A stretch of DNA of 64,000 nt from a virus. Numbering within the stretch: position 1 is the stretch's first letter; the number at the start of each line of letters is the position of its first letter. Both the position numbers and the translations under genes were made by a program. The stretch is taken from IMG/VR virus record IMGVR_UViG_3300047496_000262, positions 1-64,000 of that record, one strand, 5' to 3'. Positions 1-64,000 of this stretch are shown in pieces. The notes beneath the pieces are model-generated. The model searched no databases and had not been told where the DNA came from. It saw only the letters and a program-made list of their open reading frames with translations.

Positions 1-2029
1 CGGCCAGACCGGTGATGCCGAGGCCGATGCGGCGCTTGGCGATCGCCTCGTCACGCTGCGCCTCCAGCGGGAAGCGCGACACGTCGATCACGTTGTCCAG
101 CATGCGGATGGATGTGGTGACCAGACCGGTCAATACCCCTGGATGGATGTGAGCTGTGGGCTCGAACGGATCGTTCACTAGCGCCGCCAGATTGATCGAA
201 CCCAGGAGACACGCGCCATAGGGCGGGAGGGGTTGCTCGCCGCAGTTCGATGTGACGAACCCGCCATCCCAGAAGACGTGATCCGGATCGGCGACGGTGA
301 TGTCGAACACCTCGAAATCCCCCAGGTATTCGGATTCCGCAATATCGAAGGTGATCTTTTGCGGCTTTGGCCCCGCCTTATATTGCGCGACAAGTTCGGC
401 CAGGGCGGATTGTTTATAGCCTTGAACGAACCCGATTGTTGACGCGAAGACCATGGCGGACCGACCACTGAGATTGATGTCGTATGATGTCCGGCAGGTA
501 TAAAGGCCGTTCTGAAACACCACGTCGTGCGGATTATTTTTCGTGCGAAACGAGCGTATCCCCAGCGCCGACAACATCGCTTGGACCTGATCGGCTAGAC
601 GCAGCGATGTCGTCTTCAAGGCCACACGATTATAGGCCGGGAGCACGGAACCGTTTGCTGAGAACAGCCCGCGCAGGAACCCCGCTTGTTTGACCGCATC
701 GGCATAGAAGAAGCGATCTGGAATCGGGCGTTCTGGAAGGGGTGGTAATTCCGCCGACGTGACCGTTGTGGTGACGTGCCAGAGATTATCCCGCTGACCT
801 TCTGATTGCCGTACCAGTAGATGAGCGATCTCGGATTTAAGGTAATCCTGATCGTTGATACCGATCGCCAGACGGGGCGGCATACGTTCTTTTCTTGATC
901 CGTCGCCGATGACGAGCCCATCAAGAATATCCTGTGGATAAAGCGGGGTTCCGGCCTCCAACCGCAGGCCGGTGCAGGTATCCAGCGCGTCGGCCTGTGC
1001 GATCTCGACCTTCATGCCGCGCTGAACCACACGATGATTCTGGGTCAGATCAATCGCACCCGCTGTCGTGCGAAACCGATAGACCGGTTTGACGCCGGTC
1101 GACCATTTCGCTGTGATGGGAGTCCAGGTTTGACCGGTCCATGCCAGTTCACCAATTGAAACTTCCGATAGAGGCTTCACGCCTGTTCGGGTGAGAATCG
1201 GTGTCCAAGGTGGCAGGCAAGGATTCGTCGCCGCGATGGTCTCGCAATAGTCCAGATTATTGCGGTCGTTGATGCGGTCGATGAAGATCACGCCGGGCTC
1301 GGCATAGTCATAGGTCGCCCGCATGATGCGGTCCCAGAGATCCCGTGCGCGGATGGTGCGGTAGACCGTGCCGGCGAAGACCAGATCCCAATTGGTATCG
1401 TTCTTCACGGCATCCATGAACGCATCGGTCGCCAGCACCGAGACGTTGAACATGCGCAGCCGCCTGGGATCGCGCTTGGCATCGACGAACGCCTCAATAT
1501 CCGGATGATCGGCGCGCAAGGTCGCCATCATGGCGCCGCGCCGGGAGCCCGCCGACATGATGGTGCGGCACATCGAATCCCACACATCCATGAAGGAGAG
1601 CGGCCCCGAGGCATCGGCGCCGACGCCATGGACGGGCGCACCCTTGGGCCTGAGCGTCGAGAAATCATAACCGATGCCGCCGCCCTGCTGCATGGTCAGC
1701 GCCGCCTCGCGAAGGCCTGAGAAGATGCCGCTCATGTCGTCGGGGATCGTGCCCATGACGAAGCAGTTGAACAGCGTGACGCTGCGGCCGGTGCCGGCGC
1801 CGGCCAGGATCCGGCCGGCGGGGATGAATTTGAACCCATCCAGCGCGTCGTAGAATATGGGCTCCCATTGGGCGGGATCGGATTCGGCGGCGGCGATGGC
1901 CTTGGCGACGCGGCGCCAGGTGGCTTCGATGGTGTCGTCAATCGGGGTGCCGTCGGCGGCGTGCAGGCGGTATTTCATGCCCCAGACCTGGTGGGAGATC
2001 TCGGACATGCCGACGGATTTTTTTGCCAT
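1..2029 (-). CDS. nrdJ: Class II (adenosylcobalamin-dependent) ribonucleotide reductase, intein-containing; runs off the left edge
   Basis: Hand translation from ATG 2029: MAKKSVGMSEISHQVWGMKYRL...FIPAGRILAGAG...TLFNCFV...QQGGGIGYDFSTLRP...SRRGAMM...EPGVIFIDRIN...ATNP[intein]CGEQPLPPYGACLLGSINL. Absent from the ORF track because there is no stop codon inside the window. Confidence 0.95.
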   Translation of the reverse strand, partial: MAKKSVGMSEISHQVWGMKYRLHAADGTPIDDTIEATWRRVAKAIAAAESDPAQWEPIFYDALDGFKFIPAGRILAGAGTGRSVTLFNCFVMGTIPDDMSGIFSGLREAALTMQQGGGIGYDFSTLRPKGAPVHGVGADASGPLSFMDVWDSMCRTIMSAGSRRGAMMATLRADHPDIEAFVDAKRDPRRLRMFNVSVLATDAFMDAVKNDTNWDLVFAGTVYRTIRARDLWDRIMRATYDYAEPGVIFIDRINDRNNLDYCETIAATNPCLPPWTPILTRTGVKPLSEVSIGELAWTGQTWTPITAKWSTGVKPVYRFRTTAGAIDLTQNHRVVQRGMKVEIAQADALDTCTGLRLEAGTPLYPQDILDGLVIGDGSRKERMPPRLAIGINDQDYLKSEIAHLLVRQSEGQRDNLWHVTTTVTSAELPPLPERPIPDRFFYADAVKQAGFLRGLFSANGSVLPAYNRVALKTTSLRLADQVQAMLSALGIRSFRTKNNPHDVVFQNGLYTCRTSYDINLSGRSAMVFASTIGFVQGYKQSALAELVAQYKAGPKPQKITFDIAESEYLGDFEVFDITVADPDHVFWDGGFVTSNCGEQPLPPYGACLLGSINLAALVNDPFEPTAHIHPGVLTGLVTTSIRMLDNVIDVSRFPLEAQRDEAIAKRRIGLGITGLA
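245..1219 (-). mobile_element. Intein (325 aa) with LAGLIDADG homing endonuclease, inserted at the catalytic NP|CGE motif of NrdJ
   Basis: In-frame 975-nt insert starting CLPPWTPILT and ending VFDITVADPDHVFWDGGFVTSN, followed by extein CGEQP. Internal motifs LDGLVIGDG and FLRGLFSANG. Confidence 0.93.
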
Positions 2030-2066
2030 GGGGCGCCCCCTGATTGACGTGGGATATTGATAAAGC

Positions 2067-2097
2067 AGTGGCGACGGCGTTTCCATCCGCCGCCACT
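2067..2097 (-). terminator. GC-rich hairpin at the 3' end of pentamer array A (terminator or processing stem)
   Basis: Minus strand AGTGGCGGCGG-atggaaacg-CCGTCGCCACT (11-bp stem with one G-U), followed by GCTTTAT. Confidence 0.55.
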
Positions 2098-2106
2098 TCC
2101 TATGCA

Positions 2107-2263
2107 GACATAGCCTAGACCCGCCAACCTAGACATGCCTTGACGGGCGAACCATGACTGGCCAAGCCATACCAAAACTAACCCGGACAGCCTCGACGCT
2201 CCACACCGTGAAGCGCCAAGCCTTGACTCACCCGGACTGCCAAACCCAGCCGTAAACCACCCG
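2107..2263 (-). repeat. Pentamer-periodic array A (G[G/T]Y-NN units), candidate non-coding guide-like RNA
   Basis: Plus strand parses as RMC-NN: accat gactg gccaa gccat accaa aacta acccg |gaca| gcctc gacgc tccac accgt gaagc gccaa gcctt gactc acccg |gact| gccaa accca gccgt aaacc acccg. The 4-nt separators at 2186 and 2235 are 49 nt apart. Confidence 0.85.
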
Positions 2264-2381
2264 GAGGCCCCTGGTTCCGTCATCGGCGCGGATTTCGCGC
2301 TAACGGGAATACTGTGTCATGAGATTTATCGTTCGCGCAACAGGTTTTCGCGTTTGTGAGATTACCGGCCGCACCGGCTGG

Positions 2382-2828
2382 TCATGCGTCGTGGCGGATG
2401 GAAGGCGGGGTGCGTAAGAGCGGCCGGTAATCGGCCAGGGCTTTCGGGTCTGGATTATTCCAGGCATCGAACAGGGACGATTCCCCCTCGGTGGCATGAA
2501 ACAGGTCGCGAGCGCGCAGCCAGATCAGGAAATCCTGGGCCACCTTCGGATCCAGCCAATAGGCATTCCAGCACCAGTTGCCCCACCAATCCTTGGATCT
2601 GATGAACGGCCAGCGCTTGCCGGCGAGGATGAAGTGACCGCCGTCTTCACGGAACCGGGGACACCTTGCGAATGAATACCCGTTCCACTGCTTGGCTTCG
2701 AGTGTCAGCCCATCCGGGTTAATCTCAATTTGAGGGACTCGGCCGGCGAACAGACCGTTATCGGGGTCGTTGCAGGCAAAGTCGAACCGGACCTCATCAG
2801 TGATCCCGTATGGAACAATCGTGTGCAT
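2382..2828 (-). CDS. Hypothetical phage protein (Trp-rich)
   Basis: MHTIVPYGITDEVRFDF... in a coupled minus-strand operon. Confidence 0.7.
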   Translation of the reverse strand: MHTIVPYGITDEVRFDFACNDPDNGLFAGRVPQIEINPDGLTLEAKQWNGYSFARCPRFREDGGHFILAGKRWPFIRSKDWWGNWCWNAYWLDPKVAQDFLIWLRARDLFHATEGESSLFDAWNNPDPKALADYRPLLRTPPSIRHDA

Positions 2829-4071
2829 GGTTGATCCTGTCTGGCTGGTGCAACCGCTCCACGAGGCTGATCCGCTCGCCAATCCATCGGATGACGGGCA
2901 CCGCCATGCTGTTACCCAGCGCGCGATACCGATGGCCGTCAGTGACCGGCTTGCCGCGAAAGGGAATATCGGTCCAGCCGTCAGGAAACCCTTGGAGGCG
3001 CTCGCATTCCAGCGGGGTTAATCGGCGGACGGCTGAGCGCGTGGCAACGGCCAAATGGCCGCCGGCATTGGCGTGGCTTCCGGCGTGACCTAGCGTTCGC
3101 ATGGTCGGGGCCGTATCCCCAGCATAGCCGCCGTCATCCTTGTACGAAAACGCAACAGCACCGACGCCCACGCCGCCCCGGCCGCCGGTCGGGGTCAGGA
3201 CGGCATTCGCAACACCATCGTCGCGCGTTTCAAGCTGATGGCCGTCACCGCGCCCGCGCGAGGCCAACGTGTAGACGAACGTCTCGGTCTCGGCATCGAT
3301 GCGACCATGCGGACCACCATGAGCGCTGAGCGCGTGTGATATCGGGTGCCTCGCCTGCGCTTGGTTATCGTCCGCGCCGCAGGTGCCGACGCCGGTTGCA
3401 GACAGCGCGCCTACAACCAACTCTCCAGCCGCCGCTTCATCCGCCCCTACTCGCCATCCGTTGCCGCTTGAAGTGCCGCCAAGAGTTCCGATGGCAGTGT
3501 CCGGCCTCGGGCCTTGGCCCGTCGTAAGATCCCGGCGCAGGCTCGCGCGCTCAAATAATACCGCTGCGGCACGGGTCCAGTCTCCAAGATATGCAACAAC
3601 GAAGACGCGACGGCGGGATTGGGGCACTCCGTAGTATCGAGCGTCGCAAACGCGGTAAGCGAACCCATACCCGAGTTGCCCCAAGAGCCCGAGGATGGAT
3701 CCAAACGTCCGTCCTCCGTCAAGCGACAGAACGCCAGGGACGTTTTCCCAAACGAGCCAACGGGGCAGAAGTCTCTCAGCAAGGCGTATAAACTCAAGCG
3801 TGAGATTCCCGCGCTCGCCAGTAATGCCCGCTCTAAGTCCCGCGATGCTGAAATCCTGGCAGGGGGTGCCGCCGATAAGAAGGTCAATTGACTGGTAGTC
3901 GCCGGCGTTGATCGTCGTAAAGTCGCCATGCAAAGGGACCCCAGGCAAGCGGTGTTGCAGTAACGCGCGCGGGAACGGCGCGACCTCCGAACAGAATGCC
4001 CCTCGCCACCCCAGCGGCTCCCATGCGACGCTCGCCGCCTCAATCCCGCTGCACACGCTGCCGAAGATCAC
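2797..4071 (-). CDS. dcm: DNA cytosine-C5 methyltransferase
   Basis: GTG start overlapping the upstream stop. Motifs SVCSGIEA, GGTPCQDFS, WENVPG, QSRRRVF, RRLTPLECERLQGFPD, ALGNSM. Confidence 0.93.
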   Translation of the reverse strand: MIFGSVCSGIEAASVAWEPLGWRGAFCSEVAPFPRALLQHRLPGVPLHGDFTTINAGDYQSIDLLIGGTPCQDFSIAGLRAGITGERGNLTLEFIRLAERLLPRWLVWENVPGVLSLDGGRTFGSILGLLGQLGYGFAYRVCDARYYGVPQSRRRVFVVAYLGDWTRAAAVLFERASLRRDLTTGQGPRPDTAIGTLGGTSSGNGWRVGADEAAAGELVVGALSATGVGTCGADDNQAQARHPISHALSAHGGPHGRIDAETETFVYTLASRGRGDGHQLETRDDGVANAVLTPTGGRGGVGVGAVAFSYKDDGGYAGDTAPTMRTLGHAGSHANAGGHLAVATRSAVRRLTPLECERLQGFPDGWTDIPFRGKPVTDGHRYRALGNSMAVPVIRWIGERISLVERLHQPDRINHAHDCSIRDH

Positions 4072-4265
4072 GGGAGCGCCGGGGCGTTGGCCTCGTTCCA
4101 TCGGCGGATGGCGGATTCGTGGGTCGATCCCGTCGCTTGGCTGCCGTGGCTTGGGCAATCGGTGTTTCCACAATAAATAATAAACAACTGCGGTTCCTGC
4201 CCGGTAAAATTAAATGACCGGAACGGCGGTAACTTGCACGCGCGGCAGGGCACTACATCGGTCAT
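4068..4265 (-). CDS. Lar-like (restriction alleviation family) small Zn-binding protein
   Basis: PCxxC...C-x4-C...AIRRWN pattern. Confidence 0.55.
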   Translation of the reverse strand: MTDVVPCRACKLPPFRSFNFTGQEPQLFIIYCGNTDCPSHGSQATGSTHESAIRRWNEANAPALP

Positions 4266-4438
4266 GGCATGTTCATCTCGTTCCACATTTTGACGGCCTC
4301 ATCCAGCTTGTCGCCGACGCCGCTGAACTCTACCCAATCGCATTCCGGAGAGGCGCACTCGACGACTATTGTGTCTGGCCACCACCGGTACTGCTTCGGC
4401 TTCCGGCCGCAGTGGATGCAGGGCACGGTCTCGGTCAT
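4262..4438 (-). CDS. Lar-like small Zn-binding protein (paralogue of neighbour)
   Basis: PCIHCG...ECASPEC...AVKMWN pattern. Confidence 0.55.
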   Translation of the reverse strand: MTETVPCIHCGRKPKQYRWWPDTIVVECASPECDWVEFSGVGDKLDEAVKMWNEMNMP

Positions 4439-5001
4439 GCGAACCGCTCCAGTTTTTTCTCGGCCGGCACGTACAGCGGATGCTTGGGCTGGCCGGAACG
4501 CGTGCGACCGAGGCACATAAGCGGCAGATTGCTGGCACCCTGGATCCAGCCCATCATCGTTTGATCTTGGCCTAGATGCGTGCCGTGGTTGCCCCAGGCG
4601 CAGACGATGAGGCCAGCCTGATCCAGGGCGCGCTCCACGAAATCCTGGTTCCGTGGCCCAACGATATCCACGGTGTGGTCCATACCCAGGATCACCTGGG
4701 GCCGCGTGGCACGATAGGCGAACAAATTGACCACGTCGATCCGCTGATACTGCCAGCGCTTGGCGAAATCCACGCAGCGCCGGATGGTCGGATCATCCAG
4801 CCGGGAATCCGCGGTCGAAGGGTTGAGCATGACGAATACGACCGAGAGCGGGCCGCCTAGTTGATGGCCGGCACCGTCATAGGCATCCCACCACCACCAG
4901 TGATCGCGCGGGCACGGGCTGGCGAGGTCGCGCCATTCGCGCCAGAGGAGATACCGATAGGGGCCGGAGATTTCAGCGCCGATGCCGCAGTATTCGGTCA
5001 T
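4435..5001 (-). CDS. DUF1643 family protein
   Basis: YRYLLWREW...FVMLNPSTAD...DDPTIRRC...VVNLFAYRAT...AWG...PKHPLY. Confidence 0.9.
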   Translation of the reverse strand: MTEYCGIGAEISGPYRYLLWREWRDLASPCPRDHWWWWDAYDGAGHQLGGPLSVVFVMLNPSTADSRLDDPTIRRCVDFAKRWQYQRIDVVNLFAYRATRPQVILGMDHTVDIVGPRNQDFVERALDQAGLIVCAWGNHGTHLGQDQTMMGWIQGASNLPLMCLGRTRSGQPKHPLYVPAEKKLERFA

Positions 5002-6089
5002 TCGCAGAGCCCGTAGCTTGACGCACAGGCGACCGGCAGGCCCGTCTTGAACAGGTCGTACTGCTTGGCACCGCGCGTGGTCATGGCCCAATCGACGGTG
5101 GCATCAATGGACGACGCGCGCGCATATTCATCGGGCATCAGCCCCTCCACGTCGCCGGTTCCGGCAAATAGCGACGCCAGCCCGCGCTTACTGGCAATCG
5201 CGACCATGCGCTCCCATTCGCGGATCCGGTGTATGTGGTGCGGCCAGCGGCGCGCGGCGTTGGCGATTTCGTCCTTGCCAGCGTTGATGCACAGCATACA
5301 CCCGACCCGATCGCAGCCCATGCTGTAAAGCGGGTTCAGCCGATGGCCGCGCAAGGTCACGAAATCCACGACCTGTTGCGCCGTCCAATCCACAATCGGG
5401 CGGCGGATCAGCCAGCCCTCGGCACCGCGCTCGCGCTCCAGCGCGTCCTTGCGTCTCATCGATTCGTCGCGGCGGATGCCCTGCCAGCTTTCAACCTCAT
5501 AGCCCTGGCCGATCAGGTCCAACATGTACTTGTCGAGCGGATACCGCTTGAGTTCCTGCGTGCAGAACTGCGCCTTGCGCGAGGGGAACCGGCCTTTCAT
5601 GAGGCAGAGGTCCAGGAACGGATTGCCGGTCGGCACCAGCATCTCAAGCGCCAAGCCAATGACCGCTTGGGCGTCGTAATCTTTGAGCGGCGCGCGTTCC
5701 GGCGTCCAGTGCCAATCGCCGAATGAACAGTATCGGTAGGGGTCAGCCGGATCTATCGGCTGGAGCATCGGCATCGGGCCATCGCCCTTCCACTTCCACT
5801 CGCCGGGCTTGCCTGTGGTCAGGTCCTGCATCCAATGGGTTTCGATGTACGCCCGCTTGCGCGTCATGTCGGACGTGAAATCGGCTTGGACGATATCAAT
5901 CGACCGCCCGAACATGGCCGGCAGATCGTTTCGGATGAAGGCGTCGGTAATCTCATGCTCATGGCCGGTCCAGGCATGGACCAGTCGCACGTTCTCGGGG
6001 CCGTATTCGTCGATCGCCAGCAGTGCCGTCGCGTGGCTGTCCTTGCCGCCGGAGACCGATGCAACGGCGATGCGCGGGCGGTCGGTCAT
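4998..6089 (-). CDS. PAPS reductase family (PP-loop) protein
   Basis: SVSGGKDS PP-loop, RFPSRKAQFCTQELK, GIRRDES, NPLYSMGCDRVGCMLC, C-terminal CASSYGLCE. Confidence 0.9.
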   Translation of the reverse strand: MTDRPRIAVASVSGGKDSHATALLAIDEYGPENVRLVHAWTGHEHEITDAFIRNDLPAMFGRSIDIVQADFTSDMTRKRAYIETHWMQDLTTGKPGEWKWKGDGPMPMLQPIDPADPYRYCSFGDWHWTPERAPLKDYDAQAVIGLALEMLVPTGNPFLDLCLMKGRFPSRKAQFCTQELKRYPLDKYMLDLIGQGYEVESWQGIRRDESMRRKDALERERGAEGWLIRRPIVDWTAQQVVDFVTLRGHRLNPLYSMGCDRVGCMLCINAGKDEIANAARRWPHHIHRIREWERMVAIASKRGLASLFAGTGDVEGLMPDEYARASSIDATVDWAMTTRGAKQYDLFKTGLPVACASSYGLCE

Positions 6090-6126
6090 TCGCCGATGCC
6101 CAGCGCTTTGTTGATCGCGAGCGCGG

Positions 6127-6393
6127 TCATGGTTCCTCCTGCACAACAAGCTCGACATAGAGCGCCACTGGTGGCTGCCAGCCCCATACGCGCAGGATGA
6201 TCGATCCGCCGGCCTTGATGAGTTCCAAATCGTCCGGCAAGGGCTCCCAAGCGCTCTCGCACCAACCGCTGCCTCGAATTGGATCACCGTGCGTGCGGAT
6301 CGCGAGATGGCTGCAATCGCCGTCTTTTTCCGGCCGCCATCCAACCGGCGCGCCTAGGTAATGCGAGGCACCGCGAATCCGACGGGGGATCAT
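6127..6393 (-). CDS. Hypothetical phage protein
   Basis: Coupled ORF with LGAPVGW...CESAWEP...QPPV, a common small phage family. Confidence 0.7.
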   Translation of the reverse strand: MIPRRIRGASHYLGAPVGWRPEKDGDCSHLAIRTHGDPIRGSGWCESAWEPLPDDLELIKAGGSIILRVWGWQPPVALYVELVVQEEP

Positions 6394-6740
6394 GCCTGCT
6401 CTCCAAACACCGTCGCCAGCGCCTGCCCGATCGCAGCCTTCACGTTGCCCGGCGTCGTGTCATCGTTGTGGCTGGTCACCAGCATGATTTCGACGCGGTC
6501 GCGACTGCTTATTTCAATCTCCAATTCGGACGGGTGGATTTTCCACTCCAGTTGCACGTTGGGGCCTGCCGCGGCGATACCGGGTTGCGGATAGCCGGCT
6601 TCGGCAAACCAGCGCACCAGCGTTTCCGCGTAGGCAAGGTTGTCCAAGCGGAGCGCGCTGCCCGACCAGAAATCATGACCCTTCAGCGTCGCCAGATGCG
6701 CAAGCCGGTCAAGACTGTCCTGGAGCGTGGGGGCGGTCAT
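6390..6740 (-). CDS. Hypothetical protein
   Basis: ATGA-coupled ORF in the operon. Confidence 0.6.
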   Translation of the reverse strand: MTAPTLQDSLDRLAHLATLKGHDFWSGSALRLDNLAYAETLVRWFAEAGYPQPGIAAAGPNVQLEWKIHPSELEIEISSRDRVEIMLVTSHNDDTTPGNVKAAIGQALATVFGEQA

Positions 6741-7018
6741 GGTGCAAGCTCCGTGGCGATGGCAACTAGGCGCGCCATCCGATCGTGAAATTCCGGGTCA
6801 TACGTGGTGCCGAACACTTCTTCGTCTGACCGCACCATGTCGGACAGCGCCATCACCGCATCCAGCAGGCGCGCGCGGAGGTCGCGGTAGGCGTCGGCAA
6901 GGGTAATGCCGGCGGCCGTGTATTCGGACGAGCCGTAAAACGGATACATTTCCGCTAGCCGGCCGATGACCAACAGCGCGGCCTGGATTTTCTCAGGCGT
7001 CGGGTTCATCTCATTCAC
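6737..7018 (-). CDS. Hypothetical protein
   Basis: GTGA-coupled ORF in the operon. Confidence 0.55.
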   Translation of the reverse strand: MNEMNPTPEKIQAALLVIGRLAEMYPFYGSSEYTAAGITLADAYRDLRARLLDAVMALSDMVRSDEEVFGTTYDPEFHDRMARLVAIATELAP

Positions 7019-7878
7019 ACTCGGTGCTCCACCTGATACGTCAAGATCCACGCCTGGACGATGCGGGCCAGCGGGTTCGTGGCTGGCGTGTCACCGAGAC
7101 TGATGCCGTAGAAAAACCGCTCGACGGGGCTGTAGGAATCGACGAACGGCAGCGTTTGTGCTTTGACCCCGCGCGCGATGGCGATCGTGCCACAGAGACA
7201 GCCGCATCCATTGCGGTTGTAGGCGCTGCCGTCCACTCGACCGGCCCGCAGCGCGGCCAGCAGGGCCGGTATCTCCGGTTGTGCCTGATCAAGCACGCGG
7301 GCGAGGTCGGCGCGAATGGGAGCCCATGACGGGTGGTCAGGCGGCGAGAAAATCGCGCGGGCCAGTCTCGCGCCGGTCAGATTGGCGCCGGTCAGAGTGG
7401 CGCCGGGCAGTCGAGCGTCGGCCAGAGTGGTCCAGGCCAGATCGGCACCGGTCAGATTGGCCCCGGTCAGATCGGCCTTGGTCAGATTGGCCGCGGTCAG
7501 TTGAGCCCAAGACAGATCGGTTTCAATCAGAGTGGCCCCGGTCAGTCTCGCGCCGGTCAGTCTCGCGCCGGACAGAGTGGCGCCGGCCATCCAAGCGTCG
7601 GCCAGTCTCGCGCCGGACAGAGTGGCGCCGGTCAGATCGGCGCCGGTCAGAGTGGACCCGGCCAGATCGGCGCGGGTCAGATTGGCCCCGGTCAGTCTCG
7701 CGTCGGCCAGAGTGGTCCAGGCCAGATCGGCGCCGGTCAGAGTGGCCCCGGTCAGATCGGCCTTGTCGCCGATCGCCGTTTCGAGCGCGACGCGCGCGCA
7801 ATAGGCCGGCTCGGTCCCGTCCGGGATGTCGACCAGCAGCGGCGCACGGTCGGTCTCGAATTGGATAGGATACAGCAT
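7015..7878 (-). CDS. Pentapeptide repeat protein
   Basis: More than 25 A(D/T/R/N)L(T/S/A)(G/x) pentapeptides (15-nt DNA repeats, about 7350-7765), then a C-terminal GRVDGSAY...CGCLCGTIA domain. Confidence 0.92.
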   Translation of the reverse strand: MLYPIQFETDRAPLLVDIPDGTEPAYCARVALETAIGDKADLTGATLTGADLAWTTLADARLTGANLTRADLAGSTLTGADLTGATLSGARLADAWMAGATLSGARLTGARLTGATLIETDLSWAQLTAANLTKADLTGANLTGADLAWTTLADARLPGATLTGANLTGARLARAIFSPPDHPSWAPIRADLARVLDQAQPEIPALLAALRAGRVDGSAYNRNGCGCLCGTIAIARGVKAQTLPFVDSYSPVERFFYGISLGDTPATNPLARIVQAWILTYQVEHRV

Positions 7879-7880
7879 GA

Positions 7881-8075
7881 TCAGGCTCCTTTCCACAAAT
7901 CGCTGCGTCCGAATTTCGCCACCGGCTCGCCCTGGTGGCCGCCACCGTCGCCATCGTCGCACCCGTCGCCCTCGCAGTCCGGGCACTGACGCAGATCGGT
8001 CAGCATCTCCGGGTCATCGTCCTGCGGGTCGTGCCGCATCAGCCGGCCATTCAGGCAGCAGAGGTCGCCTTTCAT
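7881..8075 (-). CDS. Small acidic Cys protein, copy 1 (MKGDLCCLNGRLMRHDPQDDDP)
   Basis: Close paralogue at 9180-9374. Confidence 0.75.
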   Translation of the reverse strand: MKGDLCCLNGRLMRHDPQDDDPEMLTDLRQCPDCEGDGCDDGDGGGHQGEPVAKFGRSDLWKGA

Positions 8076-8404
8076 GACCCGCCCTCCCGCTTCCGCTTCC
8101 GCGCCCGATAGATCCGCGCCAGTTCCGCGACGATCAGCGACCCGGCCCGGATCAGATCGCGCTCGGGGGATTTGGGATTGAACATGTCCTCCCACGGCAT
8201 GCCCTCCCACGGCCACAGTTTTTCAGCGCCTATCGGGTTAAAATCAGCAATGCAGTAGGCTGCGGCTGCCGATGGCAGATCCTGTCCATCGCGATAATTG
8301 GCATCGTCCATCTCCAGCGTGTAGCCCTCGACCTCGACCTGCCGGATGCGCTCCAGCCTGATCGCGTCCAGCGCGGCGATGCTTTCGGGGTCCATGTCGG
8401 GCAT
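8072..8404 (-). CDS. Hypothetical phage protein
   Basis: IRLERIRQVEVEG...AAAAY...WPW...RDLIRAGSLIVAEL, a widespread phage family. Confidence 0.8.
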   Translation of the reverse strand: MPDMDPESIAALDAIRLERIRQVEVEGYTLEMDDANYRDGQDLPSAAAAYCIADFNPIGAEKLWPWEGMPWEDMFNPKSPERDLIRAGSLIVAELARIYRARKRKREGGS

Positions 8405-8408
8405 TGGG

Positions 8409-8654
8409 TTACTCCTGTCTCTTGCCGGTGCCGCGGCAGTGCGGGCACGCGTCGACCTTGTCACCCCATTCTGCGTAATTAGGGGGCGACTGAACCTCCA
8501 TGGATGCGCCGAACCCGAGGCCCTTGCACGCCGGGCACCGTGCAAGCTCGCTCTCCACAAACTTCGTCAGACTGTTAACCATGCTCGGCACGCGCGCAAA
8601 ACCGGCATTGACCAGCCACTGTTGGCAGCGATACCGCAAGCTCGTAATCACCAT
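8409..8654 (-). CDS. DnaJ-type CxxCxGxG zinc-finger protein, copy 1 (in frame with the integrase relic upstream)
   Basis: CPACKGLG...CPHCRGTG; paralogue at 9371-9622. Confidence 0.7.
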   Translation of the reverse strand: MVITSLRYRCQQWLVNAGFARVPSMVNSLTKFVESELARCPACKGLGFGASMEVQSPPNYAEWGDKVDACPHCRGTGKRQE

Positions 8655-8675
8655 CGTCACTTCCCCCTCTCCCCA

Positions 8676-8819
8676 CGCGAGTCGCTTCGCTTGCCCGGCC
8701 TCGGCCAGGGCGGAGCTACGCACCAGATACCGGTCAAGGATCATCTCCACGCTTTTCGGCGTGTGGCCGGTGATCCCGGTGATTTGCAGCGCGGTCACGC
8801 CGGCGGCGTCCAGCCTGCG
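8676..8819 (-). pseudogene. C-terminal relic of a tyrosine integrase
   Basis: Reads RRLDAAGVTALQITGITGHTPKSVEMILDRYLVRSSALAEAGQAKRL, matching tyrosine recombinase box II (I..ITGH ... Y). The N-terminal catalytic motifs are missing. Confidence 0.7.
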
Positions 8820-8995
8820 GCGGTCAGGGCGTCGAGGGCGGTGATGGCTTGCCGACGGGCTGCGTCAGTTTGGCGCTTTTCAGCGCGAGCGCGCTTCACG
8901 TCGTCGGCTAGGTATTCGGGCGATCCGACGACTGGACCCATCAATTCCTTCATCGCTCTCGCCACCATTTCCACGGTCGCCGGATCATGGGTCAT
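8795..8995 (-). CDS. Hypothetical protein
   Basis: Coupled ORF MTHDPATVEMVARAM. Confidence 0.6.
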   Translation of the reverse strand: MTHDPATVEMVARAMKELMGPVVGSPEYLADDVKRARAEKRQTDAARRQAITALDALTAAGWTPPA

Positions 8996-9180
8996 GCTCG
9001 TTCTTTCCAACTAGCGCAGTAATCGTCGCTGACGGTCCAAGGGCGCATGTTGGTATATACTACACCGCCATACGGCGACGGTTCTTGAAACACTTGTGGC
9101 GGTCGTGCATAGCATTGACCACCCGATTTCTTGTCGGTCGAAATCCAATAACTGCACTCGGCGCATATTCGCAGAGACAT
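8992..9180 (-). CDS. Small Cys-rich protein
   Basis: CAECSYW...GQCYARPP...DDYCASW pattern. Confidence 0.7.
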   Translation of the reverse strand: MSLRICAECSYWISTDKKSGGQCYARPPQVFQEPSPYGGVVYTNMRPWTVSDDYCASWKERA

Positions 9181-9374
9181 TATTGCGCCCTCACTAGCCA
9201 GTTGTGGCTTCGGCCCATCTTGCTGACCGGCTCAGGATAGTCGCCGTTCCAATCGCCGCATCCGTCGCCCGAACAGTCCGGGCACTCCCCGATGTCGGTT
9301 TCCAAATCGGGGTCATCGTCCTGCGGGTCGTGTCGCATCAGCCGGCCGGACAGGCAGTAGAGGTCACCTTTCAC
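9180..9374 (-). CDS. Small acidic Cys protein, copy 2 (VKGDLYCLSGRLMRHDPQDDDP)
   Basis: Paralogue of 7881-8075. Confidence 0.75.
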   Translation of the reverse strand: MKGDLYCLSGRLMRHDPQDDDPDLETDIGECPDCSGDGCGDWNGDYPEPVSKMGRSHNWLVRAQ

Positions 9375-9622
9375 GATCCCTCGCCCAATAGCTCCGCGCC
9401 AGTTCCGCACGGTAACTCCTCTCGCTTGCCCGTTCCTCGGCAGTGCGGGCATGGTTCATCAGGATGCCGTGTATCTATCCGCCAGTCGCAGCCGGTGCCA
9501 TCGCAGTCTGGGCACCGCGCAATCTCGCTTTCGACGAAAGTGGTTAGACTATTCAAAAACCAAGGCACGGCCACAAAGCCTCCATTGCCCAGCCAAGCCT
9601 CGCACCGGTCCCGCAAGCTCAT
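9371..9622 (-). CDS. CxxCxGxG zinc-finger protein, copy 2
   Basis: MSLRDRCEAWL...NSLTTFVESEIARCPDCDGTG...CPHCRGTG. Confidence 0.7.
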   Translation of the reverse strand: MSLRDRCEAWLGNGGFVAVPWFLNSLTTFVESEIARCPDCDGTGCDWRIDTRHPDEPCPHCRGTGKREELPCGTGAELLGEGS

Positions 9623-9811
9623 TTCTCGACCTCCGCCTTCATCCCGGCCATCGTGTTGACGGCGATGACGATCAGGCCGGATAGCGCGTGGCGATCGCGC
9701 GAGCGGCCTCGCGGAGCAGCACAGCGGCTTGATGGGCATCGGCGGCGCTGATCGGCGCCAGACGACAGTCGATCTTGTAAGCCCATTGCAGCAGGGTCTC
9801 GGGGGTTACGG

Positions 9812-9994
9812 TCATGTCTCGTCTCCGTCCCATCCGCACTGCTTGGCGAATTTGAACAGTGCCAGCAGCGTGGGTCCTTCCAAATATATCGTGTGCCGCT
9901 GGCCGTCCCGGTCGGCATGGATCGCGATGTCCCAGCCGCGGAACTCGGCATAGACGCCATCGCCCAGGTATTGCCGTATCGTATCATCGGGCAT
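9812..9994 (-). CDS. Hypothetical phage protein (YLGDGVY family)
   Basis: YLGDGVYAEF...IYLEG motif. Confidence 0.75.
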   Translation of the reverse strand: MPDDTIRQYLGDGVYAEFRGWDIAIHADRDGQRHTIYLEGPTLLALFKFAKQCGWDGDET

Positions 9995-10505
9995 TGTCGT
10001 GTCCTTTCAGAAGGTCGTTGACCTCCGCGACGAACTTGCATGTGCAGGTATCGTCCGCGGGGCAGTCCGGGGTTTCGTGGATGCCGCCATGGTGTTCCGC
10101 ATACCGCGCCAGCGCCGCCGTCAGCCGCTCCGCGCGCCTTGTCGACCCGAACTCGGTCAGGTCGAACTCGTTGCTGATCGTCATCCCGCCGGCCAAGTAA
10201 AGCGGCACGTAAGCCTCTGGCCCGAAGCCCAGCCGGTCATAGATCAGATAGCGGAACGTGCCGCCCTGTTCCGCGTGATCGACGATCTTGCCGAACACCC
10301 AGGCGGTCACCGCCAGCTTGGTTTCGTCGGGGCAAGCAGCCACCAGCGCCGGGTATTCGGCGGCAATATAGGCTGTGCGGGTGTTGATCGCATCGGCCAT
10401 CTGTTGCATCAGTTCCGGCCCGACCGGGAGAGCACCCTGGCCCGTCGTGGCGGCGTCCAGCAGGGCCTTGTCGGTCGAGTGGATCAGAGGTTCCGGCTCA
10501 GTCAT
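9984..10505 (-). CDS. Hypothetical phage protein
   Basis: GTFRYLIYDRLGFGPEAY...GGMTISN motif. Confidence 0.7.
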   Translation of the reverse strand: MTEPEPLIHSTDKALLDAATTGQGALPVGPELMQQMADAINTRTAYIAAEYPALVAACPDETKLAVTAWVFGKIVDHAEQGGTFRYLIYDRLGFGPEAYVPLYLAGGMTISNEFDLTEFGSTRRAERLTAALARYAEHHGGIHETPDCPADDTCTCKFVAEVNDLLKGHDNAR

Positions 10506-10723
10506 ATTTCTGTCCACCGCACATGAGCGCCGGCCAAACCGCAATATCCTTCATCCGGACTGTAGAGGCGCCACATCATGCAGTCGGACGCGAGGCACGG
10601 GGTCATGGCGGCCTGCCCGTCATCCAGCCACCGGTTTGCGCTCGTCGGGGTTGGCTCGTAGTGAATAAACTGACGCCCCATCGGGCAGTGCTTCGTGCGG
10701 GCGATTTCGGCTTCGTCGGTCAT
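10502..10723 (-). CDS. Small Cys-rich protein
   Basis: KHCPM...CLASDCMMWR...GYCGLAG. Confidence 0.75.
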   Translation of the reverse strand: MTDEAEIARTKHCPMGRQFIHYEPTPTSANRWLDDGQAAMTPCLASDCMMWRLYSPDEGYCGLAGAHVRWTEI

Positions 10724-11325
10724 GACGGATCTTTCGCAAAACTGGCGATCACTGCATCCAAGCGGCGCAACGCATAACTGAGCCGGTCCATATCAAACCC
10801 GTGATTCCATTCGCTTACGGCATTCCGCGCAGCGTCGAGCAACCGGGCCATCGGGTGCTTATCACATCGGGCGATATGGGCCTTGAGCATGTCCGCCATG
10901 GCGACCGGCGTGCCGGGATCCGGGCCGTAGCGGTGCCCGCAATAGACGCAGTTCACGGTCATGCCGGCTTGCAGATCGTCCACCCACTTGCTCAATTGCG
11001 AGATCTGCTTTCGCTGTTCCACGTCGGCACCTTCGGCCAGATAGATCCGATGCGAATAATCGCGCTCGTCATCGACGATCAGCATGGCGTAATCCGGAAA
11101 CTCGAAGACATGCGCGATGAACGCTTTGACGATGGCATCCGAATCGGTGTGGTTATAGGTGCCGCCGAACACCATTCGCGGGCTTTGCTTTTGGCGATTC
11201 ATGAACTGATCAACCCGCGCCATGATCGTGGCACCGCGCTGGGTGATGATCGCGTTGATGCGATGCAGGATTGATAGATCCTCGCCCTCACGGAGATGCA
11301 GGATGATGCTGGTGACGACTGACAT
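10720..11325 (-). CDS. Hypothetical protein with Zn ribbon
   Basis: VNCVYCGHRY...LKAHIARCDKHPM. Confidence 0.7.
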   Translation of the reverse strand: MSVVTSIILHLREGEDLSILHRINAIITQRGATIMARVDQFMNRQKQSPRMVFGGTYNHTDSDAIVKAFIAHVFEFPDYAMLIVDDERDYSHRIYLAEGADVEQRKQISQLSKWVDDLQAGMTVNCVYCGHRYGPDPGTPVAMADMLKAHIARCDKHPMARLLDAARNAVSEWNHGFDMDRLSYALRRLDAVIASFAKDPS

Positions 11326-11336
11326 TGTGGGCCTCC

Positions 11337-11702
11337 CTAGAACCAGACGCGGCGGTGGAACAGCACGGCTGGCCCGTAGATCTCTGCCAAGGTGTCGGGC
11401 GGTGTGCCGGGATACGCCCGCAGCCAGTTGGCGCGGTAGATCCGCGTGGCGTCGTCATTGACGGGCAGGCGCTTCAAGGTGCCTTCCTCATCCACGAACA
11501 TATCAAGGTAATCGTCATCACGCGTCACCTTGGCCTTGGTTTCCGAGCCCGGCCGCAATACCGTGACGTGTTCCAGGCAAGCGCCGTCCAGAAACGGCGT
11601 GACCAGGGTTTTCAGCCGGTCGTAGCCGGGTTCTTCCGGCAGATCAGCCGAATGCGGTTCCGCCGGTTGGCCCGGCCGGTAGACAGTGAAATCGGTCTGC
11701 AT
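11337..11702 (-). CDS. Hypothetical phage protein (DUF3846-like)
   Basis: DMFVDEEG..K.LPVN..AT...IYGPAVLF. Confidence 0.75.
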   Translation of the reverse strand: MQTDFTVYRPGQPAEPHSADLPEEPGYDRLKTLVTPFLDGACLEHVTVLRPGSETKAKVTRDDDYLDMFVDEEGTLKRLPVNDDATRIYRANWLRAYPGTPPDTLAEIYGPAVLFHRRVWF

Positions 11703-12162
11703 GATCGTGGTCTTTCGGTTGGGTGTTGGGTTCGGTCGGGCCCCGCTGGGCGGACGGCCAGAAATCACCCAGGCTGCCGGGGCCTGGCTGAATGGGATGC
11801 TGGATTTCCTTGGATACCGGAATCGGATCGAACGACTTGTGGGTTCGGGACCGGGCCTCGCGCCGGATGCGGGTGGCATTGACACCGCACAGGCCATGCA
11901 CCGGCAGGCCGACAGTGGCGACCAGCGCTTCGCGCGAGGCCACGAACTCGTCCTCGGTCATGCTGCCCTTGAGCGCGTTGCATTGCCAGCAGGCGCCCAC
12001 GATGTTGTCGCGCCGATCAGGACCGCCGCGGCCCTTGGGCAATCGATGGTCGACGGTGACCGCCAGATTGCCCAGATCCATCACCATCTGGCGCCCACAA
12101 TAAAAGCAGGCGCCGGCTTGTTCGCGGAGCAGGGATCGGCGGAGTGCGGTGTTGTCGCCCAT
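11644..12162 (-). CDS. HNH endonuclease (C-terminal half of the ORF may be a non-functional extension)
   Basis: CFYCG...TVDHRLPKGRGG...NIVGACWQCNALKG. Confidence 0.85.
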   Translation of the reverse strand: MGDNTALRRSLLREQAGACFYCGRQMVMDLGNLAVTVDHRLPKGRGGPDRRDNIVGACWQCNALKGSMTEDEFVASREALVATVGLPVHGLCGVNATRIRREARSRTHKSFDPIPVSKEIQHPIQPGPGSLGDFWPSAQRGPTEPNTQPKDHDHADRFHCLPAGPTGGTAFG

Positions 12163-12270
12163 GGCTCATCCCCGGCGGCAAGGCCGCGTCGTGGCAGGGA
12201 AGGGTCTGGCGGCGGTCACTGGTCGCTCCTGGTGCGGTGTCGGGCGGCTGGGCCAGCGGGACAGGGCAAG

Positions 12271-12299
12271 ACACTAGCAGGCTTGTCGCGTTTACGCAA
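12271..12299 (-). promoter_or_regulatory. Sigma70-like promoter overlapped by the 14-bp operator
   Basis: TTGCGT-N17-TAGTGT on the minus strand; TCGCGTTTACGCAA at 12286-12299. Confidence 0.6.
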
Positions 12300-12325
12300 G
12301 TGTTGCGCGACCGGTTCGGGGGCGC

Positions 12326-12622
12326 TCAACGCCATTCCCCGGCGATGAACATCTGCATCTTGGAGTCGTGGAATCGGGACCAGTGCCGGCCGCACTGGCA
12401 TCGGGTGAGGATTACCGCCGGTTCGATGATCCAGTAGAAATGATCGGACCGCCACAGGCGCGATTCCGCGATCTCGGATTTGAACCGGGCAATCGGGTGG
12501 CCGTAATCGCAGGTGACCAATTGCAGCGCCTTGGCCCAGACCAAAGGCGGCGGGGCCGGCGTGCTGGTGACCGGTTGCAGCAGCGGGTGATCGCTGGCCT
12601 TGGCGGGCGGGCCGGCCGTCAT
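12326..12622 (-). CDS. Hypothetical protein
   Basis: ATGA-coupled to the acyltransferase stop. Confidence 0.55.
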   Translation of the reverse strand: MTAGPPAKASDHPLLQPVTSTPAPPPLVWAKALQLVTCDYGHPIARFKSEIAESRLWRSDHFYWIIEPAVILTRCQCGRHWSRFHDSKMQMFIAGEWR

Positions 12623-13797
12623 AATTGAGCGACCTCGGTAGAGTCCGAATAGATCTGCGCATAGATCGCCCGGCGCATCGGTTCCTCGAACCGCCGATAG
12701 CTGAAATCGGCCACCAGCCACACCATGCCGATGAAGGTCGCGAACGCCACCGGCCAGCCGACGCGCTGAGAGAGCGGCGCCAGCAGCCACAGGATGGGCG
12801 TGTGCAGCAGATAGGCTCCGAAGCTGACCCGGCCCAGCGCCGCCACGGGGGAGAGGATTTGCGGCAGATGATCGCCCGCGACCTGGGCATGGGCCATGAC
12901 CAGTGCCGTGCCGCCGGCCAGCATCTCGGGCGCTATGGCGCGGGTGACAAGCTGGTAGGGGCCGATGGCTTGGAGCACGAGGCCGGTGGCGAGCAGGATC
13001 CAGCCGGTGATGCCGACATGCGGTGCGGCGAACACGGCACGGGCATCCGGCACCGCCCAGGCGGCCATTGCCCCGATGGCGATCATCTCGAACCCAAAGG
13101 CCGAGTTGGCCTCGACCGCGACGATTGAGGCCCCGTTGCAGAGGAGCGCCAGTTTGATGCAGAACCCGCCCCCGGCGATGCAGGCCAGCACCGCGATCAG
13201 ATCGACCGGCCGTGGCAGCCCGCGCACCAGCCACGGATAGGCCAGATAGAATTGCTCCTCGACCGCCAGCGACCACAGCACGACAAAGGCAAGCCCGTAA
13301 TCGGCACCGGAGAAGATGCGGTACCAGTTGCACATGAAGAACGCGATGGAAGCCCCGAACCAGCCATCGCCAAAGGGGGCGTCACCCGCCGGCATCAGCG
13401 CCACCTGATAAAGGTGATCATGCTGGACGGTGAGGGAGATGGCGCCCAGGACGGCCACCAGCATGGCAAAGAGCGGCCAGATCCGGGAAAAGCGCCGCGC
13501 ATAGAAGGCGTGGATGCCTCTACGGGCCGGATCCCACAGGCTGCGGGTGATGACATAGCCCGAGATGGCAAAGAAGATGGTGACGCCCTCGACCCCCAGG
13601 ATCATCAGCCGATTCCAGTGCGGGCTGTCGGCCAGATCGGCGATCGGCACCGCGATGTCGGTGCAGAAGAAATGGGTGACCAGCACCAAGAGGACGGCAA
13701 GGCCGCGCAACACGTCGATGGCGAAGGAGCGGTCAGGGTTCACGGTTGCTTCTCCGATGGCGTGTAACTCGCGTGTGGTTATTTTTATATTTATCAT
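12619..13797 (-). CDS. Acyltransferase-3 (OafA/YrhL-like) membrane O-acyltransferase
   Basis: IDVLRGLAVLLV..H, GVTIFFAISGYVI, FYARRFSRIWP, WSLAVEEQFY, SFGAYLLH, SYRRFEEP; multiple hydrophobic helices. Confidence 0.93.
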   Translation of the reverse strand: MINIKITTRELHAIGEATVNPDRSFAIDVLRGLAVLLVLVTHFFCTDIAVPIADLADSPHWNRLMILGVEGVTIFFAISGYVITRSLWDPARRGIHAFYARRFSRIWPLFAMLVAVLGAISLTVQHDHLYQVALMPAGDAPFGDGWFGASIAFFMCNWYRIFSGADYGLAFVVLWSLAVEEQFYLAYPWLVRGLPRPVDLIAVLACIAGGGFCIKLALLCNGASIVAVEANSAFGFEMIAIGAMAAWAVPDARAVFAAPHVGITGWILLATGLVLQAIGPYQLVTRAIAPEMLAGGTALVMAHAQVAGDHLPQILSPVAALGRVSFGAYLLHTPILWLLAPLSQRVGWPVAFATFIGMVWLVADFSYRRFEEPMRRAIYAQIYSDSTEVAQL

Positions 13798-14699
13798 CAC
13801 GCCGCCCCTGCGATCAGGCTGGCCTGCGGGTTCAGCCGGGCCGCCAGATCGTGCCACGCCCGAGGCTTTTCGTGGATGATGCGGCCTTCATAGGTCGCCC
13901 CGCCCTTTTCCTTCGGCGCCAGTTCGAGACCCAGGCGCGCGGCTTCTTGCAGAAGGAAGGCGGCGCTGCGCTGGGGGTGATTGACCTTTAATGCCCGCAC
14001 ATAGGGGTTGTTGGACGGGTGCCCGTATTGCTTGAAGTGCAGCGCCGCGCGGGCCAGGGTGGCGGCAGCATGGGCCTGGGCCAGCCAGTGGAACTCCATC
14101 GGCCGGGCGCCGGGGCCGCTTTCGCCGCCGGTCAGGATCCAATCGGCCCCGGTGAAATCAACCTCGTCGACCGGACCGATCAGCGGCTCGACCGAGACGA
14201 AGGCGCAGAAATCGCCCGCCTGATCCTTCAAGCGGCGCAGCAGGTTCATCCGGCCCGCCACCTGATTATCCTCAATGGAAACGCCCAGCCAGATCTGTTG
14301 CGGGATGCCACTGTTGCCGTAGCGATCGGCCATGATCCGCCGCATGCGGACCGGCCGCTTGGTCAGGATCTGAAAGATGATATCGGGGTGGGTCTCGAAC
14401 GCGTCCAGGCATTGATGGATGAAGGCGTCGGGAATGTCCTGATGCCAGAAATCGGACAGGCTGTTGACGAAGATCATCTTGGGCTCAAGCGTTCCGCTTT
14501 CCGTTCTTGTGGGGCGGAACTTGCGGATATCGGCCAAGCGATGCGGGAAGAACGCCATCTGGTCGAAATCGGCCCGCAGCCGGTTATTGACCAGATGTTC
14601 GGCGTAGCAATGGGCGCACCCATCGGAGATCTTGGAGCACCCGCGCGTCAGATTGAGCGTGCCGGTACACCAGGAAATATTCGATGCTAAAACGGTCAT
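13797..14699 (-). CDS. DUF5131 (phage Gp37/Gp68) three-Cys protein
   Basis: GCSKISDGCAHCYA, IFVNSLSD, FQILTKRP, FVSVEPLIG, WILTGGESG. Confidence 0.93.
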   Translation of the reverse strand: MTVLASNISWCTGTLNLTRGCSKISDGCAHCYAEHLVNNRLRADFDQMAFFPHRLADIRKFRPTRTESGTLEPKMIFVNSLSDFWHQDIPDAFIHQCLDAFETHPDIIFQILTKRPVRMRRIMADRYGNSGIPQQIWLGVSIEDNQVAGRMNLLRRLKDQAGDFCAFVSVEPLIGPVDEVDFTGADWILTGGESGPGARPMEFHWLAQAHAAATLARAALHFKQYGHPSNNPYVRALKVNHPQRSAAFLLQEAARLGLELAPKEKGGATYEGRIIHEKPRAWHDLAARLNPQASLIAGAA

Positions 14700-14745
14700 T
14701 TTCGGTTCCTTTCTTGCTTAGAAGGCGGCAACAGCCTGATCGGGG

Positions 14746-14774
14746 AGTATGCGCGTACGCGAATTTTGATGCAA
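14746..14774 (-). promoter_or_regulatory. Sigma70-like promoter with an operator variant
   Basis: TTGCAT-N17-CATACT on the minus strand; ATGCGCGTACGCGA at 14749-14762. Confidence 0.55.
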
Positions 14775-14779
14775 GGGAA

Positions 14780-15001
14780 TCATTCAGGCGGCGGTGTGCG
14801 GGCCGGCGGAATGCCGCGCGGATTCTTGATGCGTTCAATTTCGGCGCGGAGTCGGTCGACCTTGTGCTGGGCACAGATCCGGATGAGATCTATCCAAGCA
14901 CTACCGGCGGCTGCGAACTGATCGCCGTTATGAGCCAGCGTCCTGGCATGCACTATCGCCGTCTGAAAGCTAGCCGCAATCGTTTTGTCGTGCTGCGGCA
15001 T
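14780..15001 (-). CDS. Hypothetical protein
   Basis: MPQHDKTIAASF..., overlapping the end of the upstream gene. Confidence 0.5.
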   Translation of the reverse strand: MPQHDKTIAASFQTAIVHARTLAHNGDQFAAAGSAWIDLIRICAQHKVDRLRAEIERIKNPRGIPPARTPPPE

Positions 15002-16256
15002 ACTCCGCACTCCTTTCGGTGTGGCCCATTTCGGCGAACCGGCGCACCTGATCGGCCCGGCGACCCCATAGTCGGGTCCAAATCGCCTCCTCATAAAACG
15101 GTCTTGTCGCCCGGTAATAGGCGTCCTGGTCGGCCTTGCGCCGGTCCATAGAGGTGAAGCCGTCAGTACCGCGGTCGCGCCGCGCTGCATCATCCGTGCG
15201 GGGTTTGACGCGATCCTTGATCAGCGGATGCTGGGCACCGGCCGCCGTCACCCCATAGGGGTTGCCGGTTTCGATCAGCGCCCGGGCCTCGCCGGCCTGG
15301 GCATACACCGCGACCGCCGCCAGTTGGTCCAGCGTCGGCATGTCGCCGAAATAGACGCATAACTGGCAAAGCGGCGTGGTGTTTCCCAAAACGGTGATAT
15401 CCAGGGCGCCATGGCCCACGGTCGCGAGACTGTCGCGGCGCTTGATCTTAAACGCCAGATCGCCGTCGATGATGGTGACCGGATGCCCATGGCGGAACAG
15501 CTTGGTATCGGCCTCTCCGATCACTGCCACGGCAGCGTTATGGCTGCGCGTCAGCATCCGGCGGATCGGGCGGCCAAAGATGGGCGCATTGGCGAACCGG
15601 AGCGCCCGGCTGCCGATGCCCAGATCGGAGAGATCGGACAGGTCCAGTGTGAACGCCTGTTCGCGAATATACGCATAGCGGGCCTCTTGCTGCCGATGGT
15701 GCATATCCAGCACCAGATTGGCCTGCGTCGGGGATTTCGGCATCGGCAAGCCGGCATAATGAGCGCGGAGACCTTGCATGATGCCCAGCTCATCGCTGCG
15801 ACGCACGTAGCGGCGGATCGACGATGGCGCGTGCAGCCGGCGCCGGACCCTGGGCGACGGATCGGCCAGCGTGGTGTTCCACCTGACCCGCCGATACGGT
15901 TGCAGGCACCCGCCCAGAATGCTGTCGGTCAGGTTCCATGAGGCCAGCATCTCGCCGACATCGTTGACGATGTTCGGCTCGAACAACCATGCGCTGGCGA
16001 CGAAGGATTCCTGGATCGGCCGGGGCAGCGTTCGCAACACCGCATGGGCGTGTGCCGATAGCTCCAGCGCCATCTGCGCCATCCGCACGAGAAACGAGCG
16101 GCCCGGACGGTCCTGATCGTGGATCCGCATGATCGTGTCGATATCGCCGAACAGGGTCAGCACCGAGGCATCCAGCAGGGTTAGGTACCAATCGCAGCCG
16201 AGCCCGTCGATGGTGTATTGCACGTCCGGCGGCAGCGGGGCGGCGCGCGGTTGCAT
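14970..16256 (-). CDS. Hypothetical protein (428 aa)
   Basis: Long ORF with coding-like composition; LCVYFGDMPTLDQLAA motif. Confidence 0.75.
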   Translation of the reverse strand: MQPRAAPLPPDVQYTIDGLGCDWYLTLLDASVLTLFGDIDTIMRIHDQDRPGRSFLVRMAQMALELSAHAHAVLRTLPRPIQESFVASAWLFEPNIVNDVGEMLASWNLTDSILGGCLQPYRRVRWNTTLADPSPRVRRRLHAPSSIRRYVRRSDELGIMQGLRAHYAGLPMPKSPTQANLVLDMHHRQQEARYAYIREQAFTLDLSDLSDLGIGSRALRFANAPIFGRPIRRMLTRSHNAAVAVIGEADTKLFRHGHPVTIIDGDLAFKIKRRDSLATVGHGALDITVLGNTTPLCQLCVYFGDMPTLDQLAAVAVYAQAGEARALIETGNPYGVTAAGAQHPLIKDRVKPRTDDAARRDRGTDGFTSMDRRKADQDAYYRATRPFYEEAIWTRLWGRRADQVRRFAEMGHTERSAEYAAARQNDCG

Positions 16257-16257
16257 C

Positions 16258-16632
16258 TCAGCCGCCGGCCATCGGCTGTATCGCGATGCTTTGGCCGCTG
16301 GCGACCTCCCGGGCGGTCTTGGCCTTGCTCTTTACCGTCGGTCGCTTGGCCGGCTCAGGCGCGTTAATCGTGGTCACGCCAGCCATTTCGACCATATCGG
16401 CGAAATCCTTGTCATGGACCGCCAGTGCCCGCAGCCGGAACGCGTGTTCGGCCTTGTCCAATTCGGTTTTCAACGGCGGTGCCAGCCCGCCCATCCGCGG
16501 CTCGACTAAGAAGAACACGACGCCCTGGGCCATTTTCTTTTCGATGATCGCCAGCATCATGGCGTCCTGTTCCTCGGTCCAGACGATGGTCACATCGCCC
16601 AGGCGGTTCAGGTAGGTGGTGGAGCGGAGCAT
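16258..16632 (-). CDS. Hypothetical protein
   Basis: RBS GAAAGGGAAG upstream; GDVTIVW...IEKKMAQGVVFF. Confidence 0.8.
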   Translation of the reverse strand: MLRSTTYLNRLGDVTIVWTEEQDAMMLAIIEKKMAQGVVFFLVEPRMGGLAPPLKTELDKAEHAFRLRALAVHDKDFADMVEMAGVTTINAPEPAKRPTVKSKAKTAREVASGQSIAIQPMAGG

Positions 16633-16647
16633 GGGCTTCCCTTTCGT

Positions 16648-18087
16648 TTACGGGCGGACCGTGAGTTTCAGCGTTACGGTGTTGCAGTAGGTGCCGGAGG
16701 CGGCAAAGCTGGCGGGCGGCAGATCGTGGAAACGGCCCCCCATCTTTTCGACCAGCGCCCGGAACGCCACCGATTTCTTGGTCTGGCGGAACTCGGTTCC
16801 AGCCGACATGACCGAGACCAGGATGCCGCCCGGTTTCAGGAATTTGAGCGCGTGCAGGACGTGATCAATATCCCGTTCCAGATCGAAGGGCGGATTCATG
16901 ACCACCCGATCATACTGCCTGCCCGCGGTGGGTTCGACCGCAAGGAAATCGGCGAACTGCACATGCCGGTACAGCCCGGTTTCGTCCAGCAGCTTGGCCC
17001 GGCTGACCTCGAACTCGATGCAATCAACGAAGCAGCCGTTCTCCACCGCCAGCCGGGCCAGTGCCCCCTCTCCGGCGCTGGGTTCCAGCACGGTCAGCGG
17101 GGCCTCGGATTTGTCCGGCCATGCGCGATAGAGCGCCGCTTCTTCGATCACCACCTTGGCGACGGCCGGCGGCGACGGATAGAACCCGTAATTCTTGGCG
17201 ACCGCGCGCTTGGGGTTGTCGAAACCCGTCTCCGCGGTCGGGCTGCGCTCCTCGGGGATGGGTGTGTCGTAATACTCGCCCAGGATCTTGTTGACCTTTT
17301 CCAGCAGGTCGTCGCGCTTGAACCAGAGATGGGCGTTACCGTTCATATAGGTGTAGCAGCGGAAGTATTCGGTTTCGCTGACACCCTGGCGCCGCCCCCA
17401 GCCGGCGCCACGATCCAGATCAATCCGATGGATCAGGCTCATCGGCTGGCCTTTATCATCGTCCAGAACGCGCATGGCGCGCTCCACGTCGATGATCTGG
17501 TCGCAACCGCGATAGTTCCAGTGTCCGCTGTCGTTCAGCGCGTGGGAGATGATGATGCGCGAGCCGATCTTCCAACCGTCATGTGAGCGGAACCGCCGGT
17601 CCAGGCTGGAAAAGCAGGTAGCGATGCCGCGCCGGAAGATCATATCCGCATCGGCGGCGAAGGTCTGGAGCGTGGCGATCACGTTATCGACCGTGACCTC
17701 GGGCGGATCGGTGCCCAGTTGTGCCCGTAACTGGCGCTTGGCCGTGGTGTCCATCAGGCTTTCGAGGCCGGTGATTTCGATAATGTGCGCCCAGACATCG
17801 GTGTCGGTCAGGCGCTTGGCGGTCGCCAGATACTTGGCCCGGTCCGGCACGTCGATATGGGCGATGAAGTTTCTCCGTTCGGCCTCTTGCACCAGATTGT
17901 AGCTGTTGGTGGCCGATGGGTAAGCCATCTTGGCCGCCGCCCGCATGGCCTCGGCCGTCGCCGTCAAGGCGTCGTGCGCCCGCTCGAACAGGACCAGCGC
18001 CTGATTGCGGCGGCTGACCAGTTCCTCGATAGTCGGGCGCGGGACCAGGGCGCCATAGGTGGGGTTGCGGTCAGAACCGTCAGGCAT
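16648..18087 (-). CDS. DUF4942-domain class I SAM-dependent (N6-adenine-type) methyltransferase
   Basis: FYPSP, VLEPSAGEG, DRVVMNPPF, EYFRCYTYMNGNAHLWF. Confidence 0.88.
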   Translation of the reverse strand: MPDGSDRNPTYGALVPRPTIEELVSRRNQALVLFERAHDALTATAEAMRAAAKMAYPSATNSYNLVQEAERRNFIAHIDVPDRAKYLATAKRLTDTDVWAHIIEITGLESLMDTTAKRQLRAQLGTDPPEVTVDNVIATLQTFAADADMIFRRGIATCFSSLDRRFRSHDGWKIGSRIIISHALNDSGHWNYRGCDQIIDVERAMRVLDDDKGQPMSLIHRIDLDRGAGWGRRQGVSETEYFRCYTYMNGNAHLWFKRDDLLEKVNKILGEYYDTPIPEERSPTAETGFDNPKRAVAKNYGFYPSPPAVAKVVIEEAALYRAWPDKSEAPLTVLEPSAGEGALARLAVENGCFVDCIEFEVSRAKLLDETGLYRHVQFADFLAVEPTAGRQYDRVVMNPPFDLERDIDHVLHALKFLKPGGILVSVMSAGTEFRQTKKSVAFRALVEKMGGRFHDLPPASFAASGTYCNTVTLKLTVRP

Positions 18088-18347
18088 TATCGCGCACTCC
18101 TTAGATATCGGCATTCGGCCTCGTCCCACTGATCGGCCGCAATCCGGCGCTCCGCCATGCCGTCGCAAGCCGCGTAGGCCTCTTCGAGCGTGTCGTACCA
18201 TTCGGTCGGCCAGTGCGGCGATCCCACGAGATTGGAGGACCGGCCCGCCAGCACCCATTTGCGGGCTTGGCGGCTAAAATAGCCGCCGGCCTTGGCAACC
18301 ATACGGCGCATGTGCGTGCGGCTGGTGAGGGGCTTGCTCGTGCTCAT
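18087..18347 (-). CDS. Hypothetical protein
   Basis: Coupled ORF. Confidence 0.55.
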   Translation of the reverse strand: MSTSKPLTSRTHMRRMVAKAGGYFSRQARKWVLAGRSSNLVGSPHWPTEWYDTLEEAYAACDGMAERRIAADQWDEAECRYLRSAR

Positions 18348-18580
18348 GACCGCGTACTCAGGAAAAGCATTTCAAATCGGCTCTCCTCATCCGACGTGAG
18401 CCGACGGGAGAGCGCCACCGTGCCGTATCGGTACCTTGATAGCGGCAACTCCGGCCGATTGACGGAGATACCCCATGGCTGCTCTACATAGTCCCAAGTA
18501 ATACCGGGAGGCAGCGTGACCGTGGAGCAGGGCCGCAACGCTGGTACATAGAGATAGGGAAGATCGGCTGGCGCGCTCAT
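18344..18580 (-). CDS. Small protein resembling the DarA C-terminal / LPD-type domain
   Basis: YLY..ALRP....LPPG...RYGTVALSRRLTSDEESRFEM pattern. Confidence 0.5.
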   Translation of the reverse strand: MSAPADLPYLYVPALRPCSTVTLPPGITWDYVEQPWGISVNRPELPLSRYRYGTVALSRRLTSDEESRFEMLFLSTRS

Positions 18581-19344
18581 GGCGACACCGGGATGATGAA
18601 ATAGGACGGCCTGCCGGTCTCGCCGTGGTCCAGCCGATAGATCTCGTCGCTGGAGCAATCGGCTTCGATGGCCTCGCGGGCGGCATCGGCGTTGGCGAAC
18701 ACCTCGGCATCCGACCAATCGTAGCTGTTCCAATCGCCAGCCGTGCTGGTTAAGCACCTAAAATCATCGCCGTCCGAATAATGGCTCTGTCTAATGACCG
18801 AGCAGGGGCCGTCGCACACCGCATCTTCCGCGTGGGTCAGTTCATCCGTTCCGACCACAGAGGCCCGCATCAGCGGGTCGCAATCGTCTGCTGGCAGCAA
18901 CCACACGGCCAGCCCATCCTCATGGTCCGCCCTCGTGCTGGTCGTTCCGTCCAGAGCCGCACCGAACGCGCGGCGGCCGGCGGCGCCCATCTTGTCGGGA
19001 TACAGCGTCACCGCCGAATCAGGTTCGTGCAGAACGGCGATCAGGGGCCAGCGCACCACCTCGTCATGCAGGTAGCGCATCCAGCCGATCATGCCTTGCT
19101 GGGTATGGTGCTCCCATATATCAGCGGGCCAGCCCAGTTTCAGCGAGGCGCGGAGAAAGCCGGTGAAGCAGGCCGGGCCATTCTCAACCACATCCAGCAT
19201 GGCCTCCTCGACCTCGGGCGCCTCCAGCGCCTCAATGCCGTAGACGATCTCCAGCGGCGGCAGCGTGCGATCGTCGGTGCCCAGCACCAGCGCCAGGCCG
19301 CCGCCGTCATCCTCGTACAGCCTGGCTTCTGTGATCTTTTGCAT
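18577..19344 (-). CDS. Hypothetical acidic protein
   Basis: RBS GAAAGGAAACC; ends YRLDHGETGRPSY. Confidence 0.75.
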   Translation of the reverse strand: MQKITEARLYEDDGGGLALVLGTDDRTLPPLEIVYGIEALEAPEVEEAMLDVVENGPACFTGFLRASLKLGWPADIWEHHTQQGMIGWMRYLHDEVVRWPLIAVLHEPDSAVTLYPDKMGAAGRRAFGAALDGTTSTRADHEDGLAVWLLPADDCDPLMRASVVGTDELTHAEDAVCDGPCSVIRQSHYSDGDDFRCLTSTAGDWNSYDWSDAEVFANADAAREAIEADCSSDEIYRLDHGETGRPSYFIIPVSP

Positions 19345-19378
19345 GGTCGGTTTCCTTTCGTGAAAGAGCGGTGTTGGA

Positions 19379-19699
19379 TCAAGGGCCGCTGGTGCAGATC
19401 ATGAAGCCCAGCAACTTACATTCGCGCTCGACCGCATCAATCATCTCTGGGTCTTGACCATCGCGCACCACGGGAACCGCATCGGAACCATCAATGTCGG
19501 CGCGATAGACAAAATATCCGCTTCGATTACTTGCGGGATGATGATGCCCCCTTTCATAGGTGTGATTATGCTCGCCGATTGAGGCGTCGAGCGCGGCGGC
19601 GTATTCCATCGGCGTGCCGGTGAAGATCTTGCCATCCAGGTCGGCGCTATCGCCGAAAATGAAACCCGAGTGGTTGTCGATCAGAATGTAGCGAGCCAT
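19379..19699 (-). CDS. Hypothetical phage protein
   Basis: MARYILIDNHSGFIFGDSAD; RBS AGGGAG. Confidence 0.75.
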   Translation of the reverse strand: MARYILIDNHSGFIFGDSADLDGKIFTGTPMEYAAALDASIGEHNHTYERGHHHPASNRSGYFVYRADIDGSDAVPVVRDGQDPEMIDAVERECKLLGFMICTSGP

Positions 19700-19731
19700 T
19701 TTCCGTCTCCCTGTTTCCGTTCGATCTGTTG

Positions 19732-20151
19732 CTAAAGATCGGTGTTGGTCATGATGGTAATGACGGGCTCGCCGCGGTCGCCCGGCCCCACGTCGATCCA
19801 CAGGCGGTGCAGCATCGGTTGCGCGTGATCCGGTTGCAGGACGCGCACTGAGAACTGCGCCCGGCGTTCCGCCGATTTCCGGCGGCGTTCGGCGCGGAGT
19901 TGCAGGGTTGCCATCCAGATCACATTGCGCAGGCGACCGGTTTCCGATTGCCCCACCATGTGCGGCGGCAGGGGGGTGGGCAGCGCCACGCACCGCGCCC
20001 AGGCGGTATCGGTGATGCAGGTGTGCCAGCGCAGGCCCAGCGGCACCGCCTGTTCCGTGATGTCGATCAGCACGCCGCCTTCGATGGCCTGCCGGCGGGT
20101 GTACGCGAAGATCAGTGGCGCATCGGCCAAGGGGTGATTGATCGGATCCAT
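19732..20151 (-). CDS. DUF6573-like protein
   Basis: YTRRQAIEGGVLIDIT...GPGDRGEPVITIM. Confidence 0.75.
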   Translation of the reverse strand: MDPINHPLADAPLIFAYTRRQAIEGGVLIDITEQAVPLGLRWHTCITDTAWARCVALPTPLPPHMVGQSETGRLRNVIWMATLQLRAERRRKSAERRAQFSVRVLQPDHAQPMLHRLWIDVGPGDRGEPVITIMTNTDL

Positions 20152-20212
20152 GATGGTCGGTTTCCTTTAAGAAAGACGGGCGCCGGTATCGTCCGGCGCC
20201 CGCTGATGGTGA

Positions 20213-21388
20213 TCAGGCCAGCACGGAAGCCTTGCGGTAGCGCTTGCTGAGAGTCCGCTCGTAGACCGAGGGGACCGGCGCTTCCGGTTCGGCCGCGGTC
20301 GGTTCCGCCGCCGGTTCATCCGCATCCGGGGTCGGATCGACGACCGCTTGCGGCTGGGCGGCCGCTTCTTCTTCCGCTTCCGGCACGGGTTCCGGCACGG
20401 GGGTCGCTTCCGGTGCCGGTGCCGGGGCCGCCAGACGCGGTGTCGTGCCCTCCAGAATCATCTGGATGCGCTTGGCATAGTCCGCGGCTTTTCTCAGGTG
20501 CTCATCGCGAATGACCCGGGGCAGATCCATGTTCTCCGCTTGGGCCAGATTGCGGGTTTCGTGCGCGCGTAGTGCGGCCAGGGTGCCCTTCATGGCCGGT
20601 GCCAGCAAGGCCACCGTCTTTACTTCCACCGGCTTATCGTAGCGCAACGGCATCAGGATCAGCGCCGCATTGGGCACCCCGCCGAAGGTGATGACCGTCG
20701 GATCCATCACATTGGATTGCCGCATCAGGTTGACCGAGGTGGCATTCAGGACGGTTGCCAGCGAGCCCACATCTTTCAGATAATTTTGGTTGAAGCTGAC
20801 GAAATCCAGCGGTTCCGAATGTTCAGCACCGCTCATGTCGATGCCGCCGATGACGTGGTTGTAATCTGGGAAGGTGCCGTGCACCGGCGCCATCCGCAGC
20901 GCGATCTCGTTCCAGTAATCGGTGACCTCCAGCTTGGCCGCCTTGTCGCCATAGCCGATGCGGCAGAACACCTGCAGGCCGCGCTGGGTGCTTTCCTTCA
21001 AGAGCTTGAACCGGCCCTTGAACAGCCCCAACGGGACGATAACGCCCTGGTGCAACCACGACGGCAATTCGTCATCCACATCGGGATCGAACGAGGCGAT
21101 GAACAGGCGATGCCCATCGGTCGAGACCACCCGCACCACACCGTCATGCGCGTGCAGAAAACAGCCGTTCAGGTAGTACCGGGTTTCTTCCGTCGAAGCG
21201 CATGACATTGCCGCTTCGATCAGGTGGAGCGGCGCGTTGATATAGGACAAGGGCTGCACCCGCTCCGCTTGCGGCTCGACCGGGGCTTCCGCGACCGGGT
21301 CCTGGTCGGCGACAAGACGAAAATCGTCCGCACCATCATCTGTGATGGCAGCGGCAGCAACATTGGTATCGGCATCGAAGGGTGACAT
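20213..21388 (-). CDS. DNA polymerase III beta-clamp-like protein with acidic/Pro-rich tails
   Basis: ASTEETRYYLNG...VVSTDGHRL...GTFPDY..VI...FNQNYL...LILMPLR, the central and C-terminal clamp motifs. Confidence 0.85.
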   Translation of the reverse strand: MSPFDADTNVAAAAITDDGADDFRLVADQDPVAEAPVEPQAERVQPLSYINAPLHLIEAAMSCASTEETRYYLNGCFLHAHDGVVRVVSTDGHRLFIASFDPDVDDELPSWLHQGVIVPLGLFKGRFKLLKESTQRGLQVFCRIGYGDKAAKLEVTDYWNEIALRMAPVHGTFPDYNHVIGGIDMSGAEHSEPLDFVSFNQNYLKDVGSLATVLNATSVNLMRQSNVMDPTVITFGGVPNAALILMPLRYDKPVEVKTVALLAPAMKGTLAALRAHETRNLAQAENMDLPRVIRDEHLRKAADYAKRIQMILEGTTPRLAAPAPAPEATPVPEPVPEAEEEAAAQPQAVVDPTPDADEPAAEPTAAEPEAPVPSVYERTLSKRYRKASVLA

Positions 21389-21456
21389 GGAGGGTTCCTT
21401 TACAGTTGGGTTACCGCTTGAGGAGCGGTGCCGGGCGCAACGCTGGCCGGCAGTCT

Positions 21457-21485
21457 TTTATAGCAGAATTTTCGCGCGAACGCAA
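21457..21485 (-). promoter_or_regulatory. Strong sigma70-like early promoter with overlapping operator
   Basis: TTGCGT-N17-TATAAA on the minus strand; TCGCGCGAACGCAA at 21472-21485. Confidence 0.7.
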
Positions 21486-21681
21486 CAGGAAACGACAGCA
21501 AGGGATGATTGTTTTGACTATGATCTACTTTGGAGGCATTCTCCACCTTGTGCAGACCTCGCCCCCGGTGCGCGGCATGCGCATGAGACCGCGAGATCCG
21601 CATCAGAGCGCGACAAAGGATGATCGGTCGGATATTGTCGCGTCCGTGCCAATTGATTGCGCGATGAAGGGATAATCGGCG

Positions 21682-22398
21682 ATGGCGACACGGGCTATGG
21701 GACCAGCCAGGCGATCTGCCAAGGCCGCGATGGCGACAGAGGCCGAACCAGACGACGTGGTGATCGCCGAGCCGGTTGATATGGCGCTGCGCGAACCGAT
21801 TGATGAGCCGCTGCGCGGGCCGACCCATGTGCCGCTGCGGGCGATTACCAAGCTGCCGATCAACGATCTGGTGGCGAACCCGCGCAACGCCCGTAAGCAC
21901 CCGGCGGCGCAGGTGGCGATGATGGCGAAATCGCTGCTGAAATTCGGCCAGACCCGGCCCATCCTGGCGCGCGCCCAGAACCGCATGATCATCGTCGGCC
22001 ATGGGTTGTGGACCGCGGCCAAGGATGCCGGCCTGACCGATATCGACGTGATCCTGTGGGATGTGGATCAGGCGACCGCCGATCAGTACATGGTGGCCGA
22101 TAACCGCTTGGGCGATCTTAGCAAGGATGATCCGGACCTGTTGGGTGCGTTGCTGCGCGAGGCGCCGGAGGCCGATCTGTTTTCCATGGGGTTCATGGCG
22201 ACCGATCTGGATGCCGCGTTCGGCCAGATGGAAACCATCCTGATCCACGAGGTGGAGGCGACCCCGGTGCATGACCGGTTCTGGATATCAGTCAAGGGCC
22301 GGTTGCGCGATCAGGCGCGGGCGCTGGACCGGTTGCGCCAGTTCCTGGCCGACATGCCCGAGGTCGAGGTGGAACTTGGCACCGTGACGTTGGACTAA
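21682..22398 (+). CDS. ParB/Srx N-terminal domain protein
   Basis: LVANPRNARKH...SLLKFGQTRPIL...IIVGHG...YMVADNRL. Confidence 0.88.
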   Translation: MATRAMGPARRSAKAAMATEAEPDDVVIAEPVDMALREPIDEPLRGPTHVPLRAITKLPINDLVANPRNARKHPAAQVAMMAKSLLKFGQTRPILARAQNRMIIVGHGLWTAAKDAGLTDIDVILWDVDQATADQYMVADNRLGDLSKDDPDLLGALLREAPEADLFSMGFMATDLDAAFGQMETILIHEVEATPVHDRFWISVKGRLRDQARALDRLRQFLADMPEVEVELGTVTLD

Positions 22399-22404
22399 CC
22401 CGAC

Positions 22405-23058
22405 ATGGCAGCGAAGCGGCGGCAGGATCTGGGCACCAATATGCTGGACCAGACGGCCAAGACCAACACCCACCCGGCGGCGCGGCAAGCGAAGATCGCC
22501 CTTCGCGAACGGGTGCTGAACGCGATCGGCCCCGACCGGTCGATCGTCTTCGATGCGTTTGCCGGCGATGGCGAGATGTATCGCGGCATCTGGCACCGCG
22601 CGGCGCAGTATGTCGGTTGCGACCGGAAATGGTACCGCGACGAGCGCACCGCCTTTGTCGCCGATAACCGGCGGGTGATGCGGGCGATGAGTGCCGCCGA
22701 TCTGAAGCGCTTTACCATCTTCGATTTCGACCCGTATGGCGCGCCCTGGTGGCAGGTGGCGATCCTGATCCAGCGCCGCCGGCTGGATCCCGGCGAGGTG
22801 TTGGGGCTGGTGCTGACCGAGGGCAGCGGGATCTCGCTGAAGATGGGCCATATATCCGGCGGGTTGCAGTTCCTGACCGGGGTGCGCGAGGGCGTGGCGG
22901 GCGGATCCATGGCGCATGAGGAACTGGTGGATATGGCACTGACCCAGACCGCGCGCCGGATGCAGGCCCGAATCATCAAGCGTTGGCAGGGCCGTGGAAA
23001 AACCGGTGCATCCATGCGATATATCGCGGTGCTACTGGAGGGCATCCAGCCGGAATAG
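22405..23058 (+). CDS. SAM-dependent methyltransferase-like protein
   Basis: VFDAFAGDG and FDFDPYG motifs. Confidence 0.65.
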   Translation: MAAKRRQDLGTNMLDQTAKTNTHPAARQAKIALRERVLNAIGPDRSIVFDAFAGDGEMYRGIWHRAAQYVGCDRKWYRDERTAFVADNRRVMRAMSAADLKRFTIFDFDPYGAPWWQVAILIQRRRLDPGEVLGLVLTEGSGISLKMGHISGGLQFLTGVREGVAGGSMAHEELVDMALTQTARRMQARIIKRWQGRGKTGASMRYIAVLLEGIQPE

Positions 23059-23070
23059 TGGAGATGGGCC

Positions 23071-23424
23071 ATGGCATTGGCGTTGCGCGAGGGTATCAGC
23101 ACCGATGATGTGAAGAAGGCGATATCGGCCAGTGGTGCCATCCTGACCCATGCGTCGCAATTGCTAAATGTCGAGCGGCGCGAGTTGGTCGATTATATTG
23201 AGACCCACAAATCGGTGCAGAAGCACATTGAGGAGACCAAGGACAAGTGCCTTGATCTGGCCGAGACCATGCTGATGCAACTGGTCAAGAAGGGCAATTT
23301 CCCCGCCCTGTGCTTCTATTTGAAATGCCAGGGCAAGGACCGCGGCTGGATTGAGAACGGCCCGGTGACCAGTACCGCGGTGCAGGTGAATGTGAGCATT
23401 TCCAAGGAAGAGGCGATGTTCTGA
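23071..23424 (+). CDS. Terminase small subunit-like HTH protein
   Basis: Immediately upstream of TerL; N-terminal HTH and DLAETML...GNFPALCFYLKCQGKDRGW. Confidence 0.75.
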   Translation: MALALREGISTDDVKKAISASGAILTHASQLLNVERRELVDYIETHKSVQKHIEETKDKCLDLAETMLMQLVKKGNFPALCFYLKCQGKDRGWIENGPVTSTAVQVNVSISKEEAMF

Positions 23425-23425
23425 G

Positions 23426-25393
23426 ATGCCCGCCCGTGGTGCCACGCTGGGCGAGCGGCGACTGGCCGCCAAGCGGCGGCAGGAGATCGAAGCCTATCTG
23501 CTGGACCATCCGGAGGAACGCGCCAAGCTGGATGCGGTGCAGGCAAGGCGCGCCGCGCTGTTACTGGCAAGGGATGAGCGCCGCAAGATCGCCCGCGACG
23601 CCAAGGTGGCCGCCCGCGAGGCCGCCAAGGCGCTGAAACCGGTCAGGCCCAAGCCGGAACCAAAACCCAAGCGCACCAAGAAAACCGCACCCGACCCGGA
23701 TGCGCCGAAGCGCGGCCCCAAGCCCGACCCGAACTCTAAGGCCGGCATCGCCCGGCGCGAGGCGGAGGAACGCAAGGCGCTCAGGGCGGCCACGCGGAAG
23801 ATCGAACGCGCCCAGATCCGCCGCGAGAAAGCCGCCGCCCATGCGCGCCTGATGCGCCAGAAGGCCCGCGACCAACAGGCGGCGGAGGAAGCAGCGGCCG
23901 AACGCCTGAAAGCGGAAGCGCTGGCCGAGGAGGCCCGGATCCGCGAGGAGCGCGGGCTTGAGGAAGAATCGCCCCGCCAGCCCATCGCCGATAACGAGGG
24001 GGATCTCGACCCCAAATTCACGCCCGTGCGCGACGGCAAGAAGCTGCCCCTGCCGCCCGATGTCTGGACGCCCAATCCCGGGCAGAAAAAGGCGATCAAG
24101 CTGCTGACCGGCCGGCAGCGCCACACGCTGATCTATGGCGGGGCCCGGTCGGGCAAGACCACGCTGTTGCTGATCGCCATCGTGACACGGTGCCTGCTGG
24201 CGGCCGGATCCCGGCATGTGATCGTGCGCTCGACCTTTTCCGAGGTGAAGCGATCAGTGTGGGTGGATACGTTCTATAAGGTCATGCGGACCAAGTTCAA
24301 AGGCGTGACCTTCCGCGAGAACAAGCAGGACCAGTTTGTCGAGTTCGCCAATAAATCCACCATCTGGTTCATCGGCCTGGACAAGAAGGAGCGCGCGGAA
24401 AAGATCCTGGGCATGGAGTTCTGCACCATTTTCTGCAACGAGTGTTCGCAGATCGCATATCCATCGGTGATGCTGGCGCTGACCCGGTTGGCGCAGGTGT
24501 GCTTTAAGGCCAATGGCGAGGTTCTGCCCCAGCGGGCCTATTACGATCTGAACCCGGCCGGCACGCAGCACTGGACCTATCTGATGTTCGTCTTGAAGAT
24601 GGACCCGCTGGACAAGCGCCGGGTGCTGGATGAGCCGGACGATTATCAGTACACCACGATCAACCCCAGCCAGAACGTGGCGAACCTGGATCCGAAATTC
24701 CTGCAATCGCTGGAACGGATGCCGCCGCGGTATCGCGCCCGGTTCTTTGAGGGCACCTACCAGAAGGAAATCGACGGCCAGCTATGGACCATCGAGGCGC
24801 TGGCAAAGGCGCGCTGCCAGCCCGAGGACGTGCCGCCCGGCTATAAGCGCATCGTGGTCGCGGTCGATCCCTCCGGTGCCGATGGCAGCGAGGAGAAGCG
24901 GTCGGATGCGATCGGCATCGTGGTGGCCGGCCTGGGCTATGACGATATCGCCTATGTGCTGGAGGATGCGACGATGACCGGCGGCCCGGCGGATTGGAGC
25001 CGGGTGGTGATCCGGCTTTACGATCGATGGAACGCCGACCGGATTGTGGCGGAATCGAATTTCGGCGGCGAGTTGGTGCGCTATACCATCAAGACCCGGG
25101 ACCGGCTGGCGAATGTGCATCTGGTGCGGGCCAGCAAGGGCAAGGTGGTGCGGGCCGAACCGGTTTCGACGCTCTACTTCGCCCCGCTGGAGAATGTGCG
25201 CCATGTGGGCGAGTTTCCGGAACTGGAGGAGGAGTTGCTGAACTTCTCCACCGCGGGCTATCAGGGCAGCCGCAGCCCGAACCGGGCGGATGCGCTGGTC
25301 TGGGCCTTGTCGGATCTGATGGTGCAGGGCCGGCCCCATTGGGCCACCGAGCGCCCGCCGCAGCCCCGGTCGATCCCGATCTTTGCCCGGTGA
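23426..25393 (+). CDS. terL: Terminase large subunit with a roughly 200-aa charged N-terminal extension
   Basis: YGGARSGKT Walker A, IFCNECSQ Walker B, YYDLNP, VVAVDPSG, AESNFGG, SPNRADALVWA nuclease motifs. Confidence 0.95.
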   Translation: MPARGATLGERRLAAKRRQEIEAYLLDHPEERAKLDAVQARRAALLLARDERRKIARDAKVAAREAAKALKPVRPKPEPKPKRTKKTAPDPDAPKRGPKPDPNSKAGIARREAEERKALRAATRKIERAQIRREKAAAHARLMRQKARDQQAAEEAAAERLKAEALAEEARIREERGLEEESPRQPIADNEGDLDPKFTPVRDGKKLPLPPDVWTPNPGQKKAIKLLTGRQRHTLIYGGARSGKTTLLLIAIVTRCLLAAGSRHVIVRSTFSEVKRSVWVDTFYKVMRTKFKGVTFRENKQDQFVEFANKSTIWFIGLDKKERAEKILGMEFCTIFCNECSQIAYPSVMLALTRLAQVCFKANGEVLPQRAYYDLNPAGTQHWTYLMFVLKMDPLDKRRVLDEPDDYQYTTINPSQNVANLDPKFLQSLERMPPRYRARFFEGTYQKEIDGQLWTIEALAKARCQPEDVPPGYKRIVVAVDPSGADGSEEKRSDAIGIVVAGLGYDDIAYVLEDATMTGGPADWSRVVIRLYDRWNADRIVAESNFGGELVRYTIKTRDRLANVHLVRASKGKVVRAEPVSTLYFAPLENVRHVGEFPELEEELLNFSTAGYQGSRSPNRADALVWALSDLMVQGRPHWATERPPQPRSIPIFAR

Positions 25394-25422
25394 CATGGAC
25401 AGTTGAAACCGAAGGAGACAGT

Positions 25423-25735
25423 GATGCGCCGGTTTATGATTATGTACGACGTGCCGGATGATTATCCGGAGATGAAAGGCATCCAGACGCTGGCGACCGA
25501 ATTGTACGAGCGGGACTGGATGCCGATACACCAGGATTCGGGTGAAATGGCAATCATGTTTGGCACAAAGGACATAAGATTTAGATGGTCTATGACCCAA
25601 CTCTCAACTGATTCATTCCCTCCAGAGTATCTCGCAGGCTTGATGAATAAGAATCTGGATCTCACTCAAGAGGCTGCCGAGCAGAACCGGTTATTGGGTA
25701 TAGATGCCGCGCCGGACTTCCCCAGCAAAGCCTGA
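25423..25735 (+). CDS. Hypothetical protein
   Basis: RBS AAGGAG upstream; lower-GC ORF. Confidence 0.6.
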
Positions 25736-26009
25736 TCCCATCCTTTTGCGCTTGGCCCAGGTGCAGAAGGACGCAAATGGCTATTTCCAGCGGGCGATGC
25801 GGCGCGAGAATGCCCCGACCGAGCGCATCGGCTGGGAGATGCGCGAGTTCCGCAAGGCGCTGATCGACCGGCAACCTCTGGTGCAATTGAGGATTCTGGA
25901 GAAGTACCGATCCCGGATGCGCGAGTGGTATTTCGCGCCCGAACGCCGCTTTGCCGGCATGGCGCGGGGCGAGCCAGCGGAAGATCCGGCCGCGGCATCG
26001 AAACGCTGA
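25704..26009 (+). CDS. Hypothetical protein (start uncertain)
   Basis: Coding-like ORF ending just before array B. Confidence 0.45.
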   Translation: MPRRTSPAKPDPILLRLAQVQKDANGYFQRAMRRENAPTERIGWEMREFRKALIDRQPLVQLRILEKYRSRMREWYFAPERRFAGMARGEPAEDPAAASKR

Positions 26010-26040
26010 TACCGCGGCCGGAAGGTGCTTGAGAGACAGG

Positions 26041-26357
26041 ACCTGCCGCACCGAACCCGGCCCGACCCCGCCGCGCCCCACCTTGACTGCATGACCAGGA
26101 CGCGCCGCGACGTAACGAGCCTTGACCCACCACGACCGCCCTGACTCGCCTTAACCGGCCAAGCACACCTCGCCTCGACCGCCAGACCGTGACGCGACAG
26201 ACAAGGCCTAGACCCACCTTGACTGCCGAACCCGGAACAAACACGACGGGCCCGGCCAAAACAAGCCCTGACCGCCTTGACGGTCGCACCGGAACGCGCC
26301 TCGACACGCCATACCTCAACGTGCCCCACCTTGCCTGAACCCACCTCAACACACCAA
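26041..26357 (-). repeat. Pentamer-periodic array B (G[G/T]Y-NN units), candidate multi-unit guide-like RNA array
   Basis: Plus strand: |acct| gccgc accga acccg gcccg acccc gccgc gcccc acctt |gact| gcatg accag gacgc gccgc gacgt aacga gcctt gaccc accac |gacc| ... Separators at 26041, 26085, 26134, 26177, 26221 and 26270 give units of 44, 49, 43, 44 and 49 nt. Confidence 0.9.
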
Positions 26358-26391
26358 ATTTGGACCGTCTAACCTTCCTTGACCGCGGCTC

Positions 26392-26709
26392 CTAAGCCGC
26401 CATATCCGCCTCATTATCCGGCGGATCCTGCTCCGACCCGTCGTCGTCACCGCGTTGAATCGCGCGGATTTCGGCGTCGATGCCGGTAATTTGTTGCACC
26501 AGAAGCGCGCGGTTGCATCTCAGCCGGCCCAGCAGAAGTTCGTTTAGCGCCATGATAGTACGAACGTACACCGGAACCGGCAGATCGCCGCTGACCCATC
26601 GATAAACCGTGTTCAGGGCACAACCGGCCTGGGCGCCCAGTTGCCGGCGGCTGATGCCCAGCGTCTTCAGCGCGGCATTCAGCGATTTTCCATCGGTGAT
26701 CGGGCTCAT
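26392..26709 (-). CDS. XRE-family HTH transcriptional regulator
   Basis: LKTLGISRRQLGAQAGCALNTVYRWVSG...VPVYV. Confidence 0.8.
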   Translation of the reverse strand: MSPITDGKSLNAALKTLGISRRQLGAQAGCALNTVYRWVSGDLPVPVYVRTIMALNELLLGRLRCNRALLVQQITGIDAEIRAIQRGDDDGSEQDPPDNEADMAA

Positions 26710-26921
26710 GATGGTCCTTCCCCGGTGGCGTACCGCAACGACGTGATCGTAAAGGCCGATGGCCCGACCCTGATGCCGCCCAGCATTTCGGCCGGCACCA
26801 GCGGATTGATGCCGGCACCGGCCTTGTTGGCGACCTCGACCGCGCCCAGGAGCGTGGCGGCCAGACCGACGGTGCGGCCGTCCAGGACAACCCGGCGGAT
26901 GCGTTCTGCCCGGGCGCTCAT
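26706..26921 (-). CDS. Hypothetical protein
   Basis: ATGA-coupled ORF MSARAERIRR. Confidence 0.5.
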   Translation of the reverse strand: MSARAERIRRVVLDGRTVGLAATLLGAVEVANKAGAGINPLVPAEMLGGIRVGPSAFTITSLRYATGEGPS

Positions 26922-27124
26922 GCCGCCTGTTCCAGGGCTTCGGCCAGGGCGTACCAGCCGGCGATATGGCGGAGGTCCATGGTGATGACCTGGGCGTCGT
27001 CCGTGGTCAGACGGCCCATCGCGTAGCGCCACGCCATGCGGAAGCGATTGGCCTTGTGGGCGACGCGCTGGCGGAGATGCCAAAGCTGATACTGCACCTC
27101 GCGGAGCGGGGGATTGTGAATCAT
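26918..27124 (-). CDS. Hypothetical protein
   Basis: RBS GGAAAGG; first gene downstream of the 27223 promoter. Confidence 0.6.
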   Translation of the reverse strand: MIHNPPLREVQYQLWHLRQRVAHKANRFRMAWRYAMGRLTTDDAQVITMDLRHIAGWYALAEALEQAA

Positions 27125-27194
27125 AGCATCGTTGCCTTTCCTGTTGATTTCTCAAGGCCGCGTCGTGCGGCGATGAGGCGAGAATCGCGGATTA

Positions 27195-27223
27195 GGTCTA
27201 TCAAGGATTTCGCGCGAGCGCAA
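27195..27223 (-). promoter_or_regulatory. Promoter/operator upstream of the operon that ends in array B
   Basis: TTGCGC-N17-TAGACC on the minus strand; TCGCGCGAGCGCAA at 27210-27223. Confidence 0.55.
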
Positions 27224-27230
27224 GTATTTT

Positions 27231-27644
27231 CTATGACGCGCACATCTCCGCGGCACAGCCCACCTCGCTGTGGAGCGTGACCGAACGCTGCTGCCATCTT
27301 CCCTCCCGGCGGCCGGCGCGGGCGTCATCGTCGAAGCGGATGCCTTCCGGCCAGACACCGGGATTCCGGGGCGGGATCAGGTTGGGCGGGCGCACCCGTT
27401 CCGCCTTGATATCGGCGGCATAGCTGGCCCGAACCTTGGTCATGGTCTGGGCCAGGATGGCGCGGCGGATCTCCTTGCTTTTGACCAGCTTCATCCGCTG
27501 CGCGACATGGACCAGCCCGCCCATGGTGAGCACGAAGGGGTGACATTTAGCGTTGATCATCGGCAGCAGCACCGAGTTGGGCGTATCGCGATAATGTTCG
27601 GCCACCATCGCGTCGATCAGCGGTTTCAGTTGCAGCCGATCCAT
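27231..27644 (-). CDS. Hypothetical protein (possible HTH)
   Basis: Coupled ORF; HYRDTPNSVL...VHVAQRMKLVKS. Confidence 0.65.
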   Translation of the reverse strand: MDRLQLKPLIDAMVAEHYRDTPNSVLLPMINAKCHPFVLTMGGLVHVAQRMKLVKSKEIRRAILAQTMTKVRASYAADIKAERVRPPNLIPPRNPGVWPEGIRFDDDARAGRREGRWQQRSVTLHSEVGCAAEMCAS

Positions 27645-28120
27645 CAGCCGGCCCCCAGATTCGCAATGGCGCGCGAGTATTTATTCCAGGAGGCCGCGAC
27701 CGAGATCACATGGGCGGGATCACGGCCCAGGATCCGTTGGCGCAATTCCCACCGGATGATGATGTCGCGTTCCTTGCGGGATCGGATGGATTGGAAAGGC
27801 TCCATCAAAGCCCGCATGTCGGTGATGCCGGCCAACTCGGCCAAGTCATCAATATCGGTGGTGCTCTCCACCAGCGCGCGGACCCGATCAATGTCCGATA
27901 TCCGTTTCGATTTGATGAGCATCGGCACCTCCTCTGCACCGTCACTTTCCTGCCGGCGGCGCATCAGCGCCTCGACCGCCAATTGGACCGCGCGCGATAT
28001 GGTGACATGACAATTCTCGTACATGCAAACCGTTATTCTGGTGACGCCCAGGGCTTGCGCGAACAGGCGCTGGGTCAGGCCCAGATCGTGCCGGCACTGC
28101 CGAATCTCCGCCCCGGTCAT
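27644..28120 (-). CDS. XRE-family HTH transcriptional regulator
   Basis: MTGAEIRQCRHDLGLTQRLFAQALGVTRITVCMYEN. Confidence 0.85.
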   Translation of the reverse strand: MTGAEIRQCRHDLGLTQRLFAQALGVTRITVCMYENCHVTISRAVQLAVEALMRRRQESDGAEEVPMLIKSKRISDIDRVRALVESTTDIDDLAELAGITDMRALMEPFQSIRSRKERDIIIRWELRQRILGRDPAHVISVAASWNKYSRAIANLGAG

Positions 28121-28228
28121 CGGATCCCCGGCGTCCAGATGCGGCGGTAACTCGGTCGTGCCCAGCCGCAACCGTTTACGAATCGCCAAAACGGGCCTCC
28201 GAATCGCCAAAACGGTGGTTGCGATCAG

Positions 28229-28537
28229 TCATGATGCGTCACGGCATAGCACCAGGGCGGGGTGATCCGGCGGGACCCCGTTGGCAATCGCCATCGAACG
28301 GAAGTCTGGATAGATCGGCACCGTTGGACTTAATAAATTGTCCTTCTGGAGTCGTTGGCGAAAGACGCCGCAATAAGAGTACGGATCACGCGGGCTGGCC
28401 GGGCAGTGGATGTCCGCGACCCCATGTTTGTCCAACAATGTGGCGATGCGGATAAACTCCTCAAGCGGAATTGTTCCGGTCGGAAAATCCATACGCCACG
28501 GGCAGTGTTGGCACGGCCAATATCCATTTCCGCTCAT
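28229..28537 (-). CDS. Cys-rich hypothetical protein
   Basis: PCQHCPWR...HC...YCG...YPDFRSMAIANG. Confidence 0.65.
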   Translation of the reverse strand: MSGNGYWPCQHCPWRMDFPTGTIPLEEFIRIATLLDKHGVADIHCPASPRDPYSYCGVFRQRLQKDNLLSPTVPIYPDFRSMAIANGVPPDHPALVLCRDAS

Positions 28538-29172
28538 TGCGCTCGTTGCTCCATTTTGGCCGCCTGCTGGACCCGGACCATCTTGCGGTACCGGCCGCGG
28601 CGTTCCGAGCCCTTTTTGCCAGGCTTGTCCCAATCGTGGCCGTCCGCTTCGCAGAGAATGCGGGCGGCGGCGTCGAGCGCTTGCGATGCGGCCCGTTGGA
28701 TCTCTGCGCGTTGCTTCATCTCCGCATAGGCCGCCTCGCGGGCTTCTGCTTCCGCCTGTTGCTTGGCGGCGATCCGCGCCATGTCGCGCTTCATCCGGGC
28801 CGGCGGCTTGATCTGGAAACCCGCCATGATGGCGACGGCCAATTCCCGCCAGGACCGATAGGATGTCTGGTCCGGCGACGATGTATAGCGCGGTTCGCGG
28901 GTGAAGCCTTGGCCCAGATCGGTCCGCCATTCGTAATCGGTCTCTTCCGCGCGGTCCCAAATGTCGGACACGCGCCACGGGTTTGATGCCGGGTTAGGAT
29001 GATTGCTGATGCGGAGCGACACCGGCACCGCGTCGCCCTCGGTGCGATCATGTTCCGAGCGGTAGATATAGAGATAGGCCGATCGGCTTCGACGCGATCG
29101 GTTCATCTCCACATAGAGCCCAGCGCCGCGGAAAGCGGCGCTGAACCAAGCGACGGGCGCCAGATCGGTCAT
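28534..29172 (-). CDS. Hypothetical protein
   Basis: SRSAYLYI...LRISNH motif; coupled ORF. Confidence 0.65.
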   Translation of the reverse strand: MTDLAPVAWFSAAFRGAGLYVEMNRSRRSRSAYLYIYRSEHDRTEGDAVPVSLRISNHPNPASNPWRVSDIWDRAEETDYEWRTDLGQGFTREPRYTSSPDQTSYRSWRELAVAIMAGFQIKPPARMKRDMARIAAKQQAEAEAREAAYAEMKQRAEIQRAASQALDAAARILCEADGHDWDKPGKKGSERRGRYRKMVRVQQAAKMEQRAQ

Positions 29173-29465
29173 GCGACGCTCCGCCGCTTGGCCTTGCGCT
29201 GCACGTACATCCATTCCGGTTGCCAGCATGCCGCCTCATAGCGTGTCGAGCCCTTGCGCATCCGGATTGAGGCGAAATTCATGGGCCCGAACATATCGCA
29301 GGCCGTGACCTTGACCCAGTTCAGCGCCTCTTCCCGTGTGGCGAAGCGCTGGCCGGTGATCTGGTCGGTTTCCAGATCTAAGATCTTGCCCGCCCAATCG
29401 TCGTCAACCGTCTCGAAGACGGCGACACTGGCGACATGCGCGCGGCCTTGGATGGTTCTGACCAT
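29169..29465 (-). CDS. Hypothetical protein
   Basis: RBS AGGGGG; coupled ORF. Confidence 0.6.
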   Translation of the reverse strand: MVRTIQGRAHVASVAVFETVDDDWAGKILDLETDQITGQRFATREEALNWVKVTACDMFGPMNFASIRMRKGSTRYEAACWQPEWMYVQRKAKRRSVA

Positions 29466-29475
29466 GATCCGCCCC

Positions 29476-29691
29476 CTACCAATCGAACGCGGTGCAGATC
29501 GGGCCGCAGCCCGATGCACGGCAGTTGTGCAGGCGGATCCATCGGGTCCGCTCGACCTCGGCGGCTTTCCGCATACTGCCGGACCATTGGACGGGCTGGG
29601 CGCCGGCCAGCAATTCATCGCAGCGCGGGCATTGGCCCGGCGGCGCCTTGCGGCCGAATACCGGCCCGCCGCATGTGTGTTTCGTGGTCAT
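29476..29691 (-). CDS. Small Cys/His-rich phage protein
   Basis: KHTCGGPVFGRK...CPRCDEL...HNC...CGPICTAFDW. Confidence 0.75.
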   Translation of the reverse strand: MTTKHTCGGPVFGRKAPPGQCPRCDELLAGAQPVQWSGSMRKAAEVERTRWIRLHNCRASGCGPICTAFDW

Positions 29692-29714
29692 GGTTCTGTT
29701 TCCTTTCCGGTTCA

Positions 29715-30008
29715 TCAGACTTCAAAACTTACGGTGGCGAGAAAGCCGCTGGTATCCACGAGAACGCCCGAGGGGATTCTATCCAGCCGCACGGCATCGC
29801 TGGTGCCGAACACATCTCTCCTGATCCGGGTCAGCATATTTTGGAACAGGTCCGAATTTGCAAAACTTCCATATCGAGGGTGCCGGCGAAACGCGCTCAT
29901 ATCGCAATGAGAGCGCTTTAATTCCGGCACCCTGATGCACCGATACGCTAGGGAGTCGTCGTGATTAAACACGTCTATGACCTTGGATTTGAACGATATC
30001 CGTGCCAT
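29715..30008 (-). CDS. Hypothetical protein
   Basis: RBS AAAGGAAA upstream. Confidence 0.7.
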   Translation of the reverse strand: MARISFKSKVIDVFNHDDSLAYRCIRVPELKRSHCDMSAFRRHPRYGSFANSDLFQNMLTRIRRDVFGTSDAVRLDRIPSGVLVDTSGFLATVSFEV

Positions 30009-30062
30009 TACCGTTTCCTTTCCTGTTCATGGCGCTGGCCGCTATGGCATCAGCGCTGATCG

Positions 30063-30115
30063 AGTGTCGCGCAAACGCGAGATTGCGTCAATCGCTGATC
30101 GCCGCGTAGGCGCGA
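30063..30115 (-). promoter_or_regulatory. Promoter with two operator copies
   Basis: TTGACG-N17-GACACT on the minus strand; TCGCGCAAACGCGA at 30067-30080 and CCGCGTAGGCGCGA at 30102-30115. Confidence 0.6.
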
Positions 30116-30195
30116 ATTTCTGCCCCATCGACGGATCCGGTAGAAGATGAATGCGTCGGCTTAGGCGGCCGGCGCATCCATCCGCTATCGGGGTG

Positions 30196-30438
30196 CTACA
30201 AGCCCACCATCAGCAGGATTTCGCCCGCCCCGAAGACACTATCCTGGCGGCAGGTCTCGCACCGGTAGCGGCAGGCATCGGGCTCGACCCCATCGTCCGA
30301 GACCTCGCCGCAATTCAGGCAAAGCCCGTAGCCATCAATATAGGCATCCTCCAGGTCCTGCGGGCGCTCGCGGGCGATCTTCTCCGCCATCTGCCATTCC
30401 GCCTTGCTCGGCTTTTCGTCCAGCGGATGCACGCTCAT
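30196..30438 (-). CDS. Small Zn-ribbon protein
   Basis: GLCLNCGE...VEPDACRYRCETC...VFGAGEILL. Confidence 0.75.
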   Translation of the reverse strand: MSVHPLDEKPSKAEWQMAEKIARERPQDLEDAYIDGYGLCLNCGEVSDDGVEPDACRYRCETCRQDSVFGAGEILLMVGL

Positions 30439-30779
30439 GGCGACACCAGCCAGTAGAGGAGGAGCCAAGTACCGGTGATGACGAACCCGGCCAGGATGGA
30501 ATCCCAGGTGACCGAGCCGGTGAAGGCATGGGGATCCGGATAGTCGCTCATGATACGGCCCTTTCGATCAGATAGGTTTCGATGAGGAAGCGGCTTTGAT
30601 GGTCCATCACGATGTAGCGACGGTGTTTGTGCTCCACCGGATCCGACGGCTTGCCGTTATAGGGATCCTGCACCTTCATCGGCTTTACCATGATCTTTCT
30701 CCGTTCTTTCTCTGATAACCCTGCCCATCGCAGGCTATTGGAGCGGTCGTTGCTGGCCGCTCCAATCGACTAGGATGGT

Positions 30780-31067
30780 TCAATCCTTGGGTTGGATTGC
30801 ATCAAGATAGATCCGTTCGGCGGAAATCATGGCGTCACGGGCGCTCTCGTGCTTAATCATGTACTCGTCACGACCGAATCGGCGGGAAGTACGGGTTGCT
30901 TCGTTCCACTGGCTTACTTGCGCGTTCCATTTGGTTCCGCGTTTGGCCTTGAGGTGGCCTCTGGAAAATTGTTCCGGGTTTACGGAGAGCGTCACGCCGT
31001 CCGGCATCTGTGCCCGGAAACTTGCTCCGCAGCACGTCCAATAGAACTTCGGGGTTGGGGTCGTCAT
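30780..31067 (-). CDS. Hypothetical protein
   Basis: RBS GAAGGAGAG upstream. Confidence 0.7.
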   Translation of the reverse strand: MTTPTPKFYWTCCGASFRAQMPDGVTLSVNPEQFSRGHLKAKRGTKWNAQVSQWNEATRTSRRFGRDEYMIKHESARDAMISAERIYLDAIQPKD

Positions 31068-31096
31068 TACTCTCTCCTTCCATGTTGCTGCCGCGC

Positions 31097-31594
31097 TTAG
31101 GCGGCGATGCCGATCTGGATTTCCATGGCCGCCGGATCAGCGGCCATCAGGATGCGGTCTTCGATATCCGCCAGATCGTCGTCGAGGATCCAGGCGGCGA
31201 TCAGCGCATCGTGCAGCGAATGCTTGGTGACCGCTTCCGGCCCCTGATAGGCCACCGCCTGATAGTGCGAGCGTACCTTGTGATTCGGGAAACGCTCGGT
31301 GGTGAGCCCATGACGGGCTTTACGCCGCTGCTCCAGATAGTGCCGCACCATGCGGCCGCGGAACTCGTCCCGTTCCGCTTCGTTCAGAACGCTGGCGAAG
31401 TACATCGCATCGCCCAGCGCGGCGAAGGCGACGATGGCACCGGTTTTCCCGCAGTAATACGGGGTGTCGAAGCTAGGCCCGCAGAAGCGCTTGGCCGATA
31501 GGTTGGGCACCTTGCACAGTACCGCGAAGACGCCCTTGGTGCCGGGCTCCACCGGCGTCGGCACCGGGTTCGTCCAGCTATGGGTCTGGGTCAT
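31097..31594 (-). CDS. Hypothetical protein
   Basis: ATGA-coupled ORF. Confidence 0.65.
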   Translation of the reverse strand: MTQTHSWTNPVPTPVEPGTKGVFAVLCKVPNLSAKRFCGPSFDTPYYCGKTGAIVAFAALGDAMYFASVLNEAERDEFRGRMVRHYLEQRRKARHGLTTERFPNHKVRSHYQAVAYQGPEAVTKHSLHDALIAAWILDDDLADIEDRILMAADPAAMEIQIGIAA

Positions 31595-32217
31595 GACGGC
31601 CTCCGCAGGTTTTGGGCGGCGTTCCGGCCGGCGGGGGTGACGGCACCGGCCCGGTTCAGATAGCCGAAGCCGATCAGCGAGGCCTTTGCCATCTCCCAAT
31701 CCGCCTCGGAGGGCGGCACCTTGTTATCGCGATCCCAGGCGCGATCTTCCGGATAGCCATGGGTGATATCGGCCACCGCCATCTGGTAGCGGTTCTTGCC
31801 CATATAGGAGGATTTGCGGCAGGCCGTGTAGATCAGCACCAGTTGCTCGACCGGGTGCAGATCCGCGGTGCTGAGCGGCACCAGATCTGCGGCGTTCCGG
31901 GGATGAATATGGAAGGTCAGCCCCATATCCTTGCCGCAGAACCACGAGCGGCGCACGGCGGCGAAACCGGGTTCCAGATGGATGGTCACGTCCCGGCGGC
32001 TGCGATCTGGCGGCGCGTTATGGTTGACGGCTTCCACTTCCTTGCCGTCGCTCATGCGGATGAGGGTCCAGATCTCGCGGGTGCCGCCATCGGATAGCCC
32101 GGCGGTCAGCGGGATGGTGACCTTTTCCGTCACCACGGCCTGGAATTTGGTTCCGGTATAGGTGCCGCGCAGGTGCTTTGGCACCAGGGCGGCATCAAGA
32201 TAGGTTGGGCGTGTCAT
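31591..32217 (-). CDS. Hypothetical phage protein
   Basis: RBS AAAGGAACC; FCGKDMGLTFHIHP...GYLNRAGAVTPAGRNA. Confidence 0.8.
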   Translation of the reverse strand: MTRPTYLDAALVPKHLRGTYTGTKFQAVVTEKVTIPLTAGLSDGGTREIWTLIRMSDGKEVEAVNHNAPPDRSRRDVTIHLEPGFAAVRRSWFCGKDMGLTFHIHPRNAADLVPLSTADLHPVEQLVLIYTACRKSSYMGKNRYQMAVADITHGYPEDRAWDRDNKVPPSEADWEMAKASLIGFGYLNRAGAVTPAGRNAAQNLRRPS

Positions 32218-32712
32218 TCCATCGGTTCCTTTCGTTTGGCTTCCAATCACAGCTTGACTGGCAGTCATATCATGCGCGTTTGGGAGATAATGTCAAGCGA
32301 AATCATACGTGAGATAGGAGTGATGGCGACGAGGCCCGTTTGAGCGCCACCGGGCCCGCCGATATCGCCTGATCGGCCAGCTATGCGTCGATATTGGGTA
32401 TCCCAACCGTTATGTATGCTTAATTCGCATTGCGGAATCTACCTATGCCTGCGCTAGCTTGGGGGACAGCGGCGGGTCACTGATTTGTTGCGGGCGGGAT
32501 GAAGGGAAGTGCAGGCCCTCCGTTCGCCGATCGGTAAACCGCCTAAAAGACCGCCCCCTTGTCACGAGGCGCGGCCCGCCGCTGTTCCGCAGCTTTTGGG
32601 GGATGAGGGGTCACCCGCCTATGTCTAGCCGGAATGCCGGCGCCCGTCCGAACGGATGGGCGTTACCGGGATCATATTGTCTGGCGTCCCCCGTCGATGG
32701 GTGTGGGCGCTG

Positions 32713-32901
32713 ATGACCGCCGAGGATCATGTCCGCTCAATGGAGGCGGTGATGCTGTCGGTGCAGATCCTGGTGATGAATTTGATACCGCGACCCCGGG
32801 AGGAACAGCGGCTCCAGATCGTGACCTGGGCGGCGACCGGCAAGCTGCCCCGGCCGATGGCGGATATCCTGCTGGATGAATTGGGGCTGGCGGCACCATG
32901 A
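32713..32901 (+). CDS. Hypothetical protein
   Basis: ATGA overlap with the primase start. Confidence 0.55.
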   Translation: MTAEDHVRSMEAVMLSVQILVMNLIPRPREEQRLQIVTWAATGKLPRPMADILLDELGLAAP

Positions 32902-33941
32902 GGGACCAGCGGTTTAGCCCGGCGGAACTGGCGCTGGCGGAATCCAGGGTCAATCTGCCGGCGGAGGTCGGCCGCCATATCAAGTTGACCAAGCAGGGCC
33001 GGGCCTATGTGGGGCTCTGCCCGTTCCACGGTGAGAAGACGCCGTCGTTTTATGTCTATCCCGACCATGTTTATTGCTTTGGCTGCGGCCAGTACATGGG
33101 TTCTATTGGTTTTTTAGCATTTATGTATAATAAATCCTTCCGCGAGATGGTGGTTGAACTGATCGGCGAGGCGGGCAGCCCCACCAGATTTTTGGCCCAG
33201 ATGCGGAGTGCGTCGGACCAGTACCGGCCGGAGGCGGATGACGCGGACCGGTACAAGGCGTCGCTGGCCCGCGATATATTTTTCAGCGCGGCCCAAGCGG
33301 AGGGGACGCTGGTCGAGACCTATTTGAAGGCCCGCGGGATCAGGGCCCGGGTTTCCAGCCAGATCAAATTCGTGCCGGATTTGGAGCATTGGGATCCGGT
33401 TGGCGAGAAGGCGACCCGATGGCCGGCGTTGGTGGCGGGGATCCAGACGGGGGCGGGGAGTATCGTTGCGTGCCAGCGGACTTGGCTCCGGCCCGATGGG
33501 GCGGGCAAGGCCCCGGTTCCGCATGTCAAGAAGACGTTGGGCAAATTGTATGACGGGGCGATCCGGCTGAACAGCCCGACGCATTGCCTGGGGCTGGTGG
33601 AGGGGCTGGAGACCGGGCTTTCGGTGCGGGCGATCTACCACATACCGGTGTGGGTGGCGTGTGGCCGGCGGATGGACCAGGTGGCGGTGCCCAAATCGGT
33701 GGAGGAAGTGCTGATCTTTGGGGATAATGGGGAGCCCGGGCATAAGGCGGCTGAGAAGGCGGCGGCTTTCCATTCGAGGAAGGGACGGCGGGTCGAGATC
33801 CTTTATCCGGATCAGGATTATGGTGATTTCAACGATGTCTTGCTGGGGCGGAAGCTGCCGGGTGCGCGTTCCCTGGTTCCGTCTGGCCCGGTTGTGGTTG
33901 AGGCGGCCCCGCCCCGGTCGAGACTGGTTGCGATGGTGTGA
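32898..33941 (+). CDS. DNA primase (CHC2 zinc finger plus Toprim)
   Basis: GLCPFHGEKTPSF...YCFGCG; EGLETGLS; IFGDN...G; GDFND. Confidence 0.92.
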   Translation: MRDQRFSPAELALAESRVNLPAEVGRHIKLTKQGRAYVGLCPFHGEKTPSFYVYPDHVYCFGCGQYMGSIGFLAFMYNKSFREMVVELIGEAGSPTRFLAQMRSASDQYRPEADDADRYKASLARDIFFSAAQAEGTLVETYLKARGIRARVSSQIKFVPDLEHWDPVGEKATRWPALVAGIQTGAGSIVACQRTWLRPDGAGKAPVPHVKKTLGKLYDGAIRLNSPTHCLGLVEGLETGLSVRAIYHIPVWVACGRRMDQVAVPKSVEEVLIFGDNGEPGHKAAEKAAAFHSRKGRRVEILYPDQDYGDFNDVLLGRKLPGARSLVPSGPVVVEAAPPRSRLVAMV

Positions 33942-35152
33942 TCGACGGGGATGATGAGGGCTGGCGTGCGTCGGCGGGTAATGCTGCCGATCGTCTAAAA
34001 CCGCTTCAGGGTTTTACCGGTGCGTCGTGGCATGGGCGCCAGCCGCCGCCCCGCGAGTGGTTTGTCGAGGATTGTTTTCCCAAGAACAATGTCGGGCTGG
34101 TGTCCGGCGATGGTGGTTTGGGGAAAAGCCTGCTGATGCACCAGCTTTGCATTGCGGCGTCGACCGGGCAACCATGGCTGGGGTTGCAGGTGGCGCGGTG
34201 CCGCTCGCTGGCGTTGTTCTGCGAGGATGACCCGGATGAGTTGGAGCGCCGGCACCATGCGATCTGCCGGTCGATGGGTGTCGAGGTGGCGGATACCGAT
34301 GATTTCATGATGGTGAGCCGATCGGGTGAGGAATCGGTGCTGATGGAGTTTGACCGGAAGGATGACCGGGCGAAGCCGACCCGGTTTCTGGCCCAATTGG
34401 AGGATCTGATCTGGGATTGGGGTGCCCAGATCGTGATTCTGGACACCGCGGCGGATGTGTTCGGCGGGAATGAGATTGTGCGCAACCAGGTCCGCCGGTT
34501 TGTGATGCGGCTGAAGGCGATTGCGACGCGGATCAGTGGGATTGTGGTGCTGACCGCGCACCCTAGCGTGTCGGGCATGTCGAGCGGTTCGGGGATATCG
34601 GGGTCGACCGCGTGGAATAATTCGGTTCGCGCCCGGCTTTATCTGACGGCCCCGAAGGCGGCGTATGAGGATGACACGTCGGACCAGGACCGTGATGTCC
34701 GGGTGCTGAAGACGATGAAGATGAATTACGGCCCGGCGGGATCGAAGGTCCGGGTTCGGTATGTCGATGGGGCTTTCCAGCGGATTGAGGGGGAGGAGTA
34801 TTCGGAGCCCGCGGCTGGTGATCGGCAGGTCTCCCCGTCCGGTCGGATCGAGCGCCTGACCGCGGACCAGCAGATCTTGAAGGCGATGCGCGAGGTGATT
34901 GCCCGTGGCGGCAAGATCAGCCCGCTCAGCCGTGCGCGCACCGGGATCCATCTGGTGCTGCATGGCGAGGGGTTCTGCACCGATCTTAAGCCCGGGTATT
35001 TGCGGAGCTTCGTCGACCGCGGGCTGTCGGCGGGTTTACTCACCACGGTGGTCCTTGTCGATCGGGGGCGTCGTGAGCGCAGTTATATCCGCCCGTTGGA
35101 CTGCCGATACCCCGAGGAGCCTCGCCCGGGCGATCTCCCGTCTTCTACCTAA
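33938..35152 (+). CDS. AAA_25 / RepA-like SF4 helicase
   Basis: GDGGLGKS Walker A, IVILDT, LTAHPS, SGSTAWNNSVRARL, KMNYG. Confidence 0.92.
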   Translation: MIDGDDEGWRASAGNAADRLKPLQGFTGASWHGRQPPPREWFVEDCFPKNNVGLVSGDGGLGKSLLMHQLCIAASTGQPWLGLQVARCRSLALFCEDDPDELERRHHAICRSMGVEVADTDDFMMVSRSGEESVLMEFDRKDDRAKPTRFLAQLEDLIWDWGAQIVILDTAADVFGGNEIVRNQVRRFVMRLKAIATRISGIVVLTAHPSVSGMSSGSGISGSTAWNNSVRARLYLTAPKAAYEDDTSDQDRDVRVLKTMKMNYGPAGSKVRVRYVDGAFQRIEGEEYSEPAAGDRQVSPSGRIERLTADQQILKAMREVIARGGKISPLSRARTGIHLVLHGEGFCTDLKPGYLRSFVDRGLSAGLLTTVVLVDRGRRERSYIRPLDCRYPEEPRPGDLPSST

Positions 35153-36110
35153 GATCTGCCGCGTTCACTCGGTGTCGCGTGCACGCACTCGCGCTCTCAC
35201 TCGCACCCCGATCCGCGACAGCGCCGCAGAACGGTGCTAAGCCCATGATTTTGCTTGCTCTCACTCGTGCGTTTTTGCGGCGCATAGATCGACGAGTGGG
35301 AGCGCCACCCAGCGCATAGCTCCACCAGCCGTTCTGCTCGCACTCGCGCTCCCACTCGCACTCATGTCATCGACAACGGTGCAGACCGCCGTTAACCCAT
35401 TGATATCGTTTGCTCTCACTCGCGCTCCTTGTGCGCTGTCTACGAGCATGCTCGGTATCTATCCAGCGCATGACGATGACACTTGACGGCGTATTTTTTT
35501 TGACCCCATCTCAGCAGCGCTCAGGTGGATAGACTAACCTCGACCCATCTCAGCCCGGTCGTTCATACACACCTGTATCAAGACCATTTCCATACCCATT
35601 CCCCCAGAACCCTACATCCAGATGTGTTTACGCGACCCTTCTCGTAAATGAGAAATTCCGCCCTTCCCAAAACGGTCTTTCGTTTTATGAGTGTGGCTTC
35701 AGGATTTTGACGCTCCCATAGAGAAAGGGCGATGTCGTAAGAAAAAGATAAGTATAGAGATGTCGCAATCGAAGAATATACACCCATCCAAGCAGGCCTA
35801 TACATAGAGATCCAGAAAACAATGCTTCAAATACCGTCAACAGACCTCAATATATGCAGGTCAGATCCAAAAATGCCAAAACGGTCTTTTGTATATCCGG
35901 AAAATGCCAAAACGGTACTTGTATGTTACCCGTAGGGGGCAGGGTTGGGTAATATTATTACCCACTTGTCGCGCTTACGCGGAATATATAAAAAATGGGG
36001 CGAAGGATCCAGAATCAGTCCACGATTCGCGTTGATGATAGAGATCTACCTTAGCTTCGAGGTCTGGATCTATGGCGGGCGGTAGCAACACCTCCCCCTA
36101 CCCCCTCCAC
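35153..36110. other. Non-coding repeat-rich and AT-rich region: candidate replication origin and/or packaging site
   Basis: Repeated CTCTCACTCGy blocks (35160-35425), direct repeat CCCATCTCAGC, CCAAAACGGT repeats (35667, 35876, 35907), IHF box at 35393-35405, AT-rich tract 35560-36000. Confidence 0.5.
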
Positions 36111-36249
36111 CCCGCGCTCGCTGGCGGGATCGGCGGAGCGGCGCTGGTGGCGCGCGCGGCTGGTAGGCGATCGCCGGCAGCGGCCAAGCGCTGGCAGCCG
36201 CGGCCCGCGCTCCGTCGGTCGCGGTGGGCCCGTTCCGCCGCGGCTACAG

Positions 36250-36780
36250 GGTAGCAGGCGGCTGCAGCCTCGCCGTGCTGGCGACTGGCAGGATCAGGCC
36301 AGGGTGGCGCGGGCAGGCCTCGCGGTGCTGCCGACGGCTGGCCCAGCTCGCGCTGGCAGGATCAGGCCAGGGTGGCGCGGAATCGTAATAAATCGCATAT
36401 GGCGTATTATGAAAAATGCTAAGGCATTGATATTGCGCGATTGCACGCGGAACGGGTGCGGCGACACACGCAAGGGTGCGAGAAATCAAGATATAGCGGG
36501 TGTCTAGGTGCTGATCGGAGCGGAGATGGTCGGATCAGCGGCTGGCGCAGCTCGCCTATCGGGTGGCGCAGGCCTCGCGGTGCTACCGATCAGGCCAGGG
36601 TGGAGCGGCTGGCGCTGGCGGGTGGCGGCAGGCGCTGGCGGGTGTCGCCGATCAGCGGCGGCAGGATCAGCGGCGGCACGGTCGGAGATAGAGCTGGCAG
36701 GCCTCGCGGTAGCGTCGCCTCGCGGTGCTACCGATCAGGCCAGGGTGGAGCGGCTGGCGCTGGCGGGTGGCGGAGATGGT
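36250..36780. repeat. Mosaic of G-rich direct repeats around an AT-rich island
   Basis: Exact 57-nt repeat at 36572-36628 and 36717-36773; GATCAGGCCAGGGTGG four times; IHF consensus at 36420-36432. Confidence 0.8.
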
Positions 36781-36782
36781 CG

Positions 36783-36817
36783 CAAAAAAAGAGGCCTGCC
36801 GATTATGGCAGGCCTCT
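36783..36817 (-). terminator. Rho-independent terminator
   Basis: AGAGGCCTGCC-ataatc-GGCAGGCCTCT followed by a T run on the minus strand, just downstream of 36839-37288. Confidence 0.9.
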
Positions 36818-36838
36818 GATGTTAGGCGATGGTGGCGA

Positions 36839-37288
36839 CTAGCTGGCCTTGCGGAGCGTCGCTTTCGTCACAGGTGCCTCAGCGGCAGGTGCCGGCGCGG
36901 CAGGTGCCTCAGCGGCGGGTGCCGGCGCGGCAGGTGCTTCGACGATAGGCGTGCGGTAAGGTGCTTCAAATTCTTCTATCTTATCGCTGTACCATTTCAC
37001 TTTCGCCGCATTCTCTTCTCTGTCCTTACGAGAGCGAGTCGCGTCATCGACGACGGCTTGGCAACGGGTGATGTGCGCGCGGTACGCGGCAATCGTGCCG
37101 CTGTGGGGATTCTTCACAGTGGAAGGCTTCGTAGCCGTGCTGGCTTGTGCCGTCGGCATGACGATCAGCAAAGAGCCGGGGAGGGAAGCGAAAGTGTAGG
37201 CGCGGGCGCCGACGATAGGCGATTTCACGCTTTCGATGTCGCTCGCGTCAAGGATGGCGCGAAGTGTGGAGGCGAGCAATTCAGACAT
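36839..37288 (-). CDS. Truncated paralogue of the C-terminal part of the beta-clamp-like protein
   Basis: TFASLPGSLLIVMP / GTIAAYRAHITR / LRKAS versus TFGGVPNAALILMP / GTLAALRAHETR / YRKAS in 20213-21388; RBS GAAAGGAAAC. Confidence 0.7.
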   Translation of the reverse strand: MSELLASTLRAILDASDIESVKSPIVGARAYTFASLPGSLLIVMPTAQASTATKPSTVKNPHSGTIAAYRAHITRCQAVVDDATRSRKDREENAAKVKWYSDKIEEFEAPYRTPIVEAPAAPAPAAEAPAAPAPAAEAPVTKATLRKAS

Positions 37289-37393
37289 GATGTTTCCTTT
37301 CAGATTGTGCCGGTGCAGGATGCAGCGGCTGGCTTCGTGCTGATCGCACGCCACTAGGCTAGCTGTAAGGCCAGCCTAGAAGCCTGCGATCAG

Positions 37394-37621
37394 TCAGGCA
37401 CGTCGATACGAAGGATCGAAATCGAACGCCTTGATGCCAGCCATACGCGCGCGGCTGTACTTGGCGCGCATGCCGCACAGGCGGAGCAAGGTAATCTCAG
37501 TCAGCGTGAGCGGGATTTCATACTTCGGCTGTGGCGCGGCCTTCGTGATGCAGAAGGAGAGGGAAAGCCTGCCGATTTGGACGAAGCGCAAGCCGCCGAC
37601 TTTGAATGTACGAAGGCGCAT
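37394..37621 (-). CDS. Small basic phage protein
   Basis: KVGGLRFVQIGRLSLSFC motif; RBS GGAAAGGA. Confidence 0.7.
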   Translation of the reverse strand: MRLRTFKVGGLRFVQIGRLSLSFCITKAAPQPKYEIPLTLTEITLLRLCGMRAKYSRARMAGIKAFDFDPSYRRA

Positions 37622-37830
37622 TGGATTATCCTTTCCTATTGGTTGCCGCTGCCGGGTGGTTAGCGGGATCAGCGTCTTGCCGATAACGAGAATGTACGCG
37701 ATGAACGGATGGCAGTCAATAGGAAATATCGACGGCAGGGAGATTATTATATGGCGTGTCGATATCGCAGGGATGAAATCGACGTGCAATCAGCGCATAG
37801 CGCGGCGCAAGGTCATGCAAAGATCGCCAC

Positions 37831-37859
37831 TTGCGTTTACGCGAGTCGCGTGGTATAAT
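37831..37859 (+). promoter_or_regulatory. Near-consensus sigma70 promoter ahead of the morphogenesis operon, with operator
   Basis: TTGCGT-N17-TATAAT with extended -10 TG; TTGCGTTTACGCGA at 37831-37844. Confidence 0.75.
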
Positions 37860-38121
37860 TAGAGGGGGGGTGCTTTGTTTGTGGGATTCGCGCGGCTGGC
37901 CTATACCATCCCCCGCAGTCACCAAACGCGAAAGGCGCCCGTGTCAGTGTCCATACTCTCATGGTGTTCAGTATTCGGCGCGTAATGGTGTTCCGCCTGA
38001 GCCCGTGTCGCTGTCCGGTCGATTGCGCGCCTTGGCATTTCCGGCCCCCGGTGGTTCCGCTTCTCGCTTGTGTGCGAAAAAAAAATTGACCTATAAAGGG
38101 GTGTCACGTTTGGAGGTTCCG

Positions 38122-38919
38122 ATGGCTGAGAATGGTGATTCTGCGAATGAGCCGATGTTGTCGCGTCGGGCTGGATCGCCGGGTGGTGCGGTTTCGCTGA
38201 CACAGGTGTTGGCGGCGGTTGAGCGGCATGCGGGATATTTGGCGGGTGCGTCGGATGATCTGCGGGTTCCGTATGGGGATTTGGTGCATTTTCTGGGGAT
38301 GAATGGGTATTCGGAACGGTTTTTGGAGCGGTTTGAGGCGTACCGGGAGGAGGCTTGCGAGGCGGCGTTGTTTCGGCTGGTTAGGCAGGGCAATGCTGAG
38401 GCGGCGGTATTTTGGGCGGAACGGGCGGAACGGCGGGCTACTGGTTCGGTGACGGCGTCTGGTGATGCGTCGGGGGATTTGGCGGGGTTGCTGGAGGATG
38501 CGGCGCGGCGGGTGCCGGCGCTGGGGTGGAAGTTGTATGAGGCGCTGGGGCGGGTGCTGGACGAGGTCGATCCGGGGATGCGGGAGCGGCCGGATGGGTT
38601 GGCCCCGAGGGGGATGGCTGAGGCGGTGCAGGGGGCTGCGGATCCGGAGCGGGGGCAGGTTGCGTTGCCGGCGGTGTGGCATTTCTACTGCCCGGATGGG
38701 GAGGGGATCCTGGGTGTCCCGATGGGATGGTATGGCGAGGTGGCGTACCGGAAGGCATCGGGTCTGATCCCCGAGCCGTTATCGTTGGAGGCGGGGCTGT
38801 CGTATCATCAGGGGGCGGTGATTAGGCTGTGCCGGTCGCATGATGGGTGGGTGCCGCGGTCGAAAGCGCAATTGCCGGAGATGACGCTACCGAAGAATTT
38901 GGTGTATATCGTTTCCTGA
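38122..38919 (+). CDS. Second TerS-like protein with an extra C-terminal domain
   Basis: N-terminal half aligns by eye with 23071-23424 (EAALFRLVRQGNAEAAVFW versus ETMLMQLVKKGNFPALCFY). Confidence 0.55.
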   Translation: MAENGDSANEPMLSRRAGSPGGAVSLTQVLAAVERHAGYLAGASDDLRVPYGDLVHFLGMNGYSERFLERFEAYREEACEAALFRLVRQGNAEAAVFWAERAERRATGSVTASGDASGDLAGLLEDAARRVPALGWKLYEALGRVLDEVDPGMRERPDGLAPRGMAEAVQGAADPERGQVALPAVWHFYCPDGEGILGVPMGWYGEVAYRKASGLIPEPLSLEAGLSYHQGAVIRLCRSHDGWVPRSKAQLPEMTLPKNLVYIVS

Positions 38920-38949
38920 CAGATCGGCCCCTAGACGAAGGCCCGCCCG

Positions 38950-40662
38950 TTGTTCAGGAAAATTTCGGCCAAGATTGAATATCCGCAATGGGCGAGGCGC
39001 GATGAGCGGTACCGCCGGCTGGATGTGCTTGACCGGTTGCTGGACGGGACGTTTTACGACCATCTGCGGCATGCGTTTTACGATGAGACCGACCGGAAGG
39101 ATCCCAAGGGTGAGATCATCGCCCTGGAGGACCGGCGGCCGTCGACGCAGTTCCGGTTGCCCCGGATGGTGGCGCGGCAGACCTCGCGGAAGCTCTTTTC
39201 CGGGCGGCACATTCCCCGCATCCGGCATAAGGACAAGAAGGCGGCCCGGGCGATTGAGCGGTTGCTGATTGATTGCCGGTTCTGGAGCAAGTTCCGCGAG
39301 GCGTGTTTGCGCGGGTCGGTCGGGTCCATCGCGATGACGTTCTGTGCGACCGATGACGGATCGGTGGCGATCGACGTGTGGCAGGCCAAGTTCTGCCGGC
39401 CGATGTTCGACCGGCGGCAGGAACTGACCGGGTTGCGGGTGCATTACGTGACCCAAGGGTCGGAGCTTCGCGATCTGGGGATGAAGGTCGATAAGCCCGG
39501 TGACCAGTATTGGTACGTGAAGGATTATTACCCCGACCGCGAGGCGACCTATGTGCCGGTGCCGGCGGGGGAGTGGAACCCGGTCGATGGGTTCAACGAT
39601 CCGATGCGGGTCTTTGAGGTCCACTACGAGTGCGTGACCGATCTGGGCTTCGTGCCGGGCGTGTGGATCAGGAACCTGGAGACCGGGACCTTTCCCGACG
39701 GATCCTGCACCTGGGAAGATGCCATCCCCGATGCGATCGAACTGGATTACACGCTGAGCCAGGTTGGCCGCGGGGTGCGGTATAATTCGGCACCGCAACT
39801 GGTGGTGACCGGCGAAATCCAGAACCATAACGATCAGGATGGGCCGGTGTTGCGCGGGCCGTCGACCTATATCCACCTGAACGCGGCCCGCAAGACCGAT
39901 GGCGGCGACGATCAGGAAGGGGCCGGATCGGCGAAGCTGCTGGAGATGACCGGTTCCGGCGTCGAGGCGGCGTTGAAGCTGGTGGAATCCTTGCGGAAAT
40001 ACGCCCTGGAGCAGATCGAGGCCTTTCGCAAGGATCCCGAACACATGACCCGCGTCGTGTCCGGTCGGGCGATGGAGTTCCTGGACGAGGAATCCAACGA
40101 TCTGGTGGCCGATCTCCGGTCCTGCTATGGCGAATATGGGGCCTTGCCGATGATCAAGAAGATCATCCAGGCCTTGCGCGTGATCGGCGGGTGCCCGCCC
40201 GAACTGATGACGCTTGACCTGAAAGGCATCTCGCTCCTCTGGCCCCGGCAGTTCCAGCCGACGCCGCAGGATTTGCAGATGATGATGCCGGCCATCGGCC
40301 AGGCCATGGATCCGTTGGGGATTGCGGCCAATATCGGCGGCGAAAACCGCACCGGCCCCGATGGCGGCCAGGGGCCCGACCCCGACAACGATGCAAGGCT
40401 GCTGAAGATGATCGAAGAGACCCAGTTGATCACCCGCGACGAAGCCAGGGCCTATCTGGCGGCGAACATGGATCTGGGTATCCTGGACGATCCCGAGGAA
40501 GGCGAGCCCGACGACGACCCCAGCGAGCGGCACGAGCCCGATCCCGATGGCGACGGGCCACAGCCCAACCCGGTCGAAGAACCGGCCGACGGTTCGGATG
40601 AAGGCGGCGGCCAGTTGTTCGTGGGTGCCCCCGCCCCGGTGCGCGAAAGCGGCCGGACGTGA
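38950..40662 (+). CDS. Portal protein
   Basis: 570 aa, first head gene; HDLGFVP-like TDLGFVPGVWIRNL, IELDYTLSQVGRGVRYNSAPQLV, SGRAME; acidic tail. Confidence 0.85.
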   Translation: MFRKISAKIEYPQWARRDERYRRLDVLDRLLDGTFYDHLRHAFYDETDRKDPKGEIIALEDRRPSTQFRLPRMVARQTSRKLFSGRHIPRIRHKDKKAARAIERLLIDCRFWSKFREACLRGSVGSIAMTFCATDDGSVAIDVWQAKFCRPMFDRRQELTGLRVHYVTQGSELRDLGMKVDKPGDQYWYVKDYYPDREATYVPVPAGEWNPVDGFNDPMRVFEVHYECVTDLGFVPGVWIRNLETGTFPDGSCTWEDAIPDAIELDYTLSQVGRGVRYNSAPQLVVTGEIQNHNDQDGPVLRGPSTYIHLNAARKTDGGDDQEGAGSAKLLEMTGSGVEAALKLVESLRKYALEQIEAFRKDPEHMTRVVSGRAMEFLDEESNDLVADLRSCYGEYGALPMIKKIIQALRVIGGCPPELMTLDLKGISLLWPRQFQPTPQDLQMMMPAIGQAMDPLGIAANIGGENRTGPDGGQGPDPDNDARLLKMIEETQLITRDEARAYLAANMDLGILDDPEEGEPDDDPSERHEPDPDGDGPQPNPVEEPADGSDEGGGQLFVGAPAPVRESGRT

Positions 40663-41120
40663 CCGTCATCGCCTATCGCGACGGCGTGCTGGCGACCGAT
40701 TCGATGCAGGTGCAAGGGGCGCTGCGTGTCGGATTCCACAGCAAGATCGTCGAGGCCCCGGACGGCTCCATCGGCGCGGCGTCAGGCCTGGGCTCGGCCT
40801 GTCAGGCGTTCGGCAAATGGTTCCAGACCTGGAACGGGGATCACGACCACGTCGCCAATCCGTTCACCGGCGGGAATGACTGGGCCGCGATGATCATCCG
40901 GCCCGATCTTTCCGTGTGGAACCTGGATAGCGACCTCCACTGGCATCTCTATCACGGCATGCGGTTCTATGCCGACGGCGAAGGCACCGCCCGCTGCATC
41001 GCCATCGGTGCCATGGAAATGGGGGCGACCGCGGAACAGGCGGTCCAAGCCGCCATCAGGCACAGCGTCCATGTCGGCGGGCCAGTCTGCTGGCGCAAAG
41101 TCAGCGAGGTGATGTTTTGA
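40659..41120 (+). CDS. HslV/proteasome-beta-like Ntn-hydrolase
   Basis: MTVIAYRDGVLATDS...SKI...A.G.G...AIGAMEMGATAEQAVQAA. Confidence 0.8.
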   Translation: MTVIAYRDGVLATDSMQVQGALRVGFHSKIVEAPDGSIGAASGLGSACQAFGKWFQTWNGDHDHVANPFTGGNDWAAMIIRPDLSVWNLDSDLHWHLYHGMRFYADGEGTARCIAIGAMEMGATAEQAVQAAIRHSVHVGGPVCWRKVSEVMF

Positions 41121-41524
41121 ACGATCCGCCCATCCTTACCCCCGTCCGCATCAACCTGCCGGTCCCGCTGATCGGCGGCAAGGCCTGGCTGCTGGAGAAA
41201 AAGGGCACCTATATCCTGGAGGAAGGCCCCGGCGTCTGCATCACCATCGCCTGCACCCATGCCGGCAGCGGGTCGATGATGTTCCGCGACGGGGTGCCCA
41301 ACGATGCCGGGTTCTTCCCCGAGTTCGAGGAAGCCAGCGAGGCCGACAAGATCGCTGCCCCCGGCCGGATCTTCTATCGCGCCAACCCCATCGTCATGGG
41401 ATCCTGGATGCTGAACGCCGGTTTCATGAACGGGCTGACCGTCGAATACAAAGGCGGCCACGATTCCGCCCCCTGCTACGCCTCGATCGTCTGGCAGGCC
41501 TTCAAGCGCCGGCAACAGGGCTGA
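41117..41524 (+). CDS. Hypothetical beta-rich protein (paralogue of 42052-42372)
   Basis: GSWMLNAGFMNGLTVE. Confidence 0.65.
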   Translation: MNDPPILTPVRINLPVPLIGGKAWLLEKKGTYILEEGPGVCITIACTHAGSGSMMFRDGVPNDAGFFPEFEEASEADKIAAPGRIFYRANPIVMGSWMLNAGFMNGLTVEYKGGHDSAPCYASIVWQAFKRRQQG

Positions 41525-41528
41525 CGCC

Positions 41529-41765
41529 GTGGCGGAACAGCCCAAGCTTTTGCGGATCCCGACCACGTTTCGATCGGTCGAAGACGTGCTGGAATGCGCC
41601 AAGAAGATGGATCTGCCGAACGTCGTGGTGCTGTCCGAGCGCGAAAATGGCTCGCTGGTCATGCTGACGGACAATGTTTGCACCCTGGCCTCCTGCAACT
41701 GGCTGCTCGACCGCATGAAAATGGCGATGCTACTGCCCGACGCCCATCATCGCACTGAGACCTGA
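41529..41765 (+). CDS. Hypothetical protein
   Basis: Coding-like ORF in the operon. Confidence 0.65.
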   Translation: MAEQPKLLRIPTTFRSVEDVLECAKKMDLPNVVVLSERENGSLVMLTDNVCTLASCNWLLDRMKMAMLLPDAHHRTET

Positions 41766-41773
41766 GCGCGATC

Positions 41774-42055
41774 ATGCCCGCCACCACCAGGAAGAAGCTC
41801 CGCAGCCGCAAGGCCCATTACGTCTTCGTGCCGCTCGCCCTGATCAAGGATGGCCCGCCGCTGGGCTTCACCTCGTGGAAACAGCCGGGCGCCATCCTGC
41901 AATTCCTCCGCCAGCGCAAGATCGACGCCGAGGAGTTCGTCAACTGGACCAAGGAGCGCATCGGCGGGGCCGGATCGCCCCATATCGGCTATCGGCTGTA
42001 CTTCATCGGCCCCGAACCGACCGAAAAACAGCGCCAGCGGTTCCTGACCCCGTGA
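41774..42055 (+). CDS. Hypothetical protein
   Basis: Coding-like ORF, GTGA-coupled downstream. Confidence 0.6.
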   Translation: MPATTRKKLRSRKAHYVFVPLALIKDGPPLGFTSWKQPGAILQFLRQRKIDAEEFVNWTKERIGGAGSPHIGYRLYFIGPEPTEKQRQRFLTP

Positions 42056-42372
42056 TTCCCATCGTCGACATGATGGTGCCGTGCTGCCCAGGCTCGCTCA
42101 CCCGGTCGGTGCAGATCGTGAAGGCGGGGAAATTCCGCATTTCCAGGCGGCATGCCGAGCTTTATTCGGTCCAGATCGTCTCATCGGGCTCGTGGGGCCG
42201 CGCCAGGGTGACCGACGCCCAGGGACGCGTCATCTGGTACCAGCCCTCCACCTTCACCGGCTCGTTTGCGCTGGGTGCAGGCTGCGAAAATGGCATCATC
42301 GTCGAATTATCCGGCACCAATGCCATGAATTTCACGATAAACTTCAGAGAACAAACCGAAGAGATGGTCTAA
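42052..42372 (+). CDS. Hypothetical beta-rich protein
   Basis: GSFALGAGCENGIIVE. Confidence 0.6.
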   Translation: MIPIVDMMVPCCPGSLTRSVQIVKAGKFRISRRHAELYSVQIVSSGSWGRARVTDAQGRVIWYQPSTFTGSFALGAGCENGIIVELSGTNAMNFTINFREQTEEMV

Positions 42373-42621
42373 ATGGCGAAAAACCCCAAATCAGGGCCGA
42401 AAGACCCGGTCCCGGTCGAAATCATCTCGCCGATCATCGGCACGATCTCGTATCTGTCGATTCCGGATGGAAATACCGTCGTCCAAGGCGAAGAAATCTG
42501 TCAGATTGAGTGCATGAAGACATTTTATCCTGTATATGCGCCAAAGGACGGCAAACTGCGCTACCGGTTGATGCTGGGCGACATGGTTTCAGACGGCGAA
42601 GTGATTGCGGAAATCATCTAA
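42373..42621 (+). CDS. Biotinyl/lipoyl attachment domain protein (BCCP-like)
   Basis: IISPIIGT...G..V.QGEEICQIECMKTFYPVYAPKDG...GDMVSDGEVIAEI, with ECMK at the EAMK biotinylation motif. Confidence 0.85.
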   Translation: MAKNPKSGPKDPVPVEIISPIIGTISYLSIPDGNTVVQGEEICQIECMKTFYPVYAPKDGKLRYRLMLGDMVSDGEVIAEII

Positions 42622-42651
42622 ACCCGCCCCTAGCGGCGCCAAAGGACCCCA

Positions 42652-43377
42652 ATGACCCAGCAATCCATCACCAATTATCAGACAGCCCCGGTCATCGTCC
42701 CGTTTGCCCAGCAATCGAAGCTGCTGGATCGCGTCTCCACGGTCCCTTACGAGGGCATCTGGACGCCGATGATGTTTCCCAAGACCGTCGCCATCGAATG
42801 CGTGGGCTCGTGGTCGACCGTCAACGTCAATCTTGTGGTCAGTTGCGCGCTGGAGATCCCGAACAACACCGTGACGGTCACCGTCGGCGGCACCATCCAT
42901 ACCGGCGACAATCTGAACGTCACCTTCGGCAACGCCCTGCTGACCAATGCGACGCAGACCATCACCTATGTGGTGCAGGCGGGCGATACGATCACCACCG
43001 CGGCGGCGGCGCTGGCCGCCCTGATCTCGGTCCATCCCAATCTGGCGCAGTGCGGCTATCAGGCGACCTCGGTGGCCGGTGCGATCAGCATCACCTTCCC
43101 GTCCAACGCCACCAACCTGCCGAACAACGCCAATTATCTGGGATCTCCCCTGACCCCGCCCGCCAACAACACCCAGTTCAGCATCTCGGTCACCGGCACC
43201 GGCGCCACCACCACGCTGACCTATGCCAACGGCACCGACGGGACGCCGATCACGCCGTCGCTGACCAGTAACACGACCCAGAACATTCAGGCGGCCTATC
43301 GCTACATCAAGGCGCGGCTGACCACGCTGACCGGGTCAAACGCCTATGTCGATGTCAACCTGGCCGGCAACGGCTAA
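42652..43377 (+). CDS. Virion structural protein (Thr-rich, shared domain)
   Basis: TVGGTIHTGDNLNVTF...ITYVVQAGDTITTAAAALAALI. Confidence 0.7.
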   Translation: MTQQSITNYQTAPVIVPFAQQSKLLDRVSTVPYEGIWTPMMFPKTVAIECVGSWSTVNVNLVVSCALEIPNNTVTVTVGGTIHTGDNLNVTFGNALLTNATQTITYVVQAGDTITTAAAALAALISVHPNLAQCGYQATSVAGAISITFPSNATNLPNNANYLGSPLTPPANNTQFSISVTGTGATTTLTYANGTDGTPITPSLTSNTTQNIQAAYRYIKARLTTLTGSNAYVDVNLAGNG

Positions 43378-43395
43378 CCACGAAGGAGATCAGCG

Positions 43396-44163
43396 TTGCC
43401 TTATTCACCGAAATTCGGGCGCGGCCTGTGGCGGCCCTCGCTGATGGCGCTGACCGCCGAGGGCGATCCGCCGGCACCGGCCGGCGGCACCCCGGCCCCG
43501 CAGCGCGTGATCATCGAACACCAGCATGCCGCCCCGCCGACGCCGCCCGCGCCACCCGCCCCCGCGGCACCGCCCGCCCAGCCTGCGCACACCAAGAGCA
43601 TCAGCGATTACGAGCGCGATATCGCCGATGCCCGTGCCGATGCCGCGGCCAACCGGATTTCGGCCCGGAATGCGACCGAACAGGTGCAGGCGGCGCAGGC
43701 CCAGATTGAGCAGATCCGCCAGGAAACCGACCGCCGGATCGCCGAGGCCACGACGCCGCTGACCCAGCGGCAGACCAAGTTGCTGGAACGCCTGTCGATG
43801 ACCGAGCTAAAGGCCGAAGCGGCCAAGGCCGGGCTCGTCGACATGGACCTGTTGCCACTGATCGACCGGTCCAAGATCAGCGTTACCGATGACGGCGAGG
43901 TGACCGGCGTGGCCGAGGCGGTGGCCCAGTTCAAGCAGTCGAAACCCAGCTATTTTCAGGCCGCCACCACCGGCCAGCCCGCGCCGGCTTCGCCGCCCGC
44001 GCCCCAGCCGCTTCCCCGGGCCACGGGCGCTACCACGCCACCGCCCAATCCCACCCAAACCCCGCCCAGCACCGATGTCAGGGGCATGAACCGGGCCGAT
44101 TACGCCGCCTTTAAGCGCCAGGAGATCCAGCGCCTGACCGGCGTAACCACCGCACGGCGATAA
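43396..44163 (+). CDS. Capsid scaffolding protein
   Basis: Pro-rich ends, central coiled coil, ELKAEAAKAGLVDMDLL...KQSKPSYF; precedes the major capsid gene. Confidence 0.8.
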   Translation: MPYSPKFGRGLWRPSLMALTAEGDPPAPAGGTPAPQRVIIEHQHAAPPTPPAPPAPAAPPAQPAHTKSISDYERDIADARADAAANRISARNATEQVQAAQAQIEQIRQETDRRIAEATTPLTQRQTKLLERLSMTELKAEAAKAGLVDMDLLPLIDRSKISVTDDGEVTGVAEAVAQFKQSKPSYFQAATTGQPAPASPPAPQPLPRATGATTPPPNPTQTPPSTDVRGMNRADYAAFKRQEIQRLTGVTTARR

Positions 44164-44261
44164 ATGTAACGGTATTACACATAAATCGGGAACAAGCGGC
44201 ACTACGATCTGGTTGAAGTTCAAGAAGTTGTAGTTGCCGCCATCCCTGGAAGATGTTAATC

Positions 44262-44500
44262 CCCGAAATAAGAGCCGCTATCAGGGACAGGTGCCCGCAG
44301 GCGGACGGTCAGGTACCCGACGTTCGATAAGGCCATAGAAGCCCAAGTTCGAGCCCCGGCGCTTCCCGGGTTACCATACAGCCTCTGAGGTAGAGCCTCC
44401 GAGTCCCGGCGCCCGCGTTTCCGCGAGGCGAGCCCGTCCGGGATGGGCCAGGAGCCCGAAAGCCGAGATGCGCCAAAAAGGCGTGTCCTTGATCGTCTTT
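44262..44500 (+). ncRNA. Candidate structured RNA / long leader of the major capsid gene
   Basis: About 350 nt non-coding gap with serial hairpins (CCCGG..CCGGG, CGCG-tttc-CGCG, GCCCGTC-cgg-GATGGGC, ATGCGCC-aaaaa-GGCGTGT). Confidence 0.4.
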
Positions 44501-44516
44501 CTCGGAGATAGCTTCC

Positions 44517-45887
44517 ATGGGCTCGTTTACCAATTTCCCGACCGCGCTCGTTCCGATCCTCCAGACCGGCTTTCTGGAGCGCGAGTTTGAAGAGGGGCTG
44601 GATTCAGTCCTGGCCTATCGCCGCGAGAACCTGGAAGAGACGGTGCCGGTCCGCATCGGCGAGACCATCACCCGCACCAGGACGGGCCGCAAGACCCCGA
44701 TCTCCACCGCTATCACCCCGGCCAATAACACCGGCCTGGATAACGGCCTGACCTCCACCGACGCCGCGGTCGAGCAGTACAGCTTCACCATGCAGCAGTA
44801 CGCCGACACGACCGACGTGTCGCTGATGGATGATCTGGCCGGCATCGCCAACAACATCATCCGCGTCGCCCGCAATAACGGCGTCCAGGCCGCCCAGTCG
44901 CTGGAGCGCATCACCCGCAAAAAGCTGTTTTCCGCGTATCTAGGTGGCAACAGCCGGGTGCGCACCGATCTGGGGGCTTCGACCACGACCTCCTGCCATG
45001 TCGACGATGTCCGCGGGTTTCAGACGGTTCTGGTCAACGGCGTGGTCACCGCTGTCAGCGGCACCAATACCCTGACCGTGACCGAAACCAATGTCGGCGG
45101 CGCCGGTGTAAACCAGAACCTGACGGTGACCGGGTTTACCATCGACGGCACCAATTCATCGTCCTGCCCCGATGGCGTGTCCGGCACCATCACCTTCACC
45201 ACGGCCACCGCCCCGGTGAACGGCGATTCGCTGATCGCGCTGAACGCCGCGCAGATCATGCGCCCGTTCTCCCACGTCACCACGGCACAGATGACCGGTC
45301 AGGACGTACTGACCCTGGGTCTGGTCGAGGATGCGCTGGCACGGTTGCGCGATAACGCGGTGCCGCCGATGGATGACGGCACGTTCCATATCATCCTGGA
45401 CAACACCTCGATGCGGCAGCTTTGGGCCGATCAGGATTTCAAGATCCTGTATGCCGGCCGCAAGGATGCCAGCGAATACCGCGACGGCGATGTCATCATG
45501 CTGTTGGGCATGACCTTCATTCCGACGACGGAAGCCTATGTCCAGGTTGCCAATTCGTCCGCCGCCACCGGCTATTCGGCCAATAACGTCCGCGTGCGCC
45601 GACCGATCGTGCTGGGCGCGGAAGCCACCATCCAAGGCAATTTCGAGGGGCTGGAGCATTTCCTGGCCCGCGAAGGGGTGAACGCGATCGGCGAGGTCTT
45701 CATCGCCAACAACATCGCCCATATCATCCGCCCGCCGCTGGATCGGTTGCAGCAGACCCTGTCGCAGACCTGGGACTGGGTCGGCGATATCGCGGTACCG
45801 ACTGACACCACAGCGACCACAAACGTGATTCCCACCGCTACGAACGCCCTCTACAAGCGCGCGATCATCCTGGAGACGGCTGGTTAA
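44517..45887 (+). CDS. Major capsid protein (with Thr-rich insertion)
   Basis: ILQTGFLEREF...GETITRTR...EQYSFTMQQY...NGVQAAQSLERI...RPPLDRLQQ...YKRAIILE; position after the scaffold gene. Confidence 0.88.
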   Translation: MGSFTNFPTALVPILQTGFLEREFEEGLDSVLAYRRENLEETVPVRIGETITRTRTGRKTPISTAITPANNTGLDNGLTSTDAAVEQYSFTMQQYADTTDVSLMDDLAGIANNIIRVARNNGVQAAQSLERITRKKLFSAYLGGNSRVRTDLGASTTTSCHVDDVRGFQTVLVNGVVTAVSGTNTLTVTETNVGGAGVNQNLTVTGFTIDGTNSSSCPDGVSGTITFTTATAPVNGDSLIALNAAQIMRPFSHVTTAQMTGQDVLTLGLVEDALARLRDNAVPPMDDGTFHIILDNTSMRQLWADQDFKILYAGRKDASEYRDGDVIMLLGMTFIPTTEAYVQVANSSAATGYSANNVRVRRPIVLGAEATIQGNFEGLEHFLAREGVNAIGEVFIANNIAHIIRPPLDRLQQTLSQTWDWVGDIAVPTDTTATTNVIPTATNALYKRAIILETAG

Positions 45888-45949
45888 GCCCGTTTTGTAA
45901 CAGAGCCGATATCAGCGGCAGGACCGTCTTACACCGAAGGAGATCCATC

Positions 45950-46192
45950 ATGGCGATGAAGCCCCCGTCGAAGAATATCGCGACCAGCCTGAAGTCGCAG
46001 CGCAACTCCGGCGGCCGTGGCCCGCAGAAGGTGATGGTCGGCACGCTGAATTACAGCGAGCCGGCGATGACGGTGCCGGGCGAAGGCATGACATCAAGCC
46101 CGGTTGGCGCCGACCGCGTCCGCCGCCCGCAGGACACCGCCGCCGTATTCGCGGTGCCCAACAGCATGAAAATGGGCGGCCGGTCCGAATAA
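45950..46192 (+). CDS. Small basic protein
   Basis: RBS GAAGGAG. Confidence 0.65.
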   Translation: MAMKPPSKNIATSLKSQRNSGGRGPQKVMVGTLNYSEPAMTVPGEGMTSSPVGADRVRRPQDTAAVFAVPNSMKMGGRSE

Positions 46193-46216
46193 GACCGCGC
46201 CTCAAGGGCTATCGTC

Positions 46217-46420
46217 ATGGCGATCACCAAGTCCAACCCGACGACCAAAACCGTGGCGATTGAAAACGGCACGATGAAGGACGCGCGGGTTCTGGACTGG
46301 GATAAATTCGCGGGCTTCGACCAAGGCATGTCGCGGATCCAGAAGCGCTATGACATGGGTCAGAAGAAGACGCCGACCGGGCCGGGCACGCTGAAGCCGT
46401 CCCGGGGCAAGCGGAGGTAA
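46217..46420 (+). CDS. Small basic protein
   Basis: Coding-like ORF in the operon. Confidence 0.6.
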   Translation: MAITKSNPTTKTVAIENGTMKDARVLDWDKFAGFDQGMSRIQKRYDMGQKKTPTGPGTLKPSRGKRR

Positions 46421-46426
46421 CAAGGC

Positions 46427-47659
46427 ATGTCGCTGATTATCGCACTCCAGGGCACGCCCGGTGTCTTTGACCCGCGCAACCCCACGCTGGTGCCGAATAC
46501 CGACGTGCCGGTGTTTACCGGGGCCTCGCTGGACCATGAGTCGCCGGCGGTATTCCTGACCAATAACCCGCGCGTGGCCGCGACCGGCACGGCCACCATC
46601 GGCGGCACTGTCACCACCAACGACGAGTTGACCATCGAGGTCACCAACACGGTGTTCGGTTCGGCCAACCCGCTGGTCGCGACCTACAAGACGGTGGGCG
46701 GCGACACGACATCGACCATTGCCACGGCCATCGCCAATCTGTTCAACGGCAACCAGACCTTTGTGCAGTACGGGCTGGAATGCTCGGTCGCGGCCAACGT
46801 CATCACCTTTAATCACGGCGGCCCGGTCGGCAATTTCACCACCCTGTCGCTGGTGAGCGAGCCGGATTCGATCACCATCACCGGTACGGCCACCGCCAAC
46901 GACGTGATGTACGCCAATTTCACCGGCCCTTATGCGCCGGGCGGCGTGCTGGTCAGCCAGTCGGTGACCGGCGGCTGGACCACGACCCAGATGGCGACCG
47001 CACTGGCCGCGGCGATCACCGCGAATGCGACCCTGAGCGCCGCCGGCATCACCGCAACCGCCGCCACCAACGTGGTCACTCTGACCGTGCCCGTGTCGCA
47101 GGAGCCAACCGTCGTCACCTCGTATGCGCTGCCGGCGACCGAGACCGCGACGATCACCGGTACCGTGGCGCAGGGCGACGTTCTGACCCTGACCTTTACC
47201 AACAGCAACCTGACTGGTTCGCCGGTCACGGTCAGCTATACCGCCCCCCTGGCCGCGACCACCACGACGCTGGCGACCGGACTGGCGGCGGCGATCAACG
47301 CCAACACCAATCTGGTGGCGTTCGGGCTATCGGCGACCTCGACCACGAATGTCGTCACCATCGCATTTCCGAACACCAAAGGCGCCATCACCTTTGCCCA
47401 GTCGGTCACCACCGGATCGGAAACGATCACGCTTTCCGGCAACGCGACCGAGGTGTTGACCTTTGGCACCAAGGCGACGGAGACGGTGACGTTTTCCAAC
47501 AGCGGGACCTTGACCGGCGGTTCCGGCCCGGTGGTGGCGATCAACAATTTCACCTTCACCTACAACAACAACACCATGGCCTTCTTCTACGGGCGCCCCT
47601 ACACGCTGGGCTATAATCTGGTCCAGGCGCTGGTGTCCGGCGGCATGGCGATCGTTTGA
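46427..47659 (+). CDS. Virion structural protein with three tandem copies of the shared domain
   Basis: Three repeats of ATI.GT...D.LT..F.......V.Y....T..T..AT.LAAAI..N. Confidence 0.8.
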   Translation: MSLIIALQGTPGVFDPRNPTLVPNTDVPVFTGASLDHESPAVFLTNNPRVAATGTATIGGTVTTNDELTIEVTNTVFGSANPLVATYKTVGGDTTSTIATAIANLFNGNQTFVQYGLECSVAANVITFNHGGPVGNFTTLSLVSEPDSITITGTATANDVMYANFTGPYAPGGVLVSQSVTGGWTTTQMATALAAAITANATLSAAGITATAATNVVTLTVPVSQEPTVVTSYALPATETATITGTVAQGDVLTLTFTNSNLTGSPVTVSYTAPLAATTTTLATGLAAAINANTNLVAFGLSATSTTNVVTIAFPNTKGAITFAQSVTTGSETITLSGNATEVLTFGTKATETVTFSNSGTLTGGSGPVVAINNFTFTYNNNTMAFFYGRPYTLGYNLVQALVSGGMAIV

Positions 47660-47702
47660 GCGTGGCCGGCGCTTCCGGGCGCTTGCCGGATTGGAGTGAT
47701 CG

Positions 47703-48329
47703 GTGGCGGTAAACCCGGTTGTCGTTAAGCAAACCGAAGGCGCGCCTGGATTTTACAAGCCCTGCGCCCGCTGTAACGCCCCGGTTCATATCCGCCGCAA
47801 GATCTGCCAGACCTGTGGGTTCGACCGCCCCCGCGACAAGACCTATGAGGCCCCGGACCCCGCACCGCCGGAATGGACCGATGCAAAACCGGTCCCCTTT
47901 GAGGAGCCCATCCCGTACCTGCCAGGAGATCCCCTGCCGATGTCGACCACGATTGAAACCAGAGAGAGCGAAGCGCCGCGCCGCAGCTTTGGCAATATGG
48001 CCGCACCCCGAGCCGAGCCACAGACCCCGGTCGAGAACATCGTGCCGGCCAATGTGGTGCCAGCCAATGTCGTGCCGGTCCGGACGATGGCAGGACCTGG
48101 CCGGCCGCCCCGATCCCTGCCGCCCAATCCGCATCACATGGTGTTCGTCAAGGATTTCACCGGATCCCTGCCGTCGGGTGTCACCGTCGTCGCCAAGCGC
48201 GGCCGGACGATTTCCGACCCGCTGACCATTCAGGGCCTGTTGGCGATTCAGGCCCCGATCGCGCCCGCGGGAGATCTGGGCAAGTTCCATGTCTGCCCGC
48301 ATTGCGGCACCGTCAGCCATCTGGATTGA
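47703..48329 (+). CDS. Zn-finger, Pro-rich protein
   Basis: CARC...CQTCG and C-terminal CPHCG. Confidence 0.7.
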   Translation: MAVNPVVVKQTEGAPGFYKPCARCNAPVHIRRKICQTCGFDRPRDKTYEAPDPAPPEWTDAKPVPFEEPIPYLPGDPLPMSTTIETRESEAPRRSFGNMAAPRAEPQTPVENIVPANVVPANVVPVRTMAGPGRPPRSLPPNPHHMVFVKDFTGSLPSGVTVVAKRGRTISDPLTIQGLLAIQAPIAPAGDLGKFHVCPHCGTVSHLD

Positions 48330-48350
48330 AAGCAGAAGGAGCAACGCATC

Positions 48351-48587
48351 ATGGCGACTAGGAAGGGACGCCCCACGGTGTCGGCCGCACCTGTTGCAGC
48401 GGCGCCGTCAAAGGCCAAGACCACGGGCGGTGCCGCGGGTGCTGGATTTCTGACGCCCACCCCGTCGATCACGGTCAGCGTGAGAAAGATAGCCAACGGC
48501 TTCGTCGCCTCGCGTTCTGGCATGGATGGCGAGAAGTATGTCAACCAGGAGCGTTTCTTCCCGGAAATGCCGAAGGCCGGCAAGTAG
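48351..48587 (+). CDS. Small basic protein
   Basis: RBS GAAGGAG; SVRKIANGFV motif. Confidence 0.65.
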   Translation: MATRKGRPTVSAAPVAAAPSKAKTTGGAAGAGFLTPTPSITVSVRKIANGFVASRSGMDGEKYVNQERFFPEMPKAGK

Positions 48588-48601
48588 ACCGGTGATACGC
48601 A

Positions 48602-49417
48602 ATGCTGACCCTGGCCGATCGGAGCAATTGTAGGCGCCACCTGGATTACCCGGTGATCGGCCTGCCCGTCACCTCGCCCATCGGCGGCACGCTGGGGCCG
48701 GGCACCTCGGGATATCGGTTTTTCGAGGCGTTCGGGTTCCTTGAATACCGCATGTCAAATTTGGACGTGGACGAAGAAGCCCGGGTGACCGGCAAGGCCT
48801 ATGGCGCGGTGGCGCTGGTGGGCTTGCAACCCAATCTGGGCGACACCCTGTCGGTCACGTTCAGCGGCGGCAACCTGACCTCGCCGGTGACGGTCACCGT
48901 TACCGCCCTGGCCCCGGTCGCCAATATGGACAACCGGCTGACCATCCTGGCGCAGATGGCGCAGGCGGTGACACAGAATGCGACGCTGGCCGCCGCCCAG
49001 ATCACCGCGGTATCGCCCTGGGGCAGCGGCCCCTGGCAACTGGCCGCGGTGCCGCTGGCCGAGATGGGCGTGCTGAGCCCGGTCGCCTTTACCATCACCG
49101 CCACCGGCACCGGCAATATCGCCCCCCAGGTGACCGCCCAGCCGCAGACCCTGGGCCCGGCCGCCTCGCTGAATGGCACCACCATGATCTATGGGTACCT
49201 GAATATCCTGGACGGGTTGGAAGGCGCCCATGCCGGTTCCAGCCAGAACCTGGACACCAAGCAGGCCGCCGTCTGGTACAGCCGGGCCAACGAGATCGGC
49301 CTGCGCATGAGCCTGTACCGCCAGTGGCAGGGCATGTTCAGCGATTTCATGGGCGTGCCGATCAACGTGTTCCGCCGCCAAAAGGCCCATCGGCACGGCG
49401 CCATCCGGTACGCCTGA
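48602..49417 (+). CDS. Putative head-tail adaptor with inserted domain
   Basis: NCRRHLDYP...GFLEYRMSNL...YLNILDGLE...NLDTKQAAVW...FMGVP. Confidence 0.7.
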   Translation: MLTLADRSNCRRHLDYPVIGLPVTSPIGGTLGPGTSGYRFFEAFGFLEYRMSNLDVDEEARVTGKAYGAVALVGLQPNLGDTLSVTFSGGNLTSPVTVTVTALAPVANMDNRLTILAQMAQAVTQNATLAAAQITAVSPWGSGPWQLAAVPLAEMGVLSPVAFTITATGTGNIAPQVTAQPQTLGPAASLNGTTMIYGYLNILDGLEGAHAGSSQNLDTKQAAVWYSRANEIGLRMSLYRQWQGMFSDFMGVPINVFRRQKAHRHGAIRYA

Positions 49418-49418
49418 T

Positions 49419-49634
49419 ATGGCGATGCTGCAACTGGACCCGATGATCCCGGTCGACACGGCCGGCGGGCCGGGGCAGGCGTTTCTGGTGATCGACTATA
49501 GCCAGGAGCATTTTGTGCTGTTCGGCGTGGCGCTGGACCGGCCGTGGAAAACCGCGTGTTGCGGCGAGGTTTGGTTCTTTCCCAACAGCGAGGTCCGGTT
49601 TCAGGCCAACCGGTCGATGGGGCGGACCCCATGA
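49419..49634 (+). CDS. Hypothetical phage protein
   Basis: MLQLDPMIPVDT..G.GQAFLVIDYSQEH...GEVWFFPNSEVR. Confidence 0.75.
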   Translation: MAMLQLDPMIPVDTAGGPGQAFLVIDYSQEHFVLFGVALDRPWKTACCGEVWFFPNSEVRFQANRSMGRTP

Positions 49635-50284
49635 CCACCTATGGCCTGATCGCGCAGAAGATCTGGACCGGCTATGCCAAGGCGGCGCAACGCCTGGGGC
49701 CGATTTTCACGATCTATCGCCCGAACTCGGCCACACAGCCGCTTCAGCCGTCCAGCGTGATCGCCACCTTGCCGGCGTCGTTTTCGGTTGATCCCAAATT
49801 CGTCCGCCCGCAGGATTACGGCAATGCCAGATGGACCTGTCTGGTGGACGGCAACATCACGCGGCCCGGCGATTATCTGTCGGGGAGCGAGGGCACCTGG
49901 TTCATCGCCCAGCAGCACATCATGCTGCCGATCTCGGCCGTGCTGTGCAACCGGACCGCCGATCTGCACCGCGCGGCGCAACAGACCGGCACCGGAATCA
50001 ACGGCTATGGCGGCAACACCTATGCGACCGAGCAGATCCTGTTGCAGGGCTGGCCGATGTCGATCCTGAAAGCGCCCTATGGCGCGCCGACCGAACTGAA
50101 ACTGCCGGGCGACACGGTCGAGCCGAAATGGAACATCCTGGTGCCGCTGCTGAACCCGGTGTTCGGCGTGACCTTTCAGACCCGCGATATCGTTGAGGAC
50201 GATCTGAGCCGCCGGTTTTTCGTGGAACTGGCCGAGTTGACCGAACTGGGCTGGCGCGTGTCGGCCCGTCAGGTGATGACCTGA
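49631..50284 (+). CDS. Putative head closure / neck protein
   Basis: KIWTGYAKAAQRLG...WFIAQQHIMLP...CNRT...AELTELGWR. Confidence 0.7.
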   Translation: MTTYGLIAQKIWTGYAKAAQRLGPIFTIYRPNSATQPLQPSSVIATLPASFSVDPKFVRPQDYGNARWTCLVDGNITRPGDYLSGSEGTWFIAQQHIMLPISAVLCNRTADLHRAAQQTGTGINGYGGNTYATEQILLQGWPMSILKAPYGAPTELKLPGDTVEPKWNILVPLLNPVFGVTFQTRDIVEDDLSRRFFVELAELTELGWRVSARQVMT

Positions 50285-50285
50285 G

Positions 50286-51161
50286 ATGGCCGATATTTCC
50301 GATGTCTATGCGGCGTTCTGCACGGCGATTCTGGCGGTGCTGTACCCATCCGGGGCACCGCAGCCCGGGATCGCCTCGCCGGTCACCGGCAGTGTGTGCC
50401 GGATCTACCCCGGCTGGCCCGCGGGCTATGAACTGGACGCCGATTTGCTGGCCGGCACGGTCAATGTGTCGGTGTTTTCGCCGCAAGGCGGGTTTCACAA
50501 CACCACCCGGTTCCCCCGGTCCTGGATCACCACCGGATCGGCCCCAACCACGCTCAGCGCCGCGGTTTCCGGCACCACCGTCACGTTTTCCGGCACCATG
50601 CCGTCGGCCGACGTGCAGAACGTGGCCGTCATCGTCGATAACGTGCCCTATGTCTATCAGACGGGGCAGTACGACACGCTGGCAACGGTGGCAGCCGGTT
50701 TGGCGACCGCGATCTCGGCCAACCGGACGGCAACAGCCAATGGCGCGGTGCTGACCATCCCCAACTCGCATCTGATCGTGGCGCGCATCGGCGGGGTGCA
50801 GACGGGCATTCTGCCAGTGCAGCAGGTTACCCGGAATTTCCAGGTCCATTTTTTCTGCAACAGCCCGGCGCAGCGCGATCTGGCCTCGGCCCCGGTGGTT
50901 TCGGCCCTGGCTTCGTCGATTTTCCTTAGCCTGAACGACGGCACCGGGGCCCGAATCATCCTGACCAACGATATCGTGCTGGATGTGGCGCAAAAACCGC
51001 TGTGCTATCGGCGGATCCTGGGCTTCTCGGTTGAGTTTTCCATCACTCAGGCGAGCACTTTCCCGCAAGCTGTGGTATTGAGTACGTCGGTACAGGGTGG
51101 TCAAGGTACCATAGGCAGTTTCACGGCGTCCGAACCGCCGATCGTGGTTTGGGAATCATGA
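50286..51161 (+). CDS. Putative tail terminator / completion protein
   Basis: MADISDV...LYP.G...CRIYPGWP...LDADL; position before the sheath gene. Confidence 0.7.
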   Translation: MADISDVYAAFCTAILAVLYPSGAPQPGIASPVTGSVCRIYPGWPAGYELDADLLAGTVNVSVFSPQGGFHNTTRFPRSWITTGSAPTTLSAAVSGTTVTFSGTMPSADVQNVAVIVDNVPYVYQTGQYDTLATVAAGLATAISANRTATANGAVLTIPNSHLIVARIGGVQTGILPVQQVTRNFQVHFFCNSPAQRDLASAPVVSALASSIFLSLNDGTGARIILTNDIVLDVAQKPLCYRRILGFSVEFSITQASTFPQAVVLSTSVQGGQGTIGSFTASEPPIVVWES

Positions 51162-51177
51162 GGGAGCGCTTGGCGAC

Positions 51178-51390
51178 ATGGCGCATCATTTGACGGTCCA
51201 GGCGATGTTCGAGTTCGAGGGCATCCGGTTCGAGCGCGGCGACCGCATCGACGAACCGGCGCTGGTCGAAGCGGTCCAGAAATCCCATCCGGGCCATGTG
51301 ACCCGCGTGCATGCGCGCGGCCTGATCGTGGATGAGCCGACACCGGTGGTCGATGTTCAGCCCATACCGGATGAGCCCGTAGATCAGTGA
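51178..51390 (+). CDS. Small hypothetical protein
   Basis: F...ERGDRIDEP motif, typical of small ORFs before sheath genes. Confidence 0.65.
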   Translation: MAHHLTVQAMFEFEGIRFERGDRIDEPALVEAVQKSHPGHVTRVHARGLIVDEPTPVVDVQPIPDEPVDQ

Positions 51391-51471
51391 TTTGACAGTA
51401 CACGGACCCGGACGGTGTGAGCGCACCGACCGGGTCCTGACCAACGATAACCCTGGATTGGACAGGATCAC

Positions 51472-51729
51472 ATGGCTGATGAGCATGATACCAAGCGTTG
51501 TGGGCGTTGTAACGAGGAGAAGCCGGTTGATGAGTTTCCTGGCGACAAGCGGCGGATTGATGGGCGCTATCCATGGTGCAAGCCATGCTGTTGCGACTAT
51601 CAGCGCGTCTTGCGAATTGCCAGAAACGCCAAGAGATCAAATTTGCAGGTCACTTGTGTATCCTGTAACAGGAAGAAACAGGCCCAAGACCCGATTGTTT
51701 TTGCCAATTCGATTGGGCTTCTTATTTAA
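51472..51729 (+). pseudogene. Internally deleted HNH endonuclease relic
   Basis: Zn finger KRCGRCNEEKP..EF...PWCKPC fused directly to the HNH tail NLQVTCVSCNRKK..DP; the catalytic DH core is absent; lower GC. Confidence 0.6.
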
Positions 51730-51756
51730 CAGCACTTGTGTGCTGGGAGGTGCTCT

Positions 51757-53646
51757 GTGAGCCAGATTTCCTATACAGGTAGTTTCAATTCCGGCACCCT
51801 GATTGTCCCGGATTTCTACCTGAACATCCAGGCGCCGCAATCCGGGGTGATCCCGCCCGCGCCGTTTGGCCGGGTGGGGGTTGTCGGGATTGCCGGCTGG
51901 GGTCCGGTCAACAAGGCGACGCTGATTTCGGGTACCGGCATTTCGATGTTCGGCAACCTGACCAACCGGACCTACGATCTGGTCACGGCGGCGACCATCG
52001 TCCTGCAATCGCAAGGGGCGGCGGGGCTGGGTGCCAACATGACCGTGGTGCGGGTGACCGACGGGACCGACACGGCGGCCACCGCCTCGGTCGGCGGCAC
52101 CAGCTTCACCAAGGAAACCGCCACGATCGGCGGTACCATCACCAACGGCGATGCGGTCAGGATCACCGCGACCTCGTCCGGCATCACCGGTTCCCCGGTG
52201 ACCGTTTCCTATGCGGTCGGTGCCAGTGACACGGTCTCGACCATCGCCGCCGGGTTGAAGGCGCTGATCAACGCCAACAGCGCGTTCCAGGCGGTGAACC
52301 TGACCGCGACCGTGGTGGGTGCTGTCGTCACCATCGTCTATCCGACCAGCCTGACCGTGACCTGGAGCCAAGCCGTCACCGGGAGTGCGACGGAGACCGT
52401 GACCCTGGCCGCCGGCACCGCCACGGTCTATGGCGCCACCTTTACCTCGTACTACACCGGGTCCTATGGCAACCAGACGGCCGTGACCATCGGCACCGGA
52501 TCGGCCATCGGCACCTTTAAGGTCACCATCACCGTGCCCAATATCGGGTCGGAGACCTATAACAACATCACCGGCAGCGGCACCACGTTCTGGACCAATC
52601 TGTGCAACGCCATCAACAACGGGCAAAGCGCCATCCGCGGCCCGTCGCAGTTGATCAGCGCCACGCTGGGCCAGTCGAATGTAGCCCCCACCCCGGCCAC
52701 GACGACCCTCAGCGGCGGCACCGACGGGGTGCTGACGCTGTCGTCATCCACCTTTATCGGGGTCGACGTGGTGCCGCGGACCGGGATGTATGCGCTGCGC
52801 AACTCGCAGTGCAGCGACGCGTTTATCGCCGATATGTCCGACACGACGCAGGAAAGCGCCCAATTGCTGTTCGGCCAGTCGGAAGGCATCCTGATGCACG
52901 CCGCTGGCCCACCGGGCGAGACCCCGGCCACGGCGCAGACCACCAGGTCCAGTGTCGGCACCGATAACCAGTGGTTCAAGCGCTATCTGGGCGATTGGTG
53001 CTATTGGCAGGACAACACCAATAACGTCCGCCGGTTGCTGGCACCGCAGGTATTCGGTGTTGCCACCATGTGTACCCTCCAGCCGCAGCAATCGGCACTC
53101 AACCAGCAGACCCCGGCGGTGCTGGCGACCCAGCGCAGCCTGACCGGCAGCGCCTATGCCAATGACGAGTTGGCGACGCTGACCCTGTCGGACATCGAGG
53201 TCATCTGCAACCCGATCCCGGCCGGGGCCTCGTTCGGGTGCCGCATCGGCCTGGTGTGTTCGTCGAACGATGCCGCCAACACCGATAACTGGCCGCGCCT
53301 GACCAGCTTTATCGCGCGCTCGCTGACCGGGCCGGGGGCCTTGGGCACCCTGATCGGCCAGCCCATCACGCCGCAATTCTTCACCAACGGCTATGGCATG
53401 TTGCAGGCGTTCTTCGCGCAACTGGCGGGGACCACGCCGGCCACGATCAGCGGCTACAACATCCTGTTCGGCACCGCCAACAACCCGCAAAGCCAGACCT
53501 CGCGCGGCATCGTGACCGCCCAGGTTTGGGTCCAGTATCTGGGGATTGCCCGGATCTTCGTGGTCAACATGCAGACCGGGGCGACCGTCGTGCTGCCGGC
53601 CAATAACGATGCACCGCCGGCCTCGCTGTTGCAGCTTGCCGCGTGA
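51757..53646 (+). CDS. Contractile tail sheath protein
   Basis: GSFNSGTLIVPDFYLNIQAP...GVVGIAGWGPVN...VRVTDGTD...LSGGTDG...RTGMYALR. Confidence 0.88.
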   Translation: MSQISYTGSFNSGTLIVPDFYLNIQAPQSGVIPPAPFGRVGVVGIAGWGPVNKATLISGTGISMFGNLTNRTYDLVTAATIVLQSQGAAGLGANMTVVRVTDGTDTAATASVGGTSFTKETATIGGTITNGDAVRITATSSGITGSPVTVSYAVGASDTVSTIAAGLKALINANSAFQAVNLTATVVGAVVTIVYPTSLTVTWSQAVTGSATETVTLAAGTATVYGATFTSYYTGSYGNQTAVTIGTGSAIGTFKVTITVPNIGSETYNNITGSGTTFWTNLCNAINNGQSAIRGPSQLISATLGQSNVAPTPATTTLSGGTDGVLTLSSSTFIGVDVVPRTGMYALRNSQCSDAFIADMSDTTQESAQLLFGQSEGILMHAAGPPGETPATAQTTRSSVGTDNQWFKRYLGDWCYWQDNTNNVRRLLAPQVFGVATMCTLQPQQSALNQQTPAVLATQRSLTGSAYANDELATLTLSDIEVICNPIPAGASFGCRIGLVCSSNDAANTDNWPRLTSFIARSLTGPGALGTLIGQPITPQFFTNGYGMLQAFFAQLAGTTPATISGYNILFGTANNPQSQTSRGIVTAQVWVQYLGIARIFVVNMQTGATVVLPANNDAPPASLLQLAA

Positions 53647-53661
53647 TAGAGGGCCAGGGCC

Positions 53662-54117
53662 ATGTCCGATCTTCGCTATAATGTCGGTTCCGACGGCGCG
53701 TCGGTGGTGATTTCGATCACCAACGCGCAGACCAACGCCATGTACTACGCCAGTTGGACGATCCCGACCGAGTTCGACAGCAGACAGAGAACCGCGCAGC
53801 TTGAATCCATCGCGATCGACGGCACGCCCCGGTTTCGCGACCTGGAGGAAGGCTGGGAAGGCTCCATCACCTTCGACAAGGGCAGCGATAATTTCGACGC
53901 CTTCATCGCCGCCAAGGAAGCCGCCCGCTATGCCGGCCAGGAGCCGCCCTTCATCTCGATCCTGCAAACCATCGCCGACCCGAACGGCAACCCGTCGGCG
54001 ATTTATCGGTTTGACGGGGTGACGTTGCGCGAGGAAGATGCCGGGCGCTATACCGGCAACACCAAGGTCACCCAGCGTGTGGCGTGGCGGGCCAGTTTCC
54101 GCGTGAAGGTGCAGTAG
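53662..54117 (+). CDS. Tail tube protein
   Basis: 151 aa directly after the sheath; GWEGSITF...YRFDGVTL. Confidence 0.8.
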   Translation: MSDLRYNVGSDGASVVISITNAQTNAMYYASWTIPTEFDSRQRTAQLESIAIDGTPRFRDLEEGWEGSITFDKGSDNFDAFIAAKEAARYAGQEPPFISILQTIADPNGNPSAIYRFDGVTLREEDAGRYTGNTKVTQRVAWRASFRVKVQ

Positions 54118-54154
54118 GCGGCACCCTTAACCCCTAAGAGAAAGACCGGTTGCG

Positions 54155-54556
54155 ATGGTACAGCGCGTTGAAATGGTCCGGCCGGTCGAGCCCCAGGGGC
54201 AAAGCGATTCGCCCGCGCGGCGGCAGGTGGCGGCGGCCAACGAGATCGTGCGGGTGACCGATTCGACCGGCAAGGAGATCGGCATCCGCCGCCAGACCGC
54301 GCTGGAAAAGGCGCTGTTGCTGAAAGGGCTGGGCGCCAATGCGGCCTCCGGCCCTTATGTGCAACTGGCCGCGGTGGCATCCCATGTGGTCGAGATCGAC
54401 GGCGCGCCCGTACCGCCCGCGCGGAACGACCGGCAAGTCGATGCGATTATCGCGCGGCTGGGCGATGAAGGGCTGGAGGCGGTGGCCGAGGCGTTCCCGC
54501 TGATCTATCCGCAGGTCGACCGGGATCAGGAGATCCAACTGGCAAAAAACTCCTGA
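54155..54556 (+). CDS. Tail assembly chaperone (gpG-like)
   Basis: VTDSTGKEI...IDGAPVP...RLGDEGLEAV; ends in the slippery heptamer A AAA AAC. Confidence 0.8.
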   Translation: MVQRVEMVRPVEPQGQSDSPARRQVAAANEIVRVTDSTGKEIGIRRQTALEKALLLKGLGANAASGPYVQLAAVASHVVEIDGAPVPPARNDRQVDAIIARLGDEGLEAVAEAFPLIYPQVDRDQEIQLAKNS

Positions 54557-54717
54557 CGGACGCCCAGTTCCGGGACGTTCATGTCCTGGTCAAACAGGGC
54601 GTCCCGTGGGATGTGGCGTGGTCGATGGGTTCGGGCGAGCGACTGGCCTCGCTGGTGGCGCTAGGCGAGGCCGATGGCGGCACCTGGAACTGGGACCGCA
54701 TGGACTGGAAGAAGTGA
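54544..54717 (+). CDS. -1 frameshift extension of the tail chaperone (gpGT-like)
   Basis: The -1 frame after AAAAAAC (54544-54550) reads LLTDAQFRDVHVLVKQGVPWDVAWSM...GGTWNWDRMDWKK*. Confidence 0.8.
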   Translation, partial: KKLLTDAQFRDVHVLVKQGVPWDVAWSMGSGERLASLVALGEADGGTWNWDRMDWKK

Positions 54718-54726
54718 GCTTGCCCC

Positions 54727-55242
54727 ATGCGTGAGTTCGATAGCTTTAGCCGATTTGCCCGCGCGCTGAACGCCGATGCCAACCGGCTGGGCAACAACAT
54801 CGCCGCCAGCATGAAGGTGATCGCCCGCGATACCGCCGCCGTCGCCAAGGCCAAGATCGCCACATATCAGCCGGGCTTTGAAGCCGAGGACGATGACGGG
54901 ATGGTGGTCTTTCCCGAATGGCGCCCGTTGGCGGACAGCACCCTGCTGGAAAAGTGGGAACTGGGCTATTCGCCGCCCGACAACCCGCTGTTGCGCACCG
55001 GGCAATTGCGGCAATCCATCGGCGGCAAAGCCGGGCGCGCGCTGGGCTATGGCACCGAGCATTTTGCCACCGTCTATTCGACCGACCCCATCATGCTGGA
55101 GCACGAGTTCGGGACCCACCGCAACGGCAAAGAGCATGTGCCGCCCCGGCCGGTGATCGGCGCGGCCATGGCCGAACGGATGGACCATAATCTGCAACTG
55201 GTGCTGATCGCGATCGACAAGACTTTCGTAGGCGGTGGGTGA
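54727..55242 (+). CDS. Virion morphogenesis / neck protein (HK97 gp10-like)
   Basis: WRPLADST...PLLRTGQLRQSI...EHEFGT...PPRPVIG. Confidence 0.8.
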   Translation: MREFDSFSRFARALNADANRLGNNIAASMKVIARDTAAVAKAKIATYQPGFEAEDDDGMVVFPEWRPLADSTLLEKWELGYSPPDNPLLRTGQLRQSIGGKAGRALGYGTEHFATVYSTDPIMLEHEFGTHRNGKEHVPPRPVIGAAMAERMDHNLQLVLIAIDKTFVGGG

Positions 55243-55245
55243 TCC

Positions 55246-57507
55246 ATGGTCGAATCCTATTCGGTAAGCTCGACCCTTCGGGTCAAGGATGAGCTAACCC
55301 CGGCGCTCCAGACCGCGGGCGCGAAGGCGCTTTTGCTTTACGAACGCCTGGCTGCGATCGGCAAGCTGAAGATGCCGGGTTTCAGTTTTCCGAAGTCGGT
55401 CGGCACCAATCTGGATGCGGCGGCGGAAGCGCTGAAAAAATTCAACAGTATGACGGCAAATTCTCCAGCAATTGGTGGTTTGGAGCGGCTGGTCACGCTG
55501 TCAGCCCAGTTTGCCAGTAACATGAAAGCCGCCGCAGCGGCCCAAGCCGCCCTGCGGACCATGCCGAATGTTCCGGGTGCCGGAGGGGCCGGTCAGGGTG
55601 GGCGCGGTCGGGGCGGTGGCCCGCCGCCTGGGCCCGTGCCGCCCGGCCCACCATCGCCCAGCCCGGGCGGATCAGCGAAAAAAAGCTGGGGCAGTGGGGC
55701 CTTTGACATGATGTTCGCTGGCAGCATCGTCGATGGCTGGGGCGACCGGATTCTGGGTTTCATGAAGCAATCAGTCGATGCAACCAAGGAGTACCAGCAC
55801 CAGATTGCGCAGATGAGCGAAGCCCAAGGCATGAGCCAGAAGGAGATTGCCGACGCCATTGCCGCCGCTTGGAAGAATACCGGCGAGGTGATGACCATGA
55901 GCGTCACGGACAGCCTAAAAACGCTGGTGGACCTGAAGAACATCTTTGGCGACGTAAAGATGGCAAGCACCATGCTGCCTATTGCGGCCAAGGCCAACGC
56001 CATCTTGCAATCGGCGTCGGATGGGCGATTGTCGCAGTCTCAGGCCGAGAACGTCGGCTTCTCCATGTTCAAGGCTTTGGATATCCGAGGGGCCACCGTG
56101 GATCCGACCCGTGCCGAGCACGAGGCCGATCTGATGGTCAAGGTGATCAACGCGATGCAGGGGCGCGTGACGCCCGAGATGTTCCAGGGCGTGTTTCAGT
56201 ACGCCCGTCAGGCGAAATTCGATCTGTCGGATGATTTTGCCTATGGGATCCTGCCGACCCTGATGCTTGAAATGTCGAAAGGCAGTAGCGGAGGAGGAGG
56301 CGGCGGATCCCGCGGTGTCGGTCCTGCGTTGGCGGCGTTCTACCGGGTAGCCGCCCAAGGTTACGTCAGTAGAGCAGCAGTGCCTTTATGGGAACGTCTT
56401 GGCCTCAAGGGTGCCGGTAATGTGCTGGAGACGACGACTCCCGGCACCGTCATGGCCCCGGTCAAGGAGCGCGGTCTGGCAGAACAGAACCCTTTTGAGT
56501 GGGCAACCACTGTCCTTGATCCAGCGATCAAAAAATATTTGGGCACTAAGTACAGCGAAGGCGCTGAGCGCGAAATTGTTGCAGAATTATTCAAAGGCAA
56601 TCAACTGGCCGCGTCGATGATCATGGAGTTCATCACCAAGCCGCAGAACTTCTCGCGCGACCAGAGACTTATTGGTCAGGCCAGTGGCATCAGCGGGTAC
56701 AACAAACTGGTGGACACCGACCCGGATTTCGCATGGGCCATGGTCAATGCGCAGTTCAAGACGTTTCTGGTCTCCATTGGGCCCGACCTGCTGAAGATCG
56801 TGGTGCCGGCCCTGAAGGCCTTGGCGGGCAGCCTTCACGATATGGCGATCTGGGCAACCAAGAATCCGGACGCGGTGGGTATGATCATGAAATCGCTGGC
56901 CGGGCTTGGCGTGTTTTTTGTGTCCATCGGCACCGCTATGTCGGGTATCGGGTCGTTTTTGGTCGTAGCCCAAGCGGCCACCGCGATCGGTGGATTGGCG
57001 GTCGCCCTCGCCGCACCTGAGTTGTTGGCCGGTGCCGCCGCCATCTCGGCCATCATTGCGGCGATCATGTTTTGGAAAGGGCCGGATCCATCGAAGAACA
57101 CCGGCATAGACGGATCACACGCAATCACGGCACCGGATGGCTCGAAAGTGGTCATCGGACCCGGTGGAAAGGCATTTTTCACCCAAGGTCACCCGAGCGA
57201 ATCATTAGTCGATTGGTGGAATAAAGCGACGACGCCGCCGCAGCCACCGAAAGCCGGTACCCCGATGAACGGGAAAGACTGGAACAGCGTCGACCATATG
57301 ACTTTTCTGCAAAGCGTGGCAGAGACCGTTCGAGCCATTCTGGGCACAACACAGGTCACGATTGATGGCAAGGTGGTCGGACAGATCGTGACCAAGGGCC
57401 AGGAACAGCAGATGACCAAGCCGCCGACCAGCACCAACAGCACCGACGCCTATGGCTCGCCGAATTACGGCACCAGCGCCGGTGATTACGTGCCGACCTT
57501 TCCCTGA
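55246..57507 (+). CDS. Tape measure protein
   Basis: 753 aa, Ala/Gly-rich helical, hydrophobic C-terminal segments, canonical position. Confidence 0.85.
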   Translation: MVESYSVSSTLRVKDELTPALQTAGAKALLLYERLAAIGKLKMPGFSFPKSVGTNLDAAAEALKKFNSMTANSPAIGGLERLVTLSAQFASNMKAAAAAQAALRTMPNVPGAGGAGQGGRGRGGGPPPGPVPPGPPSPSPGGSAKKSWGSGAFDMMFAGSIVDGWGDRILGFMKQSVDATKEYQHQIAQMSEAQGMSQKEIADAIAAAWKNTGEVMTMSVTDSLKTLVDLKNIFGDVKMASTMLPIAAKANAILQSASDGRLSQSQAENVGFSMFKALDIRGATVDPTRAEHEADLMVKVINAMQGRVTPEMFQGVFQYARQAKFDLSDDFAYGILPTLMLEMSKGSSGGGGGGSRGVGPALAAFYRVAAQGYVSRAAVPLWERLGLKGAGNVLETTTPGTVMAPVKERGLAEQNPFEWATTVLDPAIKKYLGTKYSEGAEREIVAELFKGNQLAASMIMEFITKPQNFSRDQRLIGQASGISGYNKLVDTDPDFAWAMVNAQFKTFLVSIGPDLLKIVVPALKALAGSLHDMAIWATKNPDAVGMIMKSLAGLGVFFVSIGTAMSGIGSFLVVAQAATAIGGLAVALAAPELLAGAAAISAIIAAIMFWKGPDPSKNTGIDGSHAITAPDGSKVVIGPGGKAFFTQGHPSESLVDWWNKATTPPQPPKAGTPMNGKDWNSVDHMTFLQSVAETVRAILGTTQVTIDGKVVGQIVTKGQEQQMTKPPTSTNSTDAYGSPNYGTSAGDYVPTFP

Positions 57508-58358
57508 TGTCCGCGGTTCCATCGGCCGGCGGGTTTCCGCCCGATTTCGTCCTGACGCTGGGCAGCGTGCAGTTCAAGAAATTCGAGATCCCGCGCGAGC
57601 TTGGCGGCGGCCTTACCCAATCGACCTTTATCCACAAATACCCCGGCGGCGCCCGTACCGTCGACACCATGGGGCCGGATTACGACACGCTGGAATGGAG
57701 CGGCACGTTCCTGGACAGCGATGCCGAGTCCCGCTGCCTGGACCTGAAGGCGCTGGCCGCCGCCGGATCCGAGATCACGCTGACCTTTAGCCAGTTCAGC
57801 TATCAGGTGGTGATCGCCAAATTCACCTTCAAATTCCGGCGCTATTACCAGATCGACTATAGCATCAGCCTGACCGTCATCGCCGATAACAGCAACCCGA
57901 TCGGCGATGCCGGGCAATCCGATACCGGTGCGACCGGCACGCAAGGCCCCAGCACCACGGATAATCCCGACGAATCGGTGATGCAACAGGACGTGGCCGA
58001 CGTGGCGGACGATGCCGGCCAGATCGACAACGGCGTGTTGTCGGGCGCGGTCGGATCCATCACGTCACTGGTGGATTCGGTCGATTCCATTGTCGGCATG
58101 GGGCAGAGCGATCTGGCCTCGCTGTCCGGGTTCGTCAACACCGCGCTGTCGACCGCGAACGGGCTGGTTTCGACGTTCGATTCCGCGGTGGTGGCGGCCG
58201 GGGCGGTCGCCAATTTCGTCTCCGGCACCACGCCCCAGGCCTTCATCGCCACGTTGAACGCCCTCAGCGCTGCCAATTACAATCTGTGCTATGCTGCCGA
58301 TGCGGCCAACAAGCTATCCCGCCTACAGTTGAGCGTGGTCAGCCTCCAGGCGCAGTAA
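57507..58358 (+). CDS. Tail tube initiator / DNA-circularisation-like protein
   Basis: LGSVQFKKFEIP...HKYPGGARTVDTMG...LEWSG. Confidence 0.7.
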   Translation: MSAVPSAGGFPPDFVLTLGSVQFKKFEIPRELGGGLTQSTFIHKYPGGARTVDTMGPDYDTLEWSGTFLDSDAESRCLDLKALAAAGSEITLTFSQFSYQVVIAKFTFKFRRYYQIDYSISLTVIADNSNPIGDAGQSDTGATGTQGPSTTDNPDESVMQQDVADVADDAGQIDNGVLSGAVGSITSLVDSVDSIVGMGQSDLASLSGFVNTALSTANGLVSTFDSAVVAAGAVANFVSGTTPQAFIATLNALSAANYNLCYAADAANKLSRLQLSVVSLQAQ

Positions 58359-58374
58359 CCCGTGGGAGTGGCCC

Positions 58375-58569
58375 TTGAACAGCGTGCAGGCGTCGCCCGG
58401 CGATGATCTTTACCGCATCTCGGCCCGGGTCTATGGCACGGTGCAGGGCTGGACGCTGATCGCCCGTGCCAACGGGCTGATCGACCCGCTGATCCAGACC
58501 GCGATCAATTTGCAGATCCCCAAATACTCGTCGTCCAGTGCCAATGACGGCATTCTGAGCCCGCCCTAG
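58375..58569 (+). CDS. LysM / tail protein X-like baseplate protein
   Basis: GDDLYRISARVYG...WTLIARANGLIDP...LQIP. Confidence 0.8.
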   Translation: MNSVQASPGDDLYRISARVYGTVQGWTLIARANGLIDPLIQTAINLQIPKYSSSSANDGILSPP

Positions 58570-58581
58570 AGACCAGGGCCG

Positions 58582-59760
58582 ATGAGCCAGATTCCAGGAT
58601 CCAGCCTGCCGACACCGGCACCCGCCGGATCACGCATTTCCAGCAGTCGGCGCCCCCGGCTGTTCGCCAAGATCAACGGCAGCGTGGTCGACACCATCGC
58701 CATCATGGTCGAGAACTGCGCCGCCATGTCGGCCGATAAATTCGAGGTCGAGTTGCAGGCCTGGGGGCAACAGGAAGGCTTCGATATCGGCTATTTCCAA
58801 GGCGTGGAGACCCCGGTCATGGTCGAGATCTGGGGCGGTTTTCTGGCCGATGCCGACCCGGTCAACGCCATCCCCCAGAACGCCAATCTGCTGATCAAGG
58901 GCAAGGTCGACGAAGTGAGGGCGCCGTTGACCGGTGGCAACCTGTCGCTGTCCGGCCGCGACATGACATCGACCATGCTGGACCAGACCCATGACGGCAA
59001 TTTCACCAACCAGACAGCCAGCCAGGTGGTCACCACATTGGCAAATCAGGCGGGGCTGATTGCCGATGTGACCGCCACCACCAGCGCCATCGGTTCGGCG
59101 GTGGAGAATGCGGCCTATACCGCGCTGTCGCTGGGCCTGCCGCTGTGGCAGATCGCATCCGGGTTGGCCGTGCAGGAAGGCTTCGACGTGTTCGTGAAGG
59201 GCGACACGCTGTTTTTTCACCCGCCCAACCCCAGCAAGACGGCGACCAGCCCCAACCCGCCCAACACCAGTTCGGCGGCGGCACCGGCTGCCGATACCCA
59301 GCCTTTGAACATCTGGATCACCAGATCATCGAACGGCGCCATCGTTTCAAACGCCACCCGGATCGAATGGCGCCGATCGCTGACCCTGGACGACCCCTTC
59401 GTCAAGGTCAGGAGCACCAATATCCCCGGCGCCACCGCGGTCACCGCGACCGCCGGTAGCTCGGCCAGCCCGACACAGACCTTCCAGATCACCAAGCCCA
59501 ATCTGACCGGCAAGCAGGCCAAGCAATTATCCCAATCCGTCCTGGCATCGGCGCAGCGGCATTCGACCGTGTTCGAGGTGGAGATGGAGGCAGATTTCGT
59601 CACCGATGTCCGCATGCCGTTCGTGCTGAGCGGCACCGGCACACCGCTGGACGGGACCTATCGGATTGACACCATCACCCGGAATTATTCGTTCGGCGGC
59701 GGGTTTTCGATGCACATTCGCGCCATCACGCCGCCCACGCCCGGCGAGGTGACGCCGTAA
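58582..59760 (+). CDS. Baseplate hub (gpD-like)
   Basis: ADKFEVEL...LSGRDMT...F.NQTASQVV...LSGTGT..DGTYRIDTITR. Confidence 0.8.
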   Translation: MSQIPGSSLPTPAPAGSRISSSRRPRLFAKINGSVVDTIAIMVENCAAMSADKFEVELQAWGQQEGFDIGYFQGVETPVMVEIWGGFLADADPVNAIPQNANLLIKGKVDEVRAPLTGGNLSLSGRDMTSTMLDQTHDGNFTNQTASQVVTTLANQAGLIADVTATTSAIGSAVENAAYTALSLGLPLWQIASGLAVQEGFDVFVKGDTLFFHPPNPSKTATSPNPPNTSSAAAPAADTQPLNIWITRSSNGAIVSNATRIEWRRSLTLDDPFVKVRSTNIPGATAVTATAGSSASPTQTFQITKPNLTGKQAKQLSQSVLASAQRHSTVFEVEMEADFVTDVRMPFVLSGTGTPLDGTYRIDTITRNYSFGGGFSMHIRAITPPTPGEVTP

Positions 59761-60320
59761 TGTCCGACGTGATCGCCAACCGGATGCGCCAGGAGGCCGC
59801 GCGCATCATGAAGCTGATTGCCGATCAGCGCATGGCGGTGGTGACCAGTTATGACCAGAACCGGTTTCAGGCCAAGGTGATGATCCTGCCCGAGATGGTG
59901 GTGACCGACTGGGCCCCGATTCTGACCATGGCGGTCGGCAATGGGTTTGGCATCTATGCCGCCCCCAATATCGGCGATCAGGTGAAGCTGAGCTTTATCG
60001 AAAACCAGCGCGGCATGCCGGTCATTGAGGGGCGGGTGAACGATCAGGCGCATCCGCCGCCGGCCGTGCCCGCGGGCCAGATCTGGATCATGCAAGGCGC
60101 CGATCCGGCCGGCCCGTCGATCAAGCTGAGCACCGTCAGCGGCACGCCCAGCATCGCCATCACCGGCGAGGTGACCATCACCGGCGACGTGTTGGTGAAC
60201 GGCAACAGCCTGACCACGTCGGGCAATGTGGTGGTCGGCACCGGCGCATCGGGATCTTTCACCACGCCCACCGGCAACATCGTGACGGTGCAGGACGGCA
60301 TCGTCACCAATATCTATTGA
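59760..60320 (+). CDS. Baseplate spike (gpV-like)
   Basis: VVTSYD...AKV...TDW.PI...GNGFGIYAAPNIGDQV; beta-helix C-terminus. Confidence 0.85.
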   Translation: MSDVIANRMRQEAARIMKLIADQRMAVVTSYDQNRFQAKVMILPEMVVTDWAPILTMAVGNGFGIYAAPNIGDQVKLSFIENQRGMPVIEGRVNDQAHPPPAVPAGQIWIMQGADPAGPSIKLSTVSGTPSIAITGEVTITGDVLVNGNSLTTSGNVVVGTGASGSFTTPTGNIVTVQDGIVTNIY

Positions 60321-60330
60321 GGAGCAACCC

Positions 60331-60714
60331 ATGCAACCGCAAGGCACCGCGCTGATCAACGCGCAGTATTTCACCGATCTAACCAACCAGATCAATGCCA
60401 TCAATATCTGTGCAGATCTTCAAGAGCTTGTAGATGACGCTATCGCCTCTATACAAGCCAATATCGACTCCATTAAGGAACAGGTCGATCAATTGGAGGC
60501 ATTGTTACTTATACCGACAAATCTATCACAAGTGATTACATGGATAACCAATTTCCAGGCGCAGTTATTACTTCCTTATACCAATTATGTAACACAACTA
60601 GCGGAGACGGCGACGGCAATTGCAAATCTGGTTACCGCCATAGAAAATGCTGCGGAGCGCATCAAAAACTGCACAATTACCATTCCAACGATCACAATTC
60701 CGATTCTTCCCTGA
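60331..60714 (+). CDS. Hypothetical helical protein, AT-rich
   Basis: RBS GAGGAG; visibly lower GC than its neighbours. Confidence 0.7.
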   Translation: MQPQGTALINAQYFTDLTNQINAINICADLQELVDDAIASIQANIDSIKEQVDQLEALLLIPTNLSQVITWITNFQAQLLLPYTNYVTQLAETATAIANLVTAIENAAERIKNCTITIPTITIPILP

Positions 60715-60733
60715 TAGTCTTACGGAGGACCCC

Positions 60734-61123
60734 ATGAGCGATATCGCCGACCTTAGCCACCTGTACGGCAACGATCTGGCGCTGACCGCATCGGGCGATA
60801 TCGCGGTGGTGACGGCGGCCAACCGGACCATTCAGCGCGTGATCCGGCGGCTTTGCACCGCCGCCACCAGCGTTCAGGCGTCATCCTATCCGTGGGAGCC
60901 CGATTACGGGGCGGGGCTGCCGGCCAGGGTGGGCCAGACCTTTGATCCACGCCTGATCGCCGGGATCATCCGGTCGCAATTGCTGGCCGAGCCCAGCGTG
61001 GCCCAGATCCCGGCCCCCCAGATATCGTTAACCAACATCACCGCTAATGCGGCGACCTGTAATATCCGCTATACCGATGCCAACGGGCAGCAGCAGGGGG
61101 CCAAGTTCAACCTCCTGGGATAA
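60734..61123 (+). CDS. Baseplate wedge / gp25-like protein
   Basis: DLSHLYGNDL...QRVIRRL.T...W.PDYGAGLP. Confidence 0.8.
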   Translation: MSDIADLSHLYGNDLALTASGDIAVVTAANRTIQRVIRRLCTAATSVQASSYPWEPDYGAGLPARVGQTFDPRLIAGIIRSQLLAEPSVAQIPAPQISLTNITANAATCNIRYTDANGQQQGAKFNLLG

Positions 61124-61169
61124 TCATCCTTTTGGGATAATGATCCCCCTGCCGAGATGAGGGTCCGCC

Positions 61170-62306
61170 ATGTCGCTGGTTTCCGCCACCTGGGGCGGCA
61201 TCACATTTTTCACCCAGCAGCAGGTGGCCGCGGTCCAGGGACAGGCGACCTCGGCCCCGGTCGACGCCTCGCAAGGGTCGGTTACCCTGGCCCTGGTCGA
61301 GGCGACCAACGGCGTTGCCCTGTGGTTGCAGGCCCAGACCATCGCCACGGTGCTGTTGACCCGGGCGTCGACCAGCACGGGCCCCGATCTCGACACATGG
61401 ATGGCCGATTGGAACTTCACCCGGCTGTCGGCGGTCGCCGCCACCGGCTATTGCACCTTTGGCCGCTTCACCACGACCGGCACGGCGCTGGTCCCGGTCG
61501 GCACCATCATCACCTCGTCGATCGGCGGCCCGCAATTCCAGGTCATCGCCGATTCCACCAATACCGCCTATTCGTCGGCCAAGAACGGCTATCCGATGGC
61601 TGCCGGCATCGGATCGGTCGTCGCCACGGTGCAGGCCGTGACCGCCGGCACCGCCGGCAACGCCGCCGCCAACACGATCACCTATTTCCAGGCGCCGGTG
61701 AGCGGGGTCGACACGGTCAACAACCCGACCGCGCTGACCAGCGGGCAGAATGCCGAACTGGACGCGGCCTTTCGCTCGCGCTTCATCCTTTATATACAAA
61801 GCCTGCGCGAGGCGACGATCAACGCGCTGTACTACTGGATCCTCAGCATCCAGTCGGGCCTGACCGCCAATATCGTCGAGGGCTACACCTCGGGCGGCAC
61901 GCCGGACCCCGGGTTCTTTTACGCCGTGGTGGATGACGGCAGCGGCAATCCGCCCACGTCTCTGGTCACCGCGGCCTCGCTGGTGGTGAACGCCCATCGA
62001 GCGGCCGGGATTTCCTATGCGGTCTATGGGCCCAGCATCCTGACCGTGAATGTCAGCGCCACCATCACCACGGCCACCAATACCAGCCATTCGGCGGCGG
62101 TCGCGGCGGCCACGGCGGCGGTGCAGGCCTATCTGAACACCGTGCCGGTGGGCGCCACCCTGTCCTATGCCAGGCTTTATCAGGTCATCTTCGATGCCAG
62201 CACGTCAATCACCGATGCCACCAACCTGCTGTTGAACGGCGGGTCGGGCGATATCGTGCCGACCGGGTTGCAGGTGGTCAAATACGGCACGGTCACGATC
62301 GCATGA
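61170..62306 (+). CDS. Baseplate J-like protein
   Basis: STGPDLDTW...TRL.A..ATG...AGTAGN...G.NAELDAAFRSRF...VVDDGSG. Confidence 0.88.
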   Translation: MSLVSATWGGITFFTQQQVAAVQGQATSAPVDASQGSVTLALVEATNGVALWLQAQTIATVLLTRASTSTGPDLDTWMADWNFTRLSAVAATGYCTFGRFTTTGTALVPVGTIITSSIGGPQFQVIADSTNTAYSSAKNGYPMAAGIGSVVATVQAVTAGTAGNAAANTITYFQAPVSGVDTVNNPTALTSGQNAELDAAFRSRFILYIQSLREATINALYYWILSIQSGLTANIVEGYTSGGTPDPGFFYAVVDDGSGNPPTSLVTAASLVVNAHRAAGISYAVYGPSILTVNVSATITTATNTSHSAAVAAATAAVQAYLNTVPVGATLSYARLYQVIFDASTSITDATNLLLNGGSGDIVPTGLQVVKYGTVTIA

Positions 62307-63034
62307 CCACCGGTAGCGTCATCGACATCACCCAGCGCCTGCTGAAATTTCTGCCCAGCGGCTGGTTCCCGCCGAACGATCCGACGACCCGGCTTTATGC
62401 GCTGGAATATGGCTTTGCCACCGCGTTCGCGACGAACTACACGCAGATTCAGTACGTCAAGCAACAGACCCGGCTGAATAGCTCCACCGGGGCCTTTGTC
62501 GATCTTTCGTCCAACGATTTCTTCGGGTTGACCCTGCCCCGGCGCGCGGGCGAGTTGGATGCGGCCTTTATCACCCGGATCGAACAGGCGATCTTTCAGG
62601 ACCGCAATACCAGATCGGCCATCATCTCGGCGGTCTATAACCTGACCGGGTTCACCCCCACCATTATCGAAACATGGTATCCGCACGATACCGGCGGCTG
62701 GTCGGCCGGTAATCTGGGCTTCGATGTGGCCGGATGCTGGGCCGCCGCCAAATGCGACTTCAACGTCTATATCACCATGCCCGCGCCGCAAAGCGTGACC
62801 AACCCGACGCTGGCCGGATGGGATGGTCCGGCATCGCTGGCTGGTTGGGATTCCGGACTGATTTGCTGGACCGGCCCCAGCCTTGGGGTTACAACGACTC
62901 CGGGCATACTGAGTATATGCGCGGCCTTGGAGCGGGTCCGCACCGCCGGGATCAAGTATTTCGTCCAGTTCACCGGAAGCATCACCTTCCGGCTTGATTC
63001 CTCAAACCTGGATTCCAACGCCGTGCTGGCGTGA
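62303..63034 (+). CDS. Baseplate wedge gpI-like protein
   Basis: RLLKFLPSGWF...QTRL.S.TG.F.DL.S.DFFG..LPRR.GE.D. Confidence 0.78.
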   Translation: MTTGSVIDITQRLLKFLPSGWFPPNDPTTRLYALEYGFATAFATNYTQIQYVKQQTRLNSSTGAFVDLSSNDFFGLTLPRRAGELDAAFITRIEQAIFQDRNTRSAIISAVYNLTGFTPTIIETWYPHDTGGWSAGNLGFDVAGCWAAAKCDFNVYITMPAPQSVTNPTLAGWDGPASLAGWDSGLICWTGPSLGVTTTPGILSICAALERVRTAGIKYFVQFTGSITFRLDSSNLDSNAVLA

Positions 63035-63053
63035 TGCCGTAGGGAGACCCCAA

Positions 63054-64000
63054 TTGGACCGTACCACCGTCGTCACCACCGAGGTCCCCCGGCAGATCGA
63101 TTTCCTGCAAGCCCAGCAATTCGCCATGCAAGGGTTGGGCTTTCTGGCGCTGGATATCCTGGGCACCGGCACGGTGTGCGGCGGGCTTGCCTGTACCGCC
63201 ACCAGCCCGTCCAGCATGGCGGTCAGCGTGGCCCCTGGCCGGATCTATGAATTGGAGAATTTGGAGGCGACCGCCTGGGGGCTTTACAACGCGACCGGCG
63301 GGTTGCCGGCCGATACCAACGCCAACCACAACATCCTGAAACAAGGCATCCTGCACGATCCGGTGACGTTGAACGTGACCGCCCCGGTCACCACCGGGCA
63401 GTCGGTCAATTATCTGGTCGAGGCCGGGTATTCCGATGTCGACGGCAACTCGACGCAGGTGTTCCTTTACAACACGGCCAGCCCAAGCTCGCCGATCACC
63501 GCCACCATCAACACCACAAGGTTCGGATCTTGCGTGGTGCAGTTGAAGGTCGGCACCCCCGCCGCCACCGGCACCCAGGTGACGCCGACGCCGGATACCG
63601 GGTTCGTCGGGCTTTACGTGATCACCGTGCCGTATGGTGCCACCTCCATCACCGCCGGCAACATCTCGGTCTATTCGCCCAGCCCGTTCATCCCGGCCAC
63701 GCTGATCACCCTGGGCCAAGGGGCGGCGGCGATTCCCGGACGGTTGCTGGCGATCAGGACCTTTACCACCGGCAACACCACGCCGGGCACGCCCTATGTG
63801 CCGACCACCGGGACCAACACCGTTTATGTGCGGATGATCGGGGCGGGCGGTTCCGGCGCCGGGGCCGGTGTCTGCACCGGCAGCCAGACCTCGGGCGGGT
63901 CGGGCGGCGATGGCGGGTGCCTGCTGGAGGGGATCTATTCGATCGGCACGCTGTCCGGTCAGGCCATCACCATCGGCGTCGGCGGGGCGGCCACCGGTTC
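63054..64000 (+). CDS. Tail fibre protein (N-terminal part; runs off the right edge)
   Basis: TTG start after RBS GGGAG: MDRTTVVTTEVPRQIDFL...GLACTATSPSSMAVSVAPG...ILKQG...PTPDTGFVGLYVITV..., then a Gly-rich GAGGSG domain. Confidence 0.82.
   Translation, partial: MDRTTVVTTEVPRQIDFLQAQQFAMQGLGFLALDILGTGTVCGGLACTATSPSSMAVSVAPGRIYELENLEATAWGLYNATGGLPADTNANHNILKQGILHDPVTLNVTAPVTTGQSVNYLVEAGYSDVDGNSTQVFLYNTASPSSPITATINTTRFGSCVVQLKVGTPAATGTQVTPTPDTGFVGLYVITVPYGATSITAGNISVYSPSPFIPATLITLGQGAAAIPGRLLAIRTFTTGNTTPGTPYVPTTGTNTVYVRMIGAGGSGAGAGVCTGSQTSGGSGGDGGCLLEGIYSIGTLSGQAITIGVGGAATG

What the first reader, a model, noticed from the sequence alone, without database searches (positions are those of the whole stretch)
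2067..2340. Pentamer array A: second locus with the same grammar, its own upstream operator and a 3' hairpin
It lies 24 kb from array B on the same strand, with the same RMC-NN units and the same junction (acccg-GACA-gcc at 2186, acccg-GACT-gcc at 2235; 49-nt unit) but different NN content. It is bracketed upstream by an operator-like site (TCGCGCTAACGGGA, 2295-2308) and a TTGCGC -35-like box (2335-2340), and downstream by an 11-bp hairpin (2067-2097), so it looks like a stand-alone small-RNA gene in front of nrdJ. Recurrence of the grammar without sequence identity argues for selection on the pattern itself.
Basis: partly seen in the sequence, partly recalled or inferred. Interest (0 to 1): 0.88.

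Follow-up and report, generated by a model that had tools for sequence, protein, structure and literature searches.

The report
Small phage VIPR guide-RNA array
The 200-base stretch in front of this phage's ribonucleotide-reductase gene is a small array of VIPR guide RNAs (five-base GGY-NN repeats of a CRISPR-like system first described in 2026), so it is one more example of a known kind, here with no VIPR protein gene on the contig.

Summary
On the minus strand, 2263-2108 parses as NN-G(G/T)(C/T) pentamers. The triplet is conserved and the NN are free. Runs this long occur only here and in two larger arrays of the same phage (26.0-26.4 kb and 71.9-72.3 kb of the 79.8-kb contig). The 4-nt phase breaks are 1-nt overlaps between neighbouring guides. 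This is the published grammar of VIPR vrRNAs in their 'staggered array' form (bioRxiv 10.64898/2026.04.26.720920). An IMG/VR scan found similar arrays in over 100 contigs. In 79 of them the array lies next to a ~200-aa protein that matches the solved SUSP1 Vipr protein. This scan has met the same kind of array on other DNA before.

Array A is small and partly degenerate: guides of 10 and 8-9 units, plus fragments. No vipr gene is detectable on the contig (88% complete), so the arrays are orphans or vipr lies in the missing part. Metatranscriptome contigs cover the array and the start of nrdJ. One guide, read by the 1-nt-skip rule, spells the conserved N-terminal NrdJ motif of rival phages better than the phage's own copy. 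That result is suggestive only (p about 0.02-0.05). Verdict: a real feature and a new member of a known kind.

The parts
2360..2432 (-). Inverted repeat with 13-nt arms and a 47-nt loop, overlapping the stop of the upstream gene (2382-2882). Probable terminator that separates that gene from the array unit.
   Evidence: seen as a spurious mir-8515 alignment with perfect 13-bp arms. Metatranscriptome contigs do not cover it.
2327..2340 (-). TTGCGC box inside a two-mismatch copy of the palindromic operator motif. Candidate -35/operator. Inferred, not shown.
   Evidence: Sequence and motif family. At 37831 the same motif overlaps a good TTGCGT-17-TATAAT promoter. The promoter scan is negative here.
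2295..2308 (.). Operator-like palindrome, one mismatch to TYGCGYNNRCGCRA.
   Evidence: 5 exact copies (0.23 expected) and 10 one-mismatch copies (3.9 expected). Similar sites lie upstream of array C (72361) and of the operon that ends in array B (27210).
2239..2263 (-). Partial guide A0: 5 units, one with an off-grammar triplet (TTT).
   Evidence: Manual parse of the and sequence.
2190..2239 (-). Guide A1: 10 units starting C-A-GTC, two with off-grammar triplets (TTC, GGA). It shares its last base with the first base of A2.
   Evidence: No target found.
2146..2190 (-). Guide A2: 8 perfect units starting C-T-GTC (2151-2190), plus a ninth unit with triplet GCC. Its NN bases, read with one skipped base, spell [DE][IM]W[KN]MKYR.
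2108..2146 (-). Degenerate 3' part: runs of 2-4 units with local duplications (GTCTAGG twice, ATGTCT twice).
   Evidence: A3, 4 units, 2127-2146.
2067..2097 (-). GC-rich hairpin that closes the array, followed by a weak U tract. Probably a leaky terminator or a processing/stability element.
   Evidence: -23.7 kcal/mol, z = -4.0. Arrays B and C end with unrelated hairpins (z = -6.7 and -6.2). An RNA-library contig, 1923-2122, crosses it.
1965..1990 (-). nrdJ codons 14-22 (QVWGMKYRL): the phage's own copy of the site that guide A2 spells. It matches 12 of 18 guide letters.
2..2029 (-). nrdJ (class II ribonucleotide reductase, cut by the contig end) with a 325-aa intein at 245-1219. It is the gene directly downstream of the array.
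26035..26357 (-). Array B: six guides of 5-14 units with the same grammar and the same junctions. Array C lies outside the window at contig 71862-72284.

Best explanation
Array A is a small 'staggered' array of VIPR guide RNAs (vrRNAs) on the minus strand. It starts after the terminator-like inverted repeat of the upstream gene and is probably transcribed from a repressor-controlled promoter near 2340-2300. The transcript carries tandem NN-G(G/U)(C/U) units. By the published mechanism, one Vipr protomer binds each unit, flips out the triplet and presents the NN bases. The NN bases then pair with double-stranded DNA, skipping every third target base, and the gene is silenced. Neighbouring guides overlap by one base, which produces the 4-nt phase breaks. 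In this phage every such break has the form GG(C/U)|N-GUC. Array A holds two usable guides (10 and 8-9 units) plus decayed fragments. It ends in a hairpin just before nrdJ, and transcription probably reads through into nrdJ. No vipr gene is on the contig. So the Vipr protein is encoded in the missing ~12% of the genome, or it is borrowed from a co-resident element, as described for solo vrRNAs. Shown here: the grammar, its restriction to three loci, its identity with arrays that sit next to Vipr genes in other phages, and its presence in RNA libraries. Inferred: the promoter, processing, Vipr loading and the targets.
For: The grammar is far beyond chance and confined to three same-strand loci. 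All phase breaks are 1-nt overlaps of the form GGY|N-GTC, including the two in array A. This matches the 'staggered arrays' of fig. S18 in bioRxiv 10.64898/2026.04.26.720920. The published vrRNA definition is GGY/NN repeats with the NN bases as the guide under a 1-nt skip rule. A scan for 14 consecutive RMC-NN units in IMG/VR gave at least 119 contigs. In 79 of them a homologous ~200-aa protein lies a median of 12 nt from the array, on the G-rich strand in 72 of 80 cases. That protein matches PDB 36pp_D, 'SUSP1 Vipr protein', at E = 8e-7 across the G-loop. Some of those arrays also mix GGC, GGT, GTT and GTC triplets (L076, L081). The flanking genes are on the minus strand. Each of the three arrays ends in a strong hairpin on that strand. 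Metatranscriptome contigs identical to the window cover 1923-2122 and 2121-2316 and nothing in 2317-3547, while a DNA run covers everything. No guide matches the phage's own genome at 80% or more. Guide A2 spells the NrdJ N-terminal motif in frame with the wobble base skipped: 15/18 in one rival phage, 16/16 over units 2-9 in another, and 12/18 in the phage's own copy.
Against: No Vipr homologue is found in the 79.8-kb contig by phmmer, by PHROG 4652, by a local 81-sequence profile run with --max (the only hit is an off-frame ORF inside a tail-fibre gene) or by hhalign of 314 ORFs (best probability 4.5%). Array A is short and partly degenerate (3 off-grammar triplets, fragmentary 3' third), so it could be decaying. 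RNA-library contigs show neither strand nor ends, and such libraries can contain DNA. The consensus scans find no promoter or terminator. Guide A1 has no target, and exact scans of IMG/VR, JGI metagenomes and GTDB genomes with five guide patterns gave nothing. The A2-nrdJ match has p of only about 0.02-0.05 before correction for the 3-4 guides tried. The 32 retrieved phages with related nrdJ genes have no array in front of nrdJ.
Confidence: 0.8

Rival explanations
1. Decaying relic. Array A descends from a vrRNA array but no longer supplies working guides. It survives as part of the long 5' leader of nrdJ.
For: It has 3 off-grammar triplets (2 among its 22 called units, plus the ninth unit of A2). 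Its 3' third is broken into 2-4-unit fragments with local duplications. It is the shortest of the three arrays. There is no vipr on the contig. Guide A1 has no detectable target.
Against: An 8-unit perfect run and both junctions are intact. The published callers accept 4 or more units and note frequent internal degeneracy. The NN versus scaffold information contrast is as sharp as in arrays B and C. Guide A2 has a plausible in-frame target.
Confidence: 0.13
2. A cis-acting leader of nrdJ unrelated to VIPR, such as a riboswitch, an attenuator, or a TRAP-like protein-binding repeat RNA that controls reductase expression.
For: It lies directly upstream of nrdJ, ends in a hairpin 37 nt before the ATG, and seems to be co-transcribed. 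A fixed triplet plus a 2-nt spacer is also the grammar of TRAP sites (own knowledge).
Against: No Rfam family matches, even at E = 10. The whole leader is not unusually structured (z = -1.46). The same grammar recurs at two loci with no reductase context. The 32 related nrdJ loci lack it. The grammar is explained exactly by VIPR.
Confidence: 0.04
3. A DNA-level element (iterons, an origin of replication or another protein-binding array), a compositional artefact, or the translated ORF 1975-2283.
For: The heptamer CCTNGAC clusters at all three loci (71 copies against 27.5 expected genome-wide). An ORF of 102 codons spans the region.
Against: The heptamer is a by-product of the junction GTC-NA-GG. 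A 5-nt period with 1-nt overlaps is not a known iteron grammar. The ORF's GC by codon position (0.53/0.70/0.54) is unlike that of real genes here, and it overlaps the nrdJ start. A fixed third codon base beside free first and second bases is incompatible with selection on a protein.
Confidence: 0.03

Closest known systems
VIPR systems with staggered vrRNA arrays (bioRxiv 10.64898/2026.04.26.720920, fig. S18; structures in 10.64898/2026.04.26.720927)
   Same: Tandem 5-nt units with a conserved GGY-like triplet and hypervariable NN. Guides abut with a 1-nt overlap. Phage-borne and transcribed in the G-rich sense. No guide matches its own genome at 80% or more.
   Different: The triplet is relaxed to G-(G/U)-(C/U) within single guides. 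Every junction is GGY|N-GUC, whereas the other staggered arrays inspected here use GGC|A-GGC. The arrays sit at three loci 24 and 46 kb apart instead of flanking vipr. No vipr or vap gene is recognisable on the contig.
Solo (orphan) vrRNAs of F5 satellites and VIPR-null SUSP1-family phages (bioRxiv 10.64898/2026.10.15.759431)
   Same: vrRNA genes carried by an element with no vipr of its own, presumed to use a Vipr made elsewhere.
   Different: Those are 1-2 single vrRNAs with a pseudoknot tail, left at the site of a vipr-vap1 deletion in Enterobacteriaceae phages. Here there are about 17 guides in three staggered arrays in a 62% GC phage from a moss metagenome. Absence of vipr cannot be proven because the contig is 88% complete.
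Class 1 CRISPR crRNA with a Cas7 backbone
   Same: A RAMP filament on a guide RNA, with periodic bases flipped out of the duplex, and arrays of guides processed from one transcript.
   Different: The period is 5 with 3 bases flipped, not 6 with 1. There are no repeat-spacer units, no acquisition genes and no PAM. The target is read as NN-x.
TRAP-binding (G/U)AG-NN repeats of the Bacillus trp leader (own knowledge, not tested here)
   Same: A fixed triplet plus a 2-3-nt free spacer, repeated in a 5' leader and read by an oligomeric protein.
   Different: TRAP sites number 9-11, are cis-regulatory and carry no information in the spacers. No TRAP-like gene or trp context is present here.

Membership tests
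VIPR vrRNA array | Tandem 5-nt units with a conserved GGY-type triplet and hypervariable NN, at least 4 units (criterion of the published callers) | tested here: met
   Runs of 8 and 5 perfect units, or 10 units allowing two bad triplets. NN positions carry 0.01 and 0.18 bits against 1.73, 1.02 and 0.86 bits for the triplet. The triplet is G-K-Y, not strictly GGY.
VIPR vrRNA array | Staggered architecture: adjacent vrRNAs overlap by 1 nt | tested here: met
   A0/A1 share base 2239 and A1/A2 share base 2190. The same holds at every junction of arrays B and C and in Vipr-linked arrays of other phages.
VIPR system | A Vipr (minimal RAMP) gene in the locus or genome | tested here: not met
   No hit by phmmer, PHROG 4652, a local Vipr profile or hhalign on the 79,848-nt contig. 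The contig is 88% complete, so absence from the phage is not proven.
VIPR system | An accessory vap gene next to vipr | not tested
   No vap profiles were available. An XRE-type HTH gene ends 8 nt before array B, but nothing ties it to vap.
VIPR vrRNA array | Transcribed and processed into ~50-100-nt RNAs that co-purify with Vipr | tested here: inconclusive
   Metatranscriptome contigs cover 1923-2316 at 100% identity. Contigs show no strand, ends or processing, and the two runs are probably one data set.
VIPR vrRNA array | NN bases match a natural target at 80% or more under the 1-nt skip rule, usually in frame with the wobble base skipped | tested here: inconclusive
   Guide A2 against the nrdJ N-terminus of other phages: 15/18 (L153) and 16/18 (L183, 16/16 over units 2-9), in frame. 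The null gives p = 0.05 in any frame and 0.02 in frame. Guide A1 has no target.
VIPR vrRNA array | No self-target at 80% or more | tested here: met
   The best own-genome matches of the longer guides are 15/20 for A1 (75%) and 12/16 for A2 (75%), or 13/18 when A2 is extended to nine units. All are at the level of shuffled guides. The 4- and 5-unit fragments are too short to be informative.
Solo vrRNA of a VIPR-null element | The complete genome lacks vipr while carrying vrRNA genes | tested here: inconclusive
   vipr is absent from the 88% of the genome held.
Known cis-regulatory RNA of nrdJ (cobalamin riboswitch or any other Rfam family) | A match to a covariance model | tested here: not met
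   No Rfam hit at gathering score over the whole window. Only noise appears at E up to 10 in 1950-2450.

The most novel reading that the evidence does not exclude
The dispersed orphan arrays may be 'weapon plus antidote' cassettes. Guide A2 sits 160 nt upstream of nrdJ and spells the conserved NrdJ N-terminal motif (E/Q)IWNMKYR as rival phages encode it. The phage's own nrdJ carries two substitutions seen in none of the other 27 alleles compared (I to V, D/N to G), exactly at letters the guide reads. If so, the guide and a resistant allele of its own target are inherited together. The phage would then silence the nucleotide supply of co-infecting rivals using a Vipr it may not even encode. The GGY|N-GUC junction would also mark a so far undescribed processing variant of staggered arrays.
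Probability: 0.3. Interest if true: 0.65.

Novelty: new member of a known kind. Interest (0 to 1): 0.35.

Why it matters
The unusual five-base rhythm is explained by the VIPR systems published in 2026, so the grammar itself needs no new mechanism. Array A adds three points.

- vrRNA arrays occur dispersed through a 62% GC environmental phage with no vipr beside them. That extends the 'solo vrRNA' idea beyond enterobacterial phages.
- The scaffold can be relaxed to G-(G/U)-Y, with a GUC-marked junction.
- A guide may be kept next to a resistant copy of its own target. If that is confirmed, it would show how phages link an RNA-guided weapon to self-immunity.

For annotation, the practical lesson is that long 'empty' leaders with a 5-nt rhythm should be called as guide-RNA genes and not as ORFs.

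Tried and rejected
- **Rfam:** nothing at gathering score or at E up to 10.
- **Consensus promoter and terminator scan:** none found.
- **Fold of the whole 321-nt leader:** z = -1.46, not special.
- **Tandem Repeats Finder and period-5 Fourier power:** both miss the arrays because of the phase breaks.
- **blastn of the leader against INPHARED phages:** no match.
- **Relatives:**
  - L121 (72% identity to the upstream 166-aa protein) is not syntenic and has no array.
  - L123 (37% identity to the gene beside array C) has no array.
  - A JGI metagenome search with the protein at the contig's right end found no relative. The contig therefore could not be extended to look for vipr.
- **PHROG scans of 20 neighbouring or unassigned proteins:** no RAMP-like family. 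A G-loop regex gave only implausible hits.
- **Target searches with exact 1-nt-skip patterns, all with zero hits:**
  - C7 and A1 in IMG/VR.
  - B1 in JGI metagenomes.
  - C2 and A1 in GTDB genomes.
- **Mismatch-tolerant scans:** scans of the phage's own genome and of 1.2 Mb of fetched Vipr loci stayed at null level for every guide.
- **Guide A1 against nrdJ codons 258-267 (13/20, in frame):** rejected as chance. Relatives score lower (6-12) and about 4 such matches are expected nearby.
- **Near matches of guides C2 and C8 in their neighbouring genes:** at chance level.
- **Early ideas dropped:** Rho-utilisation site, R-loop origin, primase sites, pentapeptide coding. None explains free NN bases beside a fixed triplet with 1-nt overlaps.

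Full report
**Where it lies.** The window is the first 64 kb of a 79,848-nt IMG/VR phage contig that CheckV rates 88% complete. The finding lies in a 352-nt gap on the minus strand. Upstream is a 166-aa gene of unknown function (2382-2882). Downstream is nrdJ, which starts at 2029, carries an intein and is cut by the contig end.

- Perfect runs of 5 or more units occur in the whole contig only at three places. These are 2151 (8 units) and 2215 (5); 26035-26357 (runs of 5-14); and 71862-72284 (runs of 5-15).
- All runs are on the same strand. Block shuffles give at most 4-6 units.
- In array A the NN positions carry 0.01 and 0.18 bits and the triplet positions 1.73, 1.02 and 0.86 bits. Arrays B and C look the same.
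- The heptamer CCTNGAC clusters at the three loci. It is a by-product of the junction.
- The hairpin at 2067-2097 is strong (-23.7 kcal/mol, z = -4.0). Arrays B and C end in unrelated but equally strong hairpins on the minus strand.
- ORF 1975-2283 is not coding. Its GC by codon position is 0.53/0.70/0.54, where real genes here have GC3 of 0.70-0.89, and it overlaps the nrdJ start. A fixed third codon base beside free first and second bases also cannot come from selection on a protein.

**What it is.**
- A scan of IMG/VR for 14 consecutive RMC-NN units returned at least 119 contigs. Most are diverse GCC-NN, ACC-NN or GAC-NN arrays and a few are plain microsatellites.
- In all four arrays first inspected, a ~200-aa protein with the C-terminal motif GDFRP lay beside the array.
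- An iterative search found this protein in 79 loci. It lies a median of 12 nt from the nearest array, and in 72 of 80 cases the G-rich strand of the array is the protein's coding strand.
- The protein belongs to PHROG 4652, of unknown function. It matches the solved 'SUSP1 Vipr protein' (PDB 36pp_D) at E = 8e-7 across the G-loop.
In them, vrRNAs are tandem GGY/NN repeats. One Vipr protomer binds each repeat and flips out GGY. The NN bases pair with DNA while skipping every third base, and the outcome is transcriptional silencing of rival mobile elements. The published architectures include 'staggered arrays', in which adjacent vrRNAs overlap by 1 nt.
- That overlap is exactly what the 4-nt phase breaks are here. 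In all three arrays each guide starts at the last base of the previous one, always in the form GG(C/T)|N-GTC.
- Staggered arrays next to Vipr genes in other phages use GGC|A-GGC. Mixed GGC, GGT, GTT and GTC triplets also occur beside Vipr genes, for example in L076 and L081.

**Anatomy of array A on the minus strand**.
- A partial 5-unit guide at 2263-2239.
- Guide A1 at 2239-2190: 10 units, two with off-grammar triplets.
- Guide A2 at 2190-2151: 8 perfect units, plus a ninth unit with triplet GCC.
- Fragments of 2-4 units with small duplications, down to 2108.
- The closing hairpin at 2097-2067, followed by the nrdJ ribosome-binding site.

Array A is the smallest and most degenerate of the three arrays.

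**Expression.**
- Upstream, a 13-bp-arm inverted repeat (2360-2432) overlaps the stop of the preceding gene and probably ends that transcription unit.
- Between it and the array lie a TTGCGC box and a one-mismatch copy of a palindrome, TYGCGYNNRCGCRA. The palindrome has 5 exact copies in the genome (0.23 expected), and one of them overlaps a good promoter at 37831. One-mismatch copies are only 2.6-fold enriched, so the site at 2295 is plausible and not secure. The sigma-70 scan finds no promoter.
- Two metatranscriptome runs from moss, probably one data set filed twice, hold contigs identical to 1923-2122 and 2121-2316 and nothing in 2317-3547. A DNA run covers everything.
- This fits a transcript that starts a little upstream of the array and reads through the hairpin into nrdJ. 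Contigs give neither strand nor ends, and DNA carry-over cannot be excluded.

**The missing protein.** No Vipr homologue is on the contig. The searches were phmmer, PHROG 4652, a local profile run without filters (its one weak hit is an off-frame ORF inside a tail-fibre gene) and hhalign of 314 ORFs. PHROG scans of neighbouring and unassigned proteins show nothing RAMP-like. In 73 of 80 other cases vipr lies within 500 nt of an array, so this phage is unusual. Either vipr lies in the missing ~12% of the genome, or the arrays are solo vrRNAs of the kind described for satellites and VIPR-null phages. Attempts to extend the contig failed.

**Targets.**
- No guide matches the phage's own genome at 80% or more.
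- Exact 1-nt-skip scans of the big collections with five guide patterns found nothing.
- Following a lead from earlier notes, I compared array A's guides with the neighbouring gene in other phages. Thirty-two IMG/VR loci with related nrdJ genes were fetched. None has an array in front of nrdJ.
- Guide A2, read antisense, spells [DE][IM]W[KN]MKYR, in frame and with the skipped base at the wobble position. This is the conserved NrdJ motif at codons 14-21.
- A2's scores at that site:

| nrdJ allele | Peptide | Guide letters matched |
|---|---|---|
| L153 | QIWNMKYRY | 15/18 |
| Closest relatives | QIWDMKYR(F/L), QMWDMKYRL | 14/18 |
| L183, low-GC phage | EIWNMKYRY | 16/16 over units 2-9 |
| Own copy | QVWGMKYRL | 12/18 |

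- The V and G of the own copy are seen in none of the other 27 alleles compared.
- Shuffled guides reach 15/18 in these nrdJ genes in 5% of trials in any frame and in 2% in frame. With 3-4 guides tried, this is suggestive and no more.
- Guide A1's best match in nrdJ is chance.
- Guide C6 of array C matches a tail gene of IMGVR_UViG_3300025018_000174 at 17/18, in frame. The null reaches this in 1 of 600 trials, and it is the only such site in IMG/VR. This gives some independent support that the phage's arrays are read by the VIPR code. That contig and L153's contig come from one sample. They share only nrdJ with this phage and have no arrays and no vipr.

**Verdict.** Array A is a genuine, small, partly decayed staggered vrRNA array of the VIPR kind. 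It was probably transcribed together with nrdJ. It sits in a phage whose assembled 88% lacks vipr. The kind is already published, and this scan has met it on other DNA. The points of interest are the relaxed G-K-Y scaffold with GUC-marked junctions, the dispersal of orphan arrays over three loci, and the possible pairing of a guide with a resistant allele of its own target.

Noticed in passing
L122:7862-8284 (contig 71862-72284, outside the window): Third and largest array (C): eight guides of 5-15 units. It lies between a 134-aa coiled-coil gene and a 257-aa gene of unknown function, with an operator-like palindrome upstream (72361) and a hairpin downstream.
   Followed up: partly
L122:7985-8029 (guide C6) and L134:11178-11203: Guide C6 matches a large tail/host-specificity-like gene of IMGVR_UViG_3300025018_000174 at 17 of 18 letters, in frame (PISIGDRGS). 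Shuffled guides reach this in 1 of 600 trials. It is the only such site in IMG/VR, and this phage has no homologue of that gene.
   Followed up: yes
window 245-1219 (-): nrdJ carries a 325-aa intein inserted at the TNPC|CGEQ active-site motif. One DNA contig of the moss metagenome joins 245 to 1267, which hints at co-occurring intein-free relatives. The hint is weak: the short side is 28 nt at 90% likeness.
   Followed up: partly
window 7015-7986 (-), repeats 7370-7761: A pentapeptide-repeat protein gene (A[DN]LxG-type, about 26 repeats of 15 nt). It gives the strongest period-5 signal in the genome but is ordinary coding sequence.
   Followed up: partly
window 12286, 21472, 27210, 30067, 37831 (exact); 2295, 14749, 30102, 35969 and contig 72361 (one mismatch): The 14-bp palindrome TYGCGYNNRCGCRA is enriched (5 exact copies against 0.23 expected) and intergenic. 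At 37831 it overlaps a TTGCGT-17-TATAAT promoter. It is probably the operator of a phage repressor that also controls the units containing the three arrays.
   Followed up: partly
window 2360-2432: A DNA run shows loose ends at 2367 and 2407 and extra depth over 2201-2400. Strains in the same sample therefore seem to differ at the border of the array unit.
   Followed up: no
window 26392-26709 (-): An XRE-type HTH gene ends 8 nt before array B, so array B may be its 3' UTR. Some published VIPR types have HTH or winged-helix accessory genes, but no link is shown here.
   Followed up: no
L069, L025, L088, L009 and about 75 further IMG/VR loci: Very large vrRNA arrays (up to 211 units, perfect runs up to 51) lie beside Vipr genes, often in recombination modules (Sak4-like ATPase, DUF669, RusA). 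Some have conserved spacers or hairpins between guides. Eight arrays lie on the strand opposite to vipr.
   Followed up: partly

Follow-up and report, generated by a model that had tools for sequence, protein, structure and literature searches.

Three dispersed pentamer arrays with the grammar of staggered VIPR guide RNAs on a moss-metagenome phage record without a detected vipr gene

VIPR systems, first described in 2026, combine a minimal RAMP protein, Vipr, with vrRNAs that are built from GGY/NN pentamers (10.64898/2026.04.26.720920). The vrRNAs read double-stranded DNA and skip every third base (10.64898/2026.04.26.720920), and structures of the system have been reported (10.64898/2026.04.26.720927). 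VIPR is related to CRISPR, and Vipr itself is Cas7-like, with an RRM core, a thumb and a C-terminal G-loop. Seven VIPR types are currently distinguished, some of which use related consensus motifs other than GGY, and internal degeneracy is normal in working vrRNAs (10.64898/2026.04.26.720920). In staggered arrays, the end of one vrRNA is also the start of the next, with an overlap of 1 nt (10.64898/2026.04.26.720920, main text and fig. S18 legend). These staggered arrays have so far been presented only in a supplementary figure (10.64898/2026.04.26.720920). The type II locus of phage SUSP1 (KT454805) contains vipr at 28474-29061, vap1 at 28031-28471 and four vrRNAs. Guides can also occur on their own, as the solo vrRNAs found on F5 satellites and on 346 VIPR-null SUSP1-like enterobacterial phages redirect the Vipr of a rival element (10.64898/2026.10.15.759431).

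The locus described here lies on IMG/VR virus record IMGVR_UViG_3300047496_000262, a linear sequence of 79,848 bp from a moss metagenome, with a GC content of 63% and a CheckV completeness of 88%. The window that was analysed is a stretch of 64,000 nt (positions 1 to 64,000 of the record). Viral carriage of the arrays is supported by the IMG/VR virus classification of the record and by a terminase large subunit recognised through Pfam families, and reading of the ORFs adds a small terminase subunit, a ParB-like protein and other phage-type genes. The left end of the record truncates a ribonucleotide reductase gene, and on a circular map the unassembled ∼12% of the genome would fall between two of the arrays described below (arrays C and A). 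The phage has no DNA match in the phages collection, and in IMG/VR only three relatives, all distant, were found by terminase; the best terminase identity anywhere is 56%. An Rfam scan of the record at gathering score returned one tRNA only, with no family in or near the arrays.

Organisation and statistics of array B

On the minus strand, positions 26365 to 26033 parse into ∼65 G-[G/T]-Y-N-N pentamers, which we call array B (Table 1). The original prediction, made from the sequence of the window, had described about 60 consecutive minus-strand GGY/GTY + NN pentamers with a period of 5, and both the chain and the periodicity statistics place this pattern far above shuffled sequences. Autocorrelation over 26041-26357 is 0.43 at lag 5, compared to 0.24-0.34 at lags 1-4 and 6-9, and the signal echoes at lags 10, 15 and 20. 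Expressed as identity, lag 5 reaches 0.428 versus 0.311 for shuffles (maximum 0.372). The number of units that sit in in-register chains of three or more is 57, whereas 300 shuffles averaged 5.7 and never exceeded 18, and the longest chain runs for 14 units, where the same number of shuffles gave a mean of 3.2 and a maximum of 6.

Composition of the pentamers was analysed together with that of two sister arrays (A and C), and all three share one grammar. The arrays contain ∼185 units in total, and 170 of these conform to G[G/T]YNN. While the G at scaffold position 1 is fixed by the parse itself, the 170 units carry G (64%) or T (36%) at position 2 and C (69%) or T (31%) at position 3. Both NN positions are near-random, at 1.94 and 1.99 bits, with a dinucleotide entropy of 3.86 out of 4. 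Like VIPR vrRNAs, the 170 units in three arrays are tandem pentamers in which a GGY-type scaffold is combined with hypervariable NN. Because no unit is a copy of another, slippage is excluded as the origin of the array, in agreement with the prediction that this is not a slippage microsatellite. No guide is repeated between arrays A, B and C; blastn matches between them extend to 19 nt at most and are centred on GTCRAGGC. Folding of array B as RNA gives a z-score of -3.8 versus shuffles, which we do not accept as designed RNA structure, since the pentamer pattern itself is also lost on shuffling. The sole other period-5 signal within the window, at 7300-7800, belongs to a pentapeptide-repeat coding gene and is no array.

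Array B is cut into seven blocks of 17, 2, 10, 9, 9, 10 and 11 units. Each block begins with GTC, and neighbouring blocks are joined through a 1-nt overlap, GGCNG/TC, where the slash marks the block boundary. All block junctions in arrays B and C read [G]GCNG/TC with a frame step of -1, which is the staggered layout. A closer look at the junctions shows that the register resets noted earlier at 26085, 26134, 26177, 26221 and 26270 are exact, as they correspond to the plus-strand GAC of minus-strand GTC block starts at 26087, 26136, 26179, 26223 and 26272. As to the extent of the array, the tract was recognised correctly but its start was not; the true start lies slightly farther upstream, at the GTCCA of 26365. 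The last unit of the first block (B1), GACCG, is a degenerate GGCCG and forms the 1-nt overlap with the next block. This second block (B2), with its two units, is probably a vestigial guide.

Table 1. Features of the three arrays and their surroundings, in coordinates of the record
Feature	Position	Strand	Basis
Array A, ∼30 units, 4-5 blocks	2105..2262	-	Grammar scan and parse
148-aa gene in the position usual for vipr, ∼120 nt upstream of array A	2382..2828	-	Sequence and predicted fold
Perfect 10-bp GC hairpin, CCGGCCGCGG / CCGCGGCCGG, 16-nt loop	25986..26021	.	Sequence reading
Array B, staggered VIPR-type vrRNA array	26033..26365	-	Parse, shuffle test, grammar as in Vipr-linked IMG/VR arrays
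Block B7, 11 units, final block of array B	26033..26087	-	Sequence reading, parse
Block B6, 10 units, last unit TGCAG (degenerate GGCAG)	26087..26136	-	Sequence reading, parse
Block B5, 9 units with a single 4-nt unit among them, end GGCGG	26136..26179	-	Sequence reading, parse
Block B4, 9 units, one non-conforming, end GGCGG	26179..26223	-	Sequence reading, parse
Block B3, 10 units, one non-conforming, end GGCAG	26223..26272	-	Sequence reading, parse
Block B2, 2 units only (GTCAA GGCGG)	26272..26281	-	Sequence reading, parse
Block B1, 17 units, counting the leading GTCCA and one unit that does not conform	26281..26365	-	Sequence reading, parse
105-aa helix-turn-helix regulator gene	26392..26709	-	PHROG 4779 transcriptional regulator, E 1e-4; weak Pfam HTH_23
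Array C (outside the window)	71861..72287	-	Grammar scan and parse

Array B lies 650 bp downstream of the terminase genes and begins within ∼30 nt of the stop codon (26392) of the helix-turn-helix (HTH) regulator gene. This gene is the last in a minus-strand early operon, and the array follows it at the 3′ end of this operon, as had been proposed. On its other side, a GC hairpin is placed between the end of the array and the stop of the convergent gene 25704-26009. Judged from its sequence, the hairpin is likely a bidirectional terminator, though it has no T-run, and a consensus terminator scan did not call it.

RNA data for this region come from the assembled contigs of one moss metatranscriptome, which is filed twice, as X3 and X4; the contigs are strandless, give no RNA ends and may include DNA carry-over, and stretches of the array that lack RNA cover were given no weight. 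Six short contigs of this RNA library map to a 5-kb stretch around array B. One of them, 142 nt in length, corresponds to 26265-26406 and extends from sequence upstream of the array as far as blocks B1-B3. A further four fall within the upstream minus-strand operon (26497-27990) and the sixth is located at 25357-25507, while the terminase gene has no RNA-library contig within the 5-kb stretch. These contigs weakly suggest read-through from the early operon into array B.

A scan of the whole record with the grammar of array B identified the two sister arrays, both on the minus strand, and together the three arrays comprise ∼19 guides. Array A sits between the 148-aa gene and the class II ribonucleotide reductase gene, and its 3′ part is ragged. 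Array C is the cleanest of the three, with a short first block followed by blocks of 13, 12, 11, 9, 9, 15 and 10 units. A sigma-70-like site is found ∼40 nt upstream of array C on the minus strand (TTGACC, a 16-nt spacer and CAAAAT), and a GC hairpin follows the array. The three placements are thus an array at the end of an operon (B), an array with a promoter-like site (C) and an array ahead of a reductase gene (A).

Junction grammar and its association with vipr

The junction grammar of array B was used to query IMG/VR, in the form of three GKYNN units, GGCN-GTCNN-GGYNN and three more GKY units, and retrieved at least 118 viral contigs. The fetched loci were then searched for Vipr using an HMM built from 120 homologues of the SUSP1 protein, and among the matches listed a Vipr homologue is present in 88 of 118, with E values from 1e-8 to 1e-19. 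Association of the arrays with these genes is tight in position as well as orientation. Among the matches listed, vipr and the largest array share a strand in all 87 scored loci, with a median gap of 131 nt, an array lies within 2.6 kb of vipr in 87 of the 88 vipr-bearing loci, and 95% of the units across Vipr-linked loci are downstream of vipr. In most of the listed loci in which vipr is lacking, the array is at a cut end, where vipr would lie. From the orientation of the Vipr-linked arrays, it follows that the minus strand is the sense strand in this phage.

The Vipr-linked arrays also share their internal features with array B. Among the matches listed, a gap of -1 is found at 144 of 167 junctions, and blocks start with GTCAAGG, GTCGAGG and similar sequences and end with GGCGG or GGCAG, as in array B. 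The GTY form makes up 27% of units in these arrays overall, with a median of 29%, so that the scaffold T of 36% in this phage is above the median of the matches listed and within the range of the class. One difference is found at the block ends, which in this phage are often GGCCG instead of GGCGG or GGCAG; among the matches listed, GGCCG is rare in Vipr-linked arrays (11 of ∼400). The original prediction had named VIPR-type systems as the match for this array, and this is supported by the retrieval of Vipr-linked loci with the junction grammar (88 among the matches listed) and by the published description of VIPR. Its further suggestion, that the frequent GTY triplet and the GGCRGTC junction represent a variant grammar, does not hold, as both are normal for the Vipr-linked class among the matches listed.

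Based on the co-occurrence with vipr, the shared strand and the shared features in IMG/VR loci, the grammar of array B is the signature of published staggered VIPR vrRNA arrays and no new code. G[G/T]Y units are thus normal in the staggered class. In addition, the grammar (GKYNN)n-GGCN-GTCNN-GGY finds Vipr-linked arrays in IMG/VR with high specificity and can therefore be used as a finder for the class.

We conclude, with a probability of roughly 0.85, that array B encodes VIPR-class guide RNAs in the published staggered layout. By analogy with the VIPR papers, array B would be transcribed from right to left as the distal end of the early HTH operon; cuts at the overlaps would release RNAs of ∼45-85 nt. 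Each G[G/T]Y triplet is expected to be clamped by one Vipr protomer, leaving the exposed dinucleotides to pair with double-stranded DNA, with every third base skipped. The predicted outcome is that a gene of a competing mobile element is silenced. Loading of arrays A, B and C would depend on a Vipr encoded elsewhere, because vipr was not found on the 79.8 kb of the record.

Searches for the reader and for targets

Arrays A, B and C all lack the vipr gene that usually lies beside such arrays. The original prediction had proposed a search of the rest of the record for a RAMP-like protein, and HMMs, hhalign and profile searches found none. With SUSP1 Vipr as the query, phmmer identified no homologue on the record. 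The type II HMM, run over all 79,848 bases, gave a best E value of 0.3, and an HMM of the staggered clade (81 sequences) gave a best E value of 4.7 over the record. The best probability from hhalign against 278 ORFs is 4.6%, a profile search of the record with alignment A1 returned no match, and regular expressions for the G-loop retrieved no Vipr from the record. The same models recover Vipr from 88 of the 118 comparison loci among the matches listed. These negative results apply to the ∼88% of the phage genome that the record contains. The comparison was also extended to accessory proteins, and no vap-like or other protein is shared between the phage and the 118 VIPR loci, nor is a recognisable vap present on the record.

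Three genes were considered as possible readers and rejected. The 148-aa gene upstream of array A is in the right position and belongs to a family of 368 representatives, with no Pfam or PHROG match. Its AF2 model is confident (pLDDT 88.7) and mostly beta structure, but likeness to a RAMP protein was not detected, as comparison of the fold with the PDB gave E ≥ 0.29 in Foldseek and Z ≤ 3.0 in VIA. In the first gene of the operon (209/225 aa), the C-terminal motif looks like a winged helix by eye and not like a G-loop. For an ORFan at 25424-25735 there is no homologue, and the predicted fold (pLDDT 40) is unusable.

Other IMG/VR phages with an array of this class have been recovered without a Vipr. 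One of these, G003, is 97% complete and contains one array and no Vipr. Another, G008 (77 kb, CheckV 100%), also contains no Vipr; it is left out of the clean orphans here because its array abuts the contig end.

Targets were searched with the rule of a 1-nt skip between dinucleotides (NNx), and scans of the large collections used exact matches. No guide has a match above shuffled guides in the genome of the phage itself, and this lack of self-targets agrees with the published behaviour of real vrRNAs. The same was found for 1 Mb of VIPR loci, where no guide match rises above shuffled guides. Exact NNx scans of IMG/VR with four guides gave 0, 0, 6 and 1 matches, with the two zero results coming from two long guides. 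The six matches were rejected as targets; they lie on contigs that range from 29 to 66% GC and all encode a common helix of the LTEELAELE type, which is the kind of match that a codon-shaped pattern gathers by chance. In the genome collection, exact NNx scans gave 0 and 1 matches, the latter a perfect match (11/11) in an unrelated MAG. In metagenomes, one perfect match (11/11) was found in glyS of a soil bacterium, where the skipped base falls on codon position 1. The glyS and MAG matches were also rejected, as the loci are unrelated and ∼0.3-0.5 such matches are expected by chance. For the gapped targets in phages or hosts that the decoded NN strings were predicted to have, these scans gave only chance-level matches.

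Alternative readings and comparison with known systems

For arrays without a nearby vipr, it is only slightly less than an even bet that Vipr is supplied in trans by a co-resident phage, a prophage or the host. A related and tentative view is that the phage is truly readerless, and that its ∼19 guides in three arrays commandeer the Vipr of rival phages or prophages in the host. Alternatively, the system is complete, with vipr, and probably a fourth array adjacent to it, in the unassembled ∼12% of the genome, which would make A, B and C remote arrays. We consider it quite conceivable, at somewhat below even odds, that the unassembled segment supplies Vipr, and give the same standing to the complete system as a whole. 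The state of the assembly speaks for it, as the record is linear, is estimated at 88% and cuts the reductase gene at its left end, and so do the IMG/VR records that lack vipr at the array locus, in which the gene often turned up in another part of the record (G002, G005, G006 and G009-G013). However, an array lies so close to vipr in nearly all of the vipr loci listed (within 2.6 kb in 87 of 88) that three arrays without vipr are difficult to fit. By size alone, the missing part is only ∼12% likely to hold any given gene. The 32-mers at the contig ends, which might have led into the missing segment, are matched in no other IMG/VR contig.

Other readings question whether the arrays act as guides at all. 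The arrays could serve as a sponge, in which G[G/T]Y units with no target soak up the protomers of a competitor and act as an anti-VIPR decoy RNA. This would agree with a record on which neither a vipr nor a target was found, and solo vrRNAs have been published as diverting the Vipr of a rival (10.64898/2026.10.15.759431). The published solo vrRNAs, however, still act through specific decoy or vipr targets, and a sponge would have no need for the blocks of 9-17 units and the precise 1-nt overlaps that are kept in all three arrays. The diversity of NN is also maximal, with no drift to an easy repeat, and we regard the sponge as improbable. It is about as improbable that the arrays are decaying relics, out of use after loss of vipr. 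While the missing vipr would be explained, and degenerate spots do occur (the 2-unit B2, the 4-nt unit in B5, GACCG, TGCAG and the ragged 3′ part of array A), 170 of ∼185 units conform and array C is almost perfect. The grammar is kept at three separate loci, one of them with a promoter-like site and a hairpin, and degeneracy within the guides is published as normal for vrRNAs that work. A repeat that acts at the level of DNA, such as protein binding sites, iterons or a packaging signal, or a product of slippage, with no RNA element involved, is the reading to which we assign next to no probability. Its appeal comes from the location 650 bp downstream of the terminase genes and from the recurrence of GTCRAGG every ∼45 nt, but a 5-nt unit with two free bases and frame steps of 1 nt fits no known array of binding sites. 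The grammar is also strand-specific, being co-oriented with vipr in all 87 scored loci among the matches listed, and slippage is out because the units are not mutual copies.

A VIPR-class guide array thus remains the preferred reading of array B. What is particular to this phage is the combination of three dispersed arrays and ∼19 guides with no adjacent reader, and none on the 88% of the genome that is assembled. The phage is therefore a candidate for a guide-only parasite of the Vipr of other elements, outside the Enterobacteriaceae. If this is true, the guide-only strategy would be far larger than the one or two solo vrRNAs known so far from enterobacterial phages and would involve a different VIPR clade and host group; once confirmed, such parasitism would broaden the "guns for hire" view of VIPR conflict. 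If vipr is instead in the missing segment, the phage would represent one more phage VIPR system with remote arrays.

Compared to CRISPR, including the orphan mini-arrays carried by phages, the arrays share short programmable guides, an alternation of fixed and variable sequence and a reader of the RAMP fold, and in both cases mobile elements can carry arrays without the effector genes. Unlike CRISPR, there are no repeats of 25-40 nt, no contiguous spacers and no cas genes here; fixed and variable bases interleave every 5 nt, and recognition is non-contiguous.

The SUSP1 system is closer. Its arrays use the GGY/NN code with an occasional GTY, are intergenic and are on the vipr strand. In contrast to the guides of this phage, which abut one another and are tail-less, the vrRNAs of SUSP1 are separate units of ∼100 nt, and every one of them has a leader of its own and a structured 3′ tail. 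The SUSP1-type Vipr is also only distantly related to the Vipr clade that accompanies the grammar of array B (HMM E values of 1e-8 to 1e-19).

The closest match is to staggered VIPR arrays, which are likewise phage-borne tandem pentamers of three fixed and two hypervariable bases, arranged in blocks of ∼9-17 units, with the final base of each guide doubling as the first of its successor. Unlike those systems, this record has no vipr or recognisable vap, and its three arrays are dispersed, where the published layout has one array directly 3′ of vipr.

In this last respect, the phage resembles the carriers of solo vrRNAs, as a mobile element that encodes vrRNA genes and, as far as assembled, no Vipr of its own, with the presumed use of loading and redirecting the Vipr made by another element. 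The published solo case consists of one or two type II vrRNAs of ∼100 nt that have a conserved 3′ pseudoknot tail and are located in the scar left by a vipr-vap1 deletion (10.64898/2026.10.15.759431). Here, by contrast, ∼19 tail-less staggered guides are spread over three arrays of a moss-metagenome phage that is unrelated and has 63% GC, no deletion scar was identified, and the array flanks have no homologue of any VIPR-locus protein. Because the guides lack tails, segments shared between arrays do not exceed 19 nt and no VIPR-locus homologue flanks them, the arrays are outside the published SUSP1-type solo class, while their way of working may be similar.

Staggered arrays A and C and their surroundings

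Arrays A and C are staggered G[G/T]YNN arrays encoded on the same strand as array B, and array C, with eight blocks, is the cleanest on the contig, having a promoter-like site of its own and a GC hairpin on its 3′ side. Apart from the arrays, a period-5 signal arises in the window only from a pentapeptide-repeat gene, whose repeated unit has a 15-nt period; it was rejected as an array.

Coordinates of the features discussed (L001 is the contig stretch beyond the window; L001 position + 64,000 = contig position)
Feature	Position	Strand	Remarks
Array A	window 2105-2262	-	
47-nt direct repeat	window 2367-2413; contig 77861-77907		96% identity
148-aa protein gene	window 2382-2828	-	just upstream of array A
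C5 methylase	window 2797-4173		
Pentapeptide-repeat protein gene	window 7015-7986	-	A(D/N)L(T/S/A)G-type repeated unit
ParB-linked methylase	window 22405-23058		
103-aa ORFan	window 25424-25735	+	between terminase gene and array B
Array C	contig 71861-72287 (L001 7861-8287)	-	
Promoter-like site of array C	L001 8353-8326		
GC hairpin	about L001 7840-7805		
tRNA gene	contig 73590-73662 (L001 9590-9662)	+	Rfam RF00005, 57.5 bits
Eco57I/N6-type methylase-like gene, then BsuBI/PstI restriction-endonuclease N-terminal domain gene	contig 74945-77330 (L001 10945-13330)	+	
Array of G003	G003 9025-9250	+	single, staggered, about 33 units

Neighboring genes

The 148-aa protein has almost invariant CNDP and GNWCWN motifs, and its family numbers 368 representatives. 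AlphaFold gave a high-confidence model (pLDDT 88.7), but no fold match to it was found in the PDB (VIA Z <= 3.0); the protein is small, widespread and without a recognised fold. The window copy of the 47-nt repeat spans the stop and final codons of this gene, while the second copy lies within a plus-strand gene region close to the right end of the contig, and the repeat may mark a recombination or module boundary.

The DNA of the 103-aa ORFan is AT-richer than the contig (about 48% versus 63% GC), and no homologues were found in 5.8 billion proteins. Its structure prediction was unusable (pLDDT 40); at the sequence level, its N-terminus (MIMYDVPDD) loosely resembles the first strand of Cas2/RRM proteins. 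The phage bears several modification genes, namely the pair made up of the Eco57I/N6-type methylase-like gene and the BsuBI/PstI-domain gene, the C5 methylase and the ParB-linked methylase, as well as a tRNA gene.

A guide match treated as chance, and an orphan-like array in G003

Guide B7, the last block of array B, has a perfect 11/11 dinucleotide match at positions 3103-3134 of a metagenome contig (L131, Ga0307474_10013285), inside a soil bacterium's gene for the beta subunit of glycyl-tRNA synthetase. The skipped base coincides with position 1 of the codons. With about 0.3-0.5 matches of this kind expected by chance, we treat this one as chance too.

G003, a 40-kb IMG/VR phage record (locus L116) rated 97% complete, is unrelated to the present phage and has a similar pentapeptide-repeat gene. 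No homologue of Vipr, the RAMP protein expected to read such arrays, was found across this record, and compared with the present contig, G003 is the cleaner case of an orphan array.
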